Notes: a model not told the origin generated them from the letters alone. DNA of 64,000 nt from an uncultured Candidatus Rokubacteria bacterium (GCA_963826115.1 CAWGVS010000012.1:512001-576000), one strand, 5' to 3'; shown: positions 1-64,000, numbered from the stretch's first letter. Translations and numbers: made by a program.

Positions 1-466
1 CCTGCGCGGCGCGCGCCTCCGCGAGGCGGACCAGGACCCGGCCCGCCTCCGGGTGCGCCGGGGCGCGCGCGAGGAAACGCCGCGCCTCGCGCTCGGCGTC
101 CGCCCACTGGCCCAGGCGGAACGTGGCGTCGAGGAGCGCGAGCTGCGCCGGGGAGGCGAGGAGCGAGTCCGGGAAGCGCTCGAGAAACGCCCGCAGGCGC
201 CCGCCCGCCGCCGCGTCGTCACCCTCGCGCAAGACCGCCTCGGCGGCGAAGTACGCCGCGTGGTCTTGGAGGAGGAAGCCGGGGCCGAGCTCGTCGAACG
301 CCGCGCGCGCCCGCGCGTACTCCCCGCCCGCCAGCGCCGTGTGCGCCTCGCGATAGCGCTGGAGCGGGCTCGGTGAGACGATCACGGTCGCCCCGGCCGG
401 AACCGCGACCGCGGCCAGGAGGGCGGCGAGGAAAACCACGGCGAGCGCAGACCGGCCGCTCGACAT
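1..466 (-). CDS. Exported TPR-repeat protein, N-terminal part (possibly a lytic transglycosylase); runs off the window edge
   Basis: Manual translation from ATG at 466: MSSGRSALAVVFLAALLAAVAVPAGA (signal peptide), then TPR-like helices (GEYARARAAF, AAYFAAEA, FLERFPDS). Not in the ORF track because there is no stop in the window. Confidence 0.6.
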   Translation of the reverse strand, partial: MSSGRSALAVVFLAALLAAVAVPAGATVIVSPSPLQRYREAHTALAGGEYARARAAFDELGPGFLLQDHAAYFAAEAVLREGDDAAAGGRLRAFLERFPDSLLASPAQLALLDATFRLGQWADAEREARRFLARAPAHPEAGRVLVRLAEARAAQ

Positions 467-506
467 CGACGTCAGTGTATCAGGGGGGGCCGGCCAGACG
501 TGCCGA

Positions 507-1091
507 TCAGCGCAGGATGCCGCGGGTCGCCCGCCAGGTGTGGGCGATCCGGTGGACCGCCGTCACGTTCGCGCCCAGGGCGACCACCCAGATCGCCGGG
601 ACCAGGAGGTCGAGGAGCGCTCCGAGGATGAGGACCAGCATCCGCTCCCCGCGCTCCATGACCCCGACCTTGCACTCGACGTCGACGGACTCCGCCCGCG
701 CCCGCGTGTAGCTCACCATGACCGTGCCGATCAGGGCCAGGAGCGCCGCGGCCACCACCTCCAGCCGGCCCAGCCGGGCGAAGAGGAACACGATCCCGGC
801 GAGAACCATGAGATCCGAGTACCGGTCGAGCACCGAGTCGAGGAACGCCCCGAACGGGGAGGCCTGCCCCGTGACCCGGGCGAGGGCCCCGTCGAGGATG
901 TCGAGCGCGCCGGCGACCACGAGGCACAGCGCCGCTACCCGCCGCTGGTCTGCGGCAAAGGCGGCGGCCGCCAGTGCCGAACCGACCAGGCCCAGGCACG
1001 AGAGCTGGTTCGGCCGGAGGCGGAGCCCGACCATGGCGCGGGCCACGGGCTCCGCGACGCGGGCGACGTCGGACCTATACCGTCCCAGCAC
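507..1091 (-). CDS. CDP-alcohol phosphatidyltransferase family protein
   Basis: Signature DILDGALAR..G....FGAFLDSVLDRYSD; hydrophobic helices. Confidence 0.9.
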   Translation of the reverse strand: MLGRYRSDVARVAEPVARAMVGLRLRPNQLSCLGLVGSALAAAAFAADQRRVAALCLVVAGALDILDGALARVTGQASPFGAFLDSVLDRYSDLMVLAGIVFLFARLGRLEVVAAALLALIGTVMVSYTRARAESVDVECKVGVMERGERMLVLILGALLDLLVPAIWVVALGANVTAVHRIAHTWRATRGILR

Positions 1092-3804
1092 TGGGAGCAG
1101 CCTCCTCGGCGAGCGCCCGGGCGATGGCCTCCCGAACGCGGGCCTGCGCGGCGGGGTCCTCGACCTTGCGGCCCGCCCGATCGGTCACGTAGAAGGCGTC
1201 GAGCGCGTGATCCAGGTCGGTGGCGATCTTCGCGGTGGCGATGTCGAGCCCCTCGGCGGCCAGGGCGCGCGTCACGAGATAGAGGAGGCCGAGCCGGTCC
1301 GGCGCCTTCACCTCCACCACCGTGTGGGTGTCGGACAGCGTGTTGTCGACGGTCACCCGCGCCGGCCCGGGCGTCGAGGGTCGGACCAGGCCGGGCCGCC
1401 GCGGCCGGCGGTCAGCGAGGAGCGCCTCCACCGAGCACTCGCCGGCGAGGGCGCGCCGGAGGTCCCGCGTGACGGCCTCCCACCGGCTCTCGTCGAGGAT
1501 CGCGTCGCCGCCCGGGTCGTTGACGTGGAACGTGTCGAGCGCCACGCCGTCCCCCCGCGTCTCGATCTGCGCGGAGAGGATGTTGACGCCGTTCGCGGCC
1601 AAGGTACCGGCGATGAGCGCGAAGAGCCCGGCGGTGTCGCGCGTGACGACGACGAAGTCGGAGGCGCCGAGGTCGGGGAAGTGGAAGACCTCGGTCACCG
1701 CCGCCTCTTCCCGCATCCGGTCGATCAGCCGGAGGTGGGCGGCCATGCGCTGGGGCGACGTCGTGCGGACGTAGCGGTCCGACATCGCCTGGAGGTGCCG
1801 CTCCGCGGCCTCCCGGTACGCGGGGTCCGCGAGCGCCTGGACGATTCGCTGGGCCAGGGCCGCGCGGCGCGGCGCCTTCGGGGCCCGCCCCGTGAGATGC
1901 GTGCGGGTGCGGACGTAGAGGGCGCGGAGGAGCGCGCCCCGCCACGCGTTCCAGACGCCGGGCGCCACCGCGCGGATGTCGGCGCAGGTGAGGAGGTAGA
2001 GCATGGTGAGCCACGCCGGGAATCGCGCCAGCGTCGCCAGGCGGGCCGCGGTCTTCGGGTCGTCGATGTCCCGGCGCTCGGCCACGTGTGAGAAGACGAG
2101 GTGGTGCTCGACCAGGAACTCGACGGCTGCGGCGTCGTCGGCGTCGAGGTTCAGGCGCCGCGTCACCGCCTTGATGAGCGGCACGCCCTTCGCCGCGTGC
2201 CCGTGGCCGAGCGCCTTGCCGATGTCGTGAAGGAGGATGCCGAGCATGAGGAGCTCCGGCCGCTCGACCTCGGCGACGATCTGCGCCAGCTCGTCGGTCT
2301 CCGGAGCCTGGCCCGGGCCGAGCCCCTCCAGCACCTCCACCGCGAGCAGCGAGTGCTGGTCGACGGAGAACCGGTGGTAGTGGTCGTACTGCACGAGGCA
2401 GTCGAGCGCGCCGAACTCCGGCAGGTAGGCGCCGAGCACGCCGGTGTCGTGCATCCGCCGGAGCGTGGTCGCGACCCGGCCCCACGAGCGCAGGATCGAC
2501 AGGAACACGGCCTTGAGCGCGGGCGCGGCGCGCCAGGCCTGGTCCGTCAGGATCGGCGCCGCCTCCTCGAGCGCCCGCTCGAGCTCGACGTCGAGCTCGC
2601 ACCCGAGCTGCTGCGCGTGCCAGAAGACGCGCAGGATGCGCACGGGATCCGCCTGGAGGGCGCCGGGCTCCGCCAGGTGGAGCCGGCCGTCGTAGACCAC
2701 GAGCCCGTCGGCAAGCGCGGCCCGGCGGCCGCGCCGCCCGACCGTGCCGTGGCGCGCGAGGCCCTCCTGGCAGCGCGCGATCAGGCGCGCCGAGATCCGG
2801 TGGATCGTGCGCGCGTGCCGGTAGTAGTCGCGCATGAACGTCTCGACGCCGAGGCGCACCTCGTCGTCCTGATAGCCGAGGCTCTTCGCGACCGACCCCT
2901 GGAGGCCCCGCTCGAGGACGTCCTGCTTCGTGCCCGCCAGGAAGTGGAGCTCGTTCCGGACCCGCCACAGGAAGGTGAGCGCGGCGTCCGTCGCGGCGCG
3001 CTCCTTCGCCGTCAGGTGCCCCTTGTCCTCGAGCTCCCGGAGCGTCCGCGCGCCGAACCGCGCCGAGGCGAGCCAGAGCGCCGTGTGGACGTCGCGGAGC
3101 CCCCCGGCGGACTCCTTGACGTTCGGCTCCTGGAGGTAGATCGCGCCGCCGTGCCGGCGGTACCGCTCGTCCCGCTCGGCGAGCATCTGGGCGAGGAACT
3201 CCGGGTAGTCCCGGCGGTAGACCTCGCGGCGGAGCGTCTGCTGGAGCGCGCGGAACAGGCGCTGGTCCCCGGCGAGCACCCGGGCGGCCTGCATCGACGT
3301 GCGGCTCGGCAAATCCGTACGCGCGAGCGCCAGGCACTCATCGAGCGAGCGGCAGGCGTGGCCCACGCGGAGCCCGAGGTCCCAGAGCGTGTAGAGGATC
3401 TCCTGGGCCATCCGCTGGACGTAGGGGGTGACCTCGCCTCCGTGGATGAGCATGAGGTCCAGGTCCGAGGACGGGTGAAGCTCGCCCCGCCCGTAGCCGC
3501 CGAGCGCGGCCAGGACCAGCCGGGAGGGGGCGTGGCCCGCCGCCCGGACCTCCGCGTCGGCGGTCTGGTAGAGGCCGCGGAGGAGGTCGTCCATGAACGC
3601 GGCGTGGGAGCGGACGCTCTCCGCGCCGGAGGCGCCGTCGGCGTGGCGGGTCTTGAGGCGGTCGTACGCCTGGGTGACATGCTCGCGGAGGACATCCAGG
3701 CGCGCGCGGCGGCGGCGCTCGGGCCACTCCGCCTCGGGGCCCGCGAAGTCCTCTCGCACCGTCGCTTCCGCGCGACGGAGGCGCCCCGCCAGCGTCTCAG
3801 TCAT
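1075..3804 (-). CDS. glnD: [Protein-PII] uridylyltransferase / uridylyl-removing enzyme
   Basis: ALGGYGRGELHPSSDLDL nucleotidyltransferase motif, NVKESAGGLRD, HD domain (LLHDIGK), two C-terminal ACT domains; start taken at MTETLAG. Confidence 0.95.
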   Translation of the reverse strand: MTETLAGRLRRAEATVREDFAGPEAEWPERRRRARLDVLREHVTQAYDRLKTRHADGASGAESVRSHAAFMDDLLRGLYQTADAEVRAAGHAPSRLVLAALGGYGRGELHPSSDLDLMLIHGGEVTPYVQRMAQEILYTLWDLGLRVGHACRSLDECLALARTDLPSRTSMQAARVLAGDQRLFRALQQTLRREVYRRDYPEFLAQMLAERDERYRRHGGAIYLQEPNVKESAGGLRDVHTALWLASARFGARTLRELEDKGHLTAKERAATDAALTFLWRVRNELHFLAGTKQDVLERGLQGSVAKSLGYQDDEVRLGVETFMRDYYRHARTIHRISARLIARCQEGLARHGTVGRRGRRAALADGLVVYDGRLHLAEPGALQADPVRILRVFWHAQQLGCELDVELERALEEAAPILTDQAWRAAPALKAVFLSILRSWGRVATTLRRMHDTGVLGAYLPEFGALDCLVQYDHYHRFSVDQHSLLAVEVLEGLGPGQAPETDELAQIVAEVERPELLMLGILLHDIGKALGHGHAAKGVPLIKAVTRRLNLDADDAAAVEFLVEHHLVFSHVAERRDIDDPKTAARLATLARFPAWLTMLYLLTCADIRAVAPGVWNAWRGALLRALYVRTRTHLTGRAPKAPRRAALAQRIVQALADPAYREAAERHLQAMSDRYVRTTSPQRMAAHLRLIDRMREEAAVTEVFHFPDLGASDFVVVTRDTAGLFALIAGTLAANGVNILSAQIETRGDGVALDTFHVNDPGGDAILDESRWEAVTRDLRRALAGECSVEALLADRRPRRPGLVRPSTPGPARVTVDNTLSDTHTVVEVKAPDRLGLLYLVTRALAAEGLDIATAKIATDLDHALDAFYVTDRAGRKVEDPAAQARVREAIARALAEEAAPSAGTV

Positions 3805-3814
3805 CGCGGACTCG

Positions 3815-3843
3815 ACGCTAGCATGGGGGGTAGGGGGTGTCAA
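3815..3843 (-). promoter_or_regulatory. Sigma70-type promoter for glnD
   Basis: TTGACA-17 bp-TAGCGT (TG extended -10) ending 10 nt before the ATG. Confidence 0.6.
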
Positions 3844-3871
3844 ACCCGCGCCACCATTGACGCCCTGGCGA

Positions 3872-3901
3872 TTGACAGGGTCGCGCCTGGGCTCGTATGA
3901 T
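3872..3901 (+). promoter_or_regulatory. Sigma70-type promoter for the ABC substrate-binding gene
   Basis: TTGACA-18 bp-TATGAT. Confidence 0.65.
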
Positions 3902-3985
3902 CCCCCCACGCTCGGAGGTCCGGCCGGTTCAGCGCCGGCACCCCGGGCCCCGACCCGCCACGCACCCGCGAGAGGAGAGCGCGCC

Positions 3986-4969
3986 ATGGGCACGTCGCGA
4001 CGCCAGTTCTTCCAGGTCACCGCCGGAGGTCTCGTCGCCGTCAGCGGGATCGCGGGGCGCGTCCGCCCCGTCGCGGCGCAAGGTCCCACCGTGAAGATCG
4101 GCACCGCCGTCCTCGGGGACTTCTCGATGGTCGCGCCGATCCTCGTGGCGCAGGAGAAGGGCCTCTTCCGGGGGCAAGGCGTCACCGCCGAGTTCCAGCC
4201 GTTCCGCGGCGGGCCGGACCTCGTCAAGGCCGTGGTCGCCGGGCAGATCCAGATCGGGGTCACCGGGGCGACCGACGTCCCGGTGTTCCGGGCCACCGGC
4301 GTGCCGATCCGGTTCATCGCCTCGCAGGTGGACGGGAACCACTTCACCCTCAACGTCGCCCAGTCGGTCACCAAGCTCGCGGACCTCAAGGGCAAGTCGA
4401 TCGGCGTGACGCGCGTCGGCGCGGCCACCTGGGTCTTCGCCGTGATGCTCGCGAAACAGCAGGGCTGGGACCCCGAGAAGGACGTGACCGTCGTCGGACT
4501 GGGCGGTCTCGACGCCCAGCTGGCCGCGCTCGCCCGCGGGGAGATCGCGGCGTTCATCTGGGGAGACGGCGGCGCCGTGACGGAGCTCCAGGGCAAGTCG
4601 AAGGTCCTGCTCCGGCTCGACACCGTCACGCCGAAGTGGATCAGCCAGGGGTACTACGCGACCGACGAGGCCATCAAGGGCAACAAGGACGCGCTGCAGA
4701 AGGCGTTGAAGGCGCTCTTCCAGGGGGTGCACTTCATCCGCGAGAGCCCGGGCGAGGCCGCGGCCATCGCGAGCAAGACGCTCCAGTGGCCGGAGGCTGC
4801 GATCGCGCAGGCCCAGAAGATCTCCGGGCCGCTCCTCTCCCGGGACGGGGTCCTCAGTGTCGAGGCCCTCGAGGCGATGCAGACGACGCTCCTCGAGTAC
4901 AAGCTCCAGGAGAAGCGCGTCCCGACCGCCGACCTCTACACGACGGAGTTCACGCCCGTCCGGCTGTAG
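3986..4969 (+). CDS. ABC transporter substrate-binding protein, NMT1/SsuA/TauA-like, Tat signal
   Basis: MGTSRRQFF twin-arginine signal; AQEKGLF..QG, DLKGKSIGVT motifs; AGAGGAG RBS. Confidence 0.88.
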   Translation: MGTSRRQFFQVTAGGLVAVSGIAGRVRPVAAQGPTVKIGTAVLGDFSMVAPILVAQEKGLFRGQGVTAEFQPFRGGPDLVKAVVAGQIQIGVTGATDVPVFRATGVPIRFIASQVDGNHFTLNVAQSVTKLADLKGKSIGVTRVGAATWVFAVMLAKQQGWDPEKDVTVVGLGGLDAQLAALARGEIAAFIWGDGGAVTELQGKSKVLLRLDTVTPKWISQGYYATDEAIKGNKDALQKALKALFQGVHFIRESPGEAAAIASKTLQWPEAAIAQAQKISGPLLSRDGVLSVEALEAMQTTLLEYKLQEKRVPTADLYTTEFTPVRL

Positions 4970-4983
4970 CGACTCGCGGGTCC

Positions 4984-5616
4984 ATGGCCTCGCCACCTCC
5001 GGGATCTCCGAGAAGCCTGGTCGACGCGCTCGCGCGCAGTCAGGCCGCCAGCGTCAAGGCGTGCGAGGCGTTCGTGAACCAGGCGCTCGGCGACGCCCTC
5101 CGGCAGAGGCGCCTGGGCCCCGTGCGGCTCGAAACGGCCATCTTCACGCGCGTCGGCGCGGGGCTCGTGGTCAACGGCGCGATTCCGCTCAAGGCCACGG
5201 TCACCAAGGGTCACCTCCGGAAGCGCCCGCACGCGGTCGGGGTGCTCGTGAACACACTGCCCTTCCGAGACCCGATCACCGCGACCGCCCTGGGCCCCGG
5301 AGCGGCCCTGATCGAGCTCCGACCGGTCCCCGACGGCGAGTTCGCGTTCGACTTCGTGGGAGGCGACGGCCGGACCCGATTCTCGACGCGGGCGTCGCTC
5401 AAGGATCGCGGCGCATTCGAGTCCCTGCCCCCGGATCGGACGGTCGCGGCCGCCGGATTCTCGCTGATCGACATCGACATCACCGGCGGCAGCGGTCGGG
5501 ACGATCCGTTCCCGCCCGGGACCTTCTGGGTCTGCGTGTCGTTTCTCGGCTGGCGGTACTGCGGGTTCATCGACACCGGCCCCACGGTCCCCCAGGGCCC
5601 GATCATCATCGTCTGA
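4984..5616 (+). CDS. Hypothetical protein (210 aa)
   Basis: Genome-typical codon usage, starts 14 nt after the upstream stop; no family recognised. Confidence 0.7.
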   Translation: MASPPPGSPRSLVDALARSQAASVKACEAFVNQALGDALRQRRLGPVRLETAIFTRVGAGLVVNGAIPLKATVTKGHLRKRPHAVGVLVNTLPFRDPITATALGPGAALIELRPVPDGEFAFDFVGGDGRTRFSTRASLKDRGAFESLPPDRTVAAAGFSLIDIDITGGSGRDDPFPPGTFWVCVSFLGWRYCGFIDTGPTVPQGPIIIV

Positions 5617-5678
5617 CCGGCCGGCGGGTCCGGCCTCGACCGCCCGGTCCCGCGCCGGCGCCTGGCCGACCGGGTCCG

Positions 5679-6422
5679 CTACCGCCAGTGGCCGAGGCGG
5701 CGGTTCAGCCGCTCGAGCCCGAGCACCACGCTGACCGAGAGGACCGACACCAGCGCCGTCGCGGCGAACAGCTCAGGCGCGCGGAACGCGTTCGCGAGGC
5801 TCACCAGCAGGAAACCCATGCCCCGGATCCCGCCGAACATCTCGACCACCAGCACGCCGAGGAGGCAGAAGACGATCCCGAGCCTCATCCCGGCGAGGAC
5901 CGCCGGCAGGACGGCCGGGAGGATGACCTTCCGGTAGAGCTGCCACGAGGTCGCCCCCATCGAGCGGGCCACCCGGAGCGGCATCCGGTCGATGTCCCGC
6001 ACGCCGCCGGCAACCAGGAGGCAGATGGGAAAGAAGCCCTGGAGGACGCCGTAGACGACCGCCGGCGTCGCGGCGAGCCCGAAGGCGAGCAGGATCCAGG
6101 GCAGGACCAGGATCTTCGGCAGTGCGTAGAGCGCGACGACGAACGGATTGAGGACGTCGTGCAGATGGCGGACGCCGCCGATGAGCAGGCCCGCGCCGAC
6201 CCCCAGCGCCGTCGCGAGCACGAAGGCGATGAGGGTCTTGCCGAGCGTCTCCCCCACGAGTCCGCCCACCTGCGGCGCGACGGTCCGGAGCGCGCGCGCC
6301 ACCGCCGACGGCGCCGGCACGAAGAGCGGATCGACCCAGCCCAGTCGGGCGACGGCTTCCCACGCCGCGGCCAGCGCGGCGATCGAGAGGGCCTGGAGCA
6401 GTCGGCGACGGGCCGGGCTCAC
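5679..6422 (-). CDS. ABC transporter permease (SsuC/TauC-like)
   Basis: Hydrophobic; EAA-like loop VARSMGATSWQLYRKVILPA; GTGA overlap with the upstream gene. Confidence 0.9.
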   Translation of the reverse strand: MSPARRRLLQALSIAALAAAWEAVARLGWVDPLFVPAPSAVARALRTVAPQVGGLVGETLGKTLIAFVLATALGVGAGLLIGGVRHLHDVLNPFVVALYALPKILVLPWILLAFGLAATPAVVYGVLQGFFPICLLVAGGVRDIDRMPLRVARSMGATSWQLYRKVILPAVLPAVLAGMRLGIVFCLLGVLVVEMFGGIRGMGFLLVSLANAFRAPELFAATALVSVLSVSVVLGLERLNRRLGHWR

Positions 6423-7177
6423 GGCGCGCCTTCCGTCCACCGTCGCGCCCGGGTCTCCGTCCAGGCCGCGGCGCCGTCCACGATCACGACGAGCAGGAGC
6501 GCGAGGAGCGCGAGCGCCGCGTAGTCGGCCGTTCGAAAGCGGCCGTACGCATCGTTGATCAGGTACCCGAGACCCCGGCGCGCGCCGAGGATCTCGCCCA
6601 CCAGCACGCCGACGACCGTCAGCGCGAGACCCGCCCGGAGCCCGGCCACGAGCGTGGCCGTGATCCCCGGCAAGATCACCTTGACGAAGCACGCTCCCGG
6701 TCCCGCGCCGAAGGCTTGCGCCACCGCCAGGAGGTGCGGGTCGACGGAGCGGATCCCCGCCAGCACGGCCAGCACGATCGGGAAGAAGCCGAGCAGCACG
6801 CCGAACGCGATCTTCGAGGCGGGACCCAGGCCGAAGAAGAGCATGAGCGACGGGTACCACACGACGCTCGGGATCGCGTAGAGGGCGGCGAGGATCGGCT
6901 CGTAGACCTCGCCCACGTGGCGCGACAGCCCGAGCGCGAAGCCGAGCGTGAGGCCGAGCCCGACGGCGAGGAGGTAGGCGACGAGCACCTCGAAGGCCGT
7001 CAGGCCGAAGTGCGCGAGGAGCGTCGGGTACGCCTCCAGCCGGAGGACCCGCACGAACGCGGGCCAGACGCGCGACGGCGGCACGTACAGCAGCGGGTTG
7101 CCGCGCGACGCCCACAGCTCCCACGCGGCGAGGAGTCCCGCCAGGACCGCGAGGCGCGCAAGGACGATCCGCGTCAC
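6419..7177 (-). CDS. ABC transporter permease (SsuC/TauC-like)
   Basis: VAQAFGAGPGACFVKVILP, GEILGARRGLGYLI. Confidence 0.9.
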   Translation of the reverse strand: MTRIVLARLAVLAGLLAAWELWASRGNPLLYVPPSRVWPAFVRVLRLEAYPTLLAHFGLTAFEVLVAYLLAVGLGLTLGFALGLSRHVGEVYEPILAALYAIPSVVWYPSLMLFFGLGPASKIAFGVLLGFFPIVLAVLAGIRSVDPHLLAVAQAFGAGPGACFVKVILPGITATLVAGLRAGLALTVVGVLVGEILGARRGLGYLINDAYGRFRTADYAALALLALLLVVIVDGAAAWTETRARRWTEGAP

Positions 7178-7956
7178 GTCCCACCGTCCAGCGCGCGGCG
7201 CGACTCGTCGCGGATCGCGTCCCAGAGCGCGCGGCGAAGGGACGCCGCCGGCGCCGCGTCGAGGTCGCGGGGCGCCGGCAGGTCGACCGCGAAGCTCGCC
7301 TTGATACGGCCGGGCCGCGCGGTCATGACGACGATGCGCTGCGAGAGGAGGATCGCTTCCTGGAGGCTGTGGGTGACGAAGACCACGGTCTTGCGCGTCC
7401 GCGCCCAGATGCCGAGGAGCCACTCGCCCATGAGAAGCCGGGTCTGCTCGTCGAGCGCCCCGAACGGCTCGTCCATCAGGAGGATGGGCGCGTCGAGGGC
7501 GAGCGCCCGCGCGATGGCGACGCGCTGCTTCATCCCGCCCGACAGCTCGCGCGGATACCGCGCCTCGAACCCCCGGAGCCCGACGGGATCGAGGAGGGCC
7601 CGGGCGCGCTCCCGGCGCGCCTCCGCGGGCACCCCCTGGAGCTCGAGCCCGAACTCGACGTTCTCCAGCGCCGTCCGCCACGGGAAGAGTCCCGGATCCT
7701 GGAAGACCATCGCCGTCTGGCGCGGGTCCGGCCCGGCGACCGGGCGTCCCCCGATCTGCACGTCGCCGGTGTCGGGACGGGTCAGCCCGCCGATGATGGA
7801 GAGGAGGGTCGACTTGCCGCACCCCGACGGCCCCAGCACCGTCAGGAACTCCTGGGGCGCGACGTCGAGCGAGATGGCGTCCAGCGCGGGGACGGGCTGG
7901 TCCCGCGTGAGCCATTGCTTGGCGACGCGGCGCACCTCGATGTGGGCGGCGGCCAC
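7174..7956 (-). CDS. ABC transporter ATP-binding protein (SsuB/TauB-like)
   Basis: GPSGCGKS, LSGGMKQR, LLMDEPF. GTG at 7956 preferred because the ATG at 7965 overlaps a TAGGAT -10 box. Confidence 0.92.
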   Translation of the reverse strand: MAAAHIEVRRVAKQWLTRDQPVPALDAISLDVAPQEFLTVLGPSGCGKSTLLSIIGGLTRPDTGDVQIGGRPVAGPDPRQTAMVFQDPGLFPWRTALENVEFGLELQGVPAEARRERARALLDPVGLRGFEARYPRELSGGMKQRVAIARALALDAPILLMDEPFGALDEQTRLLMGEWLLGIWARTRKTVVFVTHSLQEAILLSQRIVVMTARPGRIKASFAVDLPAPRDLDAAPAASLRRALWDAIRDESRRALDGGT

Positions 7957-8010
7957 GGCCCGCATCCTACCGTGGCCGGCCCGTCGGCCGCGAGGCCCGC
8001 GCGCCCGCGC

Positions 8011-10593
8011 TCAGCGCGCGGTGCGGAGCGGGGCCAGGACGGCGAGGCGCTCGGCGAGGGCGGCCCGCACGTCGGGCACGACGGTCATCCCGTCCACGTC
8101 GAGCGTGCCGCGACCCTCGTAGCGCACCTGGAGCTCGACGTCCACGGGCTCCACGTCCGCCGCGAACGGCAGGACGACTTCTTCCCAGATTCCCGCTCCG
8201 CGCGCGGGCGCCCAGTCCCGGCTCGCCGCCCGCTCGTATCCCCGCCCCGGCAGGTGCCGGAGAACCTCGAGCCGCGCGAGCGGCCCGGGGCTCGCGCCCG
8301 CGCCGCGGACGCGGAAGCTCGCGAGGTACCGGCCCCGGAGGAAGTGCTGCGGCAGCCAGACCTTCAGCACGCCGGCGGGAGTCGCGCCGGCGCGGGCCCG
8401 CACGAGCTGCCCGCCGCGTGCGGTCGCGTCCTCGACGACGTCGCCGATGCGCGCCGGGCTCGTCTCCGCCTCACCGCGGAAGGTGTGCCCGAACCACAAG
8501 ACCCGGGCGCGGCCGACGAGCGTCAGGTAGTCGTCGCGCCAGGCGTCGCCGTCCGGGCGCGCCGCCAGCGCGACGAGACCGTCGAGCAAGCCCGGCGCCG
8601 CCCGCTCGAGCTCGCCGAGCGCGGCGCGCGCGCCGTCCGCGTCGCCCGCGCGCGCGCGAGCCCCGGCGAGGTCGAGGAGCCGCGCCGGCTCCATCCAGCG
8701 CGCGCCGCGGCACGCCTCGAGCTGGCGGACCGCCCCGGACCAGTCCTCGCGGGCGGAGAGCTGCTCCGCCACGTCGCACGGTGTGCGCAGGAGGCGGACG
8801 GCGACGCGCCCTTCGCCCGGTTCGATGCCCAGGCGGTAGAAGTGTTTGAACCAGGGGAAGCCGCGCCACGGCGACACCTCGACGAGGGTCGGGCGCCGGG
8901 GCTCGAGGGTGATCGCGCGGCTCCGGAGCCCCCAGCGCACGCGGACCCGCCCCTCGCCGCTGAGCGCGAGCGCGATCCGGGGCAGCGGGGTCCGCGACAC
9001 GATCGTCCACGCCCGCGAGTATCCCGGGGTCGCCACGAGGGCGGTCCGGTCGGGCACCGCGTCGGGGTCCACGAAGACGATGTCTTCGTTCGAGGCCACG
9101 TCGTCGGGCGGGGGGAAGGCGAACGGGACCCGCATCGACTCGAGGTCGTAATAGCTGATCGTCGGCGCGATGAAGCCCCGCGGCAGGAGCTCGAAGCGAC
9201 GCAGGAGCTTTCCATCCCGCTCGAGGCGCTCGAAGGCGTGCGCCAGCGCGGGGATCCGCTGCGCGGAATACCAGACGTGGCTCCGGTCGTCACTCTGCGT
9301 GTCCGTCACGAAGAGCGGGTTGGCCTCCGCCTCTCCCCGCGCGTATTCGTGGAGGGCGACCGGGCGCGCGTCGGGCGGCAGAGACCGCTGCCGCCACCGG
9401 AGCGCCAGCTCGCGCGTGTCGTCGGTCCAGAAGAGGTAGGCGACCTGGAGGGCGTCCACGGCCGTCAGGGTGAGCAGCGCGACGGCGGCCACGAGCGCCG
9501 CCGGCCGCGACCACCGGGCGAGGCGGCTCAGCGCCACCGCGGTCCCGATGCTGAGGAACGGCGCGAGGATCACGAGGTAGCGGTCGTCGAGCCCGTGCGG
9601 GCGGAACCACACGTACACCGCGACCACGACCAGCGGCGTCGTCAGGGTGAGCCATCCCCGTCGGTGGCGCCGCGCCAGCTCGATCACCCCGGCGAGCGCC
9701 GCCAGGCCGAGGACAACCCCGTACCACTCGAGGGCCAGGCCCACGACGGCGCGGGGCCCGAGCCAGAGCCGCGTGAGCGGGTCCAGCATGACGCCGAGGA
9801 AGAGCTCGGGGGACTGCCGGACCTGGGCGAGCCAGCGACCGGGCTCGACGAGCGCGAGCGGCGTGCTGAGGACGAAGGCGAGGCCGGTGAGGAGCGCGGC
9901 GCCGGCGACCAGGAGCGCGCCGCGACGGGGGGCGGGCCGGTAGTTCCCCGTGAGGGCCACGAGCACCGTCGCGAACACGACCACGCCGAAGAACTTGGCG
10001 GACGCGGCGAGCCCGGCCAGGGCGCCGACCGCCAGGAATCCGAGCGGCGCCCCGGTGATGTAGGCGATCGCCGCGGCGTAGAAGGCGGCGACGACGAAGA
10101 ACGTCTGCCCGACGTCGCCCATCTCGAAGTGGGCGTGCACGATCGACACGGGACTCAGCGCCAAAAGGCTGGCGGCGAGGAGGCCGACCCGCGCGCCGAA
10201 CAGCCGCCGCGCGGCGAGGGCGAGGACGCCGACGGTCGCCGTCCCCAGGGCTGCGTTCACCAGACGCGCCAGCACGACCACCTGTGACCAGGACGGGCTC
10301 TGCGCCGACCCGTGCGGGTCGACGAGCGCGCCGAGCCGCAGCAGGAGCGCCGACAGGTACATGTGGAGGACCGGGTACGTGTCCTCGGGAATGAGGTCCC
10401 CGCGAAAGAACGGGACGATCCGCTGGAGCTGCTTCGGCGTGTCCGAGTGGTAGACCCAGTCGGGCAGCCCGTAGCTCAGACCGGCCACGCGCAGAAGAAA
10501 CCCCGCCGCGAGGATCGCCGGAAGGACCCCGCGGGGCCACGGCCGAGGCGGCGCGAGATCCGGGTCGGGCGCAGGCGACGGCGGGAGCGGCAC
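8011..10593 (-). CDS. GT-C fold glycosyltransferase (ArnT/PMT-like) with large C-terminal soluble region
   Basis: N-terminal multi-TM region (LRVAGLSYGLP..YHSD, AARRLFG..VGLLAA, GLAASAKF), then TPR-like and beta-sandwich-like segments. Confidence 0.72.
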   Translation of the reverse strand: MPLPPSPAPDPDLAPPRPWPRGVLPAILAAGFLLRVAGLSYGLPDWVYHSDTPKQLQRIVPFFRGDLIPEDTYPVLHMYLSALLLRLGALVDPHGSAQSPSWSQVVVLARLVNAALGTATVGVLALAARRLFGARVGLLAASLLALSPVSIVHAHFEMGDVGQTFFVVAAFYAAAIAYITGAPLGFLAVGALAGLAASAKFFGVVVFATVLVALTGNYRPAPRRGALLVAGAALLTGLAFVLSTPLALVEPGRWLAQVRQSPELFLGVMLDPLTRLWLGPRAVVGLALEWYGVVLGLAALAGVIELARRHRRGWLTLTTPLVVVAVYVWFRPHGLDDRYLVILAPFLSIGTAVALSRLARWSRPAALVAAVALLTLTAVDALQVAYLFWTDDTRELALRWRQRSLPPDARPVALHEYARGEAEANPLFVTDTQSDDRSHVWYSAQRIPALAHAFERLERDGKLLRRFELLPRGFIAPTISYYDLESMRVPFAFPPPDDVASNEDIVFVDPDAVPDRTALVATPGYSRAWTIVSRTPLPRIALALSGEGRVRVRWGLRSRAITLEPRRPTLVEVSPWRGFPWFKHFYRLGIEPGEGRVAVRLLRTPCDVAEQLSAREDWSGAVRQLEACRGARWMEPARLLDLAGARARAGDADGARAALGELERAAPGLLDGLVALAARPDGDAWRDDYLTLVGRARVLWFGHTFRGEAETSPARIGDVVEDATARGGQLVRARAGATPAGVLKVWLPQHFLRGRYLASFRVRGAGASPGPLARLEVLRHLPGRGYERAASRDWAPARGAGIWEEVVLPFAADVEPVDVELQVRYEGRGTLDVDGMTVVPDVRAALAERLAVLAPLRTAR

Positions 10594-10677
10594 GCTCCGA
10601 TTGTACTCGGCGCTCACCCCCGCGCCGGCGCGGCGCCGGCCGGACGCGCGAAGGAACGATGGTACACTCCGTCCGCC

Positions 10678-11772
10678 ATGGCGCCCCGCTGGCGACCGAT
10701 CCTCGCGGAGATCGAGCCGTACATCGTGCCGCCGCCGCTCGACCGGCTCGCGGCCGAGCTGGGCCATTCGGTGCTACGGCTGTCCGCCAACGAGAACCCC
10801 GTGGGCCCGTCGCCCCTCGCGGTCGAGGCGATCCGGCGGGAGGCCGCGCGCATCCACCTCTACCCTGACGGCGGCGCGCCGGCGCTCGCCGAGGTGGTGG
10901 CGGACGCGCTCGGAATCGCGCCCGGCCAGCTCGTGTTCGGCAACGGCGGCGACGAGATCATCACGCTCCTCGCCCGGGCGCTCCTCGATCCCGGCGACGA
11001 GGTCGTCGTGCCGGAGCCCTCGTTCGAGCCGTACACGACCACGACCCTGTTGTCGGGCGGCGTGGTCGTCGCGAGCCCGCTCCGCGACTACCGGATCGAC
11101 CTCGACGACGTCCTCCGCCGCGTCGGGCCCCGCACGAAGCTCGTCTGCCTGACGAGCCCGCACAACCCGACGGGCACGGTGCTGGACCGGAGCGCCTGGG
11201 AGCGCTTCTGCGCGGACTGCCCGGCCGACGCGATGGTCCTGCTCGACGAGGCCTACATCGACTTCATCGAGACGCCGGCACGGGCCGCGGACGGGCTGGC
11301 GGCCCTCGCCATCCGGCCGGAGGGCCTGGTGCTGCTCCGCACGTTCTCGAAGATCACGGGGCTCGCCGGGCTGCGCGTCGGCTACGCGATCGCCGCACCC
11401 GCGGTGATCGGTCAGCTGGAGCGCGTGCGCGAGCCCTTCAACGTGGGCCGGCTGGCGCAGGCGGGCGCAGCGGCGGGGGCGCGGGACGCCGCGCACCGCG
11501 AGGCGACGCGGCGGGTCGTCTGGGCGGAGCGGCGGGCGCTGGCCGCGGCCTTCGCGGCCCGCGGTCTCCACCATCCGCCGAGCGAGGCGAACTTCTTCCT
11601 GGTCCGGCTGGGCCGGCCGGCGCGCCCGGTGATCGCGGCGCTGCGAGCCCGCGGTGTCCTGGTGCGGGACGGAGCCGCGGTGGGCTACCCGGAGCACCTC
11701 CGGATCACCATCGGGACCCCGGAGCAGAACGCGCGCTTGCTCGACGCGCTCGACCGGGCGCTGGCGGGCTGA
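10678..11772 (+). CDS. hisC: Histidinol-phosphate aminotransferase
   Basis: RLSANENP, GNGGDE, PHNPTG, LDEAY, RTFSKITGLAGLRVGY (PLP lysine). Confidence 0.9.
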   Translation: MAPRWRPILAEIEPYIVPPPLDRLAAELGHSVLRLSANENPVGPSPLAVEAIRREAARIHLYPDGGAPALAEVVADALGIAPGQLVFGNGGDEIITLLARALLDPGDEVVVPEPSFEPYTTTTLLSGGVVVASPLRDYRIDLDDVLRRVGPRTKLVCLTSPHNPTGTVLDRSAWERFCADCPADAMVLLDEAYIDFIETPARAADGLAALAIRPEGLVLLRTFSKITGLAGLRVGYAIAAPAVIGQLERVREPFNVGRLAQAGAAAGARDAAHREATRRVVWAERRALAAAFAARGLHHPPSEANFFLVRLGRPARPVIAALRARGVLVRDGAAVGYPEHLRITIGTPEQNARLLDALDRALAG

Positions 11773-11784
11773 GCCCGCCCGACG

Positions 11785-12264
11785 CTACGGCGTCGCGCGC
11801 TTGGCCGGCGCCGGCTTGGTGGCCACGGGCGTGGCCTTCGGCCGCGTCGGCGCGGCGTTCGCCACCTTCGTCGCCTTCGGCTTGTCGGTCTTCTCGGCCT
11901 TGGCCGCGACCGGACGCGCCGTCGCCGACTTCTCGAGCGCCACATTCCGCTCGGCGAGCGAGTCCTTCTCGGCCGAGATCGCGGCGAGCCGCTTCTGGAC
12001 CAGGTCGACCTGGCGCTGGGCGTCCTCGGCCCGGAGACGCTGCGTCTCGGCCTCGGCGCGCAGCCCGTTGACCTGCGCGCCGAGTGCCTCGGCGCGGGTC
12101 GCGGCCTGATTCCACTGGTAGCCGACGAACACCAGGGCGAGCGCGAGGACCACGCTGGCGATCGCTCCCCAGGCGCGGCGCCGCGGCTCCTCCTCGTACA
12201 TCTCGTCCATGTCGTCGTCGGGCGTCTCGCGCTGCGGCTTGAGCTCTTGCTGGATCGTGGCCAT
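11785..12264 (-). CDS. Hypothetical single-TM coiled-coil protein with Lys/Ala/Pro-rich tail
   Basis: GGAGG RBS; acidic N-terminus, one TM helix, heptad-like region, KPKATK/KPAPAK tail. Confidence 0.75.
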   Translation of the reverse strand: MATIQQELKPQRETPDDDMDEMYEEEPRRRAWGAIASVVLALALVFVGYQWNQAATRAEALGAQVNGLRAEAETQRLRAEDAQRQVDLVQKRLAAISAEKDSLAERNVALEKSATARPVAAKAEKTDKPKATKVANAAPTRPKATPVATKPAPAKRATP

Positions 12265-12386
12265 GGTCCCTCCCTCGCGCGAATTGTCCCACCGGTCCAG
12301 GGGGCACCCAAAGAAATTTGGGAGGCGCGAACGCTCCCGGCGGCGGCGGGCGCTGCGGTATCATACGCGGCGAGGAGCGGCGACCG

Positions 12387-12950
12387 ATGATGGCAGCCGG
12401 CGAGCCGGCGCGGACGCCCAGCCTGGCACGGTTCTTCGAGAGGGCCGTCCGCCAGGCGCTCGGCGACCTGCGCCTCGGCGGCCCGGCCGAGGGGGCCTAC
12501 CTGGCCGCGCTGCTCACCCGTTTCGCCCGCACGGACGAGCTCTACGCGATCCGGGACGCGGCCGGCCGGCCGCTCGACTCGGTGGCGGGGCTCCTGATCG
12601 AGGCCGAGCGCGCCTGGGACTTCGGCGCACCGGACTTCGACCCGTTCCGGGAGCGGCGGGTGCGGCAGCACGTGGGGGACTACGCATTGTTCATGACCGG
12701 CCTGTTCCGCGAGCATGTCGAGCGCCGCGTGGGCGCCGGCTATTACGTCCGTCAAGGGCAGCGCGCGTACCAGGCCGTCGCGGATTTCGAGCGGTCGGCG
12801 CTCCGCCCGGAGGCCTCGCTCTTCGCCGCCCTGGCCGCGGGGTTCGAGCGCTACGCCGCGGGGCTCGCCTACCTGAAGCGCGTCTACTTCCGCCCCGCCG
12901 ACTCCCCCCCGGCCCTCCAGCCCGTGCTGCGGCTCCTGACCCAATGGTAG
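12387..12950 (+). CDS. Conserved-looking hypothetical protein
   Basis: GAGGAG RBS; RQHVGDYALFMTGLF.E and YY..QG.RAY motifs; typical codon usage. Confidence 0.8.
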   Translation: MMAAGEPARTPSLARFFERAVRQALGDLRLGGPAEGAYLAALLTRFARTDELYAIRDAAGRPLDSVAGLLIEAERAWDFGAPDFDPFRERRVRQHVGDYALFMTGLFREHVERRVGAGYYVRQGQRAYQAVADFERSALRPEASLFAALAAGFERYAAGLAYLKRVYFRPADSPPALQPVLRLLTQW

Positions 12951-14155
12951 CGACGGCCCTCGACGCCCTCGTGGGTGGCGAGCCCGCCGACGAGGCCGTG
13001 GAGGCCGCGCTCGCCACGATCCCGGCGGGCGAGCTCGAGGCCGCCCTCCGCTGGCTCGCGCGCGAGCACGGCGCCGCCGCCCTGCCGATCCTCCGGCACT
13101 GCCTCGGCGGCCGCGCGGATCACGCCGTCGCCGCCGCGCAGGCGCTCGGCACGCTGCCCCTGCCCGAGGCGGCCACCCTGCTCGAGACGGCCGAGGCGGC
13201 CGCGACGATCAAGTCGGTGCGCACCGCCGCGCGCCGGGCCCTCTACCGCCTGGGCCAGGCCGGCATCGACCGTCGACCCGCGGCCGCGCCGGCGGCGGCG
13301 CGCCGCATCGGGCTCGGCGAGGCGTGGGCGTCCGCCGTCGACGGCACCGGGGGTCGGGGCCTCTGGCTCACCCTGGCCGGGCCCTACGGGGAGCGCACGC
13401 TGCTCGCGGCGGTGCTCTCGGACGAGGCCGGTCTCCTCGACTTCTCGGCGGGCGCCATGGCGAAGAAGCGGATCGAGGAGCGGCTCCGGACGCTCCGCGC
13501 CGAGAGCCCGCTCCCGTGGGTGGCGGTGCCGGTCGGCTGGGCCTGGGCCACCCTCGTCCAGGCCGCCGCGCGCGCGCGCGCCGCGGGGCGACCGGTGCCG
13601 GCCGACCTCGGCCAGTGGATCCAGCAGGTCGACGCGCCCGCGGCCGCGCCGGCGCCGGTTCTCGCGCGGCTCCCGGCAGCGGCCGTCGAGGATCCGGCGC
13701 TCCTCGAGCGCTCGGCGGCCCTCCTCGCGCTCCCCGAGATGGCGGGCTGGTTCCTCGATCCCGCGAGCGTCTCGGGCGAGGCCCTGGAATGGCTCCAGGC
13801 GAAGGAGAGCCGCCTCGTCGTCAGCGACCAGATCAAGGCCGAGCGGCGCGCCGCGGTGGTCGACCGGATCATCGAGACGCGCTTCGATCCCGAGACGCGG
13901 CGCCGCTGGCAGGGACGCCTCGAGGACCAGGCCTACGTCCTCCTCGCGCTCGGGCGCGCGGCGGAGGCCGCGAGCGCCGTTGCGGTCGCCCGCGCTCTGG
14001 CCGAGGGCGGCGCCGCGCTCCCGCGGATCCCGTTCCTCCGGGCCGTCGCGGAGCAGAGCCTCGAGGTCGCCGGGGAGGTGGCCACCGGCCGCCTGTCCGC
14101 CGACGCGGCGAGCCGGGCGCCGCGCGCGCCCTCCGGCCAGGCGCGCGGCGGTTAG
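12944..14155 (+). CDS. Hypothetical protein with HEAT-like N-terminus
   Basis: Overlaps the upstream stop; AAAQALG...KSVRTAARRALYRL; SAVDGTGGR. Confidence 0.75.
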   Translation: MVATALDALVGGEPADEAVEAALATIPAGELEAALRWLAREHGAAALPILRHCLGGRADHAVAAAQALGTLPLPEAATLLETAEAAATIKSVRTAARRALYRLGQAGIDRRPAAAPAAARRIGLGEAWASAVDGTGGRGLWLTLAGPYGERTLLAAVLSDEAGLLDFSAGAMAKKRIEERLRTLRAESPLPWVAVPVGWAWATLVQAAARARAAGRPVPADLGQWIQQVDAPAAAPAPVLARLPAAAVEDPALLERSAALLALPEMAGWFLDPASVSGEALEWLQAKESRLVVSDQIKAERRAAVVDRIIETRFDPETRRRWQGRLEDQAYVLLALGRAAEAASAVAVARALAEGGAALPRIPFLRAVAEQSLEVAGEVATGRLSADAASRAPRAPSGQARGG

Positions 14156-15145
14156 GTGGGCGGCCTCACCGATGTCGCCGGCCTCCTGGTCGGCCACGCC
14201 GCGGATCTCGTCGGCCTCACCGGGTGCACCGCCGTCCTCTGTCCGGGCGGCGCGGTGGCCGCGGTCGAGGTGCGCGGCGGCGCGTCGGGTCTCCTCGGGC
14301 TCGATCTCCTCGACCCCGGGCACATCGCCACGCGCGTCCACGGCGCCGTCCTCGCCGGCGGGAGTGCGTTCGGTCTCGAGGCGTGCTTCGGCGTGATGGC
14401 CCACCTCGAGGCGCAGGGCGTCGGCCTTCCGACGTCCGGCGGCATCGTGCCGCTCGTGGTGGGCGCGATCCTCTACGACCTCGAGGTTGGCGCGCCGGGC
14501 GCCCGGCCCGACCGCGCGATGGGCGCGCGCGCCGCGGCGGCGGCGAGCAGCGGGCCCGTCGCGGAGGGCTCGATCGGGGCCGGCGCCGGCGCCTCGGTCG
14601 GCAAGGCGTTCGGTCTCGGCCGCGCGATGAAGGGCGGGCTCGGGACCGCGAGCCGCCGGGTGGGCGACGCGACCGTCGGGGCGCTGGTCGCCGTCAACGC
14701 GTTCGGGGACGTGCGCGACCCCGCAACGGGCGCGCTCCTCGCCGGCGCGCGCGACGCCCCCGACGGGCGCCGGCTGGTGGACACCGCTCGGGAGCTCCGC
14801 GCGGGCCGCATCACGCCGGGGTTCCGCCAGACGCACACGACGATCGGCGTCGTCGGGACCGACGCGACGCTCGACGCCGCCGAGGCCCGGCGAGTCGCGG
14901 CCCTCGGGCATCTCGGCCTCGCCGCCACGCTCTCGCCGCCGCACCTGAGCGTCGACGGCGACGCGCTCTTCGCCCTGGCGACGGGCTCGGTCGCGCGCGC
15001 CGACTCGCCGCCGGCCGACGCGCTCGGTCTCGCCGCCGCGGACTGCGTCGCGGAGGCAATCGGCCGCGCGATCCGGACCGCCACCGCCCTCGGCGGGCTC
15101 CCCGCGTGGCGCGACCTCTTCGCGCCCGCGCCGGGAGACGCCTGA
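14156..15145 (+). CDS. P1 family peptidase (DmpA / S58-like)
   Basis: LTDVAGLLVGH, GCTAVL, LAGGSAFGL, EGSIGAGAG, TTIGVV, DGDALFAL. Confidence 0.9.
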   Translation: MGGLTDVAGLLVGHAADLVGLTGCTAVLCPGGAVAAVEVRGGASGLLGLDLLDPGHIATRVHGAVLAGGSAFGLEACFGVMAHLEAQGVGLPTSGGIVPLVVGAILYDLEVGAPGARPDRAMGARAAAAASSGPVAEGSIGAGAGASVGKAFGLGRAMKGGLGTASRRVGDATVGALVAVNAFGDVRDPATGALLAGARDAPDGRRLVDTARELRAGRITPGFRQTHTTIGVVGTDATLDAAEARRVAALGHLGLAATLSPPHLSVDGDALFALATGSVARADSPPADALGLAAADCVAEAIGRAIRTATALGGLPAWRDLFAPAPGDA

Positions 15146-15171
15146 GCGGCCGGGCGCGAGGCGCTCCGGCC

Positions 15172-15459
15172 ATGGCCGGCAAGGTCATCCCCTTTCCGTC
15201 CCGCGCGCCCGAGCCCGAGGACGCGAACGGGTTCGAGGAGCTGACGCGCGCCCGCGACCAGGCGGAGGCCTTGGTGGTGCGGGGACTCCTCGAGTCGCAC
15301 GGGATCGAGGTCCTCCTGCGCTCGCACGTCGTCCCGTCCGCCGTCTACCCGTTCTCGGTCGGCGATCAGGGCGCGGTGCGGGTCCTCGTCCGCCGGGAAG
15401 CGCTCGCCGAGAGCCGGCGCGTCCTCGCCGGCGCCGCGCCGGACGGAGAGCGCCGGTGA
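15172..15459 (+). CDS. DUF2007-like putative signal-transducing protein
   Basis: EALVVRGLLESHGI...VRVLV pattern. Confidence 0.75.
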   Translation: MAGKVIPFPSRAPEPEDANGFEELTRARDQAEALVVRGLLESHGIEVLLRSHVVPSAVYPFSVGDQGAVRVLVRREALAESRRVLAGAAPDGERR

Positions 15460-15869
15460 GCGAGCGGCGCGTGGACGCGTTCTTCTACGGCCTGTTCATG
15501 GACATGGACTTGCTGCGCGCGAGCGGCGTCGCGCCGGGGAACCCGCGGCGGGCGGCCGTCGACGGATACGCGCTCCGCATCGGCCGGCGGGCAACGCTCT
15601 GGCCCGCCGACGGCGCGCGGGTCTACGGCGTCCTCGCGAGCCTCACCCACGCCGACCTCGACCGGCTCTACACGGCGCCGGGGCTCGAGCGGTACCGCCC
15701 CGAAGCCGTCCTCGCCCACCCCTTCGAGGGCGCGCCGACGCCGGCGCTCTGCTACAACCTGCGCGAGGCGCCCCGACCGGACGAGCGCAATCCCGAGTAC
15801 GCCCTGCGTCTCCGGCAGGCGCTGGAGACGCTCGACTTCCCGCCCGACTACATCGCCTCGGTCGCCTGA
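15456..15869 (+). CDS. Gamma-glutamylcyclotransferase family protein
   Basis: FFYGLFMD, GYALRIG, VYGVL motifs; GTGA overlap. Confidence 0.78.
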   Translation: MSERRVDAFFYGLFMDMDLLRASGVAPGNPRRAAVDGYALRIGRRATLWPADGARVYGVLASLTHADLDRLYTAPGLERYRPEAVLAHPFEGAPTPALCYNLREAPRPDERNPEYALRLRQALETLDFPPDYIASVA

Positions 15870-16873
15870 CCGCGCGCCGGACGCGCTTGGCCGTCCGCCG
15901 CGTCGAGGGTCCGTACCAGGACCTCGAGCGCCGTCCCCACCGCGGCGAGCGTCGAAAGCTCGAGCGTCTCGGGAAGGTCGTCCGGCGTGTGGTAGGTCGT
16001 GAAGGGCGGCGGGCGCCGCGCGGGCGGCACCAGGATGCCCCGCACGCCGCCGTAGATGAACGCCCGCAAGGGCTCCATCGAGGCCCGCGGGATGGCCGTG
16101 AGCCCCACGCCCGGGACGCCGCGGTCGACGTAGGGCCGGTGGTCGCTCCCGAAGAACGGCACGGGCTCGGCGAGGTGATAGGTCTCGTCGCGGCGATAGC
16201 CGAGGGCCTCGAGCGCCGCGACGAACGCGCGGAGAAGCGGCAGGCGCTCGAGCGCCGGCGTCACGTCCCAGAGCGCGAGGCTGTCGCCGATCCCGCAGAG
16301 CTCGAGGCTGACGACGCCGACGAGGTCGCGCGCGAGCCGCGCGGCGTCCTGGCGCCGCACGTGCACGCGCGAGCCCAGCATCGCCCGCTCCTCGCCCCCG
16401 AAGAACGCGAGACGGACCCCGAGCCGGCGCGGGGGCGCCGCGCGGAGCCGCTCGCCCAGCGCGAGGAGGATGCCCACGCTCGCCGCGTTGTCGTTGGCCC
16501 CGGGGCTGCCGGGGACGGCGTCGTGGTGGGCCGCGAGGACGAGCGTCCGCGGCCCGGGCCCGAGGCCCGCGAACAGGTTGACGCCCACGCCCTCGAGGGT
16601 CCGGTACGGCTCCCGCTCGACCGGCAGGCCCGTGTCGGCGAGGAGCGCCTCCGTCAGCCACGCCCGCTCGCGGTTCGACCGGTGGGCGAGGAGGGCCGCG
16701 ACGTCTCGCGGGGTCGGCGCGGGGAGCGCCCGGTAGCCGGCGAGGTCGAGGCCGGGCCGCGCCCGCGGCGCGCCGCGCCGCCGGTTCATGAGCCGCGCCG
16801 CCGTGACGTTCAGCGCGCCGCCCACCACGCGGCGCAGCTCCCGGCGCCAGAGTCCGGGACCGCGCCGTGTCAC
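15848..16873 (-). CDS. M28 family metallopeptidase
   Basis: AAHHD, GANDNAASV, FFGGEE, SDH, YHTPDD. Confidence 0.88.
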   Translation of the reverse strand: MTRRGPGLWRRELRRVVGGALNVTAARLMNRRRGAPRARPGLDLAGYRALPAPTPRDVAALLAHRSNRERAWLTEALLADTGLPVEREPYRTLEGVGVNLFAGLGPGPRTLVLAAHHDAVPGSPGANDNAASVGILLALGERLRAAPPRRLGVRLAFFGGEERAMLGSRVHVRRQDAARLARDLVGVVSLELCGIGDSLALWDVTPALERLPLLRAFVAALEALGYRRDETYHLAEPVPFFGSDHRPYVDRGVPGVGLTAIPRASMEPLRAFIYGGVRGILVPPARRPPPFTTYHTPDDLPETLELSTLAAVGTALEVLVRTLDAADGQARPARGQATEAM

Positions 16874-17673
16874 GCGGCGGCTCCCGGCCCCTCCCGGCGC
16901 GGCGACAGCCCCAGCAGCCGGACGGCGTTCGCCGTGGTCGCGGTCGTCACCTCCGCGAGCGGCCGCTCCAGAAGCTCCGCCACGCGGGCCGCCGTCACCG
17001 GCAGGTAGGCCGGCTCGTTCCGCTGGCCCCGCCACGGCTGGGGCGGAAGGTACGGGCAGTCGGTCTCGACGACGAGCCGGTCGAGCGGCAGGACCCGCAC
17101 GACCTCCGCGAGCCGGCGCGCGCTCGGATAGGTCACGGGTCCGGCGATCGAGATCAGGAGGCCGAGGTCCATCCCACGCCGCGCCACCTCGAGGTCGCCC
17201 GAGAAGCAGTGGAGGATCCCGCCGACGGCCGCGGTGCCCTCGGCGGCGCAGATGTCGAGGAGATCCGCGTGCGCCTCCCGGCAGTGAAGGAGCACCGGCT
17301 TCCCCGCCGCGCGCGCCAGCCGGAGCTGCGCCACGAGCGCGGCCCGCTGGACGTCCCGGGGCGAGTGGGTCCGGAAGTAGTCGAGACCGATCTCGCCGAT
17401 CGCCACCACGCGCGGGTCCCGCGCGAGGGCCGCGATCCGCGCGAGCGCCGCCGCGTCCGCCGCCGTGGCGTCGTGCGGGTGGATCCCGACGGCCGCGTGG
17501 ACGTCGGGCTCCGCGTGAGCGAGCGCGATGGCCGCCTCCGACGTGGGGACGTCGGTGCCGATGTTGAGGAAGCCCGTCACGCCCGCGGCGCGGGCGCGCG
17601 CGAGCACGACCGCGCGGTCCTCGTCGAACGCCGGGTCGTGGAGGTGCGCGTGGGTGTCGACGAGCCCCGTCAT
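16870..17673 (-). CDS. tatD: TatD family hydrolase
   Basis: DTHAHL, GIHPH, GEIGLD, HCRE, HCFSG, ETDCPY. Confidence 0.93.
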   Translation of the reverse strand: MTGLVDTHAHLHDPAFDEDRAVVLARARAAGVTGFLNIGTDVPTSEAAIALAHAEPDVHAAVGIHPHDATAADAAALARIAALARDPRVVAIGEIGLDYFRTHSPRDVQRAALVAQLRLARAAGKPVLLHCREAHADLLDICAAEGTAAVGGILHCFSGDLEVARRGMDLGLLISIAGPVTYPSARRLAEVVRVLPLDRLVVETDCPYLPPQPWRGQRNEPAYLPVTAARVAELLERPLAEVTTATTANAVRLLGLSPRREGPGAAA

Positions 17674-18707
17674 GCGGTCACCCGGAAGCGGAGGCGACCG
17701 ATCAGCTGGCCGGAGGCCGTCAGGACGTCCACGGTCCAACGACCGGCCGCGTCGGGCGGGAAGTCGGTCTTCCGCGAGTAGGTGCGGAAGCCCCCTGGCC
17801 GGCCGCCGTGCACCGGCGTGGCGAGCCTGACCGTCGAGACCACGCGGCCCTCGTGCCGCCACTGGTGCTCGATCGCCTGGTGGAGCGCGGCGGGCGCGGC
17901 CACCGGCGTGAACGCGACGACGCCGCCCCACGCGCGGAGCTCCTCCAGCGTGACGTCGTGCGCCACCGGGTCCACGGGCGCGAGGTCCGTCACGGCGCGG
18001 GCGAGCGTCGGGCGGACCAGGCTCACCGGCGCCGGCGGCACGGCCGGCCGCGCGATCCACGCGGCCCCGACGGCGAGCACCGCCACGAGCGCCGCCCGAG
18101 CGGCCGCGGGCCGCCACCGCCCCGCCCGCCGGAAGAAGGTCGGGGTGAGCCCGAGCGCGCCGAGCGCGGCGCTCCAGAGGACGGCGTCCGCCGGCGGCAC
18201 GCCCACCAGCGGGAGCGCCACGTTCAGTCCCGCGAAGAGGGAGAAGCCGAAGAACAGGAGGCCGAGCCACGGCCGCGGCTGCACGACCGCGCGGTACCAC
18301 GGGTCGACGGTCGTCAGGAGCGCCGCGGCGGCGAGGACGGCGAAGAAGACGACGGTGACCCCATCGAACGTCGTGCTCGCGAAGTAGCCCGGCAGGACGA
18401 AGAGGAGGAGCCCGTGGTAGAGCGTCTGGATCGTGTAGTCGGTGGCGTACACGACCAGATGGCGCCCGCCGGCCAGGAGCGCCTCGCGCGTCTGGCTCAG
18501 CACCGCGAAGAGGAGCCACAGCACCACCACGTAGCCCACGATCCAGCCCACGTGAGGCACGCCGCGCCGGAAGATGAAGAGGGTCACGAGACCCGAGGCG
18601 AGCGACGCGAGCGAGATGCCCCAGCGCCGGGCGAAGGCGCGCCACGCGGGCCCGCCGGCCCGAAGGTGTGCGGCCGGCGGGAGAGACGGGTCCGGCGCGG
18701 TGGCCAC
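17670..18707 (-). CDS. Membrane protein with C-terminal DUF2914-like domain
   Basis: Multi-TM N-terminus; C-terminal AFTPVAAP..L...IEHQW...GGRPGGFRTYSRK...GRWTVDV. Confidence 0.75.
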   Translation of the reverse strand: MATAPDPSLPPAAHLRAGGPAWRAFARRWGISLASLASGLVTLFIFRRGVPHVGWIVGYVVVLWLLFAVLSQTREALLAGGRHLVVYATDYTIQTLYHGLLLFVLPGYFASTTFDGVTVVFFAVLAAAALLTTVDPWYRAVVQPRPWLGLLFFGFSLFAGLNVALPLVGVPPADAVLWSAALGALGLTPTFFRRAGRWRPAAARAALVAVLAVGAAWIARPAVPPAPVSLVRPTLARAVTDLAPVDPVAHDVTLEELRAWGGVVAFTPVAAPAALHQAIEHQWRHEGRVVSTVRLATPVHGGRPGGFRTYSRKTDFPPDAAGRWTVDVLTASGQLIGRLRFRVTA

Positions 18708-18726
18708 GGCGCGGGCGCGCGGGAGG

Positions 18727-20694
18727 CTAGCGGACCTTGGCGCCGGCGGGGAGGTCCCGGTCGAGCGCGAGGAGCGCGAGGGTCTCCCCCGCCGAACCGG
18801 CGAGGACCATGCCGTTCGAGGTCACGCCCATGAGCGTCGCCGGCTCGAGGTTGGCGACCACGACGACCTTCCGGCCGACCACGGCCTCGGGCCGGTAGTG
18901 CTCCGCGATCCCGGCGACGAGGGTCCGCGTCTCCTCGCCGAGCCGAACGGTGAGCTTCAGGAGCTTCTTCGACTTCGGCACCGGCTCGGCCGCGACGACC
19001 TCCGCCACCCGGAGGTCGAGCCGCTTGAACTCGTCGATCGTGATCCGTGCCGCAGGGGGCTCGGCTCCCTTGGTCGCCCTTGCGGCGGTCGCGCCCGGCG
19101 ACGGTGCGTCGGCCTTGAGGTCCACCCGCGGGAAGAGGCCCGTAAGCCGTTGCACGGGTGCGAGATCCTCGGGGATCCGCCACATCCGCCCGAAGACGAC
19201 CGCCTCCAGGCTCGGGTTACTCGTATCGCCCATTGCGCGGCGGATGCGCGCGGCCGCCTCCGGAACGAAGGGCAGAAGCAGGATGCCCAAGCAGCGCAGC
19301 GCATCGGCCAGCGTCACGAGCACGTCGATCAGCCGATCGGCCTTCTCTGGATCCTTTGCTAGTGCCCACGGTTGCTGATTGTCGACGTACCGATTAAGAA
19401 TCGTCACGAATTCCCAGATTGCGACCAGTGCCCGATGGAAAGCGAACTCGGCCATGGCCGCGTCGACCGCCCTACGAGTCCTCTCGAGAGCGTCGCTCAG
19501 ATCGACGTCGCTGGGCAGCACCGGTCCGCTGGCAGCGTCCCCTCTTGTGCCGTGTGTCACGATCAGGGTCGTCGCGCGTGAGACCAGGTTACCGAGGTCG
19601 TTCGCCAGATCCGCGTTGAGACGCTCGACGAACCCATCCTCCGAGAAGTTCGCGTCCTGGCCGAACGGCATCTCACGCAGCACGAAGTAGCGGAACGCGT
19701 CGTTACCGTACTTCCGGGTGAGCGCGAGGGCGTCGACGACGTTGCCGACGCTCTTCGACATCTTGCCGCCCCCGACCGTCCAGTAGCCGTTCACGCGGAG
19801 CCGCGCGAAGCCCGGGAGGCCCGCGTCCTCCGACGCCTCGTCCCGGAGGAGCCCAGCCGCCTTCAGCATGCACGGCCAGTAGACCCCGTGGGGCTTCAGG
19901 ATGTCCTTGCCGATCAGGTGGTGGACGTGCGGCCAGTACCGCCGGAACCGGTCGTCCCCCGGCCCGCCGAGCGCCGACACGTAGTTGAGGAGCGCGTCGA
20001 ACCAGACGTAGGTCACGAACCGGTCGTCGAACGGGAGCGGGATCCCCCACTGGAGCCGGCTCGTCGGCCGGCTGATCGACAGGTCCTGGAGCGGCTCCCG
20101 GAGGAAGCCCAGGAGCTCGTTCCGGTAGCGCTCCGGCTGGACGGCGTCCGGGTGCTCCTCGAGATAGCGCCGGAGCCAGTCCTGGTACGCCGACATCCGG
20201 AAGAAGTAGTTCTCCTCCTCGATGTACACGAGCGGCGTCTGGTGGTCCGGGCACTTCCCGTCGACGATCTCCTTCTCGGTGTAGAACCGCTCGCAGCCGA
20301 AGCAGTACTGCCCGCCGTACTTGCCGAAGTAGATCTCGCCCTTGTCGAACAGCCCCTGCAGGATCGCCTGCACCACGCGCTTGTGCCGGGGCTCGGTGGT
20401 GCGGATGAAGTCGTCGGGCTTGATCCCCAGCGCGTCCCACTCGTCGCGAAACGCCTTCGAGTTCCGGTCGGCGAGGGCCTGCGGCGCGATCCCGGCCTTC
20501 GCGGCCGCCTGGGCGATCTTGTCGCCGTGCTCGTCCGTCCCGGTCAAGAAGTAGACGTCGTCGCCCGCGAGCCGTCGGTACCGGGCCATCGTGTCGGCCA
20601 CGATCGTGGAGTAGGCGTGGCCGAGGTGGGGCGGCCCGTTGATGTAGTAGATCGGCGTCGTGAGGTAGAACACCTCAGGAGAGCGGCTTGACAT
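18727..20694 (-). CDS. metG: Methionine--tRNA ligase with C-terminal tRNA-binding domain
   Basis: TTPIYY, HLGH, TGTDEHG, Cys knuckle, YVWFDAL, KMSKS, C-terminal Trbp111-like domain. Confidence 0.97.
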   Translation of the reverse strand: MSSRSPEVFYLTTPIYYINGPPHLGHAYSTIVADTMARYRRLAGDDVYFLTGTDEHGDKIAQAAAKAGIAPQALADRNSKAFRDEWDALGIKPDDFIRTTEPRHKRVVQAILQGLFDKGEIYFGKYGGQYCFGCERFYTEKEIVDGKCPDHQTPLVYIEEENYFFRMSAYQDWLRRYLEEHPDAVQPERYRNELLGFLREPLQDLSISRPTSRLQWGIPLPFDDRFVTYVWFDALLNYVSALGGPGDDRFRRYWPHVHHLIGKDILKPHGVYWPCMLKAAGLLRDEASEDAGLPGFARLRVNGYWTVGGGKMSKSVGNVVDALALTRKYGNDAFRYFVLREMPFGQDANFSEDGFVERLNADLANDLGNLVSRATTLIVTHGTRGDAASGPVLPSDVDLSDALERTRRAVDAAMAEFAFHRALVAIWEFVTILNRYVDNQQPWALAKDPEKADRLIDVLVTLADALRCLGILLLPFVPEAAARIRRAMGDTSNPSLEAVVFGRMWRIPEDLAPVQRLTGLFPRVDLKADAPSPGATAARATKGAEPPAARITIDEFKRLDLRVAEVVAAEPVPKSKKLLKLTVRLGEETRTLVAGIAEHYRPEAVVGRKVVVVANLEPATLMGVTSNGMVLAGSAGETLALLALDRDLPAGAKVR

Positions 20695-21559
20695 GCGGGC
20701 GGCCCTCCCACGTGAGCTGGGAGAGCGGGACCTCCGCCTCCGTTCCGTCGGCGAAGCCGACCACCACCGTCTCCTTCAGGACCCGGACGCCGCGGACGCG
20801 CCCCTCCATGCACCCGCCGCCCCCGCAGTCGGCCTGGCAGGCGGACCCGACCCGCGGCAGCTGGGCGCGGAGCGCCTCGTACTGCGAGAACTCGTAGAGG
20901 AGGCAGCACTTGAGCCGCCCGCAGTTCCCGAGGAGCCGGCTGTCGTTCAGCGGCACGTCCTGGCTCTTGGCCATCTTGACCGACACCGGCTCGAAGCCGC
21001 GGAGGTGCGTCGAGCAGCAGAGCTGGCGGCCGCACGGGCCGATGCCGTCCTGGACCTTCGTCACGTCGCGGGCGCCCACCTGCCGCATCTCGATCCGGGC
21101 CCGGAACTCCCGGGCGAGGTCCCGCACCAGCTCGCGGAAGTCGATCCGCGTCTCGGCGGCGAAGAGCACGGTCACGCGCCGGCCGTCGGGCGTCATCTCG
21201 ACGTCCACGACCTTCAGCGCGAGCCCGCGGCCCTGGGCGCGCAGCTGGCACGTGCGGACGGCGGCCACCTCGCGCTCGCGTCGCCGTCGCTCCTCCGCCA
21301 CCTCGTCGGGCGTCGCGAGCCGCAGGACGCGCGGGTAGGCCCGGTCGCGCTTGGCGGCGGGCACGTCCCGCGCCGGCCGCCGCACCTGGCCGACCGCGTG
21401 GCCGCTCGGCACCTCCACGACGCAGTGGTCGCCGACGTGGAGCTCGAGGTCCTCCGCCAGGTAGTCGTCGGCGCGCGCGCCCTCGCGGAGCCGCACGCCG
21501 ACCAGGCGCGGCGGCACCGCGTCCCCCTCGAATCGATCCGGCGCGTCCATCGGCTCCAT
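20675..21559 (-). CDS. ricT: PSP1/RicT (YaaT) family protein
   Basis: RIDFRELVRDL, RIEMRQVGARD, GPCGRQLCC, GNCGRLKCCL. Confidence 0.9.
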   Translation of the reverse strand: MEPMDAPDRFEGDAVPPRLVGVRLREGARADDYLAEDLELHVGDHCVVEVPSGHAVGQVRRPARDVPAAKRDRAYPRVLRLATPDEVAEERRRREREVAAVRTCQLRAQGRGLALKVVDVEMTPDGRRVTVLFAAETRIDFRELVRDLAREFRARIEMRQVGARDVTKVQDGIGPCGRQLCCSTHLRGFEPVSVKMAKSQDVPLNDSRLLGNCGRLKCCLLYEFSQYEALRAQLPRVGSACQADCGGGGCMEGRVRGVRVLKETVVVGFADGTEAEVPLSQLTWEGRPHVKPLS

Positions 21560-21560
21560 C

Positions 21561-22565
21561 CTACGCGGCGATCTCGTCGAGTCCGAGGAGCGCCGTCTCG
21601 AGCGCGAGCCGGGGATTCACGTTGGTCTCGAGCGCGAGCCACGCGGCCTTCACCCGCCCGAGCGCGGTCGCGAGCGCGGCGACCGACGCCCGCGCCGCGA
21701 GCGCCCGGAGCGCGGGCTCCTGGTCGGCGTGGACGAGCAGCGCCGCCGACCCGCCGGCGGCAAGGCAGAGCGCGTCCCGGTACCAGGACCAGTAGAGCTC
21801 GAGATACGCCGTCACCGTCGCGCGGTCGACCGTGGCCCCGTCGAGGGCGGCGCCGAGCCGCGTCGCCGGCTCCGCCGCCAGGGCCAGCGCCCCCTCGCGG
21901 CGCGCCCGCAGCGCGTCGAGATCCGTCCCGAGGGCGAGCCCCGGCCGTCCCTCGGTGAGCCGCGCGAGCAGCGGGCTCGCGGCGGCCGGCACGCCGCGCC
22001 CCTCGAGGAGGCGCGCGGTCTCGGCAACGTCGAGCGGGCGGAACCGCACGCGCTGGCACCGCGAGAGAACGGTCGGCGGGAGCGCCCGCGGGTTCGCCAG
22101 GATGAGCACCAGGTTCGTCCGCGGCGGGGGCTCCTCCAGCGTCTTCAAGAGCGCCTGCGCGGTCGGGAGCGTGAGACGCTCCGCCTCGTCGAGGACGAAC
22201 ACCTTCCGGCTGCCCTCCAGCGGGGCCAGCGCCGCGGTGCGCTCGAGGTCCCGGACCTGCTCGATCCGGATCAGCAGCGCCCCTTTCGGGTTGTCCTTCG
22301 GCGGCGTCGGCTGGACGACCTGGAAGTCCGGGTACTGGCCGGCGGCGACCCGCCGGCAGACCGCGCACGCGCCGCAGCCGTGCGTGGGGCACAGGAGCGC
22401 CTGGGCGAACGCCACCGCCGTCAGCCGGCGCCCGACGCCCGACGGCCCGACGAAGGCGTAGGCGTGCGCCGGCCGGTCGAGCGCGATCGCGCGCCGCAGC
22501 AGCGCCACCGCCGCCGGCTGGCCGACGATGCCCGCCCAGACGCCGGGCGCGGCCGTCGGCGTCAC
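21561..22565 (-). CDS. holB: DNA polymerase III delta' subunit
   Basis: HAYAFVGPSGVG, C..CG.C..C, LLKTLEEPP, PTVLSRC; between tmk and ricT. Confidence 0.92.
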   Translation of the reverse strand: MTPTAAPGVWAGIVGQPAAVALLRRAIALDRPAHAYAFVGPSGVGRRLTAVAFAQALLCPTHGCGACAVCRRVAAGQYPDFQVVQPTPPKDNPKGALLIRIEQVRDLERTAALAPLEGSRKVFVLDEAERLTLPTAQALLKTLEEPPPRTNLVLILANPRALPPTVLSRCQRVRFRPLDVAETARLLEGRGVPAAASPLLARLTEGRPGLALGTDLDALRARREGALALAAEPATRLGAALDGATVDRATVTAYLELYWSWYRDALCLAAGGSAALLVHADQEPALRALAARASVAALATALGRVKAAWLALETNVNPRLALETALLGLDEIAA

Positions 22566-23221
22566 GTGGAGAGCCCCAGCCGCCGGGCGACGACGCGCGC
22601 GATCTCGGCGGCCACGAGGTCGGGCGTCCGGTCCGCGTCGATCACGGTGACGCGCTCGGGCTCCTTGTCCCGGATCGCCCAGAAGCCCTTCCGCACGCGC
22701 TCGTGGAACTCGAGCGCGAGGCGCTCGAACGGATCGCACGCGGCGAGCGCCCCGCGGCGCGCTCGCGCGCGTCGGAGCCCCTCGGCGACGTCGAGATCCA
22801 GCACCAGCGTCAGGTCGGGCCAGACGCCGTCGGTGGCCAGGCGGTTCAGGTGGGCGATCGTCTCGAGCGGCACGCCGCGCCCGTGCCCCTGGTAGGCGAC
22901 CGTGGAGTCGACGTAGCGGTCGCACAGGACGATCTGCCCCGCCGCCAGCGCGGGCCGGATCACCCGCTCGACGTGCTCGGCGCGGCTGGCGGCGAAGAGG
23001 AACGCCTCCGTGAGCGGCGTGGCGCGGTCGACCTCGCCGAGGAGGCGGCGCACGCCGGCGCCGAGGGGCGTCCCGTCGGGCTCGGCCGTGGCGACCACCG
23101 GCGCGCCGCGCGCGACCAGCCAGGCGCGCAGGGTCTCGATCTGGGTGGACTTCCCCGCCCCCTCGACGCCCTCCACCGTGATCAGGCGACCCCGGGGGCC
23201 GTCAGGTCGCGCGGCCGCCAT
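22562..23221 (-). CDS. tmk: Thymidylate kinase
   Basis: EGVEGAGKSTQ, CDRYVDSTVAYQG, PDLT. Confidence 0.95.
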   Translation of the reverse strand: MAAARPDGPRGRLITVEGVEGAGKSTQIETLRAWLVARGAPVVATAEPDGTPLGAGVRRLLGEVDRATPLTEAFLFAASRAEHVERVIRPALAAGQIVLCDRYVDSTVAYQGHGRGVPLETIAHLNRLATDGVWPDLTLVLDLDVAEGLRRARARRGALAACDPFERLALEFHERVRKGFWAIRDKEPERVTVIDADRTPDLVAAEIARVVARRLGLST

Positions 23222-23255
23222 GGTGGGGCCACGCTATCACACGCGGGCCGGGCCG

Positions 23256-24398
23256 TCACGCCGGGGCGGGCGGCACTCCCAGGAGCGGGAAGACGAGCGC
23301 GCGGAGCTTCTGGACCTGGCGCTCGGCGAACTCCCGCGCGGGCCGGACCGCCTCCAGGGGCAAGGGCGGCAGCCCGTCCCACAGGGCGCGTCGGGGGCCG
23401 AGGTACGGGGCCGCCGCCGCGACGAACGCGGGCGGGAGCGCAGGCGGCAGCGTGACCCCGTTCATGAGCGCCCACGCCGCCGTCCACGCCCGGGCGACGT
23501 TGGCGAGGTCGTAGCCGCCGCCGCCGAGCGCGACCAGGCGCGGGGCGAGGCCGACGATGCGCTCGACGGCGGCCGCGAAGCCCTCGACCGACAGGGCGAG
23601 GTGCGTCAGCGGATCCGTCCGGTGCCCGTCGATGCCGAGCTGCGCGACGACGACGTCGGCCCCGAAGGCGCGCAAGACCGGCGGGACGACCGCGTCGAAG
23701 GCATCGAGGTACACCGCGTCGTCGGTGTAGGGATTGAGCGGGAGGTTCACCGCGTACCCCCGCCCGGCGCCCTCGCCGAGCTCCTCGACGGCGCCGGTCC
23801 CCGGGAAGAGCCGGTCGCCGCGCTCGTGCGTCGAGATGGTGAGCACGTCGGCGCTCCGGTAGAACGCCGCCTGCACCCCGTCGCCGTGGTGCGCGTCGAT
23901 GTCGACGTACGCCACGCGGAGCCCGTGGCGCCGGAGGGCCAGGATCGCCAGCACCGCGTCGTTCAGGTAGCAGAACCCCGACGCGCGGTCCGGCATCGCG
24001 TGGTGAAGCCCGCCGGCGAACGCGAACGCGCGCGTCACCTCGCCCCGCGCGACCAGCTCGGCCGCCAGCATCGAGCCGCCGCACGCGAGCGCGGAGGCCT
24101 CGTAGCAGCCGGGCCAGATCGGGTTGTCCCCTGGCCCGAGGCCGTAGCGGTAGGCGTGGGGCACCGGCTCGCCCGCGCCCGCGGCCCGCAGGACGTCGAG
24201 GTATTCCTCGGTGTGGAACTCCCGGAGCGCCGCCGCCGGCGCGGCGGCCGGCGGCCGGATCGTGAGGCCCGGGAGGCGCGTGAGCCCGTAGGCGTCCATG
24301 AGGGCGTACGTCAGGCCGAGCCGCTCCATCCGGAGGGGATGCTCGGGTCCGTAGTCGAAGCGCGTGTACGCGTCCGAGTGGACGAGGGCCGTCTTCAC
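23256..24398 (-). CDS. acuC: AcuC / histone-deacetylase family protein
   Basis: GGLHHA, SGFCY.ND, DIDAHHGDG, FPGTG, LGGGGY. Confidence 0.88.
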   Translation of the reverse strand: MKTALVHSDAYTRFDYGPEHPLRMERLGLTYALMDAYGLTRLPGLTIRPPAAAPAAALREFHTEEYLDVLRAAGAGEPVPHAYRYGLGPGDNPIWPGCYEASALACGGSMLAAELVARGEVTRAFAFAGGLHHAMPDRASGFCYLNDAVLAILALRRHGLRVAYVDIDAHHGDGVQAAFYRSADVLTISTHERGDRLFPGTGAVEELGEGAGRGYAVNLPLNPYTDDAVYLDAFDAVVPPVLRAFGADVVVAQLGIDGHRTDPLTHLALSVEGFAAAVERIVGLAPRLVALGGGGYDLANVARAWTAAWALMNGVTLPPALPPAFVAAAAPYLGPRRALWDGLPPLPLEAVRPAREFAERQVQKLRALVFPLLGVPPAPA

Positions 24399-24970
24399 CG
24401 CCGCACCCAGCGGCCGCTCCGGCCGCCCGACTTCTCGACGAGGCAGAGGTCCGTGAGCCGCATGCCGCGGTCGATCGCCTTCACCATGTCGTAGATGGCG
24501 AGCCCCGCCCCGGCCGCCGCCGTCAGCGCCTCCATCTCCACCCCGGTCTTGTCGACGGTGCGCACCGCCGTCTCGACGCGCACCGCGGACCGCGCGCCGT
24601 CGAGCACGAACCGCACGTCGATGCCCGTGAGCCGGAGGGGGTGACAGAGCGGGATCAGCTCGGCCGTCCGCTTCGCCGCCATGATCCCCGCGAGCCGCGC
24701 GACGCCGAGGACGTCCCCCTTGGCGATCTCGCCGCGGCGGATGGCCCGGAGGGTCGCGGGCCGGAGCCGGAGCGTGATCCGCGCGCGCGCCTCCCGCACG
24801 GTGTCCGGCTTCGCGGAGACGTCGACCATCCGCGCCTTGCCGCGGCGGTCCAGGTGGGTCAGGCCGGCCAGGCCGGCGGGGTCAGGCGGGCGGGGGCTCG
24901 CCGCGGCGCGTCGAGGCCGCGACGCGCCCCGACGACCGCGGACCCGCGTGCCCGCGGTCGCGCGGGGCAT
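24395..24970 (-). CDS. moaC: Cyclic pyranopterin monophosphate synthase
   Basis: LTHLD..GKARMVDVSAK, LIPLCHP, GVEMEAL, YDMVKA, KSGG; start position uncertain. Confidence 0.95.
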   Translation of the reverse strand: MPRATAGTRVRGRRGASRPRRAAASPRPPDPAGLAGLTHLDRRGKARMVDVSAKPDTVREARARITLRLRPATLRAIRRGEIAKGDVLGVARLAGIMAAKRTAELIPLCHPLRLTGIDVRFVLDGARSAVRVETAVRTVDKTGVEMEALTAAAGAGLAIYDMVKAIDRGMRLTDLCLVEKSGGRSGRWVRR

Positions 24971-24991
24971 GGGCCGAAGGAGGCGTCAGCC

Positions 24992-25228
24992 TCAGGCCGA
25001 CATCGAGGCGGCGGCCTGATTCTGCCGGATCAGGGTCTCCATGCGGTCCTTGCCGATGAGCTTCAGCTTCTTCAGCTCGCTCTCGCGCCACTGTTGCTCG
25101 GCCGAGAGAAACGGGCGGGCCTGGAGCTCGGCCAGCTCCTGCTCTTGCGCCTGATGCTCGGCGCGCAACCGCCGGAACTCGTCGTTGAGCTCGGTCAGGC
25201 GCTGGACGATGGCCTCGCGATCGGGCAT
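24992..25228 (-). CDS. DUF465 / YdcH-like small coiled-coil protein (78 aa)
   Basis: AAGGAGG RBS; EFRRLRAEH...LKKLKLIGKDRM. Confidence 0.82.
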   Translation of the reverse strand: MPDREAIVQRLTELNDEFRRLRAEHQAQEQELAELQARPFLSAEQQWRESELKKLKLIGKDRMETLIRQNQAAASMSA

Positions 25229-25267
25229 GTTCCCTCCTTCCACTGAGAAAACCAGGCGGTCACTGAG

Positions 25268-25306
25268 AAAACAAAACGGCCAGCGCCCGCGCGGGCCACT
25301 GGCCAT
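25268..25306 (-). terminator. Intrinsic terminator inside the 5' leader of the DUF465 gene
   Basis: AUGGCCAGUGGCCC-GCGC-GGGCGCUGGCCGU hairpin followed by UUUGUUUU, about 40 nt upstream of the start codon. Confidence 0.7.
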
Positions 25307-25385
25307 CTCAAGAATCGAATCCGGTGCTTGGCCGTCACGCACTCGGCCTCCCGTGAACGCCCCGGGGGTGGGCCTGCCGCGTTCA
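25307..25385 (-). ncRNA. Candidate structured cis-regulatory leader (riboswitch/attenuator-like)
   Basis: UGAACGC/GCGUUCA stem, GGCCG/CGGCC stem with loop GUGC complementary to downstream GCAC; lies between promoter and terminator; family not recognised. Confidence 0.45.
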
Positions 25386-25390
25386 GCCCC

Positions 25391-25420
25391 CTTGTAGCAG
25401 AGCGTTCCGCGCCGTGTCAA
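25391..25420 (-). promoter_or_regulatory. Sigma70-type promoter upstream of the leader
   Basis: TTGACA-18 bp-TACAAG with TG extension. Confidence 0.55.
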
Positions 25421-25436
25421 GCCGGACGCATCCCGA

Positions 25437-27908
25437 CTATGACGGACCGGGCGGCGCGGCCAGCACGCCGTGGAGGCGCGCGGCCAGCGCGTCCGGCGCG
25501 CTCGGCCAGCCGAGCCACGGCGCGCCGCGCGGGACGCCCGCCGGCGCGCCGCCCGGCGGGACGTCGACGTCGACGACGTAGAGCACGCGGAGCTCCGGCC
25601 GCGTCGCGCGGAGCCGGAGCGCGAGATCCGGCCCGGACAGCTGCGCGAGGTCGGCCGGCACGATGAGGAGGTCGATCGGGTCCTCGTGCCACTCGGCGAT
25701 GAAGAGCGCCTCGCCGCCGTTGGCGGCCTCCAGCACCGTGTGGCCCTGGTGGGCGAGGAAGCTCCCGATCCCCTGCCGCGTGCCCCGGTCGGCGTCCACG
25801 AGGAGAATGGTCGCTCCGCCCGTCGGCGCGTCCGGCCGCGCGCCGTCGAGGCACGGCAGGTAGACGTCGAGGGCGCTGCCACGGCCGGGCGCGCTGTCGA
25901 CCGTGACGAGCCCGTGGTGCTGCCGCACGATGCCGTATACCGTGGCGAGGCCGAGCCCCGTGCCCTGGCCCACCTCGCGCGTCGTGAAGAACGGCTCGAA
26001 CAGGTGGGCGCGCACCTCCGGGCTCATCCCCGCGCCGGTGTCCCGCACCGTCAACCGCACGTAGGTGCCGGGCACCGCGCCCGCGTGCTCGCGCGCGAAC
26101 GCCGCGTCAAGCTGGGCGTCGGCGGTCTCGACCGTGAGCCGGCCGCCCTCGGGCATCGCGGCGCGCGCGTTCAGCGCGAGGCTCAGCACCGCCTGGCGGA
26201 GCGGCGCCGGGTCGCCGCGCACCGGTCCGAGCGGCTCGGCAAGGGCGAGCACCACCTCCACCCGGTCGCCGGCGAGACGCCGGAGCGCCGGCTCGAGCTC
26301 GCGGACCAGGCCGTTCAGGTCGAGCCGCACGGGCTCGAACGCCTGGCGGCGGCTGAACGCGAGGAGCTGGCGCGTGAGCTGCGCCGCCCGCGCGGCCGCG
26401 CCGCGGATCTCCTCGGCGTCGTGGCGGAGCGGATCGTCCTCGGGGAGCTCCCGGCCCATGGCCTCGGCGTAGCCGAGGATGACGGCCAGCCGGTTGTTGA
26501 AGTCGTGGGCGATGCCGCCCGCGAGCCGCCCGATCGCCTCGGTCTTCTCGGAGCGCCGGAGGTCCGCCTCGAGGCGCCGGCGCTCGGTCACGTCGCGGAG
26601 GATCGAGAGGTGGCGGCCGGGCACGATGTCCGCCTTCGCCGCGTACTCGACCTCGCGGACCGTGCCGTCGGCGCGCCGCACCTGGAGGGCGCCCTCGCGC
26701 TCGCCGCGCTCGAGGACCTCGCGCCACGCGCGGCGGGCCTCGCGCGCCTGGCGCGGCGGGACGAACTCGAAGAGATCGCGCCCGACGAGCGCCGGCACCG
26801 GCAGGCCGAAGAGGGCGCTGGCGGCCGGGTTCGCGTCGCGGAAGCGCCCCGCCGCGTCGAGCACGACGAGCGCGTCGAGCGCCCGGTCGAAGACCGCCCG
26901 GAAGCGCGCCTGGCTCGCCTGCCGCGCCCGCTCCGCCCGGCGCCGCGCGGAGGTCACGACGCCCACGTAGAGGCCGGTGAGCGCGAAGGCGAGCAGCAGG
27001 AGCTGGAGGTCCGGCAGCCCGACGGCCGGCTCGGCCGCGCTGCGGACGGCCGCGACCACGCCGAGATTCAGGCCGAGCACCGCGAGGCTCGCCCCCGCGA
27101 GCCCCTGGCGGAGCGCGATCCACAGGAGCGGCAGGAAGCCGAGGTAGAGAAGCCGGACCTCGGTCGCGAGCGCCGAGGCGAACGGGATCCAGATGGCGAG
27201 CGCGAGGCTCGCCGCCTGCCCGAGCGCCTCGCCGACCGCGCGGGAGGTCCACCGGCGCCGCGGGCGGGCGCGCCGCCGCGCCGCCCGCGCGCGGCCGCCC
27301 CCGAGCCGCGCCGCCACGGCGTCGGTCAGCGGGATGCCGTGCACGAGGAGCGCGGGCGCGACGGTGACCGCCCCGAGCGCCTGGCCGATCCACCAGCTCA
27401 CGACGCCCGCCGGGTACATGTCCCACGACACGAGCCCGGTCCGCACGAGGAGCATCATCCCGGCCGCCGCGACCGGCAGGGGCTGGAGGAGCGCGACCCC
27501 GACGAGCCCGTTGACGTCGCGCAGGGTGAGGAGCCGGGGATCGGTCCGGAGCCCGTGGCGCAGGACGGCGGCGCCTGCCGCCGCCCCGGCCGCGAGGAGC
27601 ACGCCCCAGCGCGCGAAGGTCCGCACGTCCACCGGCAGAGGATCGAACCAGAGCCCGACCAGGACGGGACCGAGGACCAGGATCGGCGCGTAGCGGATCC
27701 CGCACGCCAGGAGCACGGCGAGGTTCAGCCCCGCCAGAAGGTGCCACGCGAGCCCCCGGAGCGAAGGAAAGACGAGGGCGGGGCCGGCGAGGCCGACGAC
27801 CCCGACGCCGTAGCCCGCCGTGACCGCGAGGACGCCGAGGCACGCGTGGGAGGTCGCGGCCAGGGCGCGCCGCCATCCCGCGGATCGGGTCGCCGCCTCG
27901 TCCACCAT
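25437..27908 (-). CDS. MASE1-PAS hybrid histidine kinase with degenerate receiver domain
   Basis: Multi-TM MASE1-like region, PAS, GGIAHDFNN H-box, LFEPFFTT/GTGLGL, C-terminal REC-like domain. Confidence 0.9.
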   Translation of the reverse strand: MVDEAATRSAGWRRALAATSHACLGVLAVTAGYGVGVVGLAGPALVFPSLRGLAWHLLAGLNLAVLLACGIRYAPILVLGPVLVGLWFDPLPVDVRTFARWGVLLAAGAAAGAAVLRHGLRTDPRLLTLRDVNGLVGVALLQPLPVAAAGMMLLVRTGLVSWDMYPAGVVSWWIGQALGAVTVAPALLVHGIPLTDAVAARLGGGRARAARRRARPRRRWTSRAVGEALGQAASLALAIWIPFASALATEVRLLYLGFLPLLWIALRQGLAGASLAVLGLNLGVVAAVRSAAEPAVGLPDLQLLLLAFALTGLYVGVVTSARRRAERARQASQARFRAVFDRALDALVVLDAAGRFRDANPAASALFGLPVPALVGRDLFEFVPPRQAREARRAWREVLERGEREGALQVRRADGTVREVEYAAKADIVPGRHLSILRDVTERRRLEADLRRSEKTEAIGRLAGGIAHDFNNRLAVILGYAEAMGRELPEDDPLRHDAEEIRGAAARAAQLTRQLLAFSRRQAFEPVRLDLNGLVRELEPALRRLAGDRVEVVLALAEPLGPVRGDPAPLRQAVLSLALNARAAMPEGGRLTVETADAQLDAAFAREHAGAVPGTYVRLTVRDTGAGMSPEVRAHLFEPFFTTREVGQGTGLGLATVYGIVRQHHGLVTVDSAPGRGSALDVYLPCLDGARPDAPTGGATILLVDADRGTRQGIGSFLAHQGHTVLEAANGGEALFIAEWHEDPIDLLIVPADLAQLSGPDLALRLRATRPELRVLYVVDVDVPPGGAPAGVPRGAPWLGWPSAPDALAARLHGVLAAPPGPS

Positions 27909-27953
27909 CGCCCGTTGCCGGCCCCAGTCTACTGCGCCCGCCGCGCGGGACCG

Positions 27954-29053
27954 TCAGAACGGACCGGGCGGGCCGCGCCGGATCAGCTGGGCGGCCGTGG
28001 CCTTGAAGGTCACGTCGACGGGCACGCCCGGCGCGAGCGCGAGCGTCGCCACCGCCGGCCGCGTCACGAGCGCGGTCAGCGCCACGCCGCAATCGACGCC
28101 GACGCGCCAGAGGGGCCCGGTCGGCGTGACCCGGACGACGCGGCCCGCGAGACGGTTCTGGGCGCTCGTCACTCCGGAAGTCTCCGGCCGCGCGAGCGTC
28201 AGGTCCTCGGGCCGGAGCCCGACCAGCACCCGCTCGCCCGGATGGGCCGTCCCCGCGACGACCACCCGCGCCGGACCGACCTCGACCTCGACCACGCCGT
28301 CGCCCCGCGCGACGATCCGCCCCGGCAGGAGGTTCTCGACGCCGACGAAGCGCGCGACCGCCTCGCTGTCCGGCGCCCCGAAGACCCGCTCGGGCGGCCC
28401 GAGCTCGGCGAGTCGGCCCTCGAGCAGCACCGCGACGCGGTCGCCGAGCCGGAGCGCCTCGCCGCGGTCGTGCGTGACGAGGACGGTCGTGGTCCGTGCG
28501 TCGCCGAGGAGCCGTCCGAGGTCGTCGAGCAGCCCTTCGCGAGTGGGCGCGTCCAGCGCGGCGAAGGGCTCGTCGAGGAAGAGCACCTCCGGCTCGGCGG
28601 CGAAGGCCCGGGCCAAGCTCACGCGTTGGGCCTCCCCCCCTGACAGCCGGTCCACCGACCGGTCGGCCAGCGCGCGGACCCCGAGACGCTCGAGCCAGTC
28701 GAGCGCGCGCCGGTCGGCCGCCGGGCGGGCGACGCCACGCAGCCGGCACGCGAGGCGCGCGTTGTAACGGACCGAGCCCCGACAGAGCAGCGGCTCCTGG
28801 AAGACGCACGCCATCCGCCGGCGCCAGGCGAGGCGCTCGGCCTCGGTACAGGGAAGAGCGCCCTGGAGCCGTACCGTGCCGCGGGTCGGGTGCACGAGCA
28901 GCGCGAGCACGCGGAGCAACGTGGACTTCCCCGCGCCGTTCGGGCCGATCACGGCCAGCACCTCGCCGGGCTCGACCGCGAGGGCCGGCACCGCGAGGAC
29001 GCGCTGGCCCTCGTACTCGACCTCGACGTCGAGGGCCTCGAGGACCGGCGCGC

Positions 29054-29057
<4 letters not shown>
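27954..29057 (-). CDS. tupC: ABC ATP-binding protein with TOBE domains (tungstate TupC-like)
   Basis: GPNGAGKS, LSGGEAQRV, C-terminal TOBE (TFKATA); operon context. Confidence 0.75.
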
Positions 29058-30175
<1,118 letters not shown>

Positions 30176-30182
30176 GGGCGCC

Positions 30183-30842
30183 TCAGAGCCGGCCGAGACG
30201 GCTGGCCACCAGCACCACCGCGCAGGACAGGAGCGTCAGCGTGACGACCAGGACGCGCGCCTCCGCCGTCTCCCCCGTCGACACCGCCGAGTAGATGGCG
30301 AGTGGCACGGTGGTCGTGCGGCCGGGGATGTTGCCCGCGAGCATGAGCGTCGCGCCGAACTCGCCGAGCGCCCGCGCGAACGCGAGGACCAGGCCGGCGA
30401 CGATCCCGCGCCGCGCGAGGGGCAGCGTCACCTCGAGCGCCGTCCGCCACTCGGAGCGGCCGAGGACGAACGCGGCTCGCTCGAGGTCCGGGCTCACGCT
30501 CTCGATCGCCGCGCGGGCCGGGCGCACGAGCAGCGGGAGCGCCATCACCGCGGCCGCCACGACGGCCGCGTACCAGGTGAAGGGGAGGCTCCAGCCCGTG
30601 AGCGCGTAGAGGGGGCCGCCCAGCCAGCCCCGCCGGCCGAGGAGCACGATCAGGTAGTAGCCGGTGACCGTCGGCGGCAGCACGAGCGGCAGCATGACGA
30701 GGGCATCGAGGGCCTGGCGGCCCCGGAAGCGGCGCTTCGCGAGCAGGTACGCCAGCGGGACCCCGACCAGGGCGGCGGCGAGCGTCGCCAGCACCGACAC
30801 GCGGATCGACAGCCACAGCGCGCTGGTCGCGGCCTCCGACAT
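30183..30842 (-). CDS. modB: Molybdate ABC transporter permease
   Basis: LPLVLPPTVTGY, FARALGEFGAT, AGNIPG.T. Start may be 30845 or 30860; a TAGAGT -10 box overlaps the 30860 region. Confidence 0.92.
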   Translation of the reverse strand: MSEAATSALWLSIRVSVLATLAAALVGVPLAYLLAKRRFRGRQALDALVMLPLVLPPTVTGYYLIVLLGRRGWLGGPLYALTGWSLPFTWYAAVVAAAVMALPLLVRPARAAIESVSPDLERAAFVLGRSEWRTALEVTLPLARRGIVAGLVLAFARALGEFGATLMLAGNIPGRTTTVPLAIYSAVSTGETAEARVLVVTLTLLSCAVVLVASRLGRL

Positions 30843-30892
30843 CACGAGGGACTCTAGCATGCGCCGGCGGGCCGCCCCGCGGGCCGGCGACC

Positions 30893-31588
30893 CTAGACGC
30901 GGCCGCGCTGCTGGAGCCAGGTGAGCGCCCAGTTCACCAGGAACGTGAGCGTCAGGAGGAGCACGGACAGGGCGATCGCGACGTCGAAGTTCCCCTTGCC
31001 CGTCTCGAGCACGGTGGCGGTCGTCAGGACGCGCGTCTGGCCGCGGATGTTGCCGCCCACCATGAGCGAGGCGCCGACCTCGGAGATCACCGCGCCGAAG
31101 CCGGCCATCAGCGCGGCGAGGAGCGGGAGCCGCGCCTCCCGCATGAGGATGCCGAGAAGCTGGAGGCGCGAGGCGCCGAGCGCCGCGACCTGCAGGCGGA
31201 AGCGCGGCGGGATCTGCTGGACGGCGGCCAGCGTGAGTCCAGTCACGACCGGGAAGGCGATGACGAACTGCGCGACGACGATCGCGGTCGGCGTGTAGAG
31301 GAGCTCGAGGGCGCCGAGCGGGCCGCTCCGCCAGAGCAGCACCGAGACGAAGAGGCCCACGACGACCGGCGGGAGCCCCATCCCGGTGTTGACGAGGGCG
31401 ACGATGAACCCGCGCCCGGGGAATCGCACGAGGGCCAGGCCCGTGCCGAGCGGCATGCCGGCGACGAGCGACAGCGCGGTCGCCGCGCCCGAGACCTTCA
31501 GCGAGAGCCAGGTGACCCCGAGGAGCTCCGGGTCGGCCGTGCCGAGGAGCCGCGCCGCCTGGAGAAAGCCCTCGCCGATCAGCCCCAC
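30893..31588 (-). CDS. tupB: Tungstate ABC transporter permease
   Basis: NTGMGLPPVVVGL, ISEVGA.LMVGGNI..QTRVLTTA. Confidence 0.9.
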   Translation of the reverse strand: MGLIGEGFLQAARLLGTADPELLGVTWLSLKVSGAATALSLVAGMPLGTGLALVRFPGRGFIVALVNTGMGLPPVVVGLFVSVLLWRSGPLGALELLYTPTAIVVAQFVIAFPVVTGLTLAAVQQIPPRFRLQVAALGASRLQLLGILMREARLPLLAALMAGFGAVISEVGASLMVGGNIRGQTRVLTTATVLETGKGNFDVAIALSVLLLTLTFLVNWALTWLQQRGRV

Positions 31589-31604
31589 GCGGTCACCGGG
31601 GCCC

Positions 31605-32408
31605 TCACCGCGCGCCCGGCCCGGGTGGCTGGAAGCCCAGCCGCTGGAGGACGGCGCGACCCTCGGTCCCCGTCAGGAGCTCCACGAAGGCCCGGGCCAG
31701 GGCGGGCTGGCGCGAGCCCGCCACCACGGCCGCCGGGTAGACTACCGGCGGATAGGTCTCCTCGCTCGGCCGGAAGGCCTCGCGCACCCGTGCCCCGGCG
31801 GCTGGCAGATCGGTCGCGTAGACGAAGCCCGCGTCGACCTCACCCCGCGCCACGTACTCGAGGACCTGGCGGACGTTCTCGCCGAAGACCAGCTTCGGAC
31901 CCAGCCGGTCCCAGAGCCCGAGGGCCCGGAGGCTCTCCTGGGCGTACTGGCCGGCCGGCACGGTCCTCGGGTTCCCCAGCGCCACGCGGGTGACGCGCGG
32001 ATCGAGGAGATCGGACGGCGCGGTGAGGTCGCGTCCCGCGTCGGCCGGCGTGACGACCACCAGCACGTTGCGCGCGAACGCGCGCCGCGTGTCGCGGAGG
32101 ATCAGCCCCTTCTGCTCGAGGTCGTCCATCTGGCGCGTCGCCGCCGAGACGAACACGTCGATCGGCGCGCCGGCCTCGATCTGCTTCTGGAGGTCGCCGG
32201 ACGCGCCGAAGTTGTAGCGGAGCGTCACCCCGGACTGGCGCGCGGCAAAGCCGCGCCCCAGGGTCTCCACGGCCTCCTTCATCGAGATGGCGACGGAGAG
32301 CGTCAGCTCCTGGGCCGAGGCCGCCGCCGGTCCGCCGAGCGCCAGGAGCGCGGTCGCCGCGAGGGTCGCAAGTCCGCGCAGCCCGCCGCGGGGACGGCGC
32401 CGCCTCAT
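31605..32408 (-). CDS. modA: Molybdate ABC transporter substrate-binding protein
   Basis: Signal peptide; AISMK, FGASG.L.KQIE.GAP.DVF.SA, VPAGQYA, GFVYATD. Confidence 0.92.
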   Translation of the reverse strand: MRRRRPRGGLRGLATLAATALLALGGPAAASAQELTLSVAISMKEAVETLGRGFAARQSGVTLRYNFGASGDLQKQIEAGAPIDVFVSAATRQMDDLEQKGLILRDTRRAFARNVLVVVTPADAGRDLTAPSDLLDPRVTRVALGNPRTVPAGQYAQESLRALGLWDRLGPKLVFGENVRQVLEYVARGEVDAGFVYATDLPAAGARVREAFRPSEETYPPVVYPAAVVAGSRQPALARAFVELLTGTEGRAVLQRLGFQPPGPGAR

Positions 32409-33247
32409 TTCCCGAGGTCCTCTTCCCGCTGGCCCGCTACCGGGACGAAGAGCGCCTGGCCGTACTTGTCCACGCCGAACGTCCGGACCACGTCTTGGAT
32501 GGCGGGGGACACCATGAAGTCGGCGAAGGCCTTGCCGGCGGCCGCGTTCACTCGCGGGCCGTTCGCCGGGTTGACCTCCATGACGGAGTAGATGTTCAGG
32601 AGCGGCCGGTCCTTCTCCACCAGGATCGGCAGGTCGACACGCTTCTGGAACGCGAGGAACGTGCCGCGGTCGGTGAGCGTGTAGGCCCGGCGGTCGGTGG
32701 CGATGCCCAGCGTCGCCCCCATCCCCTGGCCGGACTCGATGTACCAGGGCGCCTTCGGCTCGACGCCCGCCTGCTTCCAGAGGGCCTGCTCGAGCAGGTG
32801 GGTGCCCGACTTGTCGCCCCGCGACACGAAGCGCGCCTCCCCGGCCGCGACGCGCCGGAGGGCCTCGGCCGCCGGCTGGCCCTTGATCCGCGCCGGGTCC
32901 TCGGCGGGGCCGATCACGACGAAGTCGTTGTACATGACGAGGCGGCGGTTCAGCATCTTGCCTTCCTCGACGTACTTCTTCTCGAGCGCGGGGGCGTGGG
33001 CGAGCGTGACGTCGGCCTCGCCGCGGGCCGCGAGCGCCAGGGCCTGGCCCGTGCCCACCGAGATCGTCTTGACCGAGTAGCCCGTGGCCTGCTCGAACAT
33101 CGGCACCAGGACGTCGAGGAGCCCCGAGTCCTGCGTGCTGGTCGTCGTCGACAGGATGAGCGTCCGGGAGGCCGGCGCCTGGGCGGCGGCGGCCCCCGCG
33201 GCCACCAGGATCGCCAGGGCGGCAAGGACGAGTCGGCGTCGCGTCAT
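32405..33247 (-). CDS. tupA: Tungstate ABC transporter substrate-binding protein
   Basis: TTTSTQDSGLL signature, VGTGQAL, FVSRGDKSGTH, GQGMG; AGGAGG RBS. Confidence 0.92.
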   Translation of the reverse strand: MTRRRLVLAALAILVAAGAAAAQAPASRTLILSTTTSTQDSGLLDVLVPMFEQATGYSVKTISVGTGQALALAARGEADVTLAHAPALEKKYVEEGKMLNRRLVMYNDFVVIGPAEDPARIKGQPAAEALRRVAAGEARFVSRGDKSGTHLLEQALWKQAGVEPKAPWYIESGQGMGATLGIATDRRAYTLTDRGTFLAFQKRVDLPILVEKDRPLLNIYSVMEVNPANGPRVNAAAGKAFADFMVSPAIQDVVRTFGVDKYGQALFVPVAGQREEDLGK

Positions 33248-33338
33248 GCGTGGCTTCCTCCTTGGGAGACCAGTATGACCGAGACCGGGCGGCCCGGGCA
33301 GGCCCGATCCGGGCCCGGCCGGGCCGCGCGGCCAGCCG

Positions 33339-34265
33339 TCAGGCCACCTCGCCGAGGACGCGCCCGGTCCGCGTCCAGTCGTACCCACCGAGCCGCTCCA
33401 GCCCGCGCCGGAACCGCTCCGAGCGGACGGCCTCGAGGAGGGTCTGGACGGGCGGCTCGAAGAACCGGGCCTTCGGGATCACGAGGTCGAACCGCTCCCG
33501 CGCGAGCGGCACGAAGCCGAGGCTCACGGCCCCCGCCACCGCGCGGGTGGCGATGCCGACGTCGGCCTCGCCCCGGACGATCCGGAGCGCCACCGCCCAG
33601 TGCGTCGACACCTCCTCGCGGTAGCCGACGACGCTCGCCTCCTCGATCCCGACGGCGGCGAGGGCCTGGTCGGTGAACGCGCGCGTCGCCGAGCCGGGCT
33701 GGCGGTTCACGAACCGGAGGCCGCGCCGGGCGAGGTCCGGCACGCCCGCGAGCTTGCGCGGATTGCCCGTCCAGACCAGGAGCCCGAGCTCCCGAGCGAA
33801 GGCGTGGACGAGCACGGCCGGGTGACCCGCCAGCCCGCGGGTGACGGGCGAGAGGTCGGGATCCCCGGCGGCGGGCTCGACGAGGGCACACGCCGCCACG
33901 TCGGCCCGCCCCTGCCCGAGGGCGGTCAGCCCGCCCAGCCGCCCGACGGTCGCGACGAAGAGGAGCGGGTGGCCGGCCTGGGCGCGGAGCGCATCGGGGA
34001 GGATCGCGAGCGCCGGGTCGTCGCTGCCCGCGAGGAAGAGATTGCCCGACGGGAGCGCCGGACCGGCCGCCGGCTCCCCCTGACTCCGGGCGCGCCCGCG
34101 CGCGCTCGTCTCGATCCACTCGTCGAGCAGCTGGACCGGAAAGAGCCACTTCCCCGTGACGCGGCTCGCGGGAATGCCACCGCGCTGGGCGAGGAGATAC
34201 ACCGAGCGGGGATTCAGCCGGAGGTAGCGGGCCGCCTCGGCCACCGTGAGGAAGCGTGGCTCCAT
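33339..34265 (-). CDS. Excisionase-type HTH + periplasmic-binding-protein-fold regulator (putative Mo/W-responsive)
   Basis: LTVAEAARYL....RSVY..A..G.IPA.RVTGKWLF; then AGSDD, RELGL, FVNRQPGSATR, ERFDL. Confidence 0.85.
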   Translation of the reverse strand: MEPRFLTVAEAARYLRLNPRSVYLLAQRGGIPASRVTGKWLFPVQLLDEWIETSARGRARSQGEPAAGPALPSGNLFLAGSDDPALAILPDALRAQAGHPLLFVATVGRLGGLTALGQGRADVAACALVEPAAGDPDLSPVTRGLAGHPAVLVHAFARELGLLVWTGNPRKLAGVPDLARRGLRFVNRQPGSATRAFTDQALAAVGIEEASVVGYREEVSTHWAVALRIVRGEADVGIATRAVAGAVSLGFVPLARERFDLVIPKARFFEPPVQTLLEAVRSERFRRGLERLGGYDWTRTGRVLGEVA

Positions 34266-34269
34266 CCCA

Positions 34270-34340
34270 GGGCCAAGATTAGCACTCAGATCAAATTAGA
34301 TCAAAATGAATCATATACACTCATTAATAGTACATCTTAG
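34270..34340 (-). promoter_or_regulatory. AT-rich promoter/operator of the tup/mod operon with 10-bp periodic repeats
   Basis: TCA at 34291, 34301, 34311 and 34321; TAATCT -10 box 10 nt before the regulator ATG. Confidence 0.65.
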
Positions 34341-34395
34341 GGGAGGGGTGTCTCGCCTCTCGAGAAGAGCGGGGGACCGCCGGATTCCGGGGCTC

Positions 34396-36006
34396 TTAGC
34401 GGGCCGGGATGAGGACGCGGCCGGTCGGTCGCGCGTGGAAGCGCCCGGCCTCGAGGACGGCGCCGCCGTTCACCCAGACCCAGTGGATTCCGGCCGGGTA
34501 GCGGTGCGGCGCCTGATAGGTGGCGAGATCGTCGACGGTCCGAGGATCGAAGACCACCACGTCCGCCACGGCGCCCGGACGGAGCACCCCCCGGTCGCCG
34601 AGGCCGAGCCGCGCGGCCGACTGGCCGGTCATCTTGTGGACGGCGGTCTCCCAGTCGAGGACGCCGCGCTCCCGGACGTAGGTCCCCAGGACTTTCGCGA
34701 AGCACCCGTGCTGGCGGGGGTGGGGCTTCCCGGCGTGGGCCTCCTCGGGCCCCGCGCAGAGGCCGAGGTTGTCGGAGCCGATGGTGACGTGGGGGAACTG
34801 GAGGCCCCGGGCGACGTTGGCGTCCAGCATGAGGAAGTTGATCATGGACACCTGCCCCTCGGCCTCGAGGAGAAGCCCGATCAGGACATCCTCGGGGGCC
34901 GCGCGTCGGGCGACGGCGACCTCGGCCATGGTCTGCCCCTCGACGCCCGGCACGCGGGGACACTCCGCGACCATGACGTCGGACCACGCCACGGGACCGT
35001 TCGGCCCGTTCCACTCCCCCTCCGCCGCCCGGCCCCCGTCGAGGATGCGCCGGCGCGCGGCGCCGTCGGCCAGCCGGGCGAGGAGCGCCGGCATGCCGCC
35101 TTCGTGCGCCCACGTGGGGAGGAGACTCGCCAGCGTGGTCGACCCGGCCGTGTAGGGGTACATGTCCGCCGTCACGTCGATGCCTCGCGCGCGCGCCGTC
35201 TCGATCGTCCGGAGAGCCTCGCCCATCTTGGGCCAGTTGGCCTTCAGACACGCCTTGAGGTGCGAGACCTGGACCGCCACGCCGCCCTCGTCGCCGATCC
35301 GGATCGCCTCGGCCAGCGCCGCCTCGAGCGTCGGGCCCTCGCCGCGAATGTGGGAGCTGTAGAGGCGGCCCGGCCGGCGCCCCGCCACGCTCGCGAGGGC
35401 GATCAGCTCGGCCGTGTCCGCGTAGACGCTGGGCGCGTAGATGAGCCCGGTGGACAAGCCGAAGGCCCCGGCGTCGAGGGCCTCGTCGAGGAGGCCTTCC
35501 ATGTGGCGCGCCTCGTCGAGGGTGGGCGGCCTCTGCTCGAAGCCCATCGCGGCGATCCGGAGGGTCCCGTGGCCGACAAAGGGGACGACGTTCCCGGTGA
35601 GCCCGGCCTGCCGCAACCGGTCGAGCCACGAGCCGAAGCTCGTCCAGTCCCAGTCGAGGTGGGGCGAGAGGAAGGCAGCCCACTCGCGCAGGAGCCCGCC
35701 ACCCGGTGGGGCCGGCGCCGGCGAGAAGCCGCACATGCCGGTCACCTCGGTCGTGACCCCCTGGCGGATCTTCGCCTCGGCCGACGGGTAGGCGAGGAGG
35801 GCGAAGTCGGAGTGCGCGTGCATGTCGATGAAGCCGGGCGCCACCACCCAGCCGGTGGCGTCGACGACGCGCGCCGCCTGGTCGGCGGGCAGGTCCGGTG
35901 CGACGGTGGCGATGCGGTCCCCGGTGAGCGCGACGTCCGCGCGCCGGCCCGGGGCGCCGGTCCCGTCGATGACCGTCCCGCCCCGGATGAGCCAGTCCAC
36001 GGCCAC
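34396..36006 (-). CDS. N-acyl-D-amino-acid deacylase (D-aminoacylase)
   Basis: [45 protein letters not shown]. Confidence 0.92.
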
Positions 36007-36040
36007 GGCGGGACTCAGGCCGGCCCGGTGCCGGCGCGGG

Positions 36041-36565
36041 TCAGGGCTTCGGCTCCTCGATCTTGACGCTCTTCATCTTGTCGCCCGGCTTGATCCGGTC
36101 CACGACGTCCATGCCGGCCGTGACCTGTCCGAAGATCGTGTAGTTGTTGTCGAGGTGCGGCGCCGGGGCGAAGCAGATGTAGAACTGGCTCCCCGCCGAG
36201 TCGGGGGACTGGGAGCGGGCCATGGCCACCGTCCCACGGAGGTGCTTCCGCTTGTTGAACTCGGCCTTGAGCTGGTACCCGGGGCCGCCCGTCCCATCGC
36301 CCTTCGGATCCCCGCCCTGGGCGACGAAACCCGGCACGATCCGGTGGAACGTGAGCCCGTCGTAGAAGCCCTTCTTGCTGAGCGTGATGAAGCTCTCCAC
36401 CGTCTTCGGCGCGTCCTCCGGGTACAGCTCGATCCGGATCTCGCCGCCCTTGTCCATGGTGATCACCGCGGTCGGATGCATCCGTTGTTGCCCCTCCGCG
36501 CCGCCCGGCATCGCCGGGAGCGCCGTCACGAGTCCCCAGAGCACGAGCGATCGCCACCGTCGCAT
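36041..36565 (-). CDS. Cyclophilin-type peptidyl-prolyl isomerase, exported
   Basis: [26 protein letters not shown]; signal peptide; GGAGGAGG RBS. Confidence 0.93.
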
Positions 36566-36628
36566 GTCGGCCTCCTCCTCCCCGCCGAAGCGCCGGCCAT
36601 TCTACCCCATCTGCTACACTGGAGGGAC

Positions 36629-38428
36629 ATGGAGACTCGGCCCGACCTCCGCAATGTCGCCATCATCGCGCACGTCGACCACGGCAAGACGACCCTGGTC
36701 GACGCGATGCTCTGGCAGGGCGGCATCTTCCGCGCGAACGAGTCCGTGCCCGAGCGGATCATGGACTCGATCGACCTCGAGCGGGAGAAGGGCATCACGA
36801 TCATGGCCAAGAACACCGCGATCACCTATCGCGGCCTGAAGATCAACATCGTCGACACCCCCGGGCACGCGGACTTCGGCGGCGAGGTCGAGCGGACGCT
36901 GACCCTGGTCGACGGCGTCCTCCTGCTGGTCGACGCCGCGGAGGGGCCGCTCCCCCAGACCCGGTTCGTGCTGCGGAAGGCGCTCGAGGCGGGGCTCCCG
37001 CCGGTGGTCGTGATCAACAAGATCGACCGCGCGGACGCGCGGCCCGCCCAGGTGCTCGACGAGATCTACGACCTGTTCATCGACCTCGAGGCCGACGAGA
37101 GCCAGCTGGACTTCCCGGTGCTGTACACCGACGCCCGGCGCGGCACCGCCACCCGCCGCCTCGACGAGCCCGGCCGCACCCTCGAGCCCCTGTTCGAGGC
37201 GCTCCTCGCCACGGTGCCCGCCCCCCACTACGACCCCACGATGGGGCTCCAGCTCCGCGCGGCCAGCCTCGACTGGGACGACTACGTCGGGCGGCTCGTG
37301 ATCGGCCGCGTCACCAACGGCACGATCCGAGCCACCGACCGCGTCGCGGTCGTCCGCCGCTCAGGCGCCGTCGAGCCCGCCAAGCTGACGGTGGTCTACG
37401 TGTACGAGGGCCTCCGGCGGGTCGAGGTGGCCGAGGCCGGCCCCGGAGAGATCGTCGCGGTCGCGGGCATCGAGGCGATGGACATCGGGGAGACGCTCGC
37501 CGATCCGGAGCGGCCGGTCGCGCTCCCGCCGATCCACATCGACGAGCCGACGGTCGCCATGCTGTTCTCGTCGAACGTGTCGCCGTTCGCGGGGCGCGAC
37601 GGCAAGTTCGTCACGTCCCGGCACCTCCGCGAGCGCCTCTTCAAGGAGGCGCGCACCAACGTGGCCATCCGGATCGAGGAGACCGACACGCCGGACACGT
37701 TCCGCGTGTCCGGGCGCGGCGAGCTCCAGCTCGCGATCCTGATCGAGATGATCCGGCGCGAGTCGTACGAGCTCGAGGTCGGGCAGCCCGAGGTCATCAC
37801 GCGGACGGAGGACGGCCAGCTCCTCGAGCCCATGGAGCACCTCGTCGTCGACTGCCCCGAGGACTACATCGGCGTCGTCACCCAGAAGGTCGGGGGGCGC
37901 CGCGGCCAGATGGTCAAGATGACGAACCACGGGACGGGCCGGGTGCGCCTGGAGTACCGGATCCCCGCGCGGGGTCTGATCGGCTACCGCTCGGAGTTCC
38001 TGACGGACACGCGCGGCACCGGGCTCCTCAACCACCTGTTCGACGGCTGGGCGCCCTGGCACGGGGAGATCCCGCGCCGGACGACGGGCGCCCTCGTGGC
38101 GGATCGCGAGGGCCGCGCGACCGGCTACGCCATCGACCACCTCCAGCCGCGCGGCACCTTCTTCGTGCGACCGGGCGATCCCGTCTACGAGGGCCAGGTC
38201 GTCGGCGAGCACGTCCGGGAGAACGACCTCGACGTGAACGTGACGAAGGAAAAGAAGCTGACGAACATGCGCGCGTCCACCTCCGACGAGGGCATTCGCT
38301 TGGCGCCGCCGCGCGTCCTGAGCCTTGAGCAGTGCCTCGAGTGGATCCGGGACGACGAGCTGCTCGAGGTGACGCCGACCGCCTTGCGCATCCGCAAGAA
38401 AGCGCTGGTTGCCCGGCGACGCTTCTAG
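36629..38428 (+). CDS. typA: Translational GTPase TypA/BipA
   Basis: [42 protein letters not shown]. Confidence 0.97.
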
Positions 38429-39578
38429 GGCCGCGCGGAGCCTCGTCCCGCTCGTCGGCCTCGTCCTGCTTCTCGTCCTGCCCGCCGCGCCCGCCCGGGC
38501 GCAGCCCGATCCCGAGCCGCGCGCGTACCTGGAGGTGGGCGTCGAGGCGCCGCTCAAGGGCAACGCGTCGGTCACCGGCTCGGGCTACGCCTTCTTCCTC
38601 TGGAACCAGCCGCACTTCCCGGAGCCCGATCAGTACCTCCGCGTGGTGCTGTCGCCGACCTACCTCCTCTCGGAGCTCGTGGTGGACCACTGGCCCTTCG
38701 GGCGCCACGCCGTCAGCATCGGGCTGAACGGCGGCGGCTTCCGGTTCGGACACGAGGAGTTCCGGCACGGCAGCTACCAGGCCGAGGAGTCCTTCTGGGG
38801 CCACGGCGCCGAGATGCCGATCTCCTACTACGCGGGCACGAAGCTCTTCGACAAGCTTCCCCTCCAGGGCCAGATCCGCGTCACCCCGGCGTTCGTCGTC
38901 TACCAGGACTCGTTCGACACCGACGACCGCTTCGGGTTGCCGCCGGACACCGGGCTCGTCACGGGCCGGGTGGGCCTCCGCCTCGGCGGGGTGCCGCCGG
39001 AGCTCTTGCCGAAGCTCGCGCTCGAGGCCTCGGCGTGGTACGAGGCGACGTACCGGTCCAACACCGGGACCTTCGGCCTCCCCGACCGCCCGGAACGGCT
39101 GGAGTCCCTGACGCAGCGGGCGTGGGGCCGCCTGGCCGGCGTCTTCATCCCGGCCGAGGGGCACACGCTCGACGTCACGGTCACGGCCGGCCTGTCGCAC
39201 GACGTCGACCTCCTCTCGAGCTACCGGCTGGGCAGCTCGCTCCCGTTCCGGAGCGAGTTCCCGCTGATCCTCCACGGCTACTTCGTCGAGGAGATCTTCG
39301 CCAAGCGCTTCTGGCTGGTGAACGCGTCCTACCGCTTCCCGGCGTGGCCGGGCTCGCGCAAGGTGACGCTCCGGATCGCGGCCGACATGGCGGGCGTCGA
39401 GTACGTCGACGGGCACAAGCTCCCGCGGGAGCATCTCCGCGGGGTCGGCGTGGACCTCTCGGTCGCGGTCACGCCGCGCGTGACGGTGGTCGTCGGCTAC
39501 GGCTACGGCCTCGACGCGCCCCGGAACGGGGGCTTCGGCGGCCACGAGGCCAGCGCGCTGGTCGAGCTGAAGTTCTGA
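38409..39578 (+). CDS. Putative outer-membrane beta-barrel protein
   Basis: Signal peptide (PARA-Q), alternating amphipathic strands, C-terminal ALVELKF. Confidence 0.72.
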
Positions 39579-39579
39579 G

Positions 39580-41013
39580 CTAGACCGCCGGCGGCCCGGG
39601 CGGGGCGGCGGCGCCCGGGGCGGTCCCGGGCCGGCGGCGACGGCGCCGGCGGCGCGGCGCGCCCTCGGACCCGGGCGCGGGCGGGCCGGACCGGGCCGGC
39701 GCGGGGGGCGGGCTGTCCCGACGAGGCCCCTCCATCGGCCGGCCCGACGGAGGACGGCGCGGCGGGCCGCCGGGGCGCGCGCCGCGGCCCCCGAATCCGG
39801 CGCGGCGCGCCTCGCGCGCCTCGGCCGCCCGGCGGCGCTCCTCGGCCGTGGGCTTGATCTCCGGGAGGAACATGTCGTCCTCCGCCCACTCGACCTGGAT
39901 GCGCTGCCCGATGAAGCGCTCGACCGCCTCGAGCGAGAAGGCGCTCGCCTCGTCGACGAGGCTGATGGCCTTCCCCGAGGCGCCGGCGCGCGCCGTCCGG
40001 CCGATCCGGTGGACGTAGTCCTCGGCGTCCTGCGGCAGGTCCCAGTTGAAGACGTGGGTGACGTCGGGGATGTGGAGCCCCCGCGAGGCCACGTCGGTGG
40101 CCACCAGGATGCGCACGCTCCCGTCCTTGAACCCCTCGAGCGTCTTCAGGCGCTTCCGCTGGTCCACGTCGCCGCTCAGCGCGCGCGCCGCGTGGCCGTT
40201 CCGCTCGAGCCGCTCCACCAGGCGGTGGACCTCGTCCCGCGTGTTGGTGAAGATGAGGGTCCGCCCCCCCTGCTCCGCCGCGAGCAGGCCCAGCAGGAGG
40301 CCGAACTTCTCGTGGCGCCCCGCGTGATACAGCCGCTGCTCCACCCGCTCCACGGTCACCTGCTCCGGCGACACGGTGATCTGGGCCGGGTTGTTCATGA
40401 ACTCGTAGGTGAGCTCGAGGACACGGAAGGACAGCGTGGCGGAGAAGAGGAACGACTGCCGGGTCTCGGGGGGCGGAAGCCGCCGGAGGATCCAGCGGAT
40501 GTCGGCGATGAAGCCCATGTCGAACATCCGGTCCGCCTCGTCGAGGACCAGCACCTCGACCCGGGCCGGCGACCACGCCCGCTGCTTCAGGTAGTCGATC
40601 AGCCGCCCCGGCGTCCCGATGAGGAGGTCGATCGGCTCCTGGAGCGAGTCCCGCTGCTTGACGTAGTCCACCCCGCCGAAGACCAGCGCCGAGCGGAGGC
40701 CCGTGAACTCACCGAGCTGGCGCGCGTCCGCGTCGATCTGGACGACGAGCTCCCGCGTGGGCGCCATGATCAGGGCGCGCGGCGAGCCCTCGCGGGGCCC
40801 CGCCGGCGGGTGGCGGAGGAGCCGCGTGAACGTCGAGATCAGGAACGCCGCGGTCTTGCCCGTCCCGGTCTGCGCCTGCCCCGCCACGTCCTTGCCGCGG
40901 AGGGCCACCGGGAGCGTCGCTTCCTGGATGGGCGTCGCGGTCGTGAAGCCCGCGGCCTGGATGCCGGCCTGGACCTCGGCGGGCAGGTCGAGCTCGGCGA
41001 ACCGCATCGCCAT
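39580..41013 (-). CDS. DEAD-box RNA helicase (RhlB-like)
   Basis: AQTGTGKT, PTREL, DEAD, SAT, HRIGRTAR; basic C-terminal tail. Confidence 0.93.
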   Translation of the reverse strand: MAMRFAELDLPAEVQAGIQAAGFTTATPIQEATLPVALRGKDVAGQAQTGTGKTAAFLISTFTRLLRHPPAGPREGSPRALIMAPTRELVVQIDADARQLGEFTGLRSALVFGGVDYVKQRDSLQEPIDLLIGTPGRLIDYLKQRAWSPARVEVLVLDEADRMFDMGFIADIRWILRRLPPPETRQSFLFSATLSFRVLELTYEFMNNPAQITVSPEQVTVERVEQRLYHAGRHEKFGLLLGLLAAEQGGRTLIFTNTRDEVHRLVERLERNGHAARALSGDVDQRKRLKTLEGFKDGSVRILVATDVASRGLHIPDVTHVFNWDLPQDAEDYVHRIGRTARAGASGKAISLVDEASAFSLEAVERFIGQRIQVEWAEDDMFLPEIKPTAEERRRAAEAREARRAGFGGRGARPGGPPRRPPSGRPMEGPRRDSPPPAPARSGPPAPGSEGAPRRRRRRRRPGTAPGAAAPPGPPAV

Positions 41014-41783
41014 CAGGCGGCCGCGACCTTCTTGCGGCGCCCGAACAGCCGGGCGCACACGATGCCCGCCTCGTAGAGGAGCACCAGCGGGCCCGCCATC
41101 AGGAGCTGGTTGAAGGCGTCCGGCGTCGGCGTCAGGATCGCGGCCGCGACGAAGCACAGCAGGATGGCGTACTTCCGGTTCTTCGACAGGAACTCCGGCG
41201 TGACCAGTCCGAGGCGCGCGCCGAGCGTGAGCGCGAGCGGCAGCTCGAACACGAGGCCGAAGGCCAGCGCGAACTTCAGCACGAAGTCGACGTACCGGTT
41301 GACCGAGAGCGTGGGCACGAGGTTCTGGGTCTTGTAGCTCACCAGGAACTTCACCGCGAACGGGATGATGATCTTGAGGGCGAAGGTCACGCCGATGAAG
41401 AACATGAGGGTCGAGAGCACCACGAACGGGAGCGCGAACTTCCGCTCGTGCGGGAGGAGCCCCGGCGCGATGAACGCCCACACCTGGTAGAGGAGCACCG
41501 GCAGGACCAGGAACGCGCCCGCGATGAGGGCGACCTTCATGTTGACCCAGAACGGCTCCGTCGGCTCGAGGAAGACGAGCTTGACGGGCTCGACCGGCTG
41601 CGCCAGGTACGTGATGATGCGCTCGGAGAAGCTGAAGGTCGCGGCGAAGCCGATCCCCAGCGCGATGAGCGCCACCATGATCCGCTGCCGCAGCTCGCCC
41701 AGGTGGGCGAGGAACGGCATGCGGCCCTCCTCGACGTCCTGGGAGTCCGCGCCCGGGGGGAGGGCCTTCCGGAAGAACATCAC
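41013..41783 (-). CDS. tatC: Twin-arginine translocase subunit TatC
   Basis: HLGELR.R, FIAPGL..HE, FELP, AAILTPTPD. Confidence 0.95.
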   Translation of the reverse strand: MMFFRKALPPGADSQDVEEGRMPFLAHLGELRQRIMVALIALGIGFAATFSFSERIITYLAQPVEPVKLVFLEPTEPFWVNMKVALIAGAFLVLPVLLYQVWAFIAPGLLPHERKFALPFVVLSTLMFFIGVTFALKIIIPFAVKFLVSYKTQNLVPTLSVNRYVDFVLKFALAFGLVFELPLALTLGARLGLVTPEFLSKNRKYAILLCFVAAAILTPTPDAFNQLLMAGPLVLLYEAGIVCARLFGRRKKVAAA

Positions 41784-42508
41784 TCGGCCGGATCGGGGGT
41801 CGCGCCCGACTCGCGCGGATTGACCACGAGCGTGACCTCGCCCCGGACGCCCGCGGCGGCCAGCGCCGTCCGGAGGCCGCTCGCCGACCCCCGGCGGAAC
41901 TCCTCGAACCGCTTCGTCACCTCGCGCGCGACCACGACCTCCGCCTCGCCGAAGACGGTCTCGATGGCCTCGAGCGTGGCGAGGAGACGGTGCGGGCTCT
42001 CGTAGAGCACGACCGGGCGCTCGAGGGCCGCGAGCTCGCGCAGGCGAGAGAGACGGCGGCCGGGCTTCACCGGGAGGAACCCCTCGAACACGAACCGGTC
42101 GGCGGGGACGCCCGCCGCCGACAGCGCCGCGACGAGGGCGGAGGCGCCCGGGACGGGCACCACAGGGACGCCCGCGTCGCGGCAGAGCCGGACCAGGCGG
42201 AAGCCCGGGTCCGACACCCCGGGGGTCCCGGCGTCGGTCACGAGCGCGATCCGCGCGCCGGTCTGGAGCCGGCGCAAGAGCTCGGGCCCGCGGCGCGCCT
42301 GGTTGTGCTCGAAGTACGAGACGAGCGGCGCCCGGACCCCGTACGCCTGGAGGAGGCCCCGGGTCCGCCGCGTGTCCTCGGCCGCCACGAGGTCCACCTC
42401 GCGCAGCACCCGGAGCGCGCGCAGCGTGATGTCCTCGAGGTTACCGATGGGGGTCGCGACGACGAACAGGGTGCCCGCCGGCAGCGGGGCCGGCGCCGCC
42501 GGGAGCAC
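41780..42508 (-). CDS. rsmI: 16S rRNA C1402 2'-O-methyltransferase
   Basis: VATPIGNLEDIT.RAL, AEDTR, DAGTPGVSDPG, YESPHR, RE.TK.FEE; start uncertain (GTG 42508 or CTG 42574). Confidence 0.93.
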   Translation of the reverse strand: MLPAAPAPLPAGTLFVVATPIGNLEDITLRALRVLREVDLVAAEDTRRTRGLLQAYGVRAPLVSYFEHNQARRGPELLRRLQTGARIALVTDAGTPGVSDPGFRLVRLCRDAGVPVVPVPGASALVAALSAAGVPADRFVFEGFLPVKPGRRLSRLRELAALERPVVLYESPHRLLATLEAIETVFGEAEVVVAREVTKRFEEFRRGSASGLRTALAAAGVRGEVTLVVNPRESGATPDPAE

Positions 42509-42570
42509 GCCCTCGTCGCCCGGCGCCGGCGCGGGAGCCGCCGGGACGGCCAGGGCCGATCCCGGCCCGC

Positions 42571-43821
<1,251 letters not shown>

Positions 43822-43840
43822 GCGCTCCCTCCGGGCCCGC

Positions 43841-44470
43841 CTAGCTCCGCCGGCCGTCGCCCGCCGTGGGCGCCGCCCGGAGCACCGGGGTGTGGGAGAC
43901 GATCACCTGGTCCACGATCCCGTACTCCTTGGCCTGCTCGGCGGTCATGAAGAAGTCGCGGTCGGTGTCCTTCGAGATCCGCTCCAGCGACTGGCCCGTG
44001 TGGTGCAGCAGGATCCGGTTCAGCTCGTCGCGGATGCGCAGGATCTCCCGCGCCTGGATGTCGATGTCGGTCGCCTGGCCCTGCACCCCCGCCAGCGGCT
44101 GGTGGATCATGATCCGCGAGTGGGGAAGGGCGAACCGCTTGCCCTTGGCGCCCGCGCACAGGAGCAGCGCCCCCATCGACGCCGCCTGCCCCATGCAGAT
44201 CGTCGAGACGGCGGGCTTCACGTACTGCATCGTGTCGTAGATCGCCATGCCCGCCGTCACCGACCCGCCCGGGCTGTTCACGTAGAGGTAGACGTCCTTG
44301 TCGGGATCCTCGGCCTCCAGAAACAGCATCTGCGCGATGACCAGGTTGGCCATGTCGTCTTCGATGTAGCTGGGGAGGAAGATGATGCGCTCCTTGAGGA
44401 GCCGCGAGAAGATATCGTACGCGCGCTCGCCGCGCGGCGTCTGCTCGACAACCATGGGAATGAGTGCCAC
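43841..44470 (-). CDS. clpP: Clp protease proteolytic subunit
   Basis: [23 protein letters not shown]; AGGAGG RBS before GTG. Confidence 0.97.
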
Positions 44471-44507
44471 AGAGCCTCCTACCCGGCCCGACGTCCCGTC
44501 GGGCGCT

Positions 44508-45812
44508 TCAACGATCTGATTCGGGGCCCGAGTCGGCCGAGGGGGCCGGCTCGATCTTCGCGTGCTCGATGAGGAATGCCACGGTCTTCGCCTCGCGGAG
44601 CGAGAGCCGGAGGCCGGCCAGGTCGCCGCCCCGCTCGAGGAGGCTCCGGATGACCTGGGGCGGGCGGCCCGACTCCTCGGCCAGGCGCGCCACCTCGGCG
44701 TCCACGTCCGCGTCGCTGATGGCCAGCTCCTCGCGCCCGGCGATCGCCTCCAGGAGGAGCGCGCGCCGTACCGACCGCTCGGCGTCGGGCCGGAGCTCGG
44801 CCGACAGCTTCTGGTAGTCCCAGCGGACGGCATCCGGGTCGACGCCCTGCCGGCGCAGGTTCTCGCGGGCGTGGCCGATCCGGTGGGAGACCTCGCGGAT
44901 GACCAGGCTCTCCGGCACCACGAACTCGTGGCGGGCCAGCACCGCGTCCACCACGGCCTCCTCGAGCCCCTGCCGGTCCTGGCGCGCGCCGTCCGCCTCG
45001 AGGCGGGCCCGGACCGCGTCCCGCAGCTCGGCGAGCGTCTCGTGCGTGCCAAGCCCCCGGGCCAGCTCGTCGTCGATCGGCGGCACTTCCTTTTCCTTCA
45101 CCTCGACGACCCGGAGCGTGAGGTCGCCCGGCCGGCCCCGGAGCTCCTCGCGCGGGTGCGTGTCGGGGAACCGCACCTGGACCCGTCGCTCCTCGCCGGC
45201 CTCGAGCCCGATCACCGCCTCGTCCATCTCGGGCAGCACGCGGCCGCCGCCGACCTCGAAGGCGTACCCCTGCTCGCGCCGCGGCTCGCCTCCCTCCGGG
45301 TGGAGCTCGTAGTCGACCACCACGAAGTCGCCGACCCGCGCCGGGCGCGTGGCCGTCACGAGCGTCGCCCGCTGCTCCGCGATGGCGCCGAGCGTCCGTT
45401 CCACGTCGGCCTCGGTCACGGGCCGGGGCGAGTGCCGGGCGGTGACGTCACGGTACTCCCCGAGGGCGATGGCGGGCTTGATCTCGACCACCGCGGTGAA
45501 GCGGAGGGGCCGCCCCTCCTCCAGCTCGAGCTCCCGGAACTCCGGGTCCTCGACCGGCCGGAGCTGCGCCTCGTCCACCGCGCGGCGGTAGACCGCCGGG
45601 ATCAGCGCCTCGGCGACGGCCTGGCGGACCTCGTCCCCGAACCGGGACCGCACGAGGGGCATGGGGACCTTGCCCCGGCGGAAGCCCGGGAGCCGGGCGT
45701 CCCGCTGGACCCGGTCGCACGCCGCCGTGAAGGCCGCCCGGACTTCTTCCTCGGGGGCCTCGACGACCAGCTGCCGCTTACACGGATCGAGCTCTTGAAT
45801 CTCGACTTTCAT
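44508..45812 (-). CDS. tig: Trigger factor
   Basis: PGFRRGKVP signature; tig-clpP-clpX order. Confidence 0.95.
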
Positions 45813-45845
45813 CAGGTGGACCGTGCCATTGTCCTAGGCGAGATG

Positions 45846-45933
<88 letters not shown>

Positions 45934-46037
45934 CGTTCGGGTGTCGCGGCGGCCTCGACCTCCCTGCCCCGCGCGTGATCTCGTGCCGACCTGGAGGAGT
46001 ATACCGGACGGGGGGACCCCCGGCAAGAAACCGCGTC

Positions 46038-46859
46038 TCAGGCGCCGTTCCAGGGCGTGCTGCGAATGCTGACGGCGAGTCGATGGCGATCGCCGGGCGC
46101 GAGAGTGACGGCGCCGGCGCCGACGTTCCCCGACTCGACGCAGAGGAACGCGGGCCACTCGTCGTCTCGGAGGTCGGGCAGGACTCGCGCGCGCGCCGGG
46201 CCCGGGTTCCACACGACGGTCGCCATGGAGCCGGTCTTGGCCACCCTCAGGTGGCGCCGCGCGCCCGGATCCTCCACCACGCACGTCGCGGCCGACTCGG
46301 CATACACCCGGTCCGTCTCGCCCCGGATGCGGAGCGGCGTCGGCTCGCCCCGTTTCCGCGTGAAGCCGTCCGCCTCGTCGAGAAACTCGGCGCCCTCCAG
46401 GCCGGCCACGGACACCTCCGCGACGTCGGTCACGGCGAGATACGTGTGGAGCGCCTCCTCGAACGTCACCGGCGCCGGCCCGCGGTTGTCGACCTCGAGC
46501 GCGAGCCGGAGGGCGTCTCCGATTTCCACGTGGTAGCGCAGGCGGCAGCCCGCCGGCCACGCCGGCTCCGTCACGGGCGCGAGCCCGAAGGTGAGCTGGA
46601 CGACGCCCGCCGCGTCCGCGCGGGCGCCCTCGAGGTCCCACGGAACGAGCCGCGCCAGCCCGTGCAGCGGCGCCGCGGGCTCGCCGGCCTTCCGCCCGAA
46701 CCACGGGAAGGCGAGCGGGATCCCGCCGCGGATCGGGAGGCCCGGGGCGAAGCGGCTCGTTTCGCTCAGGAAGAGGACCGGCGCGCCCCCGCGCGGCGCG
46801 TAGGCGGTGACGTGGGCGCCCTGGAGGTAGATCTCGGCCAGCGCGAGGGCCGTCGTCAC
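46038..46859 (-). CDS. D-hexose-6-phosphate mutarotase (aldose 1-epimerase family)
   Basis: GAHVT, IRGGIP..FPWF, HGLAR, LHTY, VVWNP, FLCVE; true start probably further upstream. Confidence 0.9.
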   Translation of the reverse strand: MTTALALAEIYLQGAHVTAYAPRGGAPVLFLSETSRFAPGLPIRGGIPLAFPWFGRKAGEPAAPLHGLARLVPWDLEGARADAAGVVQLTFGLAPVTEPAWPAGCRLRYHVEIGDALRLALEVDNRGPAPVTFEEALHTYLAVTDVAEVSVAGLEGAEFLDEADGFTRKRGEPTPLRIRGETDRVYAESAATCVVEDPGARRHLRVAKTGSMATVVWNPGPARARVLPDLRDDEWPAFLCVESGNVGAGAVTLAPGDRHRLAVSIRSTPWNGA

Positions 46860-46956
46860 CTCGACGCGCGGGAGGCCGCCACGCCCGACCGTGAGCCGGA
46901 CCCCGGGCGGGAGCGTCCCGCCGCCGCCCAGGGTGCCTATGCCGCGGGGGCCGGCC

Positions 46957-47709
46957 TCACTCGGCCGGCGCGTAGAGACGGATCGACACGCGCCGATTCT
47001 GGTCCCGGCCCTGCTTGGTCTTGTTGTCCGCCACCGGCCGGATGTCCCCGAGCCCGATCGAGTGGATCCGCGGGAGCTCGACGCCCTTCTCCACCAGGAA
47101 CCGCCGCACCGCCTCGGCGCGGCGCTGGCTGAGCTGGATGTTGTAGGGCACGGTGCCGATGGTGTCGGTGAACCCTTCGAGCTCGATGGAGAGCTGCGGC
47201 TGCTCCTGGAGCTGCTTGGCGAGGGCGAGGAGCTGCGTCTGCGCCCCGTCGTTCAGCATCCACTTGTCGAAGTCGAACTGGACGACGATGGTGTCGGTGA
47301 GCGTCCGCTTGTCCCGATTCGCCCAGAGCTTCGTCAGGCGCTGGTCGGTGTCGGTCGCCTTCCCGAGCGCCTCCTTCGCGGTGGCGCCCGCGGCATCGGC
47401 CCGCGTCGCCGCCTCGGTCGCCTTCACGTTGGCCTCGTCGGCCTTGCCGACGGCCCGGCTCGCCGCCGCGGCCGCCTCCTGGGCCTTCTTGTCCGCGTCC
47501 TCGCTGGCGGCCTTCGTCGCGCCGAGATCCTTCTGGAGCGTGTCCACGCGGGCCTTCTCGTCACTGAGCGTCTTGTCGACGCGGCCGACCTCGGCCCCGG
47601 TCCGCTGCTGGCTCTTGGCGACTTCCTCCTGGACGAACTTCTTCGTGGCGCAACCCGTCACGAGCAGAGCGCTGCCCAGGAGACTCCCGATCACCATCCG
47701 CCACGTCAT
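46957..47709 (-). CDS. OmpA-family lipoprotein with coiled-coil linker
   Basis: Lipobox VTGC; FDFDK, EGFTD..G...YN..LSQRRA, NRRV. Confidence 0.9.
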   Translation of the reverse strand: MTWRMVIGSLLGSALLVTGCATKKFVQEEVAKSQQRTGAEVGRVDKTLSDEKARVDTLQKDLGATKAASEDADKKAQEAAAAASRAVGKADEANVKATEAATRADAAGATAKEALGKATDTDQRLTKLWANRDKRTLTDTIVVQFDFDKWMLNDGAQTQLLALAKQLQEQPQLSIELEGFTDTIGTVPYNIQLSQRRAEAVRRFLVEKGVELPRIHSIGLGDIRPVADNKTKQGRDQNRRVSIRLYAPAE

Positions 47710-47937
47710 GACCGCGCCCCCTCTTCCTCCGGAATTACGCCATCGCGCCGCCGGCCACGCCGGCGCTCTCCTGGCGCCGAGCCTGCCGGGCCCTCGCTCC
47801 GCTTGCCCCCGGAACCCCGTCGAGGCCCGGGCCGAACGATTACACCACAGGGGCCACCCGCCGGGCCAGGTGGCTTCCCGGGGCCCCCACGACCCCTGCC
47901 GGACCACGCCCGCGCCCGGGTCAGCGGTCGGCGCCGG

Positions 47938-48174
47938 TCAGAATCCCTCGCGCCGGGCCCCACGACCGGCCTCGGCCGCCTTGATCTCCTCGGAGAACAT
48001 CCCCAGGTTGAGCGGGCAGGGCGGCTCGTTCGCCTCGACGTACTGGCACTCCGTCTGGTCGCACTGGACGAAGTAGCCCATCCGGCGCATGAGGTGGGTC
48101 GGCCGGGTCAGCTTGATGAGGACGGCCTCCGACACGACGGGACACCAGAACTCGCGGGGGCGCGTCCAGCGCAT
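47938..48174 (-). CDS. Small four-cysteine hypothetical protein (78 aa)
   Basis: GAGGAG/AGGAG RBS, upstream TATCCT -10, typical codon usage. Confidence 0.68.
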   Translation of the reverse strand: MRWTRPREFWCPVVSEAVLIKLTRPTHLMRRMGYFVQCDQTECQYVEANEPPCPLNLGMFSEEIKAAEAGRGARREGF

Positions 48175-48309
48175 GACTGGCTCCTGCTCCTCACCTGGGG
48201 GGGTCGAGCGGGTCCGGCGCCTCGGCGGGCGCGCGGCGCTCCTCGCGGCGTCCCCCAGGGCGCGAAATCTGGCGGGACCACGCGGAGGATAGCACACCCC
48301 GGCAGCCCG

Positions 48310-49254
48310 TCAGCCGCCGGCCACGCCCTGCGTGTTCACGTAGAGCGCATAGAGGCTGTGGCTGGCCGCCATGAAGAGGCGGTTCCGGTGGCGGCCGCCG
48401 AAGCACACGTTGGCGCAGCGCTCGGGCAGGTCGATGTGGCCGATCGGCTGACCCCCCGGCGCGAAGACGCGCACGCCGTCCAGGCCGGCCTCGCCCATCC
48501 CCCAGCCGCACCAGAGGTTGCCGTCCACGTCCACGCGGAACCCGTCGGGCGCGCCCCCCGGCCCCGCGTCGATGAGGAGCCGTCCGTTGGCGAGCTTCGT
48601 GCCGCCCGCGACCACGTCGTAGGCGAGGATCGTCCGGTGCGGCATCGCGCGCGAGGCCACCACGTAGAGGGTTCGCTCGTCGGGCGAGAAGGCGAGCCCG
48701 TTGGGTCCCGGGATGTCGTCCGCCATCACGGCGAGCTGGCCGGTCTGGACGTCCAGCCGGTAGACGGCGGGCGTGTTCTCCGACTCGTCCTTGTGCCCCT
48801 CGTAGTAGCCGAGGATGCCGAACACGGGGTCGGTGAACCAGACCGCGCCGTCGCGCGCCACCACGACGTCGTTCGGCGAGTTGAGCTTCCGGCCGCGATA
48901 GGCGTTGGCCAGCACCGTGACGGAGCCGTCGTACTCGGTGCGCGTGACACGCCGCGTGTCGTGCTCACACGTGACGAGACGCCCCTGGCGATCGCGCGTG
49001 TTGCCGTTCGCGTTGCTCGAGGGCTTGCGGAACACCGACACCGCGCCGGTCTCCTCGTCCCACCGGAGGATCCGGTTGTTCGGGATGTCGCTCCACAGGA
49101 GGTAGCGCCCGTCGCCGACCCATACCGGCCCCTCGGACCACCGGCAGCCCGTGTAGAGCCGCTCGACCGAGGCCAGCATCAGCCGGTACTGGTTGAAGGC
49201 CGGGTCCAGCACCCGCACCGCCGGGTCCGGGTAACGCTCGCTCGGCTGCCACAT
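48310..49254 (-). CDS. SMP-30/gluconolactonase family protein
   Basis: WSEGPVW, SDIPNNR, LNSPND, FTDP, PNGLAFSPDE, PDG..VD..GN. Confidence 0.92.
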   Translation of the reverse strand: MWQPSERYPDPAVRVLDPAFNQYRLMLASVERLYTGCRWSEGPVWVGDGRYLLWSDIPNNRILRWDEETGAVSVFRKPSSNANGNTRDRQGRLVTCEHDTRRVTRTEYDGSVTVLANAYRGRKLNSPNDVVVARDGAVWFTDPVFGILGYYEGHKDESENTPAVYRLDVQTGQLAVMADDIPGPNGLAFSPDERTLYVVASRAMPHRTILAYDVVAGGTKLANGRLLIDAGPGGAPDGFRVDVDGNLWCGWGMGEAGLDGVRVFAPGGQPIGHIDLPERCANVCFGGRHRNRLFMAASHSLYALYVNTQGVAGG

Positions 49255-49368
49255 GGGTCGTCTCCGCGCTGGGGGTTGGGGCTCGGGTCCCGCCATTCTA
49301 CTCAGGCGGGGCCGCGAGCGGGCCCCCCGGAGCGGCGGGCTCGCGCCTGTGATAGTAGATGAGTGCCC

Positions 49369-50844
49369 ATGGCCGACGTCGATCCCTTCGCGCCCGCCAC
49401 CGAGCTCCTGGCCGCCCGGGCCGCCGGGCGCGTGACGGCGAGCGAGCTGACCGACCTCTACATCCGCCGGATCGAGCGCCACGACGGGCGCCTCAACGCG
49501 GTCGTGGTCCGCGACTTCGCGCGCGCCCGCCAGCAGGCGCGCGCCGCCGACCGGGCCGCCGCGCGCGGCGAGGGCGGCGCCCTCCTGGGCCTCCCGATGA
49601 CGATCAAGGAGTCCTTCAACGTGGTCGGGCTCCCCACGACCTGCGGCGTCCTGGACTGGCGCGATTTCGTCTCCCGCCACGACGCCCCCGCCGTCGAGCG
49701 GACCCGCGCCGCCGGCGCGGTCCTGCTCGGGAAGACCAACGTCCCGCCGATGCTCGCCGACTGGCAGTCCGCCAACCCGATCCACGGGCGCGCGAACAAC
49801 CCCTGGGACCTCGGCCGCACGCCCGGCGGGTCGAGCGGGGGCAGCGCGGCGGCGATCGCGGCGGGCCTCTCGGCCTTCGAGGTGGGCAGCGACATCGGCG
49901 GCTCGATCCGGGTGCCCGCCGTCTTCTGCGGCGTCTACGGCCACCGGCCGAGCGAGACGCTCCTGCCCAAGAGCGGGCAATTCCCCTTCCCGCCGCTGCC
50001 GAACTCGGTCGCCGTGATGGGCGTGCAGGGCCCGATCGCCCGCAGCGCCGAGGACCTCGAGCTCGGCCTCGCCGTCCTGGCCGGGCCCGACGCGGGCGAG
50101 GACGTGGCGTGGCGCGTCGCCTTGCCGCCCGCCCGCCACGACCGCCTCGCCGACTTCCGCGTCGCGGTGCTGCCCGCCATCCCCTGGATCACCGTCGACG
50201 ACGAGCTCACGCTCGCCCTTCACGACCTGGCGGGACGGCTCGGCCGGCTCGGCGCGACGGTGCAGGAGGTCCAGCCTGGCGTCTTCGGCGACCACCGCGC
50301 GCATCACCAGCTCTACCGGTCGCTCCTCGCCGCGATGACGAGCGCCCGCGACACCCCCGAGGGGCGCGAGAAACGGATCGTCTTCTGGAAGACCGGCACG
50401 GACGAGTTCTCCCGCGCGCACCTCCGCGGCCTCACCGGCGCACCCGGCGACCTCGTCGTGTGGGGCGCCCAGCGCGAGGGCTTCCGCCAGGCGTGGCGCG
50501 CGTTCTTCCAGGACTGGGACGTCCTGCTCGCCCCCGCCATCAACGTGCTCGCCTATCCGCATGTCGAGCGCGCCTGGCCCCCGGACGACAGCGACCTCCG
50601 TCTCACCCTCGACGTGAACGGCCGCGCCGTGCCCTACCTCCACGGGCTGGTCTACCCCGCGCTGTCGACGGTGGCGGGGCAGCCCGCCACCGCGTTCCCG
50701 GTGGGGCTCTCGCGCGGCGGGCTGCCCATCGGGCTGCAGGCCGTGGGCCCGTACCTCGAGGACCTGACGCCGATCCGCTTCGCGGCGCTCCTCGCCCGCG
50801 AGATCGGCGGCTTCCGCAAGCCGCCCGGCTTCGACGCGAGCTAG
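49369..50844 (+). CDS. Amidase signature family protein
   Basis: TIKES, GKTN, PGGSSGGS, GSDIGGSIR.PA. Confidence 0.93.
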   Translation: MADVDPFAPATELLAARAAGRVTASELTDLYIRRIERHDGRLNAVVVRDFARARQQARAADRAAARGEGGALLGLPMTIKESFNVVGLPTTCGVLDWRDFVSRHDAPAVERTRAAGAVLLGKTNVPPMLADWQSANPIHGRANNPWDLGRTPGGSSGGSAAAIAAGLSAFEVGSDIGGSIRVPAVFCGVYGHRPSETLLPKSGQFPFPPLPNSVAVMGVQGPIARSAEDLELGLAVLAGPDAGEDVAWRVALPPARHDRLADFRVAVLPAIPWITVDDELTLALHDLAGRLGRLGATVQEVQPGVFGDHRAHHQLYRSLLAAMTSARDTPEGREKRIVFWKTGTDEFSRAHLRGLTGAPGDLVVWGAQREGFRQAWRAFFQDWDVLLAPAINVLAYPHVERAWPPDDSDLRLTLDVNGRAVPYLHGLVYPALSTVAGQPATAFPVGLSRGGLPIGLQAVGPYLEDLTPIRFAALLAREIGGFRKPPGFDAS

Positions 50845-50858
50845 GCTGGCGTCGCGGC

Positions 50859-51005
50859 CCGGCGATCGCGCTGACGGCCCACGCGAGCGCGGACGCCCGC
50901 GTCGATTCCCTGCGCGCCGGCTACGACATCTACCTGGCGAAGCCGGTGGACCCGGCCGAGCTCGCGGTCGTGGTCAACCGGCTCGCCCGGCGCGCCGGCC
51001 CGTAA
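50859..51005 (+). pseudogene. Orphan C-terminal half of a response-regulator receiver domain
   Basis: PAIALTAHASADARVDSLRAGYDIYLAKPVDPAEL...stop, with no start codon or N-terminal half after the amidase stop. Confidence 0.72.
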
Positions 51006-51014
51006 CGGGCGCCG

Positions 51015-51740
51015 CTACTGCCGGCGCCTGCGGGAGCGGCCGGTGGCCCCCCGGTACCCCGCGGCCGCGGCTTCGAGGCGCGCCCCGAGCTCTTCCAGGC
51101 GCTCGCGCCCGAGCGCCTGGGCGCGCTTGAACATGTCCCGCTCCTCCTCCTTCACGTGATGGTCGACGATCTCGGACAGGACGGTCATCTTCGCGTCGAA
51201 GCGGTCGTCCCGAGGGCTCACCCGCGGCAGCTCGGCCAGCACCAGGTCGACGACGTGGTGCTCCTCCAGGGCCTCGTCGATGAGCGTCGTCGCTTCCTCG
51301 GTCCCGAGGCCGCGCACGGCGGGATAGAAGATGTCCTCCTCGATCTTCGTGTGCATCGCGAGCGCGCTCGCGATCTCGTGGAGGAGCTCGCGCCGCGCCC
51401 GGACCTCGTGGGCCTCGAGCACCTTCCGAAAGAGCTCCTCCAGCTCGCGGTGCTGGCCCTTCAGGACGCTCACCGCGTCGTGGCCCGCGGCCAACGTGCT
51501 GGTGATCGCCTCGCGGGCCGTGTTCACGAGCCCGGCGCCGACCTGCTTGACGGTGTCCGTCGACCCCCGCAGGACCTTGCCCATGGTCGACCCGGCCGCC
51601 TCGAGCATGGTCGACGCGCCCTGGCGCGGGCGCCGCTTCGATCGGGCGCGGGCCTCCGGCGGCCGCGCGGACGGCTTGACCTTGTTCGGCCGGCGGGAGC
51701 CGGCCGTCTTCGGACGGGGCGAGGCTGCGGTGCGAGTCAT
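51015..51740 (-). CDS. Hemerythrin (HHE cation-binding) domain protein with basic N-terminal extension
   Basis: QH, HTKIEE.IFYP, EEH, HHVKEEE; AAAGGAG RBS. Confidence 0.88.
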   Translation of the reverse strand: MTRTAASPRPKTAGSRRPNKVKPSARPPEARARSKRRPRQGASTMLEAAGSTMGKVLRGSTDTVKQVGAGLVNTAREAITSTLAAGHDAVSVLKGQHRELEELFRKVLEAHEVRARRELLHEIASALAMHTKIEEDIFYPAVRGLGTEEATTLIDEALEEHHVVDLVLAELPRVSPRDDRFDAKMTVLSEIVDHHVKEEERDMFKRAQALGRERLEELGARLEAAAAGYRGATGRSRRRRQ

Positions 51741-51795
51741 GGGGCTCTCCTTTCGGTGGCGGCCGAGCCGGCTCGGCCGTCCCTGGTCCGCAATC

Positions 51796-51812
51796 GTGCA
51801 AGTCCGCTGCCG
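51796..51812 (-). promoter_or_regulatory. Sigma54-type -24/-12 promoter (hemerythrin gene)
   Basis: CGGCAGCGGACTTGCAC, exact GG-N10-GC spacing. Confidence 0.65.
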
Positions 51813-51888
51813 CGCTCGTGTCCCGTGTCGGCGGGCGGGACCGCGCACGACAGGCCGTCGGACGCGCGACCGCGGGACCAGCGGCCCG

Positions 51889-52836
51889 CTAGCTCGCCTG
51901 GCGCGCCAGCCGCGAGCGGGTCCCGCGCGTCCTTGGCAGCGCCGCCGGCCGCGTCCGGCCCTCGAGGCTCGCTTTCAGGGCGTCCATGATGCTCACGACC
52001 GGGGCGCGCGCCGCCGCCGGCGTCTCCACCTCGATCACTCGCCCGTTCGCCTTGGCCCGGGCCGCCTGGAGCACGCGGCCGCGGTACGCGTCCTCGTAGC
52101 GCTCGGGCCTGAACGTGTCGCTCGCGAGCTCGCCGATGAGCCGGCGCGCGAGCTGGAGCTCCTCCGGTCGGCTGCGGCCCGGCGCCCGGGCGCCGGCGGG
52201 CCGCGCCCGGACCTCGTCGGCGAAGAAGAGCGTGTGGAGGATGAGCGTGCCCTCGACCGCGCGGAGCGCCACCAGGTTCTCCTTGCCCCGCATCAGGAAC
52301 GTCGCCAGGGCGACGCGCGAGTCCCCCTCCATGGCCTCGGTGAGGAGCCCGTACGCCTTCTCCCCGTCCTTCGCGGGCGCCAGGTAGTACGCCGTCTCGT
52401 AGTAGATGGGGTCGACGGCGGCCAGCGGCACGAACTCCGCGATGTCGATGGTCCGGGGGACCTCGCCCTCGAGCCGCTCGAGCTCCTCCGGGCTGAAGAC
52501 GACGTACTGGTCCTTTCCGACGTCGAGCCCTCGCACGAGCTCGCTCCGCTCGACGACGCGCCGGCAGACCGGGCAGTAGATCTGCTGCTGGATGCGGCTC
52601 CCGCAGGCCCCGTGGACCAGGTGGAACGCCGGCGCGAGCGACCGGGTCGCGCTCCGGAGCTCGACCGGAATCGTCACCAGGCCGAAGCTGATCATCGCGC
52701 TGCTGAGCGGGCGGGACTCCGGGCGCCCCTCGTCGACCACCGCCCGCGCCGGCTTCGCGCCACCGGGCCGGCGCCGGCCGGCGGGACGCTTCGCCGGGTT
52801 CGCTGACCCGATCGGGCTAGCCGTTCTCATCGACAT
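51889..52836 (-). CDS. ku: Non-homologous end-joining protein Ku
   Basis: ISFGLVTIPV.L, IDIAEFV, VDPIYYE..YYL.P, Y.D.YR. Confidence 0.93.
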   Translation of the reverse strand: MSMRTASPIGSANPAKRPAGRRRPGGAKPARAVVDEGRPESRPLSSAMISFGLVTIPVELRSATRSLAPAFHLVHGACGSRIQQQIYCPVCRRVVERSELVRGLDVGKDQYVVFSPEELERLEGEVPRTIDIAEFVPLAAVDPIYYETAYYLAPAKDGEKAYGLLTEAMEGDSRVALATFLMRGKENLVALRAVEGTLILHTLFFADEVRARPAGARAPGRSRPEELQLARRLIGELASDTFRPERYEDAYRGRVLQAARAKANGRVIEVETPAAARAPVVSIMDALKASLEGRTRPAALPRTRGTRSRLARQAS

Positions 52837-52906
52837 GCTCTCCTCCCGGCCGCGGCCGTCCCGCGGGCCGGCGCCGCGGCCCGGGTCTCATCCCGCCCCG
52901 TCACCA

Positions 52907-54499
52907 TCACTCGCGGGTATCCGCCGAGCGGACCTCGCGGTCGAAGCCGGGCAGGATCGCCTTGAAGAAGGCGTTCTGGATCAGCTTCACGATGGCCTGC
53001 GCCGTGCTCGTGTTCGGGTTGTCGAGGCGGCCCGAGATGTCGACCTCGGTGGCGACCTCCTTCCGCGGGACGTTCTTCATGACCTTCGCCACCCCGGTCA
53101 CGACCTGCTCGTAGAGCTTCTTCATCGCGCTCTTGTGCCGATCCTGCGCCGGGTCGTAGGCCTGCACGTCCTTGAACAGGGGCTTCACGTAGCCGCGGAC
53201 CTGTGCGTTCTTCACCGCGAGCTCCGAGTAGAAGGAGAACACTCCGGAGACGACGTCGAACTTGCCGTGGGCGCGCAGCATGTCGTTCATCGACCGGAGG
53301 TCGGTGGCCTCGATCGCCACGCGCAGGTCAAAATCGGGGCCGTCGACCTCCGGCCGGAAATGCGCCGTGATCTGAGTCGGGCCGTTGCCCATGAAGCGGC
53401 CGGTGACGGTCGCCGTCATCTCGCCTTCGCTCTTCTGGTTCGTGAAGTTCTCGACCCGCAGGCGCCTGACGTCCACGAAGGCGCGGTAGGCGGGTGTCGT
53501 CTTCTTGTTGAAGAAGCCGACGCGGCTGTCGACGAGCTCGACCTGGCGCGCGCGAAGCTTGAGGCCGGGCGCGTTGTTGGCCTTCTGCAGCGCCTGGACG
53601 GTCTTCCGGGCGGCCTTCTCGGGCACGCCGGTCGTCTGCGGGGTGGAGACGTACTCGATCTTCATGCCGCTGATCGTCGCCTCCCGCAGATCCGCCATCC
53701 GGACGGTGGGTCCGTACTCGAACGCGCCGGCGGCCGACAGGGTCCCGCCCTCGCTGGCGACGCTCCCGTGGTTCAGCACCGGCTTGAAGTAGTCGAGGGC
53801 GATCCCCGCCAGCGTCACGTCGCCCTGGATCCCCGGGATGGGCACGGCCAGGAAATCGGCCTGTCCGTCCAGGGTCACGCGACCGCTCTCGAAGACCACG
53901 GCGTCGACGTGCACGTCCGACGGATACGTCCGGTCCTGCGACCGGATGTTCCGGATGTTCCGGGCAATGAGGTTGATCCGGCTGGCCTCGAGCGGGGCGA
54001 ATCGCCTGTCGTCGACGTACGTCACGAGCCCGTCCGTCACGCGGACCTCGTTGATCTTGAGAGGGTAGATCGCCTGGAACGCTTCCTGCCAGCCGTGGTC
54101 CTTCACCGGGGTGGGGTCCGTCGCCTCCGCGCGGAGCTGCTGGAGGTTCACGTACAACGCCGGCTGATCCAGCGCGAAGTTCGCCACGAGGCGCCCGTGG
54201 AGGAGCGCCCGCCAGTGGACGCTCGCGTCGAGGCGCCGCGCGAGGAACACCGGCGGATCGGGGTGCGCCTCCTGCACGAACTCGAGGTCGTAGACGGTGA
54301 GCGAGAGCCCGACCGGGTGGAAGCTCACCGCCCGGATCCCTGCGCGGTAGCCCTTCAGCCGCTCGTTCATCTGGCGGACGATGATCCGCCGCAGCGGCTC
54401 GTCGACGAGGTGCGACGCGACGGCGGCCGCGCCGAGCAGGACGACGAGCGCGAGCCCACCAACCCAGACCCAACGTCGCCGGCGCCCGCTCGTGCGCAT
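52907..54499 (-). CDS. DUF748 (AsmA-like) domain protein
   Basis: N-terminal TM anchor; GYVKPLF and LIQNAFF.AI.PG C-terminal motifs. Confidence 0.78.
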   Translation of the reverse strand: MRTSGRRRRWVWVGGLALVVLLGAAAVASHLVDEPLRRIIVRQMNERLKGYRAGIRAVSFHPVGLSLTVYDLEFVQEAHPDPPVFLARRLDASVHWRALLHGRLVANFALDQPALYVNLQQLRAEATDPTPVKDHGWQEAFQAIYPLKINEVRVTDGLVTYVDDRRFAPLEASRINLIARNIRNIRSQDRTYPSDVHVDAVVFESGRVTLDGQADFLAVPIPGIQGDVTLAGIALDYFKPVLNHGSVASEGGTLSAAGAFEYGPTVRMADLREATISGMKIEYVSTPQTTGVPEKAARKTVQALQKANNAPGLKLRARQVELVDSRVGFFNKKTTPAYRAFVDVRRLRVENFTNQKSEGEMTATVTGRFMGNGPTQITAHFRPEVDGPDFDLRVAIEATDLRSMNDMLRAHGKFDVVSGVFSFYSELAVKNAQVRGYVKPLFKDVQAYDPAQDRHKSAMKKLYEQVVTGVAKVMKNVPRKEVATEVDISGRLDNPNTSTAQAIVKLIQNAFFKAILPGFDREVRSADTRE

Positions 54500-54521
54500 C
54501 GAGTGACTCCGTCCATCGTCA

Positions 54522-54538
54522 GTGCAAGGCCGCTGCCG
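54522..54538 (-). promoter_or_regulatory. Sigma54-type -24/-12 promoter (DUF748-ku)
   Basis: CGGCAGCGGCCTTGCAC, identical at 16 of 17 positions to the site at 51796-51812. Confidence 0.65.
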
Positions 54539-54785
54539 GAGAAAAGCCGCTGGAATGGCGGGCGTGATCGGCGCGGCGAGCGCCGACACGGCGTCGTGAC
54601 CGCGTCAGGTTGGCCGGATCCCCGGCGGCCGCGTGGACCCCGGCCGCGGGACGGCGGAGGACGCGCCGGAGCTTGCCTCGCCGCGTGTTCCCGCCCGCGG
54701 GTCCAGCACGACGCGTACGTGGGACCGGGGCCATGGCTTCGGGGCCCCGGGGTGCCCGGCTACACTCGAGGCGGGGAGGGAGACC

Positions 54786-56012
54786 ATGGGCCCCGAGCCT
54801 GCCTACGAGACCATCGACGTCGAAGGCGGCGTGCCGATCAAGGCGTGGATCCGCGGTGTTGCCCTCGAGGACGCGGCCGCCCAGCAGCTCCGGAACGTCG
54901 CCCGGCTGCCGTGCGTGCACGGCTGGGTGGCCGCGATGCCGGACGTGCACTGGGGCATCGGGGCCACCGTCGGCAGCGTCATCCCGACGGTCGGCGCGAT
55001 CATCCCGGCCGCCGTCGGCGTCGACATCGGCTGCGGCATGGCCGCGGTTCGGACCACGCTGACCGCGAGCGACCTGCCCGAGAGTCTCCGCGAGGTGCGC
55101 GGGGCCATCGAGCGGGCCGTCCCCCACGGCCGGACGTCACGGGGCCGCGACAAGGGGTCGTGGGAGCATCCGCCGGCGCCGGCTCTCCGCGCCTGGACGT
55201 CGCTCCGGCCGCGCTTCGACGCGATCACCGCCAAGCACAACAAGGTCACGCGCTCGAACCACGTGACCCACCTCGGCACGCTCGGGACCGGGAACCACTT
55301 CGTCGAGGTCTGCCTGGACGAGGCGGACCGGGTCTGGGTGCTGCTCCACAGCGGGTCCCGGGGCGTGGGGAACCGGATCGGGACGTACTTCATCGAGCTC
55401 GCGAAGCACGACATGCGGAAGCACCTGGCGAACCTCCCCGACGAGGACCTCGCCTACCTCGACGAGGGCACCGCCCACTTCGCCGACTACGTCGAGGCCG
55501 TCGGCTGGGCACAGGACTTCGCCCTGGTGAACCGCCGGCTCATGATGGACGCGATCGTCCAGGCGATGCGGGCGGTGCCCGGGATCCCGCCGTTCGAGGT
55601 CGGCGCGACCGCCGTGAACTGTCACCACAACTACGTGACCCGGGAGCGCCACGGCGGGCGCGAGGTCTATGTCACGCGGAAGGGCGCGGTCCGGGCCGGT
55701 GCCGGGCAGCTCGGCATCATCCCCGGGAGCATGGGAGCGCGTTCCTACATCGTGCGAGGGCGCGGCAACCCCGAGAGCTACGAGAGCTGCAGCCACGGGG
55801 CGGGCCGCGCAATGTCCCGCAACGAAGCGAAGCGGCGCTTCACGCTGGCGGACCACGCGGCCGCGACCGCGGGCATCGAGTGCCGGAAGGACGCTGACGT
55901 CCTCGACGAGACGCCGGGTGCCTACAAGCCCATCGACGCCGTCATGGAAGCGCAGCGGGACCTCGTCGAGATCGTGCACACCCTCCGGCAGGTCGTGTGC
56001 GTGAAGGGGTGA
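54786..56012 (+). CDS. rtcB: RtcB RNA ligase
   Basis: MPDVH.G.G, VGVDIGCG, GTLG.GNHF.E, HSGSRG, HHN, PGSMG, SHGAGR, AYK, VKG. Confidence 0.96.
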   Translation: MGPEPAYETIDVEGGVPIKAWIRGVALEDAAAQQLRNVARLPCVHGWVAAMPDVHWGIGATVGSVIPTVGAIIPAAVGVDIGCGMAAVRTTLTASDLPESLREVRGAIERAVPHGRTSRGRDKGSWEHPPAPALRAWTSLRPRFDAITAKHNKVTRSNHVTHLGTLGTGNHFVEVCLDEADRVWVLLHSGSRGVGNRIGTYFIELAKHDMRKHLANLPDEDLAYLDEGTAHFADYVEAVGWAQDFALVNRRLMMDAIVQAMRAVPGIPPFEVGATAVNCHHNYVTRERHGGREVYVTRKGAVRAGAGQLGIIPGSMGARSYIVRGRGNPESYESCSHGAGRAMSRNEAKRRFTLADHAAATAGIECRKDADVLDETPGAYKPIDAVMEAQRDLVEIVHTLRQVVCVKG

Positions 56013-56023
56013 GGGGAGGAGAG

Positions 56024-56485
56024 ATGGCACCGGCGCAGGACGAGGCCCTCATCCGCGAGCTGGTGGACCTCTTCGTGGAGGGATGGAACGCCGCCGACGG
56101 GGCAGCCTGCGCGCGGCCCTTCGCCGCCGACGCGGACTTCTTCGCCGTGACCGGCTTGAAGGCCCGCGGCCGCGACCTGATCGGACGCGCGCACGCCGAG
56201 ATCCTGGCCACGGTCTTTCGCGGCACGCGGCTCGCCTCCACGGTGGAGGCCGTTCGCTTCGTGCGCCCCGACGTCGCCCTGGCGGACGTCACGTTCCGTC
56301 TCACGCTGGCGGACGGCGCCCCGTTCATGCCCGGCCACTACCCGGGGCATTCCTCCGCGGGCGTGCTGGCGGTCAGGGAGCGCGACGCCTGGGCGATCGT
56401 GTCCTTCCGGAACATGGTGCCCTTCGGCCGCCCGACGCCCGGCCCCGTCGAGCACTCACTGACGAAGCGGCCCGGCGGGAGCTAG
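56024..56485 (+). CDS. SnoaL/NTF2-like (SgcJ/EcaC, DUF4440) protein
   Basis: WNAAD.....PFA.DADF..V.G, VRFVRPDVA; GGAGGA RBS. Confidence 0.82.
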   Translation: MAPAQDEALIRELVDLFVEGWNAADGAACARPFAADADFFAVTGLKARGRDLIGRAHAEILATVFRGTRLASTVEAVRFVRPDVALADVTFRLTLADGAPFMPGHYPGHSSAGVLAVRERDAWAIVSFRNMVPFGRPTPGPVEHSLTKRPGGS

Positions 56486-56496
56486 GCCCCCCGGCA

Positions 56497-56719
56497 CGCC
56501 CCGCCCAGGCCCGGCAGTCGCTCAGCGCTGCGCCATTCCAGGAACGGCGCGCCCGGATCGTTCATGGGCACGAGAGTCCACCCGCATCGTCTCGGCGCTG
56601 CCGCGGTCGTAGCCCGTCATCCACGTCTGGGGCGCCTCCACGATCGCCTGACCGGCCGCCGCCGCGAGGGGGCACGCCCTTCGATCTCCAGCGTGAGGGT
56701 GGTCTCCAGCCCGTAGACC
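56497..56719 (-). pseudogene. Frameshifted remnant of the 3' half of the cupin gene (copy of 62238-62462)
   Basis: Long runs shared with the intact gene (CCACGATCGCCTGACCGGC, GCCCTTCGATCTCCAGCGTGA, CCAGGAACGGCG) and with its post-stop flank. Confidence 0.85.
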
Positions 56720-56899
56720 CGGCCGGCGGGCCAATTGCCCACACTTCCTGCACATTGGGACGGCGGCGCGACCCTCAGAGCACGCCGAAGCTGGTGGTGC
56801 AAACCTGACCACCGGCGGTGTGCCGGATCCCGAGGCACGCGGAATATCCGCGCGGCCCTCATCGGTCCGAGTGGGCGCAGGGCAGGCAATACGGGGGAC

Positions 56900-57021
56900 T
56901 GCACTGTAGACGGTGCAGGTGTGCACTGCTGGCTGTGCAATCGGGCTAGGTACACGAACTTTCAGACTTCTCTCGCCACGTGGCCGCGGTCGCAGTCCTC
57001 GACTGCACACCGCACTGTGCA
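56900..57021. promoter_or_regulatory. Three TGCAC-N8-GTGCA palindromes (putative enhancer-binding-protein sites)
   Basis: Sites at 56900-56917, 56922-56939 and 57004-57021. Confidence 0.65.
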
Positions 57022-57100
57022 CCACGCCACGGGGGCCCCGGCGGGGATGCCAGCGGAAAACCTCTCCGCCCTCGCAGGGTTGGCGTTCAGGCGACGGCAA

Positions 57101-57115
57101 GGCACGGTGTATGCA
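57101..57115 (+). promoter_or_regulatory. Sigma54-type -24/-12 promoter
   Basis: GGCACGGTGTATGCA, correct GG-N10-GC spacing, 80-200 bp downstream of the palindromes. Confidence 0.6.
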
Positions 57116-57380
57116 CACGTCAGGGGCTCGTCGATCCGCATCGAGCTTCTACCATGATGCGTCGCGTAGTGCCCCGGACCCGGTCTCGGGACGGTCCAGA
57201 AGCCGCTCCCCCCCGTGGCATGTCCCGCGGGCCCGTAACAATCACGCCGACGCCGGCGACGGCTCCGACGCGGCGCCGCTCCCCGCGGTGACCCGGCCTT
57301 CGAGAAAATCGCGACTAGACGGCGGTCACGACGAAACTGCCGCTCCGCGCCACTTTCGCGGTCGTTCCGATCTCGCGACG

Positions 57381-58256
57381 ATGACGGGCTCGGGTTCCGG
57401 GCCGGCTTGCAGCGTTCAGCCAGCGGGGACGGCCGCGTCGCTCGCCGTTCTGGTCGTGGAGGACGACGAGCCAGTCCGCGCGCTCGTCCGGATCGCCCTC
57501 GAGGATGTCGCGCGCGTGCGCGAGGCTGGGGGCGCGGACGAAGCCTTGACGATCCTTGAAGACCGCGGCGCAGGAGAGATCGACGTCCTGCTCGTCGACT
57601 ACATGATGCCCCGGCGCTCCGGGCTCGAGCTCCTGCGTCTCGTCAAGGCTCGGTGGCCCTGGCTGTCGATGATCATGATGACCGGGTTCGGCTCGGAGGA
57701 GCTCGCGATCCAGGCGCTTCGCGCCGGCGCGCGCGATTACCTGAGAAAGCCGCTCGACGTGACGGAGCTCCGGCGCGTCGTCGTCGCGTGCGCGCGCGCC
57801 GAGAGACCTCCCGCCGCCGGCGCCCCGGCCCTCTCCGGGACGCCGGCCCCCGCCGAGCGCTCCGGCGTGCGTCAGGCGCTGGCCTTCGTCCGCGAGCACT
57901 TCACCGAGCCCATCACGCTGTCCCAGGTCGCCCGCGAGGCGCGCCTCAGCAAGTTCCACTTCTGCCGTCTGTTTCAGCGCCGCGTCGGCATGTCCTTCCG
58001 GGAGTACCTGTGCGGCCTCCGGCTGGAGCGGGCCCAAGTCCTCCTGGCCGATCGCGACCTCACCGTCACCGAGGTGGCCTACGCGATCGGGTTCAACGAT
58101 CTCTCCCACTTCGACAAGGTCTTCAACCGGATCGTCGGGATGTCGCCGACCGAGTACCGGCGATCGATCTGGACGCTCCCTGAGCAACCGCCGCCAAGCT
58201 TTTCGCAACCGAGCCCAAGACCCGCGCCCCGTCCTCCCCTAGGCTCCCTCTCCTAG
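57381..58256 (+). CDS. Response regulator: receiver domain + AraC HTH
   Basis: VLVVEDD, LVDYMMP (phospho-Asp), MMTG, YLRKP; AraC LS..HFCRLF, TVTEVAY.IGF.D.SHF...F. Confidence 0.93.
   Translation: MTGSGSGPACSVQPAGTAASLAVLVVEDDEPVRALVRIALEDVARVREAGGADEALTILEDRGAGEIDVLLVDYMMPRRSGLELLRLVKARWPWLSMIMMTGFGSEELAIQALRAGARDYLRKPLDVTELRRVVVACARAERPPAAGAPALSGTPAPAERSGVRQALAFVREHFTEPITLSQVAREARLSKFHFCRLFQRRVGMSFREYLCGLRLERAQVLLADRDLTVTEVAYAIGFNDLSHFDKVFNRIVGMSPTEYRRSIWTLPEQPPPSFSQPSPRPAPRPPLGSLS
58184..58245 (+). promoter_or_regulatory. Putative AraC-activated promoter for the 717-aa gene
   Basis: Direct repeat GCAACCG-N3-CCAAG at 58184 and 58205 (21-bp period), then TAGGCT -10 at 58240. Confidence 0.55.
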
Positions 58257-58309
58257 GCCCAAGGCCGTCGTCACAACGCCCGGACCCGCAACACAGGGGA
58301 GGATCGGCC

Positions 58310-60463
58310 ATGGCTGCACAGCCGGAGGCGAAGCCCGCTCCCGCCCGCATCGAGAAGGAGCGCGTCCAGTTCAACCGGCTGCTCGCCGGCAATCCCAACT
58401 ACTTCGGCAATCTGGCCCAGAGTCCCTTCAAGCCCGTCAAGCCGATGGCCTCCAACACCACGTACGAGGAGATCACGTGCGTGGGGTACACCCCCGACAA
58501 GGCGCAGCTCGAGGCGACCGTCCACATCAAGCGGGCCACCGGCTACGGCGGCGACCTCTGCGCCAATGGAACCGTCGAGTACGTGCGCTTCTTCCTCGAC
58601 TACGGAGCGGGCTGGGAGGACCAGGGGGTCATGGGCTTCAACGTCCACGACATCCCGAACTCCAGCGACTGCCACAAGGATCCGACGAAGCCGCTCAGCT
58701 ACGTCGCCTCGCTGAAGATCGACCCGAGGCGGAAGGTGTGCCGGATCCCGGTGCTGCCCAAGGTCCGGGCGATCCTGTCCTGGCAGGCGATTCCGCCGGC
58801 CGGCAATGCCGGCTACCACCCGGTCTGGGGCAACGTGGTCGACGACCACATCCAGATCACCCCGTGGGTCAAGAACTTCGCCGCCGCGTTCGACCACGTC
58901 GCCGTGGCGCTCGGCCAGAAGCTCGACCTTCCGGACGCGTTCGAGGAGCTGGCCGTCACGCCGATCCCGATCCCGGAGCCGCCTGAGCTGTCCGTCGCCG
59001 AGCTCGCGAAGCTGTATGCGGGGGCGCCCCACGCCAAGGCGCCGGCGCACGCGGTCGAGCCCCACCGCTTCGGCCTGGCGGACATCCACGCCGCCGTGAG
59101 CGGGCCGGGCGCGAGTCAGGAGGTCCTGCTCGCGAAGGGGGCCGAGTGGACGCTGGCCGGGCTCGACCTCGCCGCCGCCATCGCCGCCCTCGACGACGTC
59201 TCGGCGAACACGACCTACGAGGAGCTGAAGTGCCTCGGCATGGACAGCAACACCGAGACGCTCGCGGCCACCCTCCGGGTCAAGCTCTCCTCGGGATATT
59301 CGGGCAAGCCGTGCGACAAGGGCAGCTACGAGTACGTCGCCTTCTGGGCCGACTGGGACAACACCTGCGACTTCACGTACCTGGGAACGGTCAAGATCAA
59401 CGTGCACGACTACACCCCGCTCCCGGCGGGCGGGCTCTCCTACACGGCGCTCCTCAAGGTGAACCTCGATCACCACCGGCGCACGTGCAAGGAGCCCAAG
59501 ATCGGGCGCATCCGGGCCGTCCTCTCCTGGAGCTCACCGCCCTCCACGACCGATCCCGACGCCCTGAACTACTGGGGCAACCGGATCGACACGCACGTGC
59601 TGATCAACCCATCCGGCTCCGGGACCTCGTCGCACGCGGAGCTCCGGTCCATCGGCGGCATCGCGGTGCCGCACATCAACCCGGTCACCGGTCTGACGGA
59701 CGCCACCGCGGTGTTCCACTTCAACTGGCTCCCGCCCGATCCCGCCGGGCGGCCCTGCCCCTTCGCCCAGTGGGTCGTCATCACGGGGCCCACGGTGCCC
59801 GGCATGCGGTACGGCATCACCGTGGAGAACCTCACCGTGCCGGCGCCGCCGGTCGCGGTGGGCAACAGCTTCAAGGTGCTGGACAGCTCCGGGACGGTCG
59901 AGACGACGCAGACGGCGAGCTTCACGCCGCTCCACACCTACGCCTACCTGAACACCTTCCTGAACCCGGAGCTGATCCTGGCCCGGTGGCTCTCGTCCGG
60001 CGACGACCTCTGGCGGATCACGCTGCAGCTCTACACGCCGGCGGAGGTGCCGGTCGGCCCCCCCATCAGCCACCGGATCCAGCTCAAGAACACCGGCGTC
60101 AAGGACTGCCGCCTCCACATCGACCCGGCGTCCGGAGGCGACTGCAACACGTTCCACGTGGGCAACGTCATCGACGGACACTTCGTCGCCCGCGACCCGT
60201 ACCTGAGCGGCTACTCCCTGCACACCGAGCCGTTCGCGGCCCCGGCCGGGCAGCTCACGCCGACGTCGGGCTCGGTGCAGACCCCGTTCGCCGGACCCGA
60301 TCCGGCTCCCCCGCCGGGCGGGACGGCCTGGCACCTGGACACCCAGAACATGCAGCCGTGCGGCTACATCGTGCGCCTCGAGGCGTCCGACCGCGCGATC
60401 ATCGACAGCACCCACGTCGGTCACGGCGCGGCCGCCGCCGTGGGCTGGTGCCTGGAACCCTAG
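58310..60463 (+). CDS. Uncharacterised 717-aa protein with an internally duplicated domain
   Basis: GGAGG RBS, strong codon bias; two copies of NTTYEE..C.G...GY.G..C..G..EYV.F..D...NVHD...LSY...RA.LSW..PP...WGN..D.H..I.P. Confidence 0.9.
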   Translation: MAAQPEAKPAPARIEKERVQFNRLLAGNPNYFGNLAQSPFKPVKPMASNTTYEEITCVGYTPDKAQLEATVHIKRATGYGGDLCANGTVEYVRFFLDYGAGWEDQGVMGFNVHDIPNSSDCHKDPTKPLSYVASLKIDPRRKVCRIPVLPKVRAILSWQAIPPAGNAGYHPVWGNVVDDHIQITPWVKNFAAAFDHVAVALGQKLDLPDAFEELAVTPIPIPEPPELSVAELAKLYAGAPHAKAPAHAVEPHRFGLADIHAAVSGPGASQEVLLAKGAEWTLAGLDLAAAIAALDDVSANTTYEELKCLGMDSNTETLAATLRVKLSSGYSGKPCDKGSYEYVAFWADWDNTCDFTYLGTVKINVHDYTPLPAGGLSYTALLKVNLDHHRRTCKEPKIGRIRAVLSWSSPPSTTDPDALNYWGNRIDTHVLINPSGSGTSSHAELRSIGGIAVPHINPVTGLTDATAVFHFNWLPPDPAGRPCPFAQWVVITGPTVPGMRYGITVENLTVPAPPVAVGNSFKVLDSSGTVETTQTASFTPLHTYAYLNTFLNPELILARWLSSGDDLWRITLQLYTPAEVPVGPPISHRIQLKNTGVKDCRLHIDPASGGDCNTFHVGNVIDGHFVARDPYLSGYSLHTEPFAAPAGQLTPTSGSVQTPFAGPDPAPPPGGTAWHLDTQNMQPCGYIVRLEASDRAIIDSTHVGHGAAAAVGWCLEP

Positions 60464-60515
60464 CGCGCCGCGCGGAACACACCGGCGCACCCCGGCTCGA
60501 TCGAACACGCGAGTT

Positions 60516-60558
60516 GCGGCCGAAGGGGGCGGGCAGACGGCCCGTGCCCCTCGGCCGC
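60516..60558. terminator. GC-rich hairpin downstream of the 717-aa gene
   Basis: GCGGCCGAAGGGGGCGGGC / GCCCGTGCCCCTCGGCCGC imperfect inverted repeat; no U-tract. Confidence 0.4.
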
Positions 60559-60643
60559 CCGAGGAGCCGACCTCATCGAGCAGTCGCCGACGAGAACGCG
60601 GGCGGTCCCTAGGACACCGGCCGCGCGGCGGCCCGCGAGCCGA

Positions 60644-60732
60644 TCAGCGCTGGGCGATGTCCAGGAACGGCGCGCCCGGATCGCTCACGTAGAAGATCGC
60701 CCCCCGCGTCGTCTCGGTGCCGCTGCGGTTGT
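60644..60732 (-). pseudogene. Second remnant of the cupin gene 3' end
   Basis: Encodes NRSGTETTRGAIFYVSDPGAPFLDIAQR*, versus intact NRSGAETTRVAIFYVSDPGTPFLDVAQH*. Confidence 0.85.
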
Positions 60733-60853
60733 GCCAGGGCTCGTTCCGATGGCGCCCGGCGTAGATCAGCCGCCCCACGACGAGCGGCAGGGTCAGATAG
60801 CACGACGCGTTGACCACCGTCTTCCGCGGCAAGACCCTGTCCAGTCTCGGCTC

Positions 60854-61315
60854 CTAGCGGACGGGATCCAGCACGACCACCGGGATCTCGCGGTCGGTCT
60901 TGCGCTGATAGTCGGCATAGGGGGGCCAGAACTTCAGCGCCTCGCTCCATAGCCGCGTCCGTTCCGCCCCCGTGGTGGTCCGCGCTCGCGCGGGAAGCGT
61001 CTTGGTCCCGACCTGCACCTCGACCACGGGGTTAGCCAGGATGTTCTGGTACCAGCCGGGATGTTGCGGGGCCCCGCCTTTGGAGGCGACCACGAAATAG
61101 CTGTCGCCCACCTCGCCATAGAACAGCGGGAACATGAACTTCTCCCCCGATTTCCGTCCTGTCGTCGTCAGCAGCAGCGACGGCACGGTCATCTCCGGCC
61201 GGCCGGGCTGCGTGATCTTGTACAGGTGCCCGTCGGTGCCGCCGCTCGAAACATATCGATTCGCGTGCTCCACCATCCAGTCCGGAAGATTCGGGGCGAG
61301 CTTGGCTCCGGCCAT
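60854..61315 (-). CDS. Deazaflavin (F420)-dependent nitroreductase family oxidoreductase (DDN-like)
   Basis: LLLTTTGRKSG, VASKGG...HPGWY.N..ANP, YQRKTDREIPVV.L; GAGGAGG RBS. Confidence 0.92.
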   Translation of the reverse strand: MAGAKLAPNLPDWMVEHANRYVSSGGTDGHLYKITQPGRPEMTVPSLLLTTTGRKSGEKFMFPLFYGEVGDSYFVVASKGGAPQHPGWYQNILANPVVEVQVGTKTLPARARTTTGAERTRLWSEALKFWPPYADYQRKTDREIPVVVLDPVR

Positions 61316-61731
61316 GACCTGACCTCCTCTTCGTTCACATCAGTACGCCGTAGCACCGGCGCCTGGTAGATCTCTTACCATCTCCTCACGCTTCAGACCA
61401 ACCACCAGGCTATGGGCCACGGCCTTCGCGATGGTGGCCCGGATGCGCCGGAGGCCGGTCGCGCGAGACACGGGATGTCACCGGTGCCCACGGATCGGAC
61501 CGCCTGACACGTCGGCCCGATAGCCAGTCGCCGCGCATCGTATGGTGGGGCACCGGACACGTCGGGGCTCACGACGTGGCGCTCTCCAAGGGCACTGGCG
61601 CTGCCCAGATTTGCCAGGCCCACGGCTTCTGAATGACTATTTGCGCGCGGCTAGGCAGCTGTCGGAGTCAGCCAGGCATTAGATATCCATACGTTAGGTC
61701 CTGGCATGGGTTGCGCATACCGTCAACGACC

Positions 61732-61998
61732 ATGGCCGGTCTTCTCGTCAACTGGTGGATAGAGCTCTGCGATACCTTGACGGCCGGGCGTCTTTCTCTT
61801 TGCCTGCCGGACGACCGTCTCTTTATCGCCATGTTGGCAGCCTGGGTGGTCCTGGATGCCCTGGTCAGCTGTGCCCTACTCGGTTGGCAAGGCGGCGCGT
61901 GGGTCATCCTCGCCGTCGGGGGACTGGTCGGCATGGTGGCGATTGCGGTGCAGTCCAACGAGCGCCCTCGATCGGACCGGGCCGCAGAGCCGTCGTAG
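61732..61998 (+). CDS. Possible small membrane protein
   Basis: Two hydrophobic stretches; atypical codon usage, no clear RBS. Confidence 0.35.
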   Translation: MAGLLVNWWIELCDTLTAGRLSLCLPDDRLFIAMLAAWVVLDALVSCALLGWQGGAWVILAVGGLVGMVAIAVQSNERPRSDRAAEPS

Positions 61999-62263
61999 TT
62001 TCGGTCCGTTCCACTCCGACCGCCGGATCGACGCGTCGGCGACCAAGGCTCGCAGCTTGTCAAGCCGTGGGCACCGCCCCTTCGTGATCCGTCCTGGCCA
62101 CCTCTACCTGATCGCGGGCGCCGAGCAGAATCGACGCCGCTGAGCTCGGCCTGCCGAACCTCACCGGCCCGGCGTTCGAGGAGGAGCGCGGGGTCACTCC
62201 CTCGGCTCTCCCCGCCACAACCAGGACGCGTTCACGCCGCCCCGCCCACGCCCCGGCAGTCGC

Positions 62264-62680
62264 TCAGTGCTGCGCCACGTCCAGGAACGGCGTGCCCGGA
62301 TCGCTCACGTAGAAGATCGCCACGCGCGTCGTCTCGGCGCCGCTCCGGTTGTAGCCCGTCATCCTCGTCTGGGGCGGCTCCACGATCGCCTGACCGGCAG
62401 CCGCCGCGATGGGGGCGCGCCCTTCGATCTCCAGCGTGAACGTCCCCTCCAGCACGTAGACCGTCACCGGGAACCGGTGGGTGTGGAACGGGGTCATCTC
62501 GCCGGGCTTGAGGGTCGCCACGATGACCCGGATCTCCTGCTTGTCGCCCGTGGGCATGCCCTGCACGACCTCGCGCAGGACCGGCGCCGGCGGCCCGGGC
62601 GGGCCCTGCGCGACCGCCACCGACGCGAGCGACGCGATCACAGCCAGGAGCGCGAGACCGATTCCTACCGAGTGGCGCAT
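62264..62680 (-). CDS. Exported cupin domain protein
   Basis: Signal peptide; PGEMTPFHTH..PVTVYVLEG cupin motif; GGAGG RBS. Confidence 0.88.
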   Translation of the reverse strand: MRHSVGIGLALLAVIASLASVAVAQGPPGPPAPVLREVVQGMPTGDKQEIRVIVATLKPGEMTPFHTHRFPVTVYVLEGTFTLEIEGRAPIAAAAGQAIVEPPQTRMTGYNRSGAETTRVAIFYVSDPGTPFLDVAQH

Positions 62681-62915
62681 ATCAGGGTCCTCCCATGACG
62701 GCAATGCTTACGGTTCTCGTGGCCGCCGCATGATACCAAACGTCGATCGCGTGAACCGAGGCGGTGGGTTGCGGGCAGCCACCCGGCCGGTGAGAATGCT
62801 GCCGTGTCCATCCGCCACATCGGCCGGGCGGGCGATCGAGTCGCCCCGGCGGCCGGCGAATCCGGGGGCGTGCCGCGGCCAATGGGCGAACACGCTCCCC
62901 ACTTCGAGCCATCGC

Positions 62916-64000
62916 ATGCATGAGGCTCATGTCCCCTTCCTAGTCATCGCCGTTCTGCAGCTTCTGCTTCTCGCGTCCATTGCCGCGGTTCTGTTCCGAC
63001 GTCTCCGATTCCCCTACACGATCGGGCTCATGATCATCGGGATCCTGCTCGCGTTCGCGCAGGATCGTCTGCCCGTTCTGGAGTCGGTGCGACTGATCCG
63101 GCTGACCCCCGACGTCGTGCTCTATCTCTTTCTTCCAACTCTGGTGTTTCCAGCCGCGGCCCAGCTCGATCTGCGCCTTCTCAGGGAGAACCTGCTTCCG
63201 CTGGTGTTGTTGGCGTTCCCCGGACTGATCCTGTCGACGGCCATCGTGGGCAGCGTCGTGGCGGCGCTGACACCCCTCTCCTGGAGCGCGGCCCTGCTGT
63301 TCGGGGCGCTGATCTCCGCCACGGATCCGGTCGCGGTCATCGCCCTCTTCAAGGACCTGCGGGTGCCGGAGCGGCTGTCCGTCCTGGTCGACGGCGAGAG
63401 CTTGTTCAACGACGCCGCGGCGATCGTGCTGTTCCTCATCATCCTCTCGGTGGGCGCCTCCGGCGGGGTTGGACCCCTGACGGTGGTGCGCGGAGCCGTG
63501 GATTTCGTCTGGGTGTCCATCGGAGGCATCGGCGTCGGCGCCCTCCTCGCCGTGCTCTATGCGAGGGTCGTGCGCTTGGCGGAGGATGACCCTCTCGTCG
63601 AGATTGCCCTGTCGACCGTCCTTGCGTACACGGCCTTCGTGGTCGCGCATCATTACCTGCGGGTATCGGGAATCCTGGCGGTGGTCGGCGCCGGGCTGGT
63701 TGGCATTCGGCTCCGCCGAACGCACTTCGACAGGGCGCCGGACACGCGGGCGCACGTCGAGCATTACTGGAGCTATGCCGTCTTCGTCGCCAACAGCTTC
63801 GTGTTCCTCTTTCTGGGAATCGGCGAGAACACGTTTCTGACGCGCCTGCGGGGCGAGGGGGCGGCCGAGCTCCCCTACGTCGCTGGCGCGATCGTCGCCG
63901 TCCTGGCGGCCCGCCTGGTCGTCGTGAATGGCGTCATCGGCCTCGTGAACATCTGCTCGAGGATCCCGCCGATCGATTGGCGCTACCGCGCCATCATCTT
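62916..64000 (+). CDS. CPA1 Na+/H+ antiporter (NhaP-like), partial
   Basis: Manual translation MHEAHVPFLVIAVL..., PYTIGL, FLP.LVF, FGALISATDPVAV, GESLFND; runs off the window edge. Confidence 0.9.
   Translation, partial: MHEAHVPFLVIAVLQLLLLASIAAVLFRRLRFPYTIGLMIIGILLAFAQDRLPVLESVRLIRLTPDVVLYLFLPTLVFPAAAQLDLRLLRENLLPLVLLAFPGLILSTAIVGSVVAALTPLSWSAALLFGALISATDPVAVIALFKDLRVPERLSVLVDGESLFNDAAAIVLFLIILSVGASGGVGPLTVVRGAVDFVWVSIGGIGVGALLAVLYARVVRLAEDDPLVEIALSTVLAYTAFVVAHHYLRVSGILAVVGAGLVGIRLRRTHFDRAPDTRAHVEHYWSYAVFVANSFVFLFLGIGENTFLTRLRGEGAAELPYVAGAIVAVLAARLVVVNGVIGLVNICSRIPPIDWRYRAII

Follow-up and report, generated by a model that had tools for sequence, protein, structure and literature searches.

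What is a strong transcription terminator doing directly in front of a gene, behind a promoter that appears to be the gene's own? The question is raised by a short region of a 64,000-nucleotide stretch of DNA (the window) from an uncultured Candidatus Rokubacteria bacterium. The Rokubacteria are abundant uncultured bacteria of soil and groundwater, and to our knowledge no member of their phylum has been cultured and no regulatory RNA has been described from it. On the minus strand of the window, a predicted leader of ~117 nt, with its own promoter and a strong terminator, lies directly before a DUF465 gene (Table 1). A preliminary description, made from the sequence of the window, read it as a riboswitch-like leader or a small RNA upstream of DUF465, moaC and acuC. 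Every motif that it gave can be read at the position named, and some of them, the promoter and terminator included, are conserved in relatives. The way in which it thought the RNA might switch is a different matter, and a putative translation start buried in the leader suggests another kind of control.

The leader and its genes

The DUF465 product scores 26.5 bits against PF04325, for which the cut-off is 25, and its orthologues across the order are 62-68% identical. It is followed, co-directionally and in tight packing, by moaC and a gene of the histone-deacetylase family; downstream of the deacetylase gene come tmk, holB, and then a PSP1 gene.

The conserved promoter is of the extended sigma-70 type, TTGACA-N18-(TG)nTACAAG. 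This pattern occurs in 45 of 46 distinct genomic upstream regions, and the -35 hexamer has the same position there and in the metagenomic leaders. The -10 region TCTGCTACAAG is invariant within the genus, and the form TGnTAnAAn is kept in other lineages. The terminator consists of a 27-nt hairpin, whose 11-pair, G+C-rich stem is bulged, followed by UUUUGUUUU, which is the make-up of an intrinsic terminator. The DUF465 ribosome-binding site (RBS) begins about 20 nt past the U tract, and this arrangement is conserved; the preliminary description had also seen a strong terminator ahead of the RBS, and 64 leaders carry one. A simple consensus scan of positions 24000-26500 found no promoter and no terminator. 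It missed both because its rules require a -10 ending in T and an unbulged stem; the -10 here ends in G and the terminator stem has a bulge, so both fall outside what the scanner accepts.

Since the terminator hairpin occurs once in the genome, a repeated element or a common terminator sequence was rejected as an explanation. The two copies of GUUUUCUCAGUG beyond it lie 20 nt apart. The repeat is absent from relatives and therefore looks like a recent local duplication, the spacer being longer in this genome only; 19 bases of this region are missing from a near relative's DNA contig.

Table 1. Features of the leader and its surroundings, all on the minus strand (window coordinates)
Feature	Position	Details	Basis or remark
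Mo/W-type uptake cluster	27954-34265		
Hybrid histidine-kinase (sensor kinase) gene	25437-27908	Gene end at 25437; MASE1, PAS, HisKA, HATPase, receiver	Between the ABC/TOBE gene and the leader; directly before the leader promoter
-35 hexamer	25420-25415	TTGACA	Sequence reading
Spacer between -35 and -10	TG at 25399-25398	N18, ending TG-C	
Extended -10	25391..25399	TG-C-TACAAG; TACAAG at 25396-25391	Sequence reading
Predicted RNA start	about 25385-25383		Inferred from spacing
Conserved 5' hairpin	25337..25382	Stems P1-P3	RNAalifold and single-sequence folds agree
P1	25382-25378 with 25341-25337	ACGCG with UGCGU	
P2	25374-25371 with 25348-25345	GGCC with GGCC	
P3	25366-25363 with 25353-25350	CCCG with CGGG	
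SD-like and start-like motif	25340..25351	GGAGG 25351-25347, 4-nt spacer, GUG 25342-25340	Inside the 3' strand of the hairpin
Variable linker	25305..25336	Carries CGGCC, GCAC, ACGGCCA	Poorly conserved
Intrinsic terminator	25268..25304	Hairpin 25304-25278; U tract UUUUGUUUU 25276-25268	Sequence reading
Direct repeat, two copies	25272-25261 and 25252-25241	GUUUUCUCAGUG, 12 nt	Between terminator and RBS
DUF465 RBS	25237-25233	GGAGG	Sequence reading
DUF465 coding sequence	25228 (ATG) to 24992 (stop)	78 aa	Pfam PF04325
moaC	24970-24395		Pfam MoaC, 179 bits
Histone-deacetylase-family gene	24398-23256		Pfam Hist_deacetyl, 281.8 bits
tRNA gene	45849-45932		Rfam, 57.7 bits

Distribution among relatives

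The leader is widely kept among the relatives of the window's genome, the hosts being Candidatus Rokubacteria/Methylomirabilota genomes assembled from metagenomes. With a 241-nt region as the query, a sequence search finds it in 18 of 20 other genomes in the family, namely in 13 of 14 further genomes of the genus (72-79% identity) and in 5 of the 6 remaining genera; none of 17 genomes of the largest sister family has a match. A covariance model recovers it in 19 of the family's 20 genomes; its three matches in the rest of the order are weak (27-bit) and, upon inspection, all lie directly upstream of a DUF465 orthologue and have the same kind of promoter. A phylum-wide sample has matches in 18 of 151 genomes, the strong ones all within the family, and three other families have none (0/18, 0/12, and 0/7); a weak, partial match in one genome, G083, supports no claim. 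Each genome has a single copy, and other cofactor or transport genes have none in front of them. The element is always directly upstream of, and co-oriented with, the DUF465-moaC-deacetylase genes, and the promoter, hairpin, and terminator remain beside DUF465 where the histidine kinase or some other gene has been inserted upstream.

DUF465 loci were also gathered by protein, 39 of them genomic and 80, out of 469, metagenomic. Among the 80 metagenomic loci, 7 were skipped for having less than 200 nt upstream, 7 were promoterless by the pattern, and 9 were duplicates; a truncated leader (L082) was left out of the counts. There are 102 distinct leaders with a TTGACA-N16-18-TAnAAn promoter. The terminator is present in 64 of them, its stem ending 23-62 nt (median 33) ahead of the DUF465 ATG; the other 38 lack it and have the same promoter 48-169 nt ahead of the ATG. 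The promoter is found in terminatorless leaders as well, and the short distance between terminator and ATG leaves no room for another, so the promoter must be that of DUF465 itself. This means that the module of hairpin and terminator lies in the 5' untranslated region of DUF465.

The loci include several other leader types. In four terminatorless leaders (L063, L069, L070, and L148), a Shine-Dalgarno (SD) and AUG motif stands about 165 nt before the DUF465 ATG and begins frames with conserved starts (MGVPEELI, MGEPEELI, MGVTEELK, and MGVPEDVI); judged by these starts, the lineage may have a genuine small gene at this place, upstream of DUF465. In a divergent group (L077-L081), the terminator sequence is the same and the 5' element is another one (CACCCG ... 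GGACGGGG); one member, L081, has an upstream frame that ends in AUGA and overlaps the DUF465 start. Many leaders in the range L116-L163 are terminatorless, 48-88 nt long, and carry a conserved GGGGCAGGGUCC motif and CCUCGCAAGGAGGUCCGCAUG. Finally, five leaders (L059, L122, L123, L127, and L146) combine a promoter TTGACA ... TAGCAT/TAACAT and a hairpin GACCGGAGG(U/A)UCCGGUGAC with a different terminator, CGCCAGCAUCG..GAUGCUGGCG plus a U tract, before the same DUF465 gene.

Comparison with catalogued RNA families returned nothing for the leader. At gathering thresholds, the 4227 models of Rfam 15 have a single match in the whole window, the tRNA gene of Table 1. Positions 25100-25550 (451 bases), searched at E values of up to 10, give four chance matches, all in the DUF465 coding sequence, and 18 related loci give none. 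The model of the molybdenum cofactor (Moco) riboswitch, RF01055, matches neither the window (E values of up to 10) nor the 18 loci nor the genome as a whole (6.24 Mb, 99% complete); the control genomes, E. coli and Thermus, were detected. A known RNA family was therefore rejected, in line with the preliminary description, which had recognized no riboswitch class. The element is real, conserved, and uncatalogued, and we class it as a new family of leaders that would attenuate transcription.

The 5' hairpin

The support that relatives give to the three stems of the hairpin can be put in numbers, all from an alignment of 47 sequences that was fitted to the model, leans toward structure, and contains mostly pairs that hardly vary. 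In that model-fitted alignment, 93.9% of the cells are paired by pair counts, and two-sided changes occur in 8 of 24 pairs compared to 4.5±1.1 in shuffles, of which 1 in 500 reached 8. The covariation score in the same fitted alignment is 0.121, against 0.080 in shuffles and at most 0.037 with slid partners. Compensated variants of P2 can be read by eye from lineage to lineage (GACC/GGUC, GGAC/GUCC, and GAGCC/GGCUC). Of the two signs in relatives that the preliminary description had named, conservation is plain across the family, and covariation support for P1-P3 is modest in this model-fitted alignment.

The pairing itself differs from that first drawn. The 7-bp stem UGAACGC (25385-25379) with GCGUUCA (25360-25354) can be formed in the window, but its perfect form is unconserved; relatives read GCGUCGA, and what they conserve instead is the ACGCG/UGCGU pairing of P1. 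Nor is the hairpin constant in size, since in some lineages it is reduced to a 3-5-bp stem with a 6-nt loop. The GAAC after P2 is retained in many lineages, and the loop varies freely inside the window's own genus. The sequence of the hairpin is conserved beyond the needs of pairing. Unusual thermodynamic stability was considered and rejected, as the folding energies match those of shuffled sequences: a 167-nt stretch of the window is ordinary (z = -0.76, with 45 of 200 shuffles folding as well), and the 5' hairpin in 55 leaders does no better than shuffles (mean z -0.51).

The terminator and the search for an antiterminator

The preliminary description had proposed the parts of an alternative fold. 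A second hairpin, GGCCG (25348-25344) with CGGCC (25334-25330), is present in the window, as are the motifs of a pseudoknot, GUGC (25342-25339) with GCAC (25327-25324), and the exact complementarity of ACGGCCA (25335-25329) to UGGCCGU (25282-25276) in the terminator. All three prove to be window-specific. The second hairpin lies partly in the variable linker, which also holds GCAC, and this linker varies in both sequence and length, with indels that are not multiples of three. The alternative fold has a striking energy in the window, where the duplex of the linker with the 3' arm of the terminator reaches -20.5 kcal/mol (z = -2.8), but it is unconserved: compared with shuffles, the duplex energies of 55 leaders have a mean z of +0.24. 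The 5' part of these leaders fares no better with the 5' arm of the terminator (mean z -0.16) or with the 3' arm (-0.06). A conserved antiterminator, formed by hairpin or linker against the terminator, was thus not found in the 55 leaders, any conserved alternative pairing with the terminator was rejected on these duplex energies, and the proposed switch anatomy is not supported.

The terminator itself is kept in 45 of 55 leaders when the SD/start region of the hairpin is blocked in silico. The sequence of its lower stem, GCCAG(C/U)G/CGCUGGC, is conserved, and covariation of the top pair is seen in 11 cells.

One could consider the RNA to be a stand-alone, trans-acting small RNA, with DUF465 expressed only by leakage past the small RNA's terminator. 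A strong conserved promoter and a strong terminator do bound an RNA of ~117 nt, the minimum-energy fold contains the terminator in 48 of 55 leaders with no RNA alternative, and the conservation of sequence exceeds what pairing requires. The position of the element tells against it, however, for it is always co-oriented with and immediately before DUF465, where another promoter has no room, and in 38 lineages the same promoter drives short leaders free of the module and is therefore DUF465's own. In addition, no second copy is present in the genome, and the conserved single-stranded candidate is GGAGG, which resembles an RBS and is unlike an anti-SD seed. A small RNA of this kind seems unlikely to us.

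RNA libraries contribute one observation. A 152-nt contig, with 2 differences in 146 nt, covers 25222-25367 and so holds the hairpin, the terminator, and the beginning of the coding sequence in one piece. This single contig is compatible with read-through; its depth is low, and DNA carry-over in the library is possible. The remaining RNA-library contigs over the coding sequence, from four runs, have 84-95% identity with the window, and other organisms are their probable source.

A start-like motif in the hairpin

The piece shared across otherwise differing lineages is a small hairpin with GGGAGG in its loop and 3' strand, and the most conserved core within it is GGAGG followed, after 4-5 nt, by GUG or AUG. 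This SD-like and start-like motif is found in 55 of 64 terminator-bearing leaders, with GUG in 52 and AUG in 3; the 9 without it include all 5 of one divergent group. The distance from GGAGG to the start is 4-5 nt in 52 of the 55, and the same spacing is the most frequent one at the real DUF465 start site (43 of 64). Since the two spacings agree, the motif looks like a translation start. GUG and AUG alternate among lineages with the UG invariant, the U of the triplet forms a G-U wobble in 41 of 42 cells, C never taking its place, and AUG is the rule in related leaders that have no terminator. As far as conserved bases can indicate function, the core of the hairpin resembles a translation start more than it does a ligand pocket.

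What would be translated from it is less constant. The start-like codon lies 20-45 nt (median 35) before the terminator. In 43 of 55 leaders, the frame it opens continues into the terminator, and in 10 others its stop codon falls no more than 27 nt away from it. PMC4824070 shows quantitatively, with an E. coli reporter, that ribosomes repress a terminator if the stop codon lies less than about 27 nt before it. Of the same 55 leaders, 46 have a +1 frame that is open into the terminator, compared to the 43 of the motif frame, which leaves no frame-specific signal. The terminator is read in all three frames, at about 15:17:7; 12 motif frames end ahead of it, the shortest frame has 1 codon and the longest more than 40, and a few leaders have start-stop or 2-4-codon frames. 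Neither a conserved leader peptide nor control codons were found among these leaders, whose frames and lengths vary. Judged by this variation, the open frame is without visible selection and is not a conserved gene. A small protein encoded through the terminator was rejected as well, given the three frames and the indels of close relatives, which are not multiples of three. Since the three reading frames are mixed, coding does not explain why the terminator sequence is conserved.

That conservation could be explained by a protein, possibly the DUF465 product, that binds the hairpin and/or the lower terminator stem and causes antitermination. The lower stem GCCAGCG/CGCUGGC is fixed across lineages that otherwise differ, and the upper stem covaries; coding cannot account for the former, the hairpin is likewise conserved beyond pairing, and an RNA antiterminator is absent. 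On the other hand, there is no candidate protein. The many GGA motifs prompted the idea of a CsrA/RsmA sponge, which is excluded because CsrA is absent: PF02599 has no match in the genome and was detected in the control genomes. DUF465 has no known RNA-binding activity, and its profile has only insignificant matches to solved structures (E 0.19 and 0.82). Binding by a protein would also leave unexplained why AUG and GUG alternate at a fixed distance from GGAGG. We regard protein-dependent antitermination as doubtful.

Gene neighborhood and molybdenum

The genes around the leader bring molybdenum to mind. Among the 39 genomic loci, moaC is 3' of DUF465 in 38, and an ABC ATPase with a TOBE domain is upstream of the leader in 34; the leader usually comes just after a molybdate/tungstate uptake cluster. 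The preliminary description had mentioned a link to molybdenum cofactor through moaC as a possibility. The link is still one of context, but with the uptake cluster on one side and moaC on the other in nearly all loci, it is a stronger one than was described at first.

In the window, the uptake cluster encodes a regulator with HTH_17 and PBP_like domains, PBP_like_2 (TupA-like) and SBP_bac_11 (ModA-like) proteins, two permeases, an ABC ATPase, and the ABC ATPase with a TOBE domain. In most relatives, the ABC/TOBE gene stops just before the promoter, in the place where the window has its hybrid sensor kinase; two loci (L050 and L051) also have kinase similarity there.

The literature offers little on the gene that is controlled. 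Nothing on the function of DUF465 (YdcH) was found, an RNA leader is absent from the titles and abstract openings of papers that mention DUF465, and no full text dealing with Rokubacteria together with a riboswitch was found.

In this setting, a metabolite riboswitch of a new class has an obvious appeal: the 5' hairpin would bind a ligand, possibly one related to the molybdenum or tungsten cofactor, and thereby set the efficiency of the terminator. The order of promoter, structured RNA, terminator, and RBS fits, as do the moaC gene downstream and the ABC/TOBE ATPase upstream at the frequencies just given, together with the ModA-like and TupA-like proteins, permeases, and HTH/PBP regulator upstream in the window. 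No known family matches, the canonical Moco riboswitch is absent from the genome, and some internal-loop bases, such as the GAAC after P2, are conserved in many lineages. Against this, neither hairpin nor linker has a conserved alternative pairing with the terminator that could serve as an expression platform. The bases conserved in all lineages are the SD-like and start-like ones, the hairpin shrinks in some lineages, and the loop with GAAC is free to vary within the window's genus. A single copy per genome, with none before other cofactor or transport genes, also tells against a riboswitch, as does the lack of a terminator in 38 of 102 leaders of the same family of loci. Such a riboswitch is improbable on this evidence, and if a ligand is involved after all, the leader would become an orphan riboswitch candidate. 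Equally improbable is the broader idea that the hairpin is a sensor, either as a new Mo/W-cofactor riboswitch class or as a dedicated gauge of free ribosomes that sets the transcription of an operon in which moaC, for cofactor synthesis, is joined to the replication genes tmk and holB.

The neighborhood also suggests the simplest possibility, which is that nothing is regulated. The terminator hairpin would then belong to the upstream operon, DUF465 would receive constant read-through, and the 5' hairpin would do no more than stabilize the RNA. In most loci, the ABC/TOBE gene does end only a few tens of bases before the -35 hexamer with no terminator between, and nothing in the RNA looks like a switch. 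Yet the promoter, hairpin, and terminator travel with DUF465 past insertions upstream, a strong conserved promoter before an unconditional strong terminator would be wasteful, and the SD and start motif is kept over wide divergence. We think it very unlikely that the leader is without regulatory function.

Proposed ribosome-dependent attenuation

The reading that we prefer, tentatively and as something short of probable, is that the leader is a cis-acting transcription attenuator of the DUF465-moaC-deacetylase operon in which a translating ribosome allows read-through, as in pyrBI. Transcription would begin about 7 nt past the conserved extended -10, and the first ~50 nt would fold as the three-stem hairpin, to be followed by the variable linker of ~30 nt and the strong intrinsic terminator. 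Only transcripts that pass the terminator would carry the DUF465 RBS, and it is this dependence that gives the leader the anatomy of an attenuator. A ribosome initiating at the GUG or AUG of the hairpin would run into the 5' arm of the terminator and block formation of the terminator hairpin. The 5' hairpin would set how often the start is used, in effect gating it, and read-through, hence expression of the operon, would follow the translational capacity of the cell.

The anatomy of the leader, its conservation, and its fixed position are established by the comparisons above. That the ribosome is the agent of read-through is drawn by analogy and is the most likely choice; it is the simplest agent given the lack of an RNA antiterminator and the start-like motif just upstream. 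The lack of a conserved antiterminator RNA likewise agrees better with a ribosome that occludes the terminator than with an RNA switch, and the leader as a whole looks more like an attenuator than a metabolite-sensing riboswitch, with ribosome-dependent read-through as the leading mechanism. Timing is a real difficulty for it. According to PMC4824070, it is rare for a ribosome to catch up in the first 100 nt with a polymerase that does not pause, and a terminator ~35 nt past the start would be hard to reach in time without a pause.

If occlusion by a ribosome is true, the leader would be a natural attenuator, outside the enterobacteria, that responds to translational capacity, and a compact part suited to tests in a heterologous host. 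In any case, it is a single-copy, conserved regulatory RNA with sequence-predicted ends, placed on a conserved gene between Mo/W uptake genes and moaC, and adding its covariance model to RNA-family databases is warranted so that such genomes are annotated correctly.

Comparison with known systems

One system to compare is the Moco riboswitch, a leader before molybdenum-cofactor genes, near molybdate transport, and often with a terminator. The structured part here is ~50 nt, in contrast to the 135 positions of the Moco model, which has no match to it. The leader-peptide attenuators of trp and his share with the present leader the order of promoter, short frame, terminator, and structural genes; they differ in having a conserved peptide, control codons, and 2:3 antiterminator pairing, none of which is seen here. 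In LoaP-type leaders, a NusG paralogue binds a hairpin that stands before an intrinsic terminator. Such leaders share with the present one a conserved hairpin close to the promoter and an intrinsic terminator behind it, although the type of operon differs.

The E. coli ampC attenuator has an RBS and a very short frame before its leader terminator, and a tie of read-through to ribosome abundance has been proposed for it. A few leaders here, with their start-stop or 2-4-codon frames, are similar. The difference is one of distance, since a start 20-45 nt before the terminator is too far away for an initiating ribosome to cover it.

The proposed mechanism resembles that of E. coli pyrBI, where a start in the leader (pyrL) opens a frame of 44 codons through an intrinsic terminator just before the structural gene. 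The pyrL frame is defined and is coupled to UTP-sensitive pausing, whereas the frame and its length are unconserved here; the start here is also buried in a conserved hairpin, and similarity in sequence is absent. According to PMC5021804 and PMC4824070, pyrBI requires no antiterminator RNA, as the ribosome itself blocks the hairpin. In PMC5021804, tight coupling across the pyrL leader peptide stops the pyrBI terminator from forming. A putative start upstream of the terminator, a feature of pyrBI-type leaders, can be read in the sequence of 55 of the 64 terminator-bearing leaders of the DUF465 operon.
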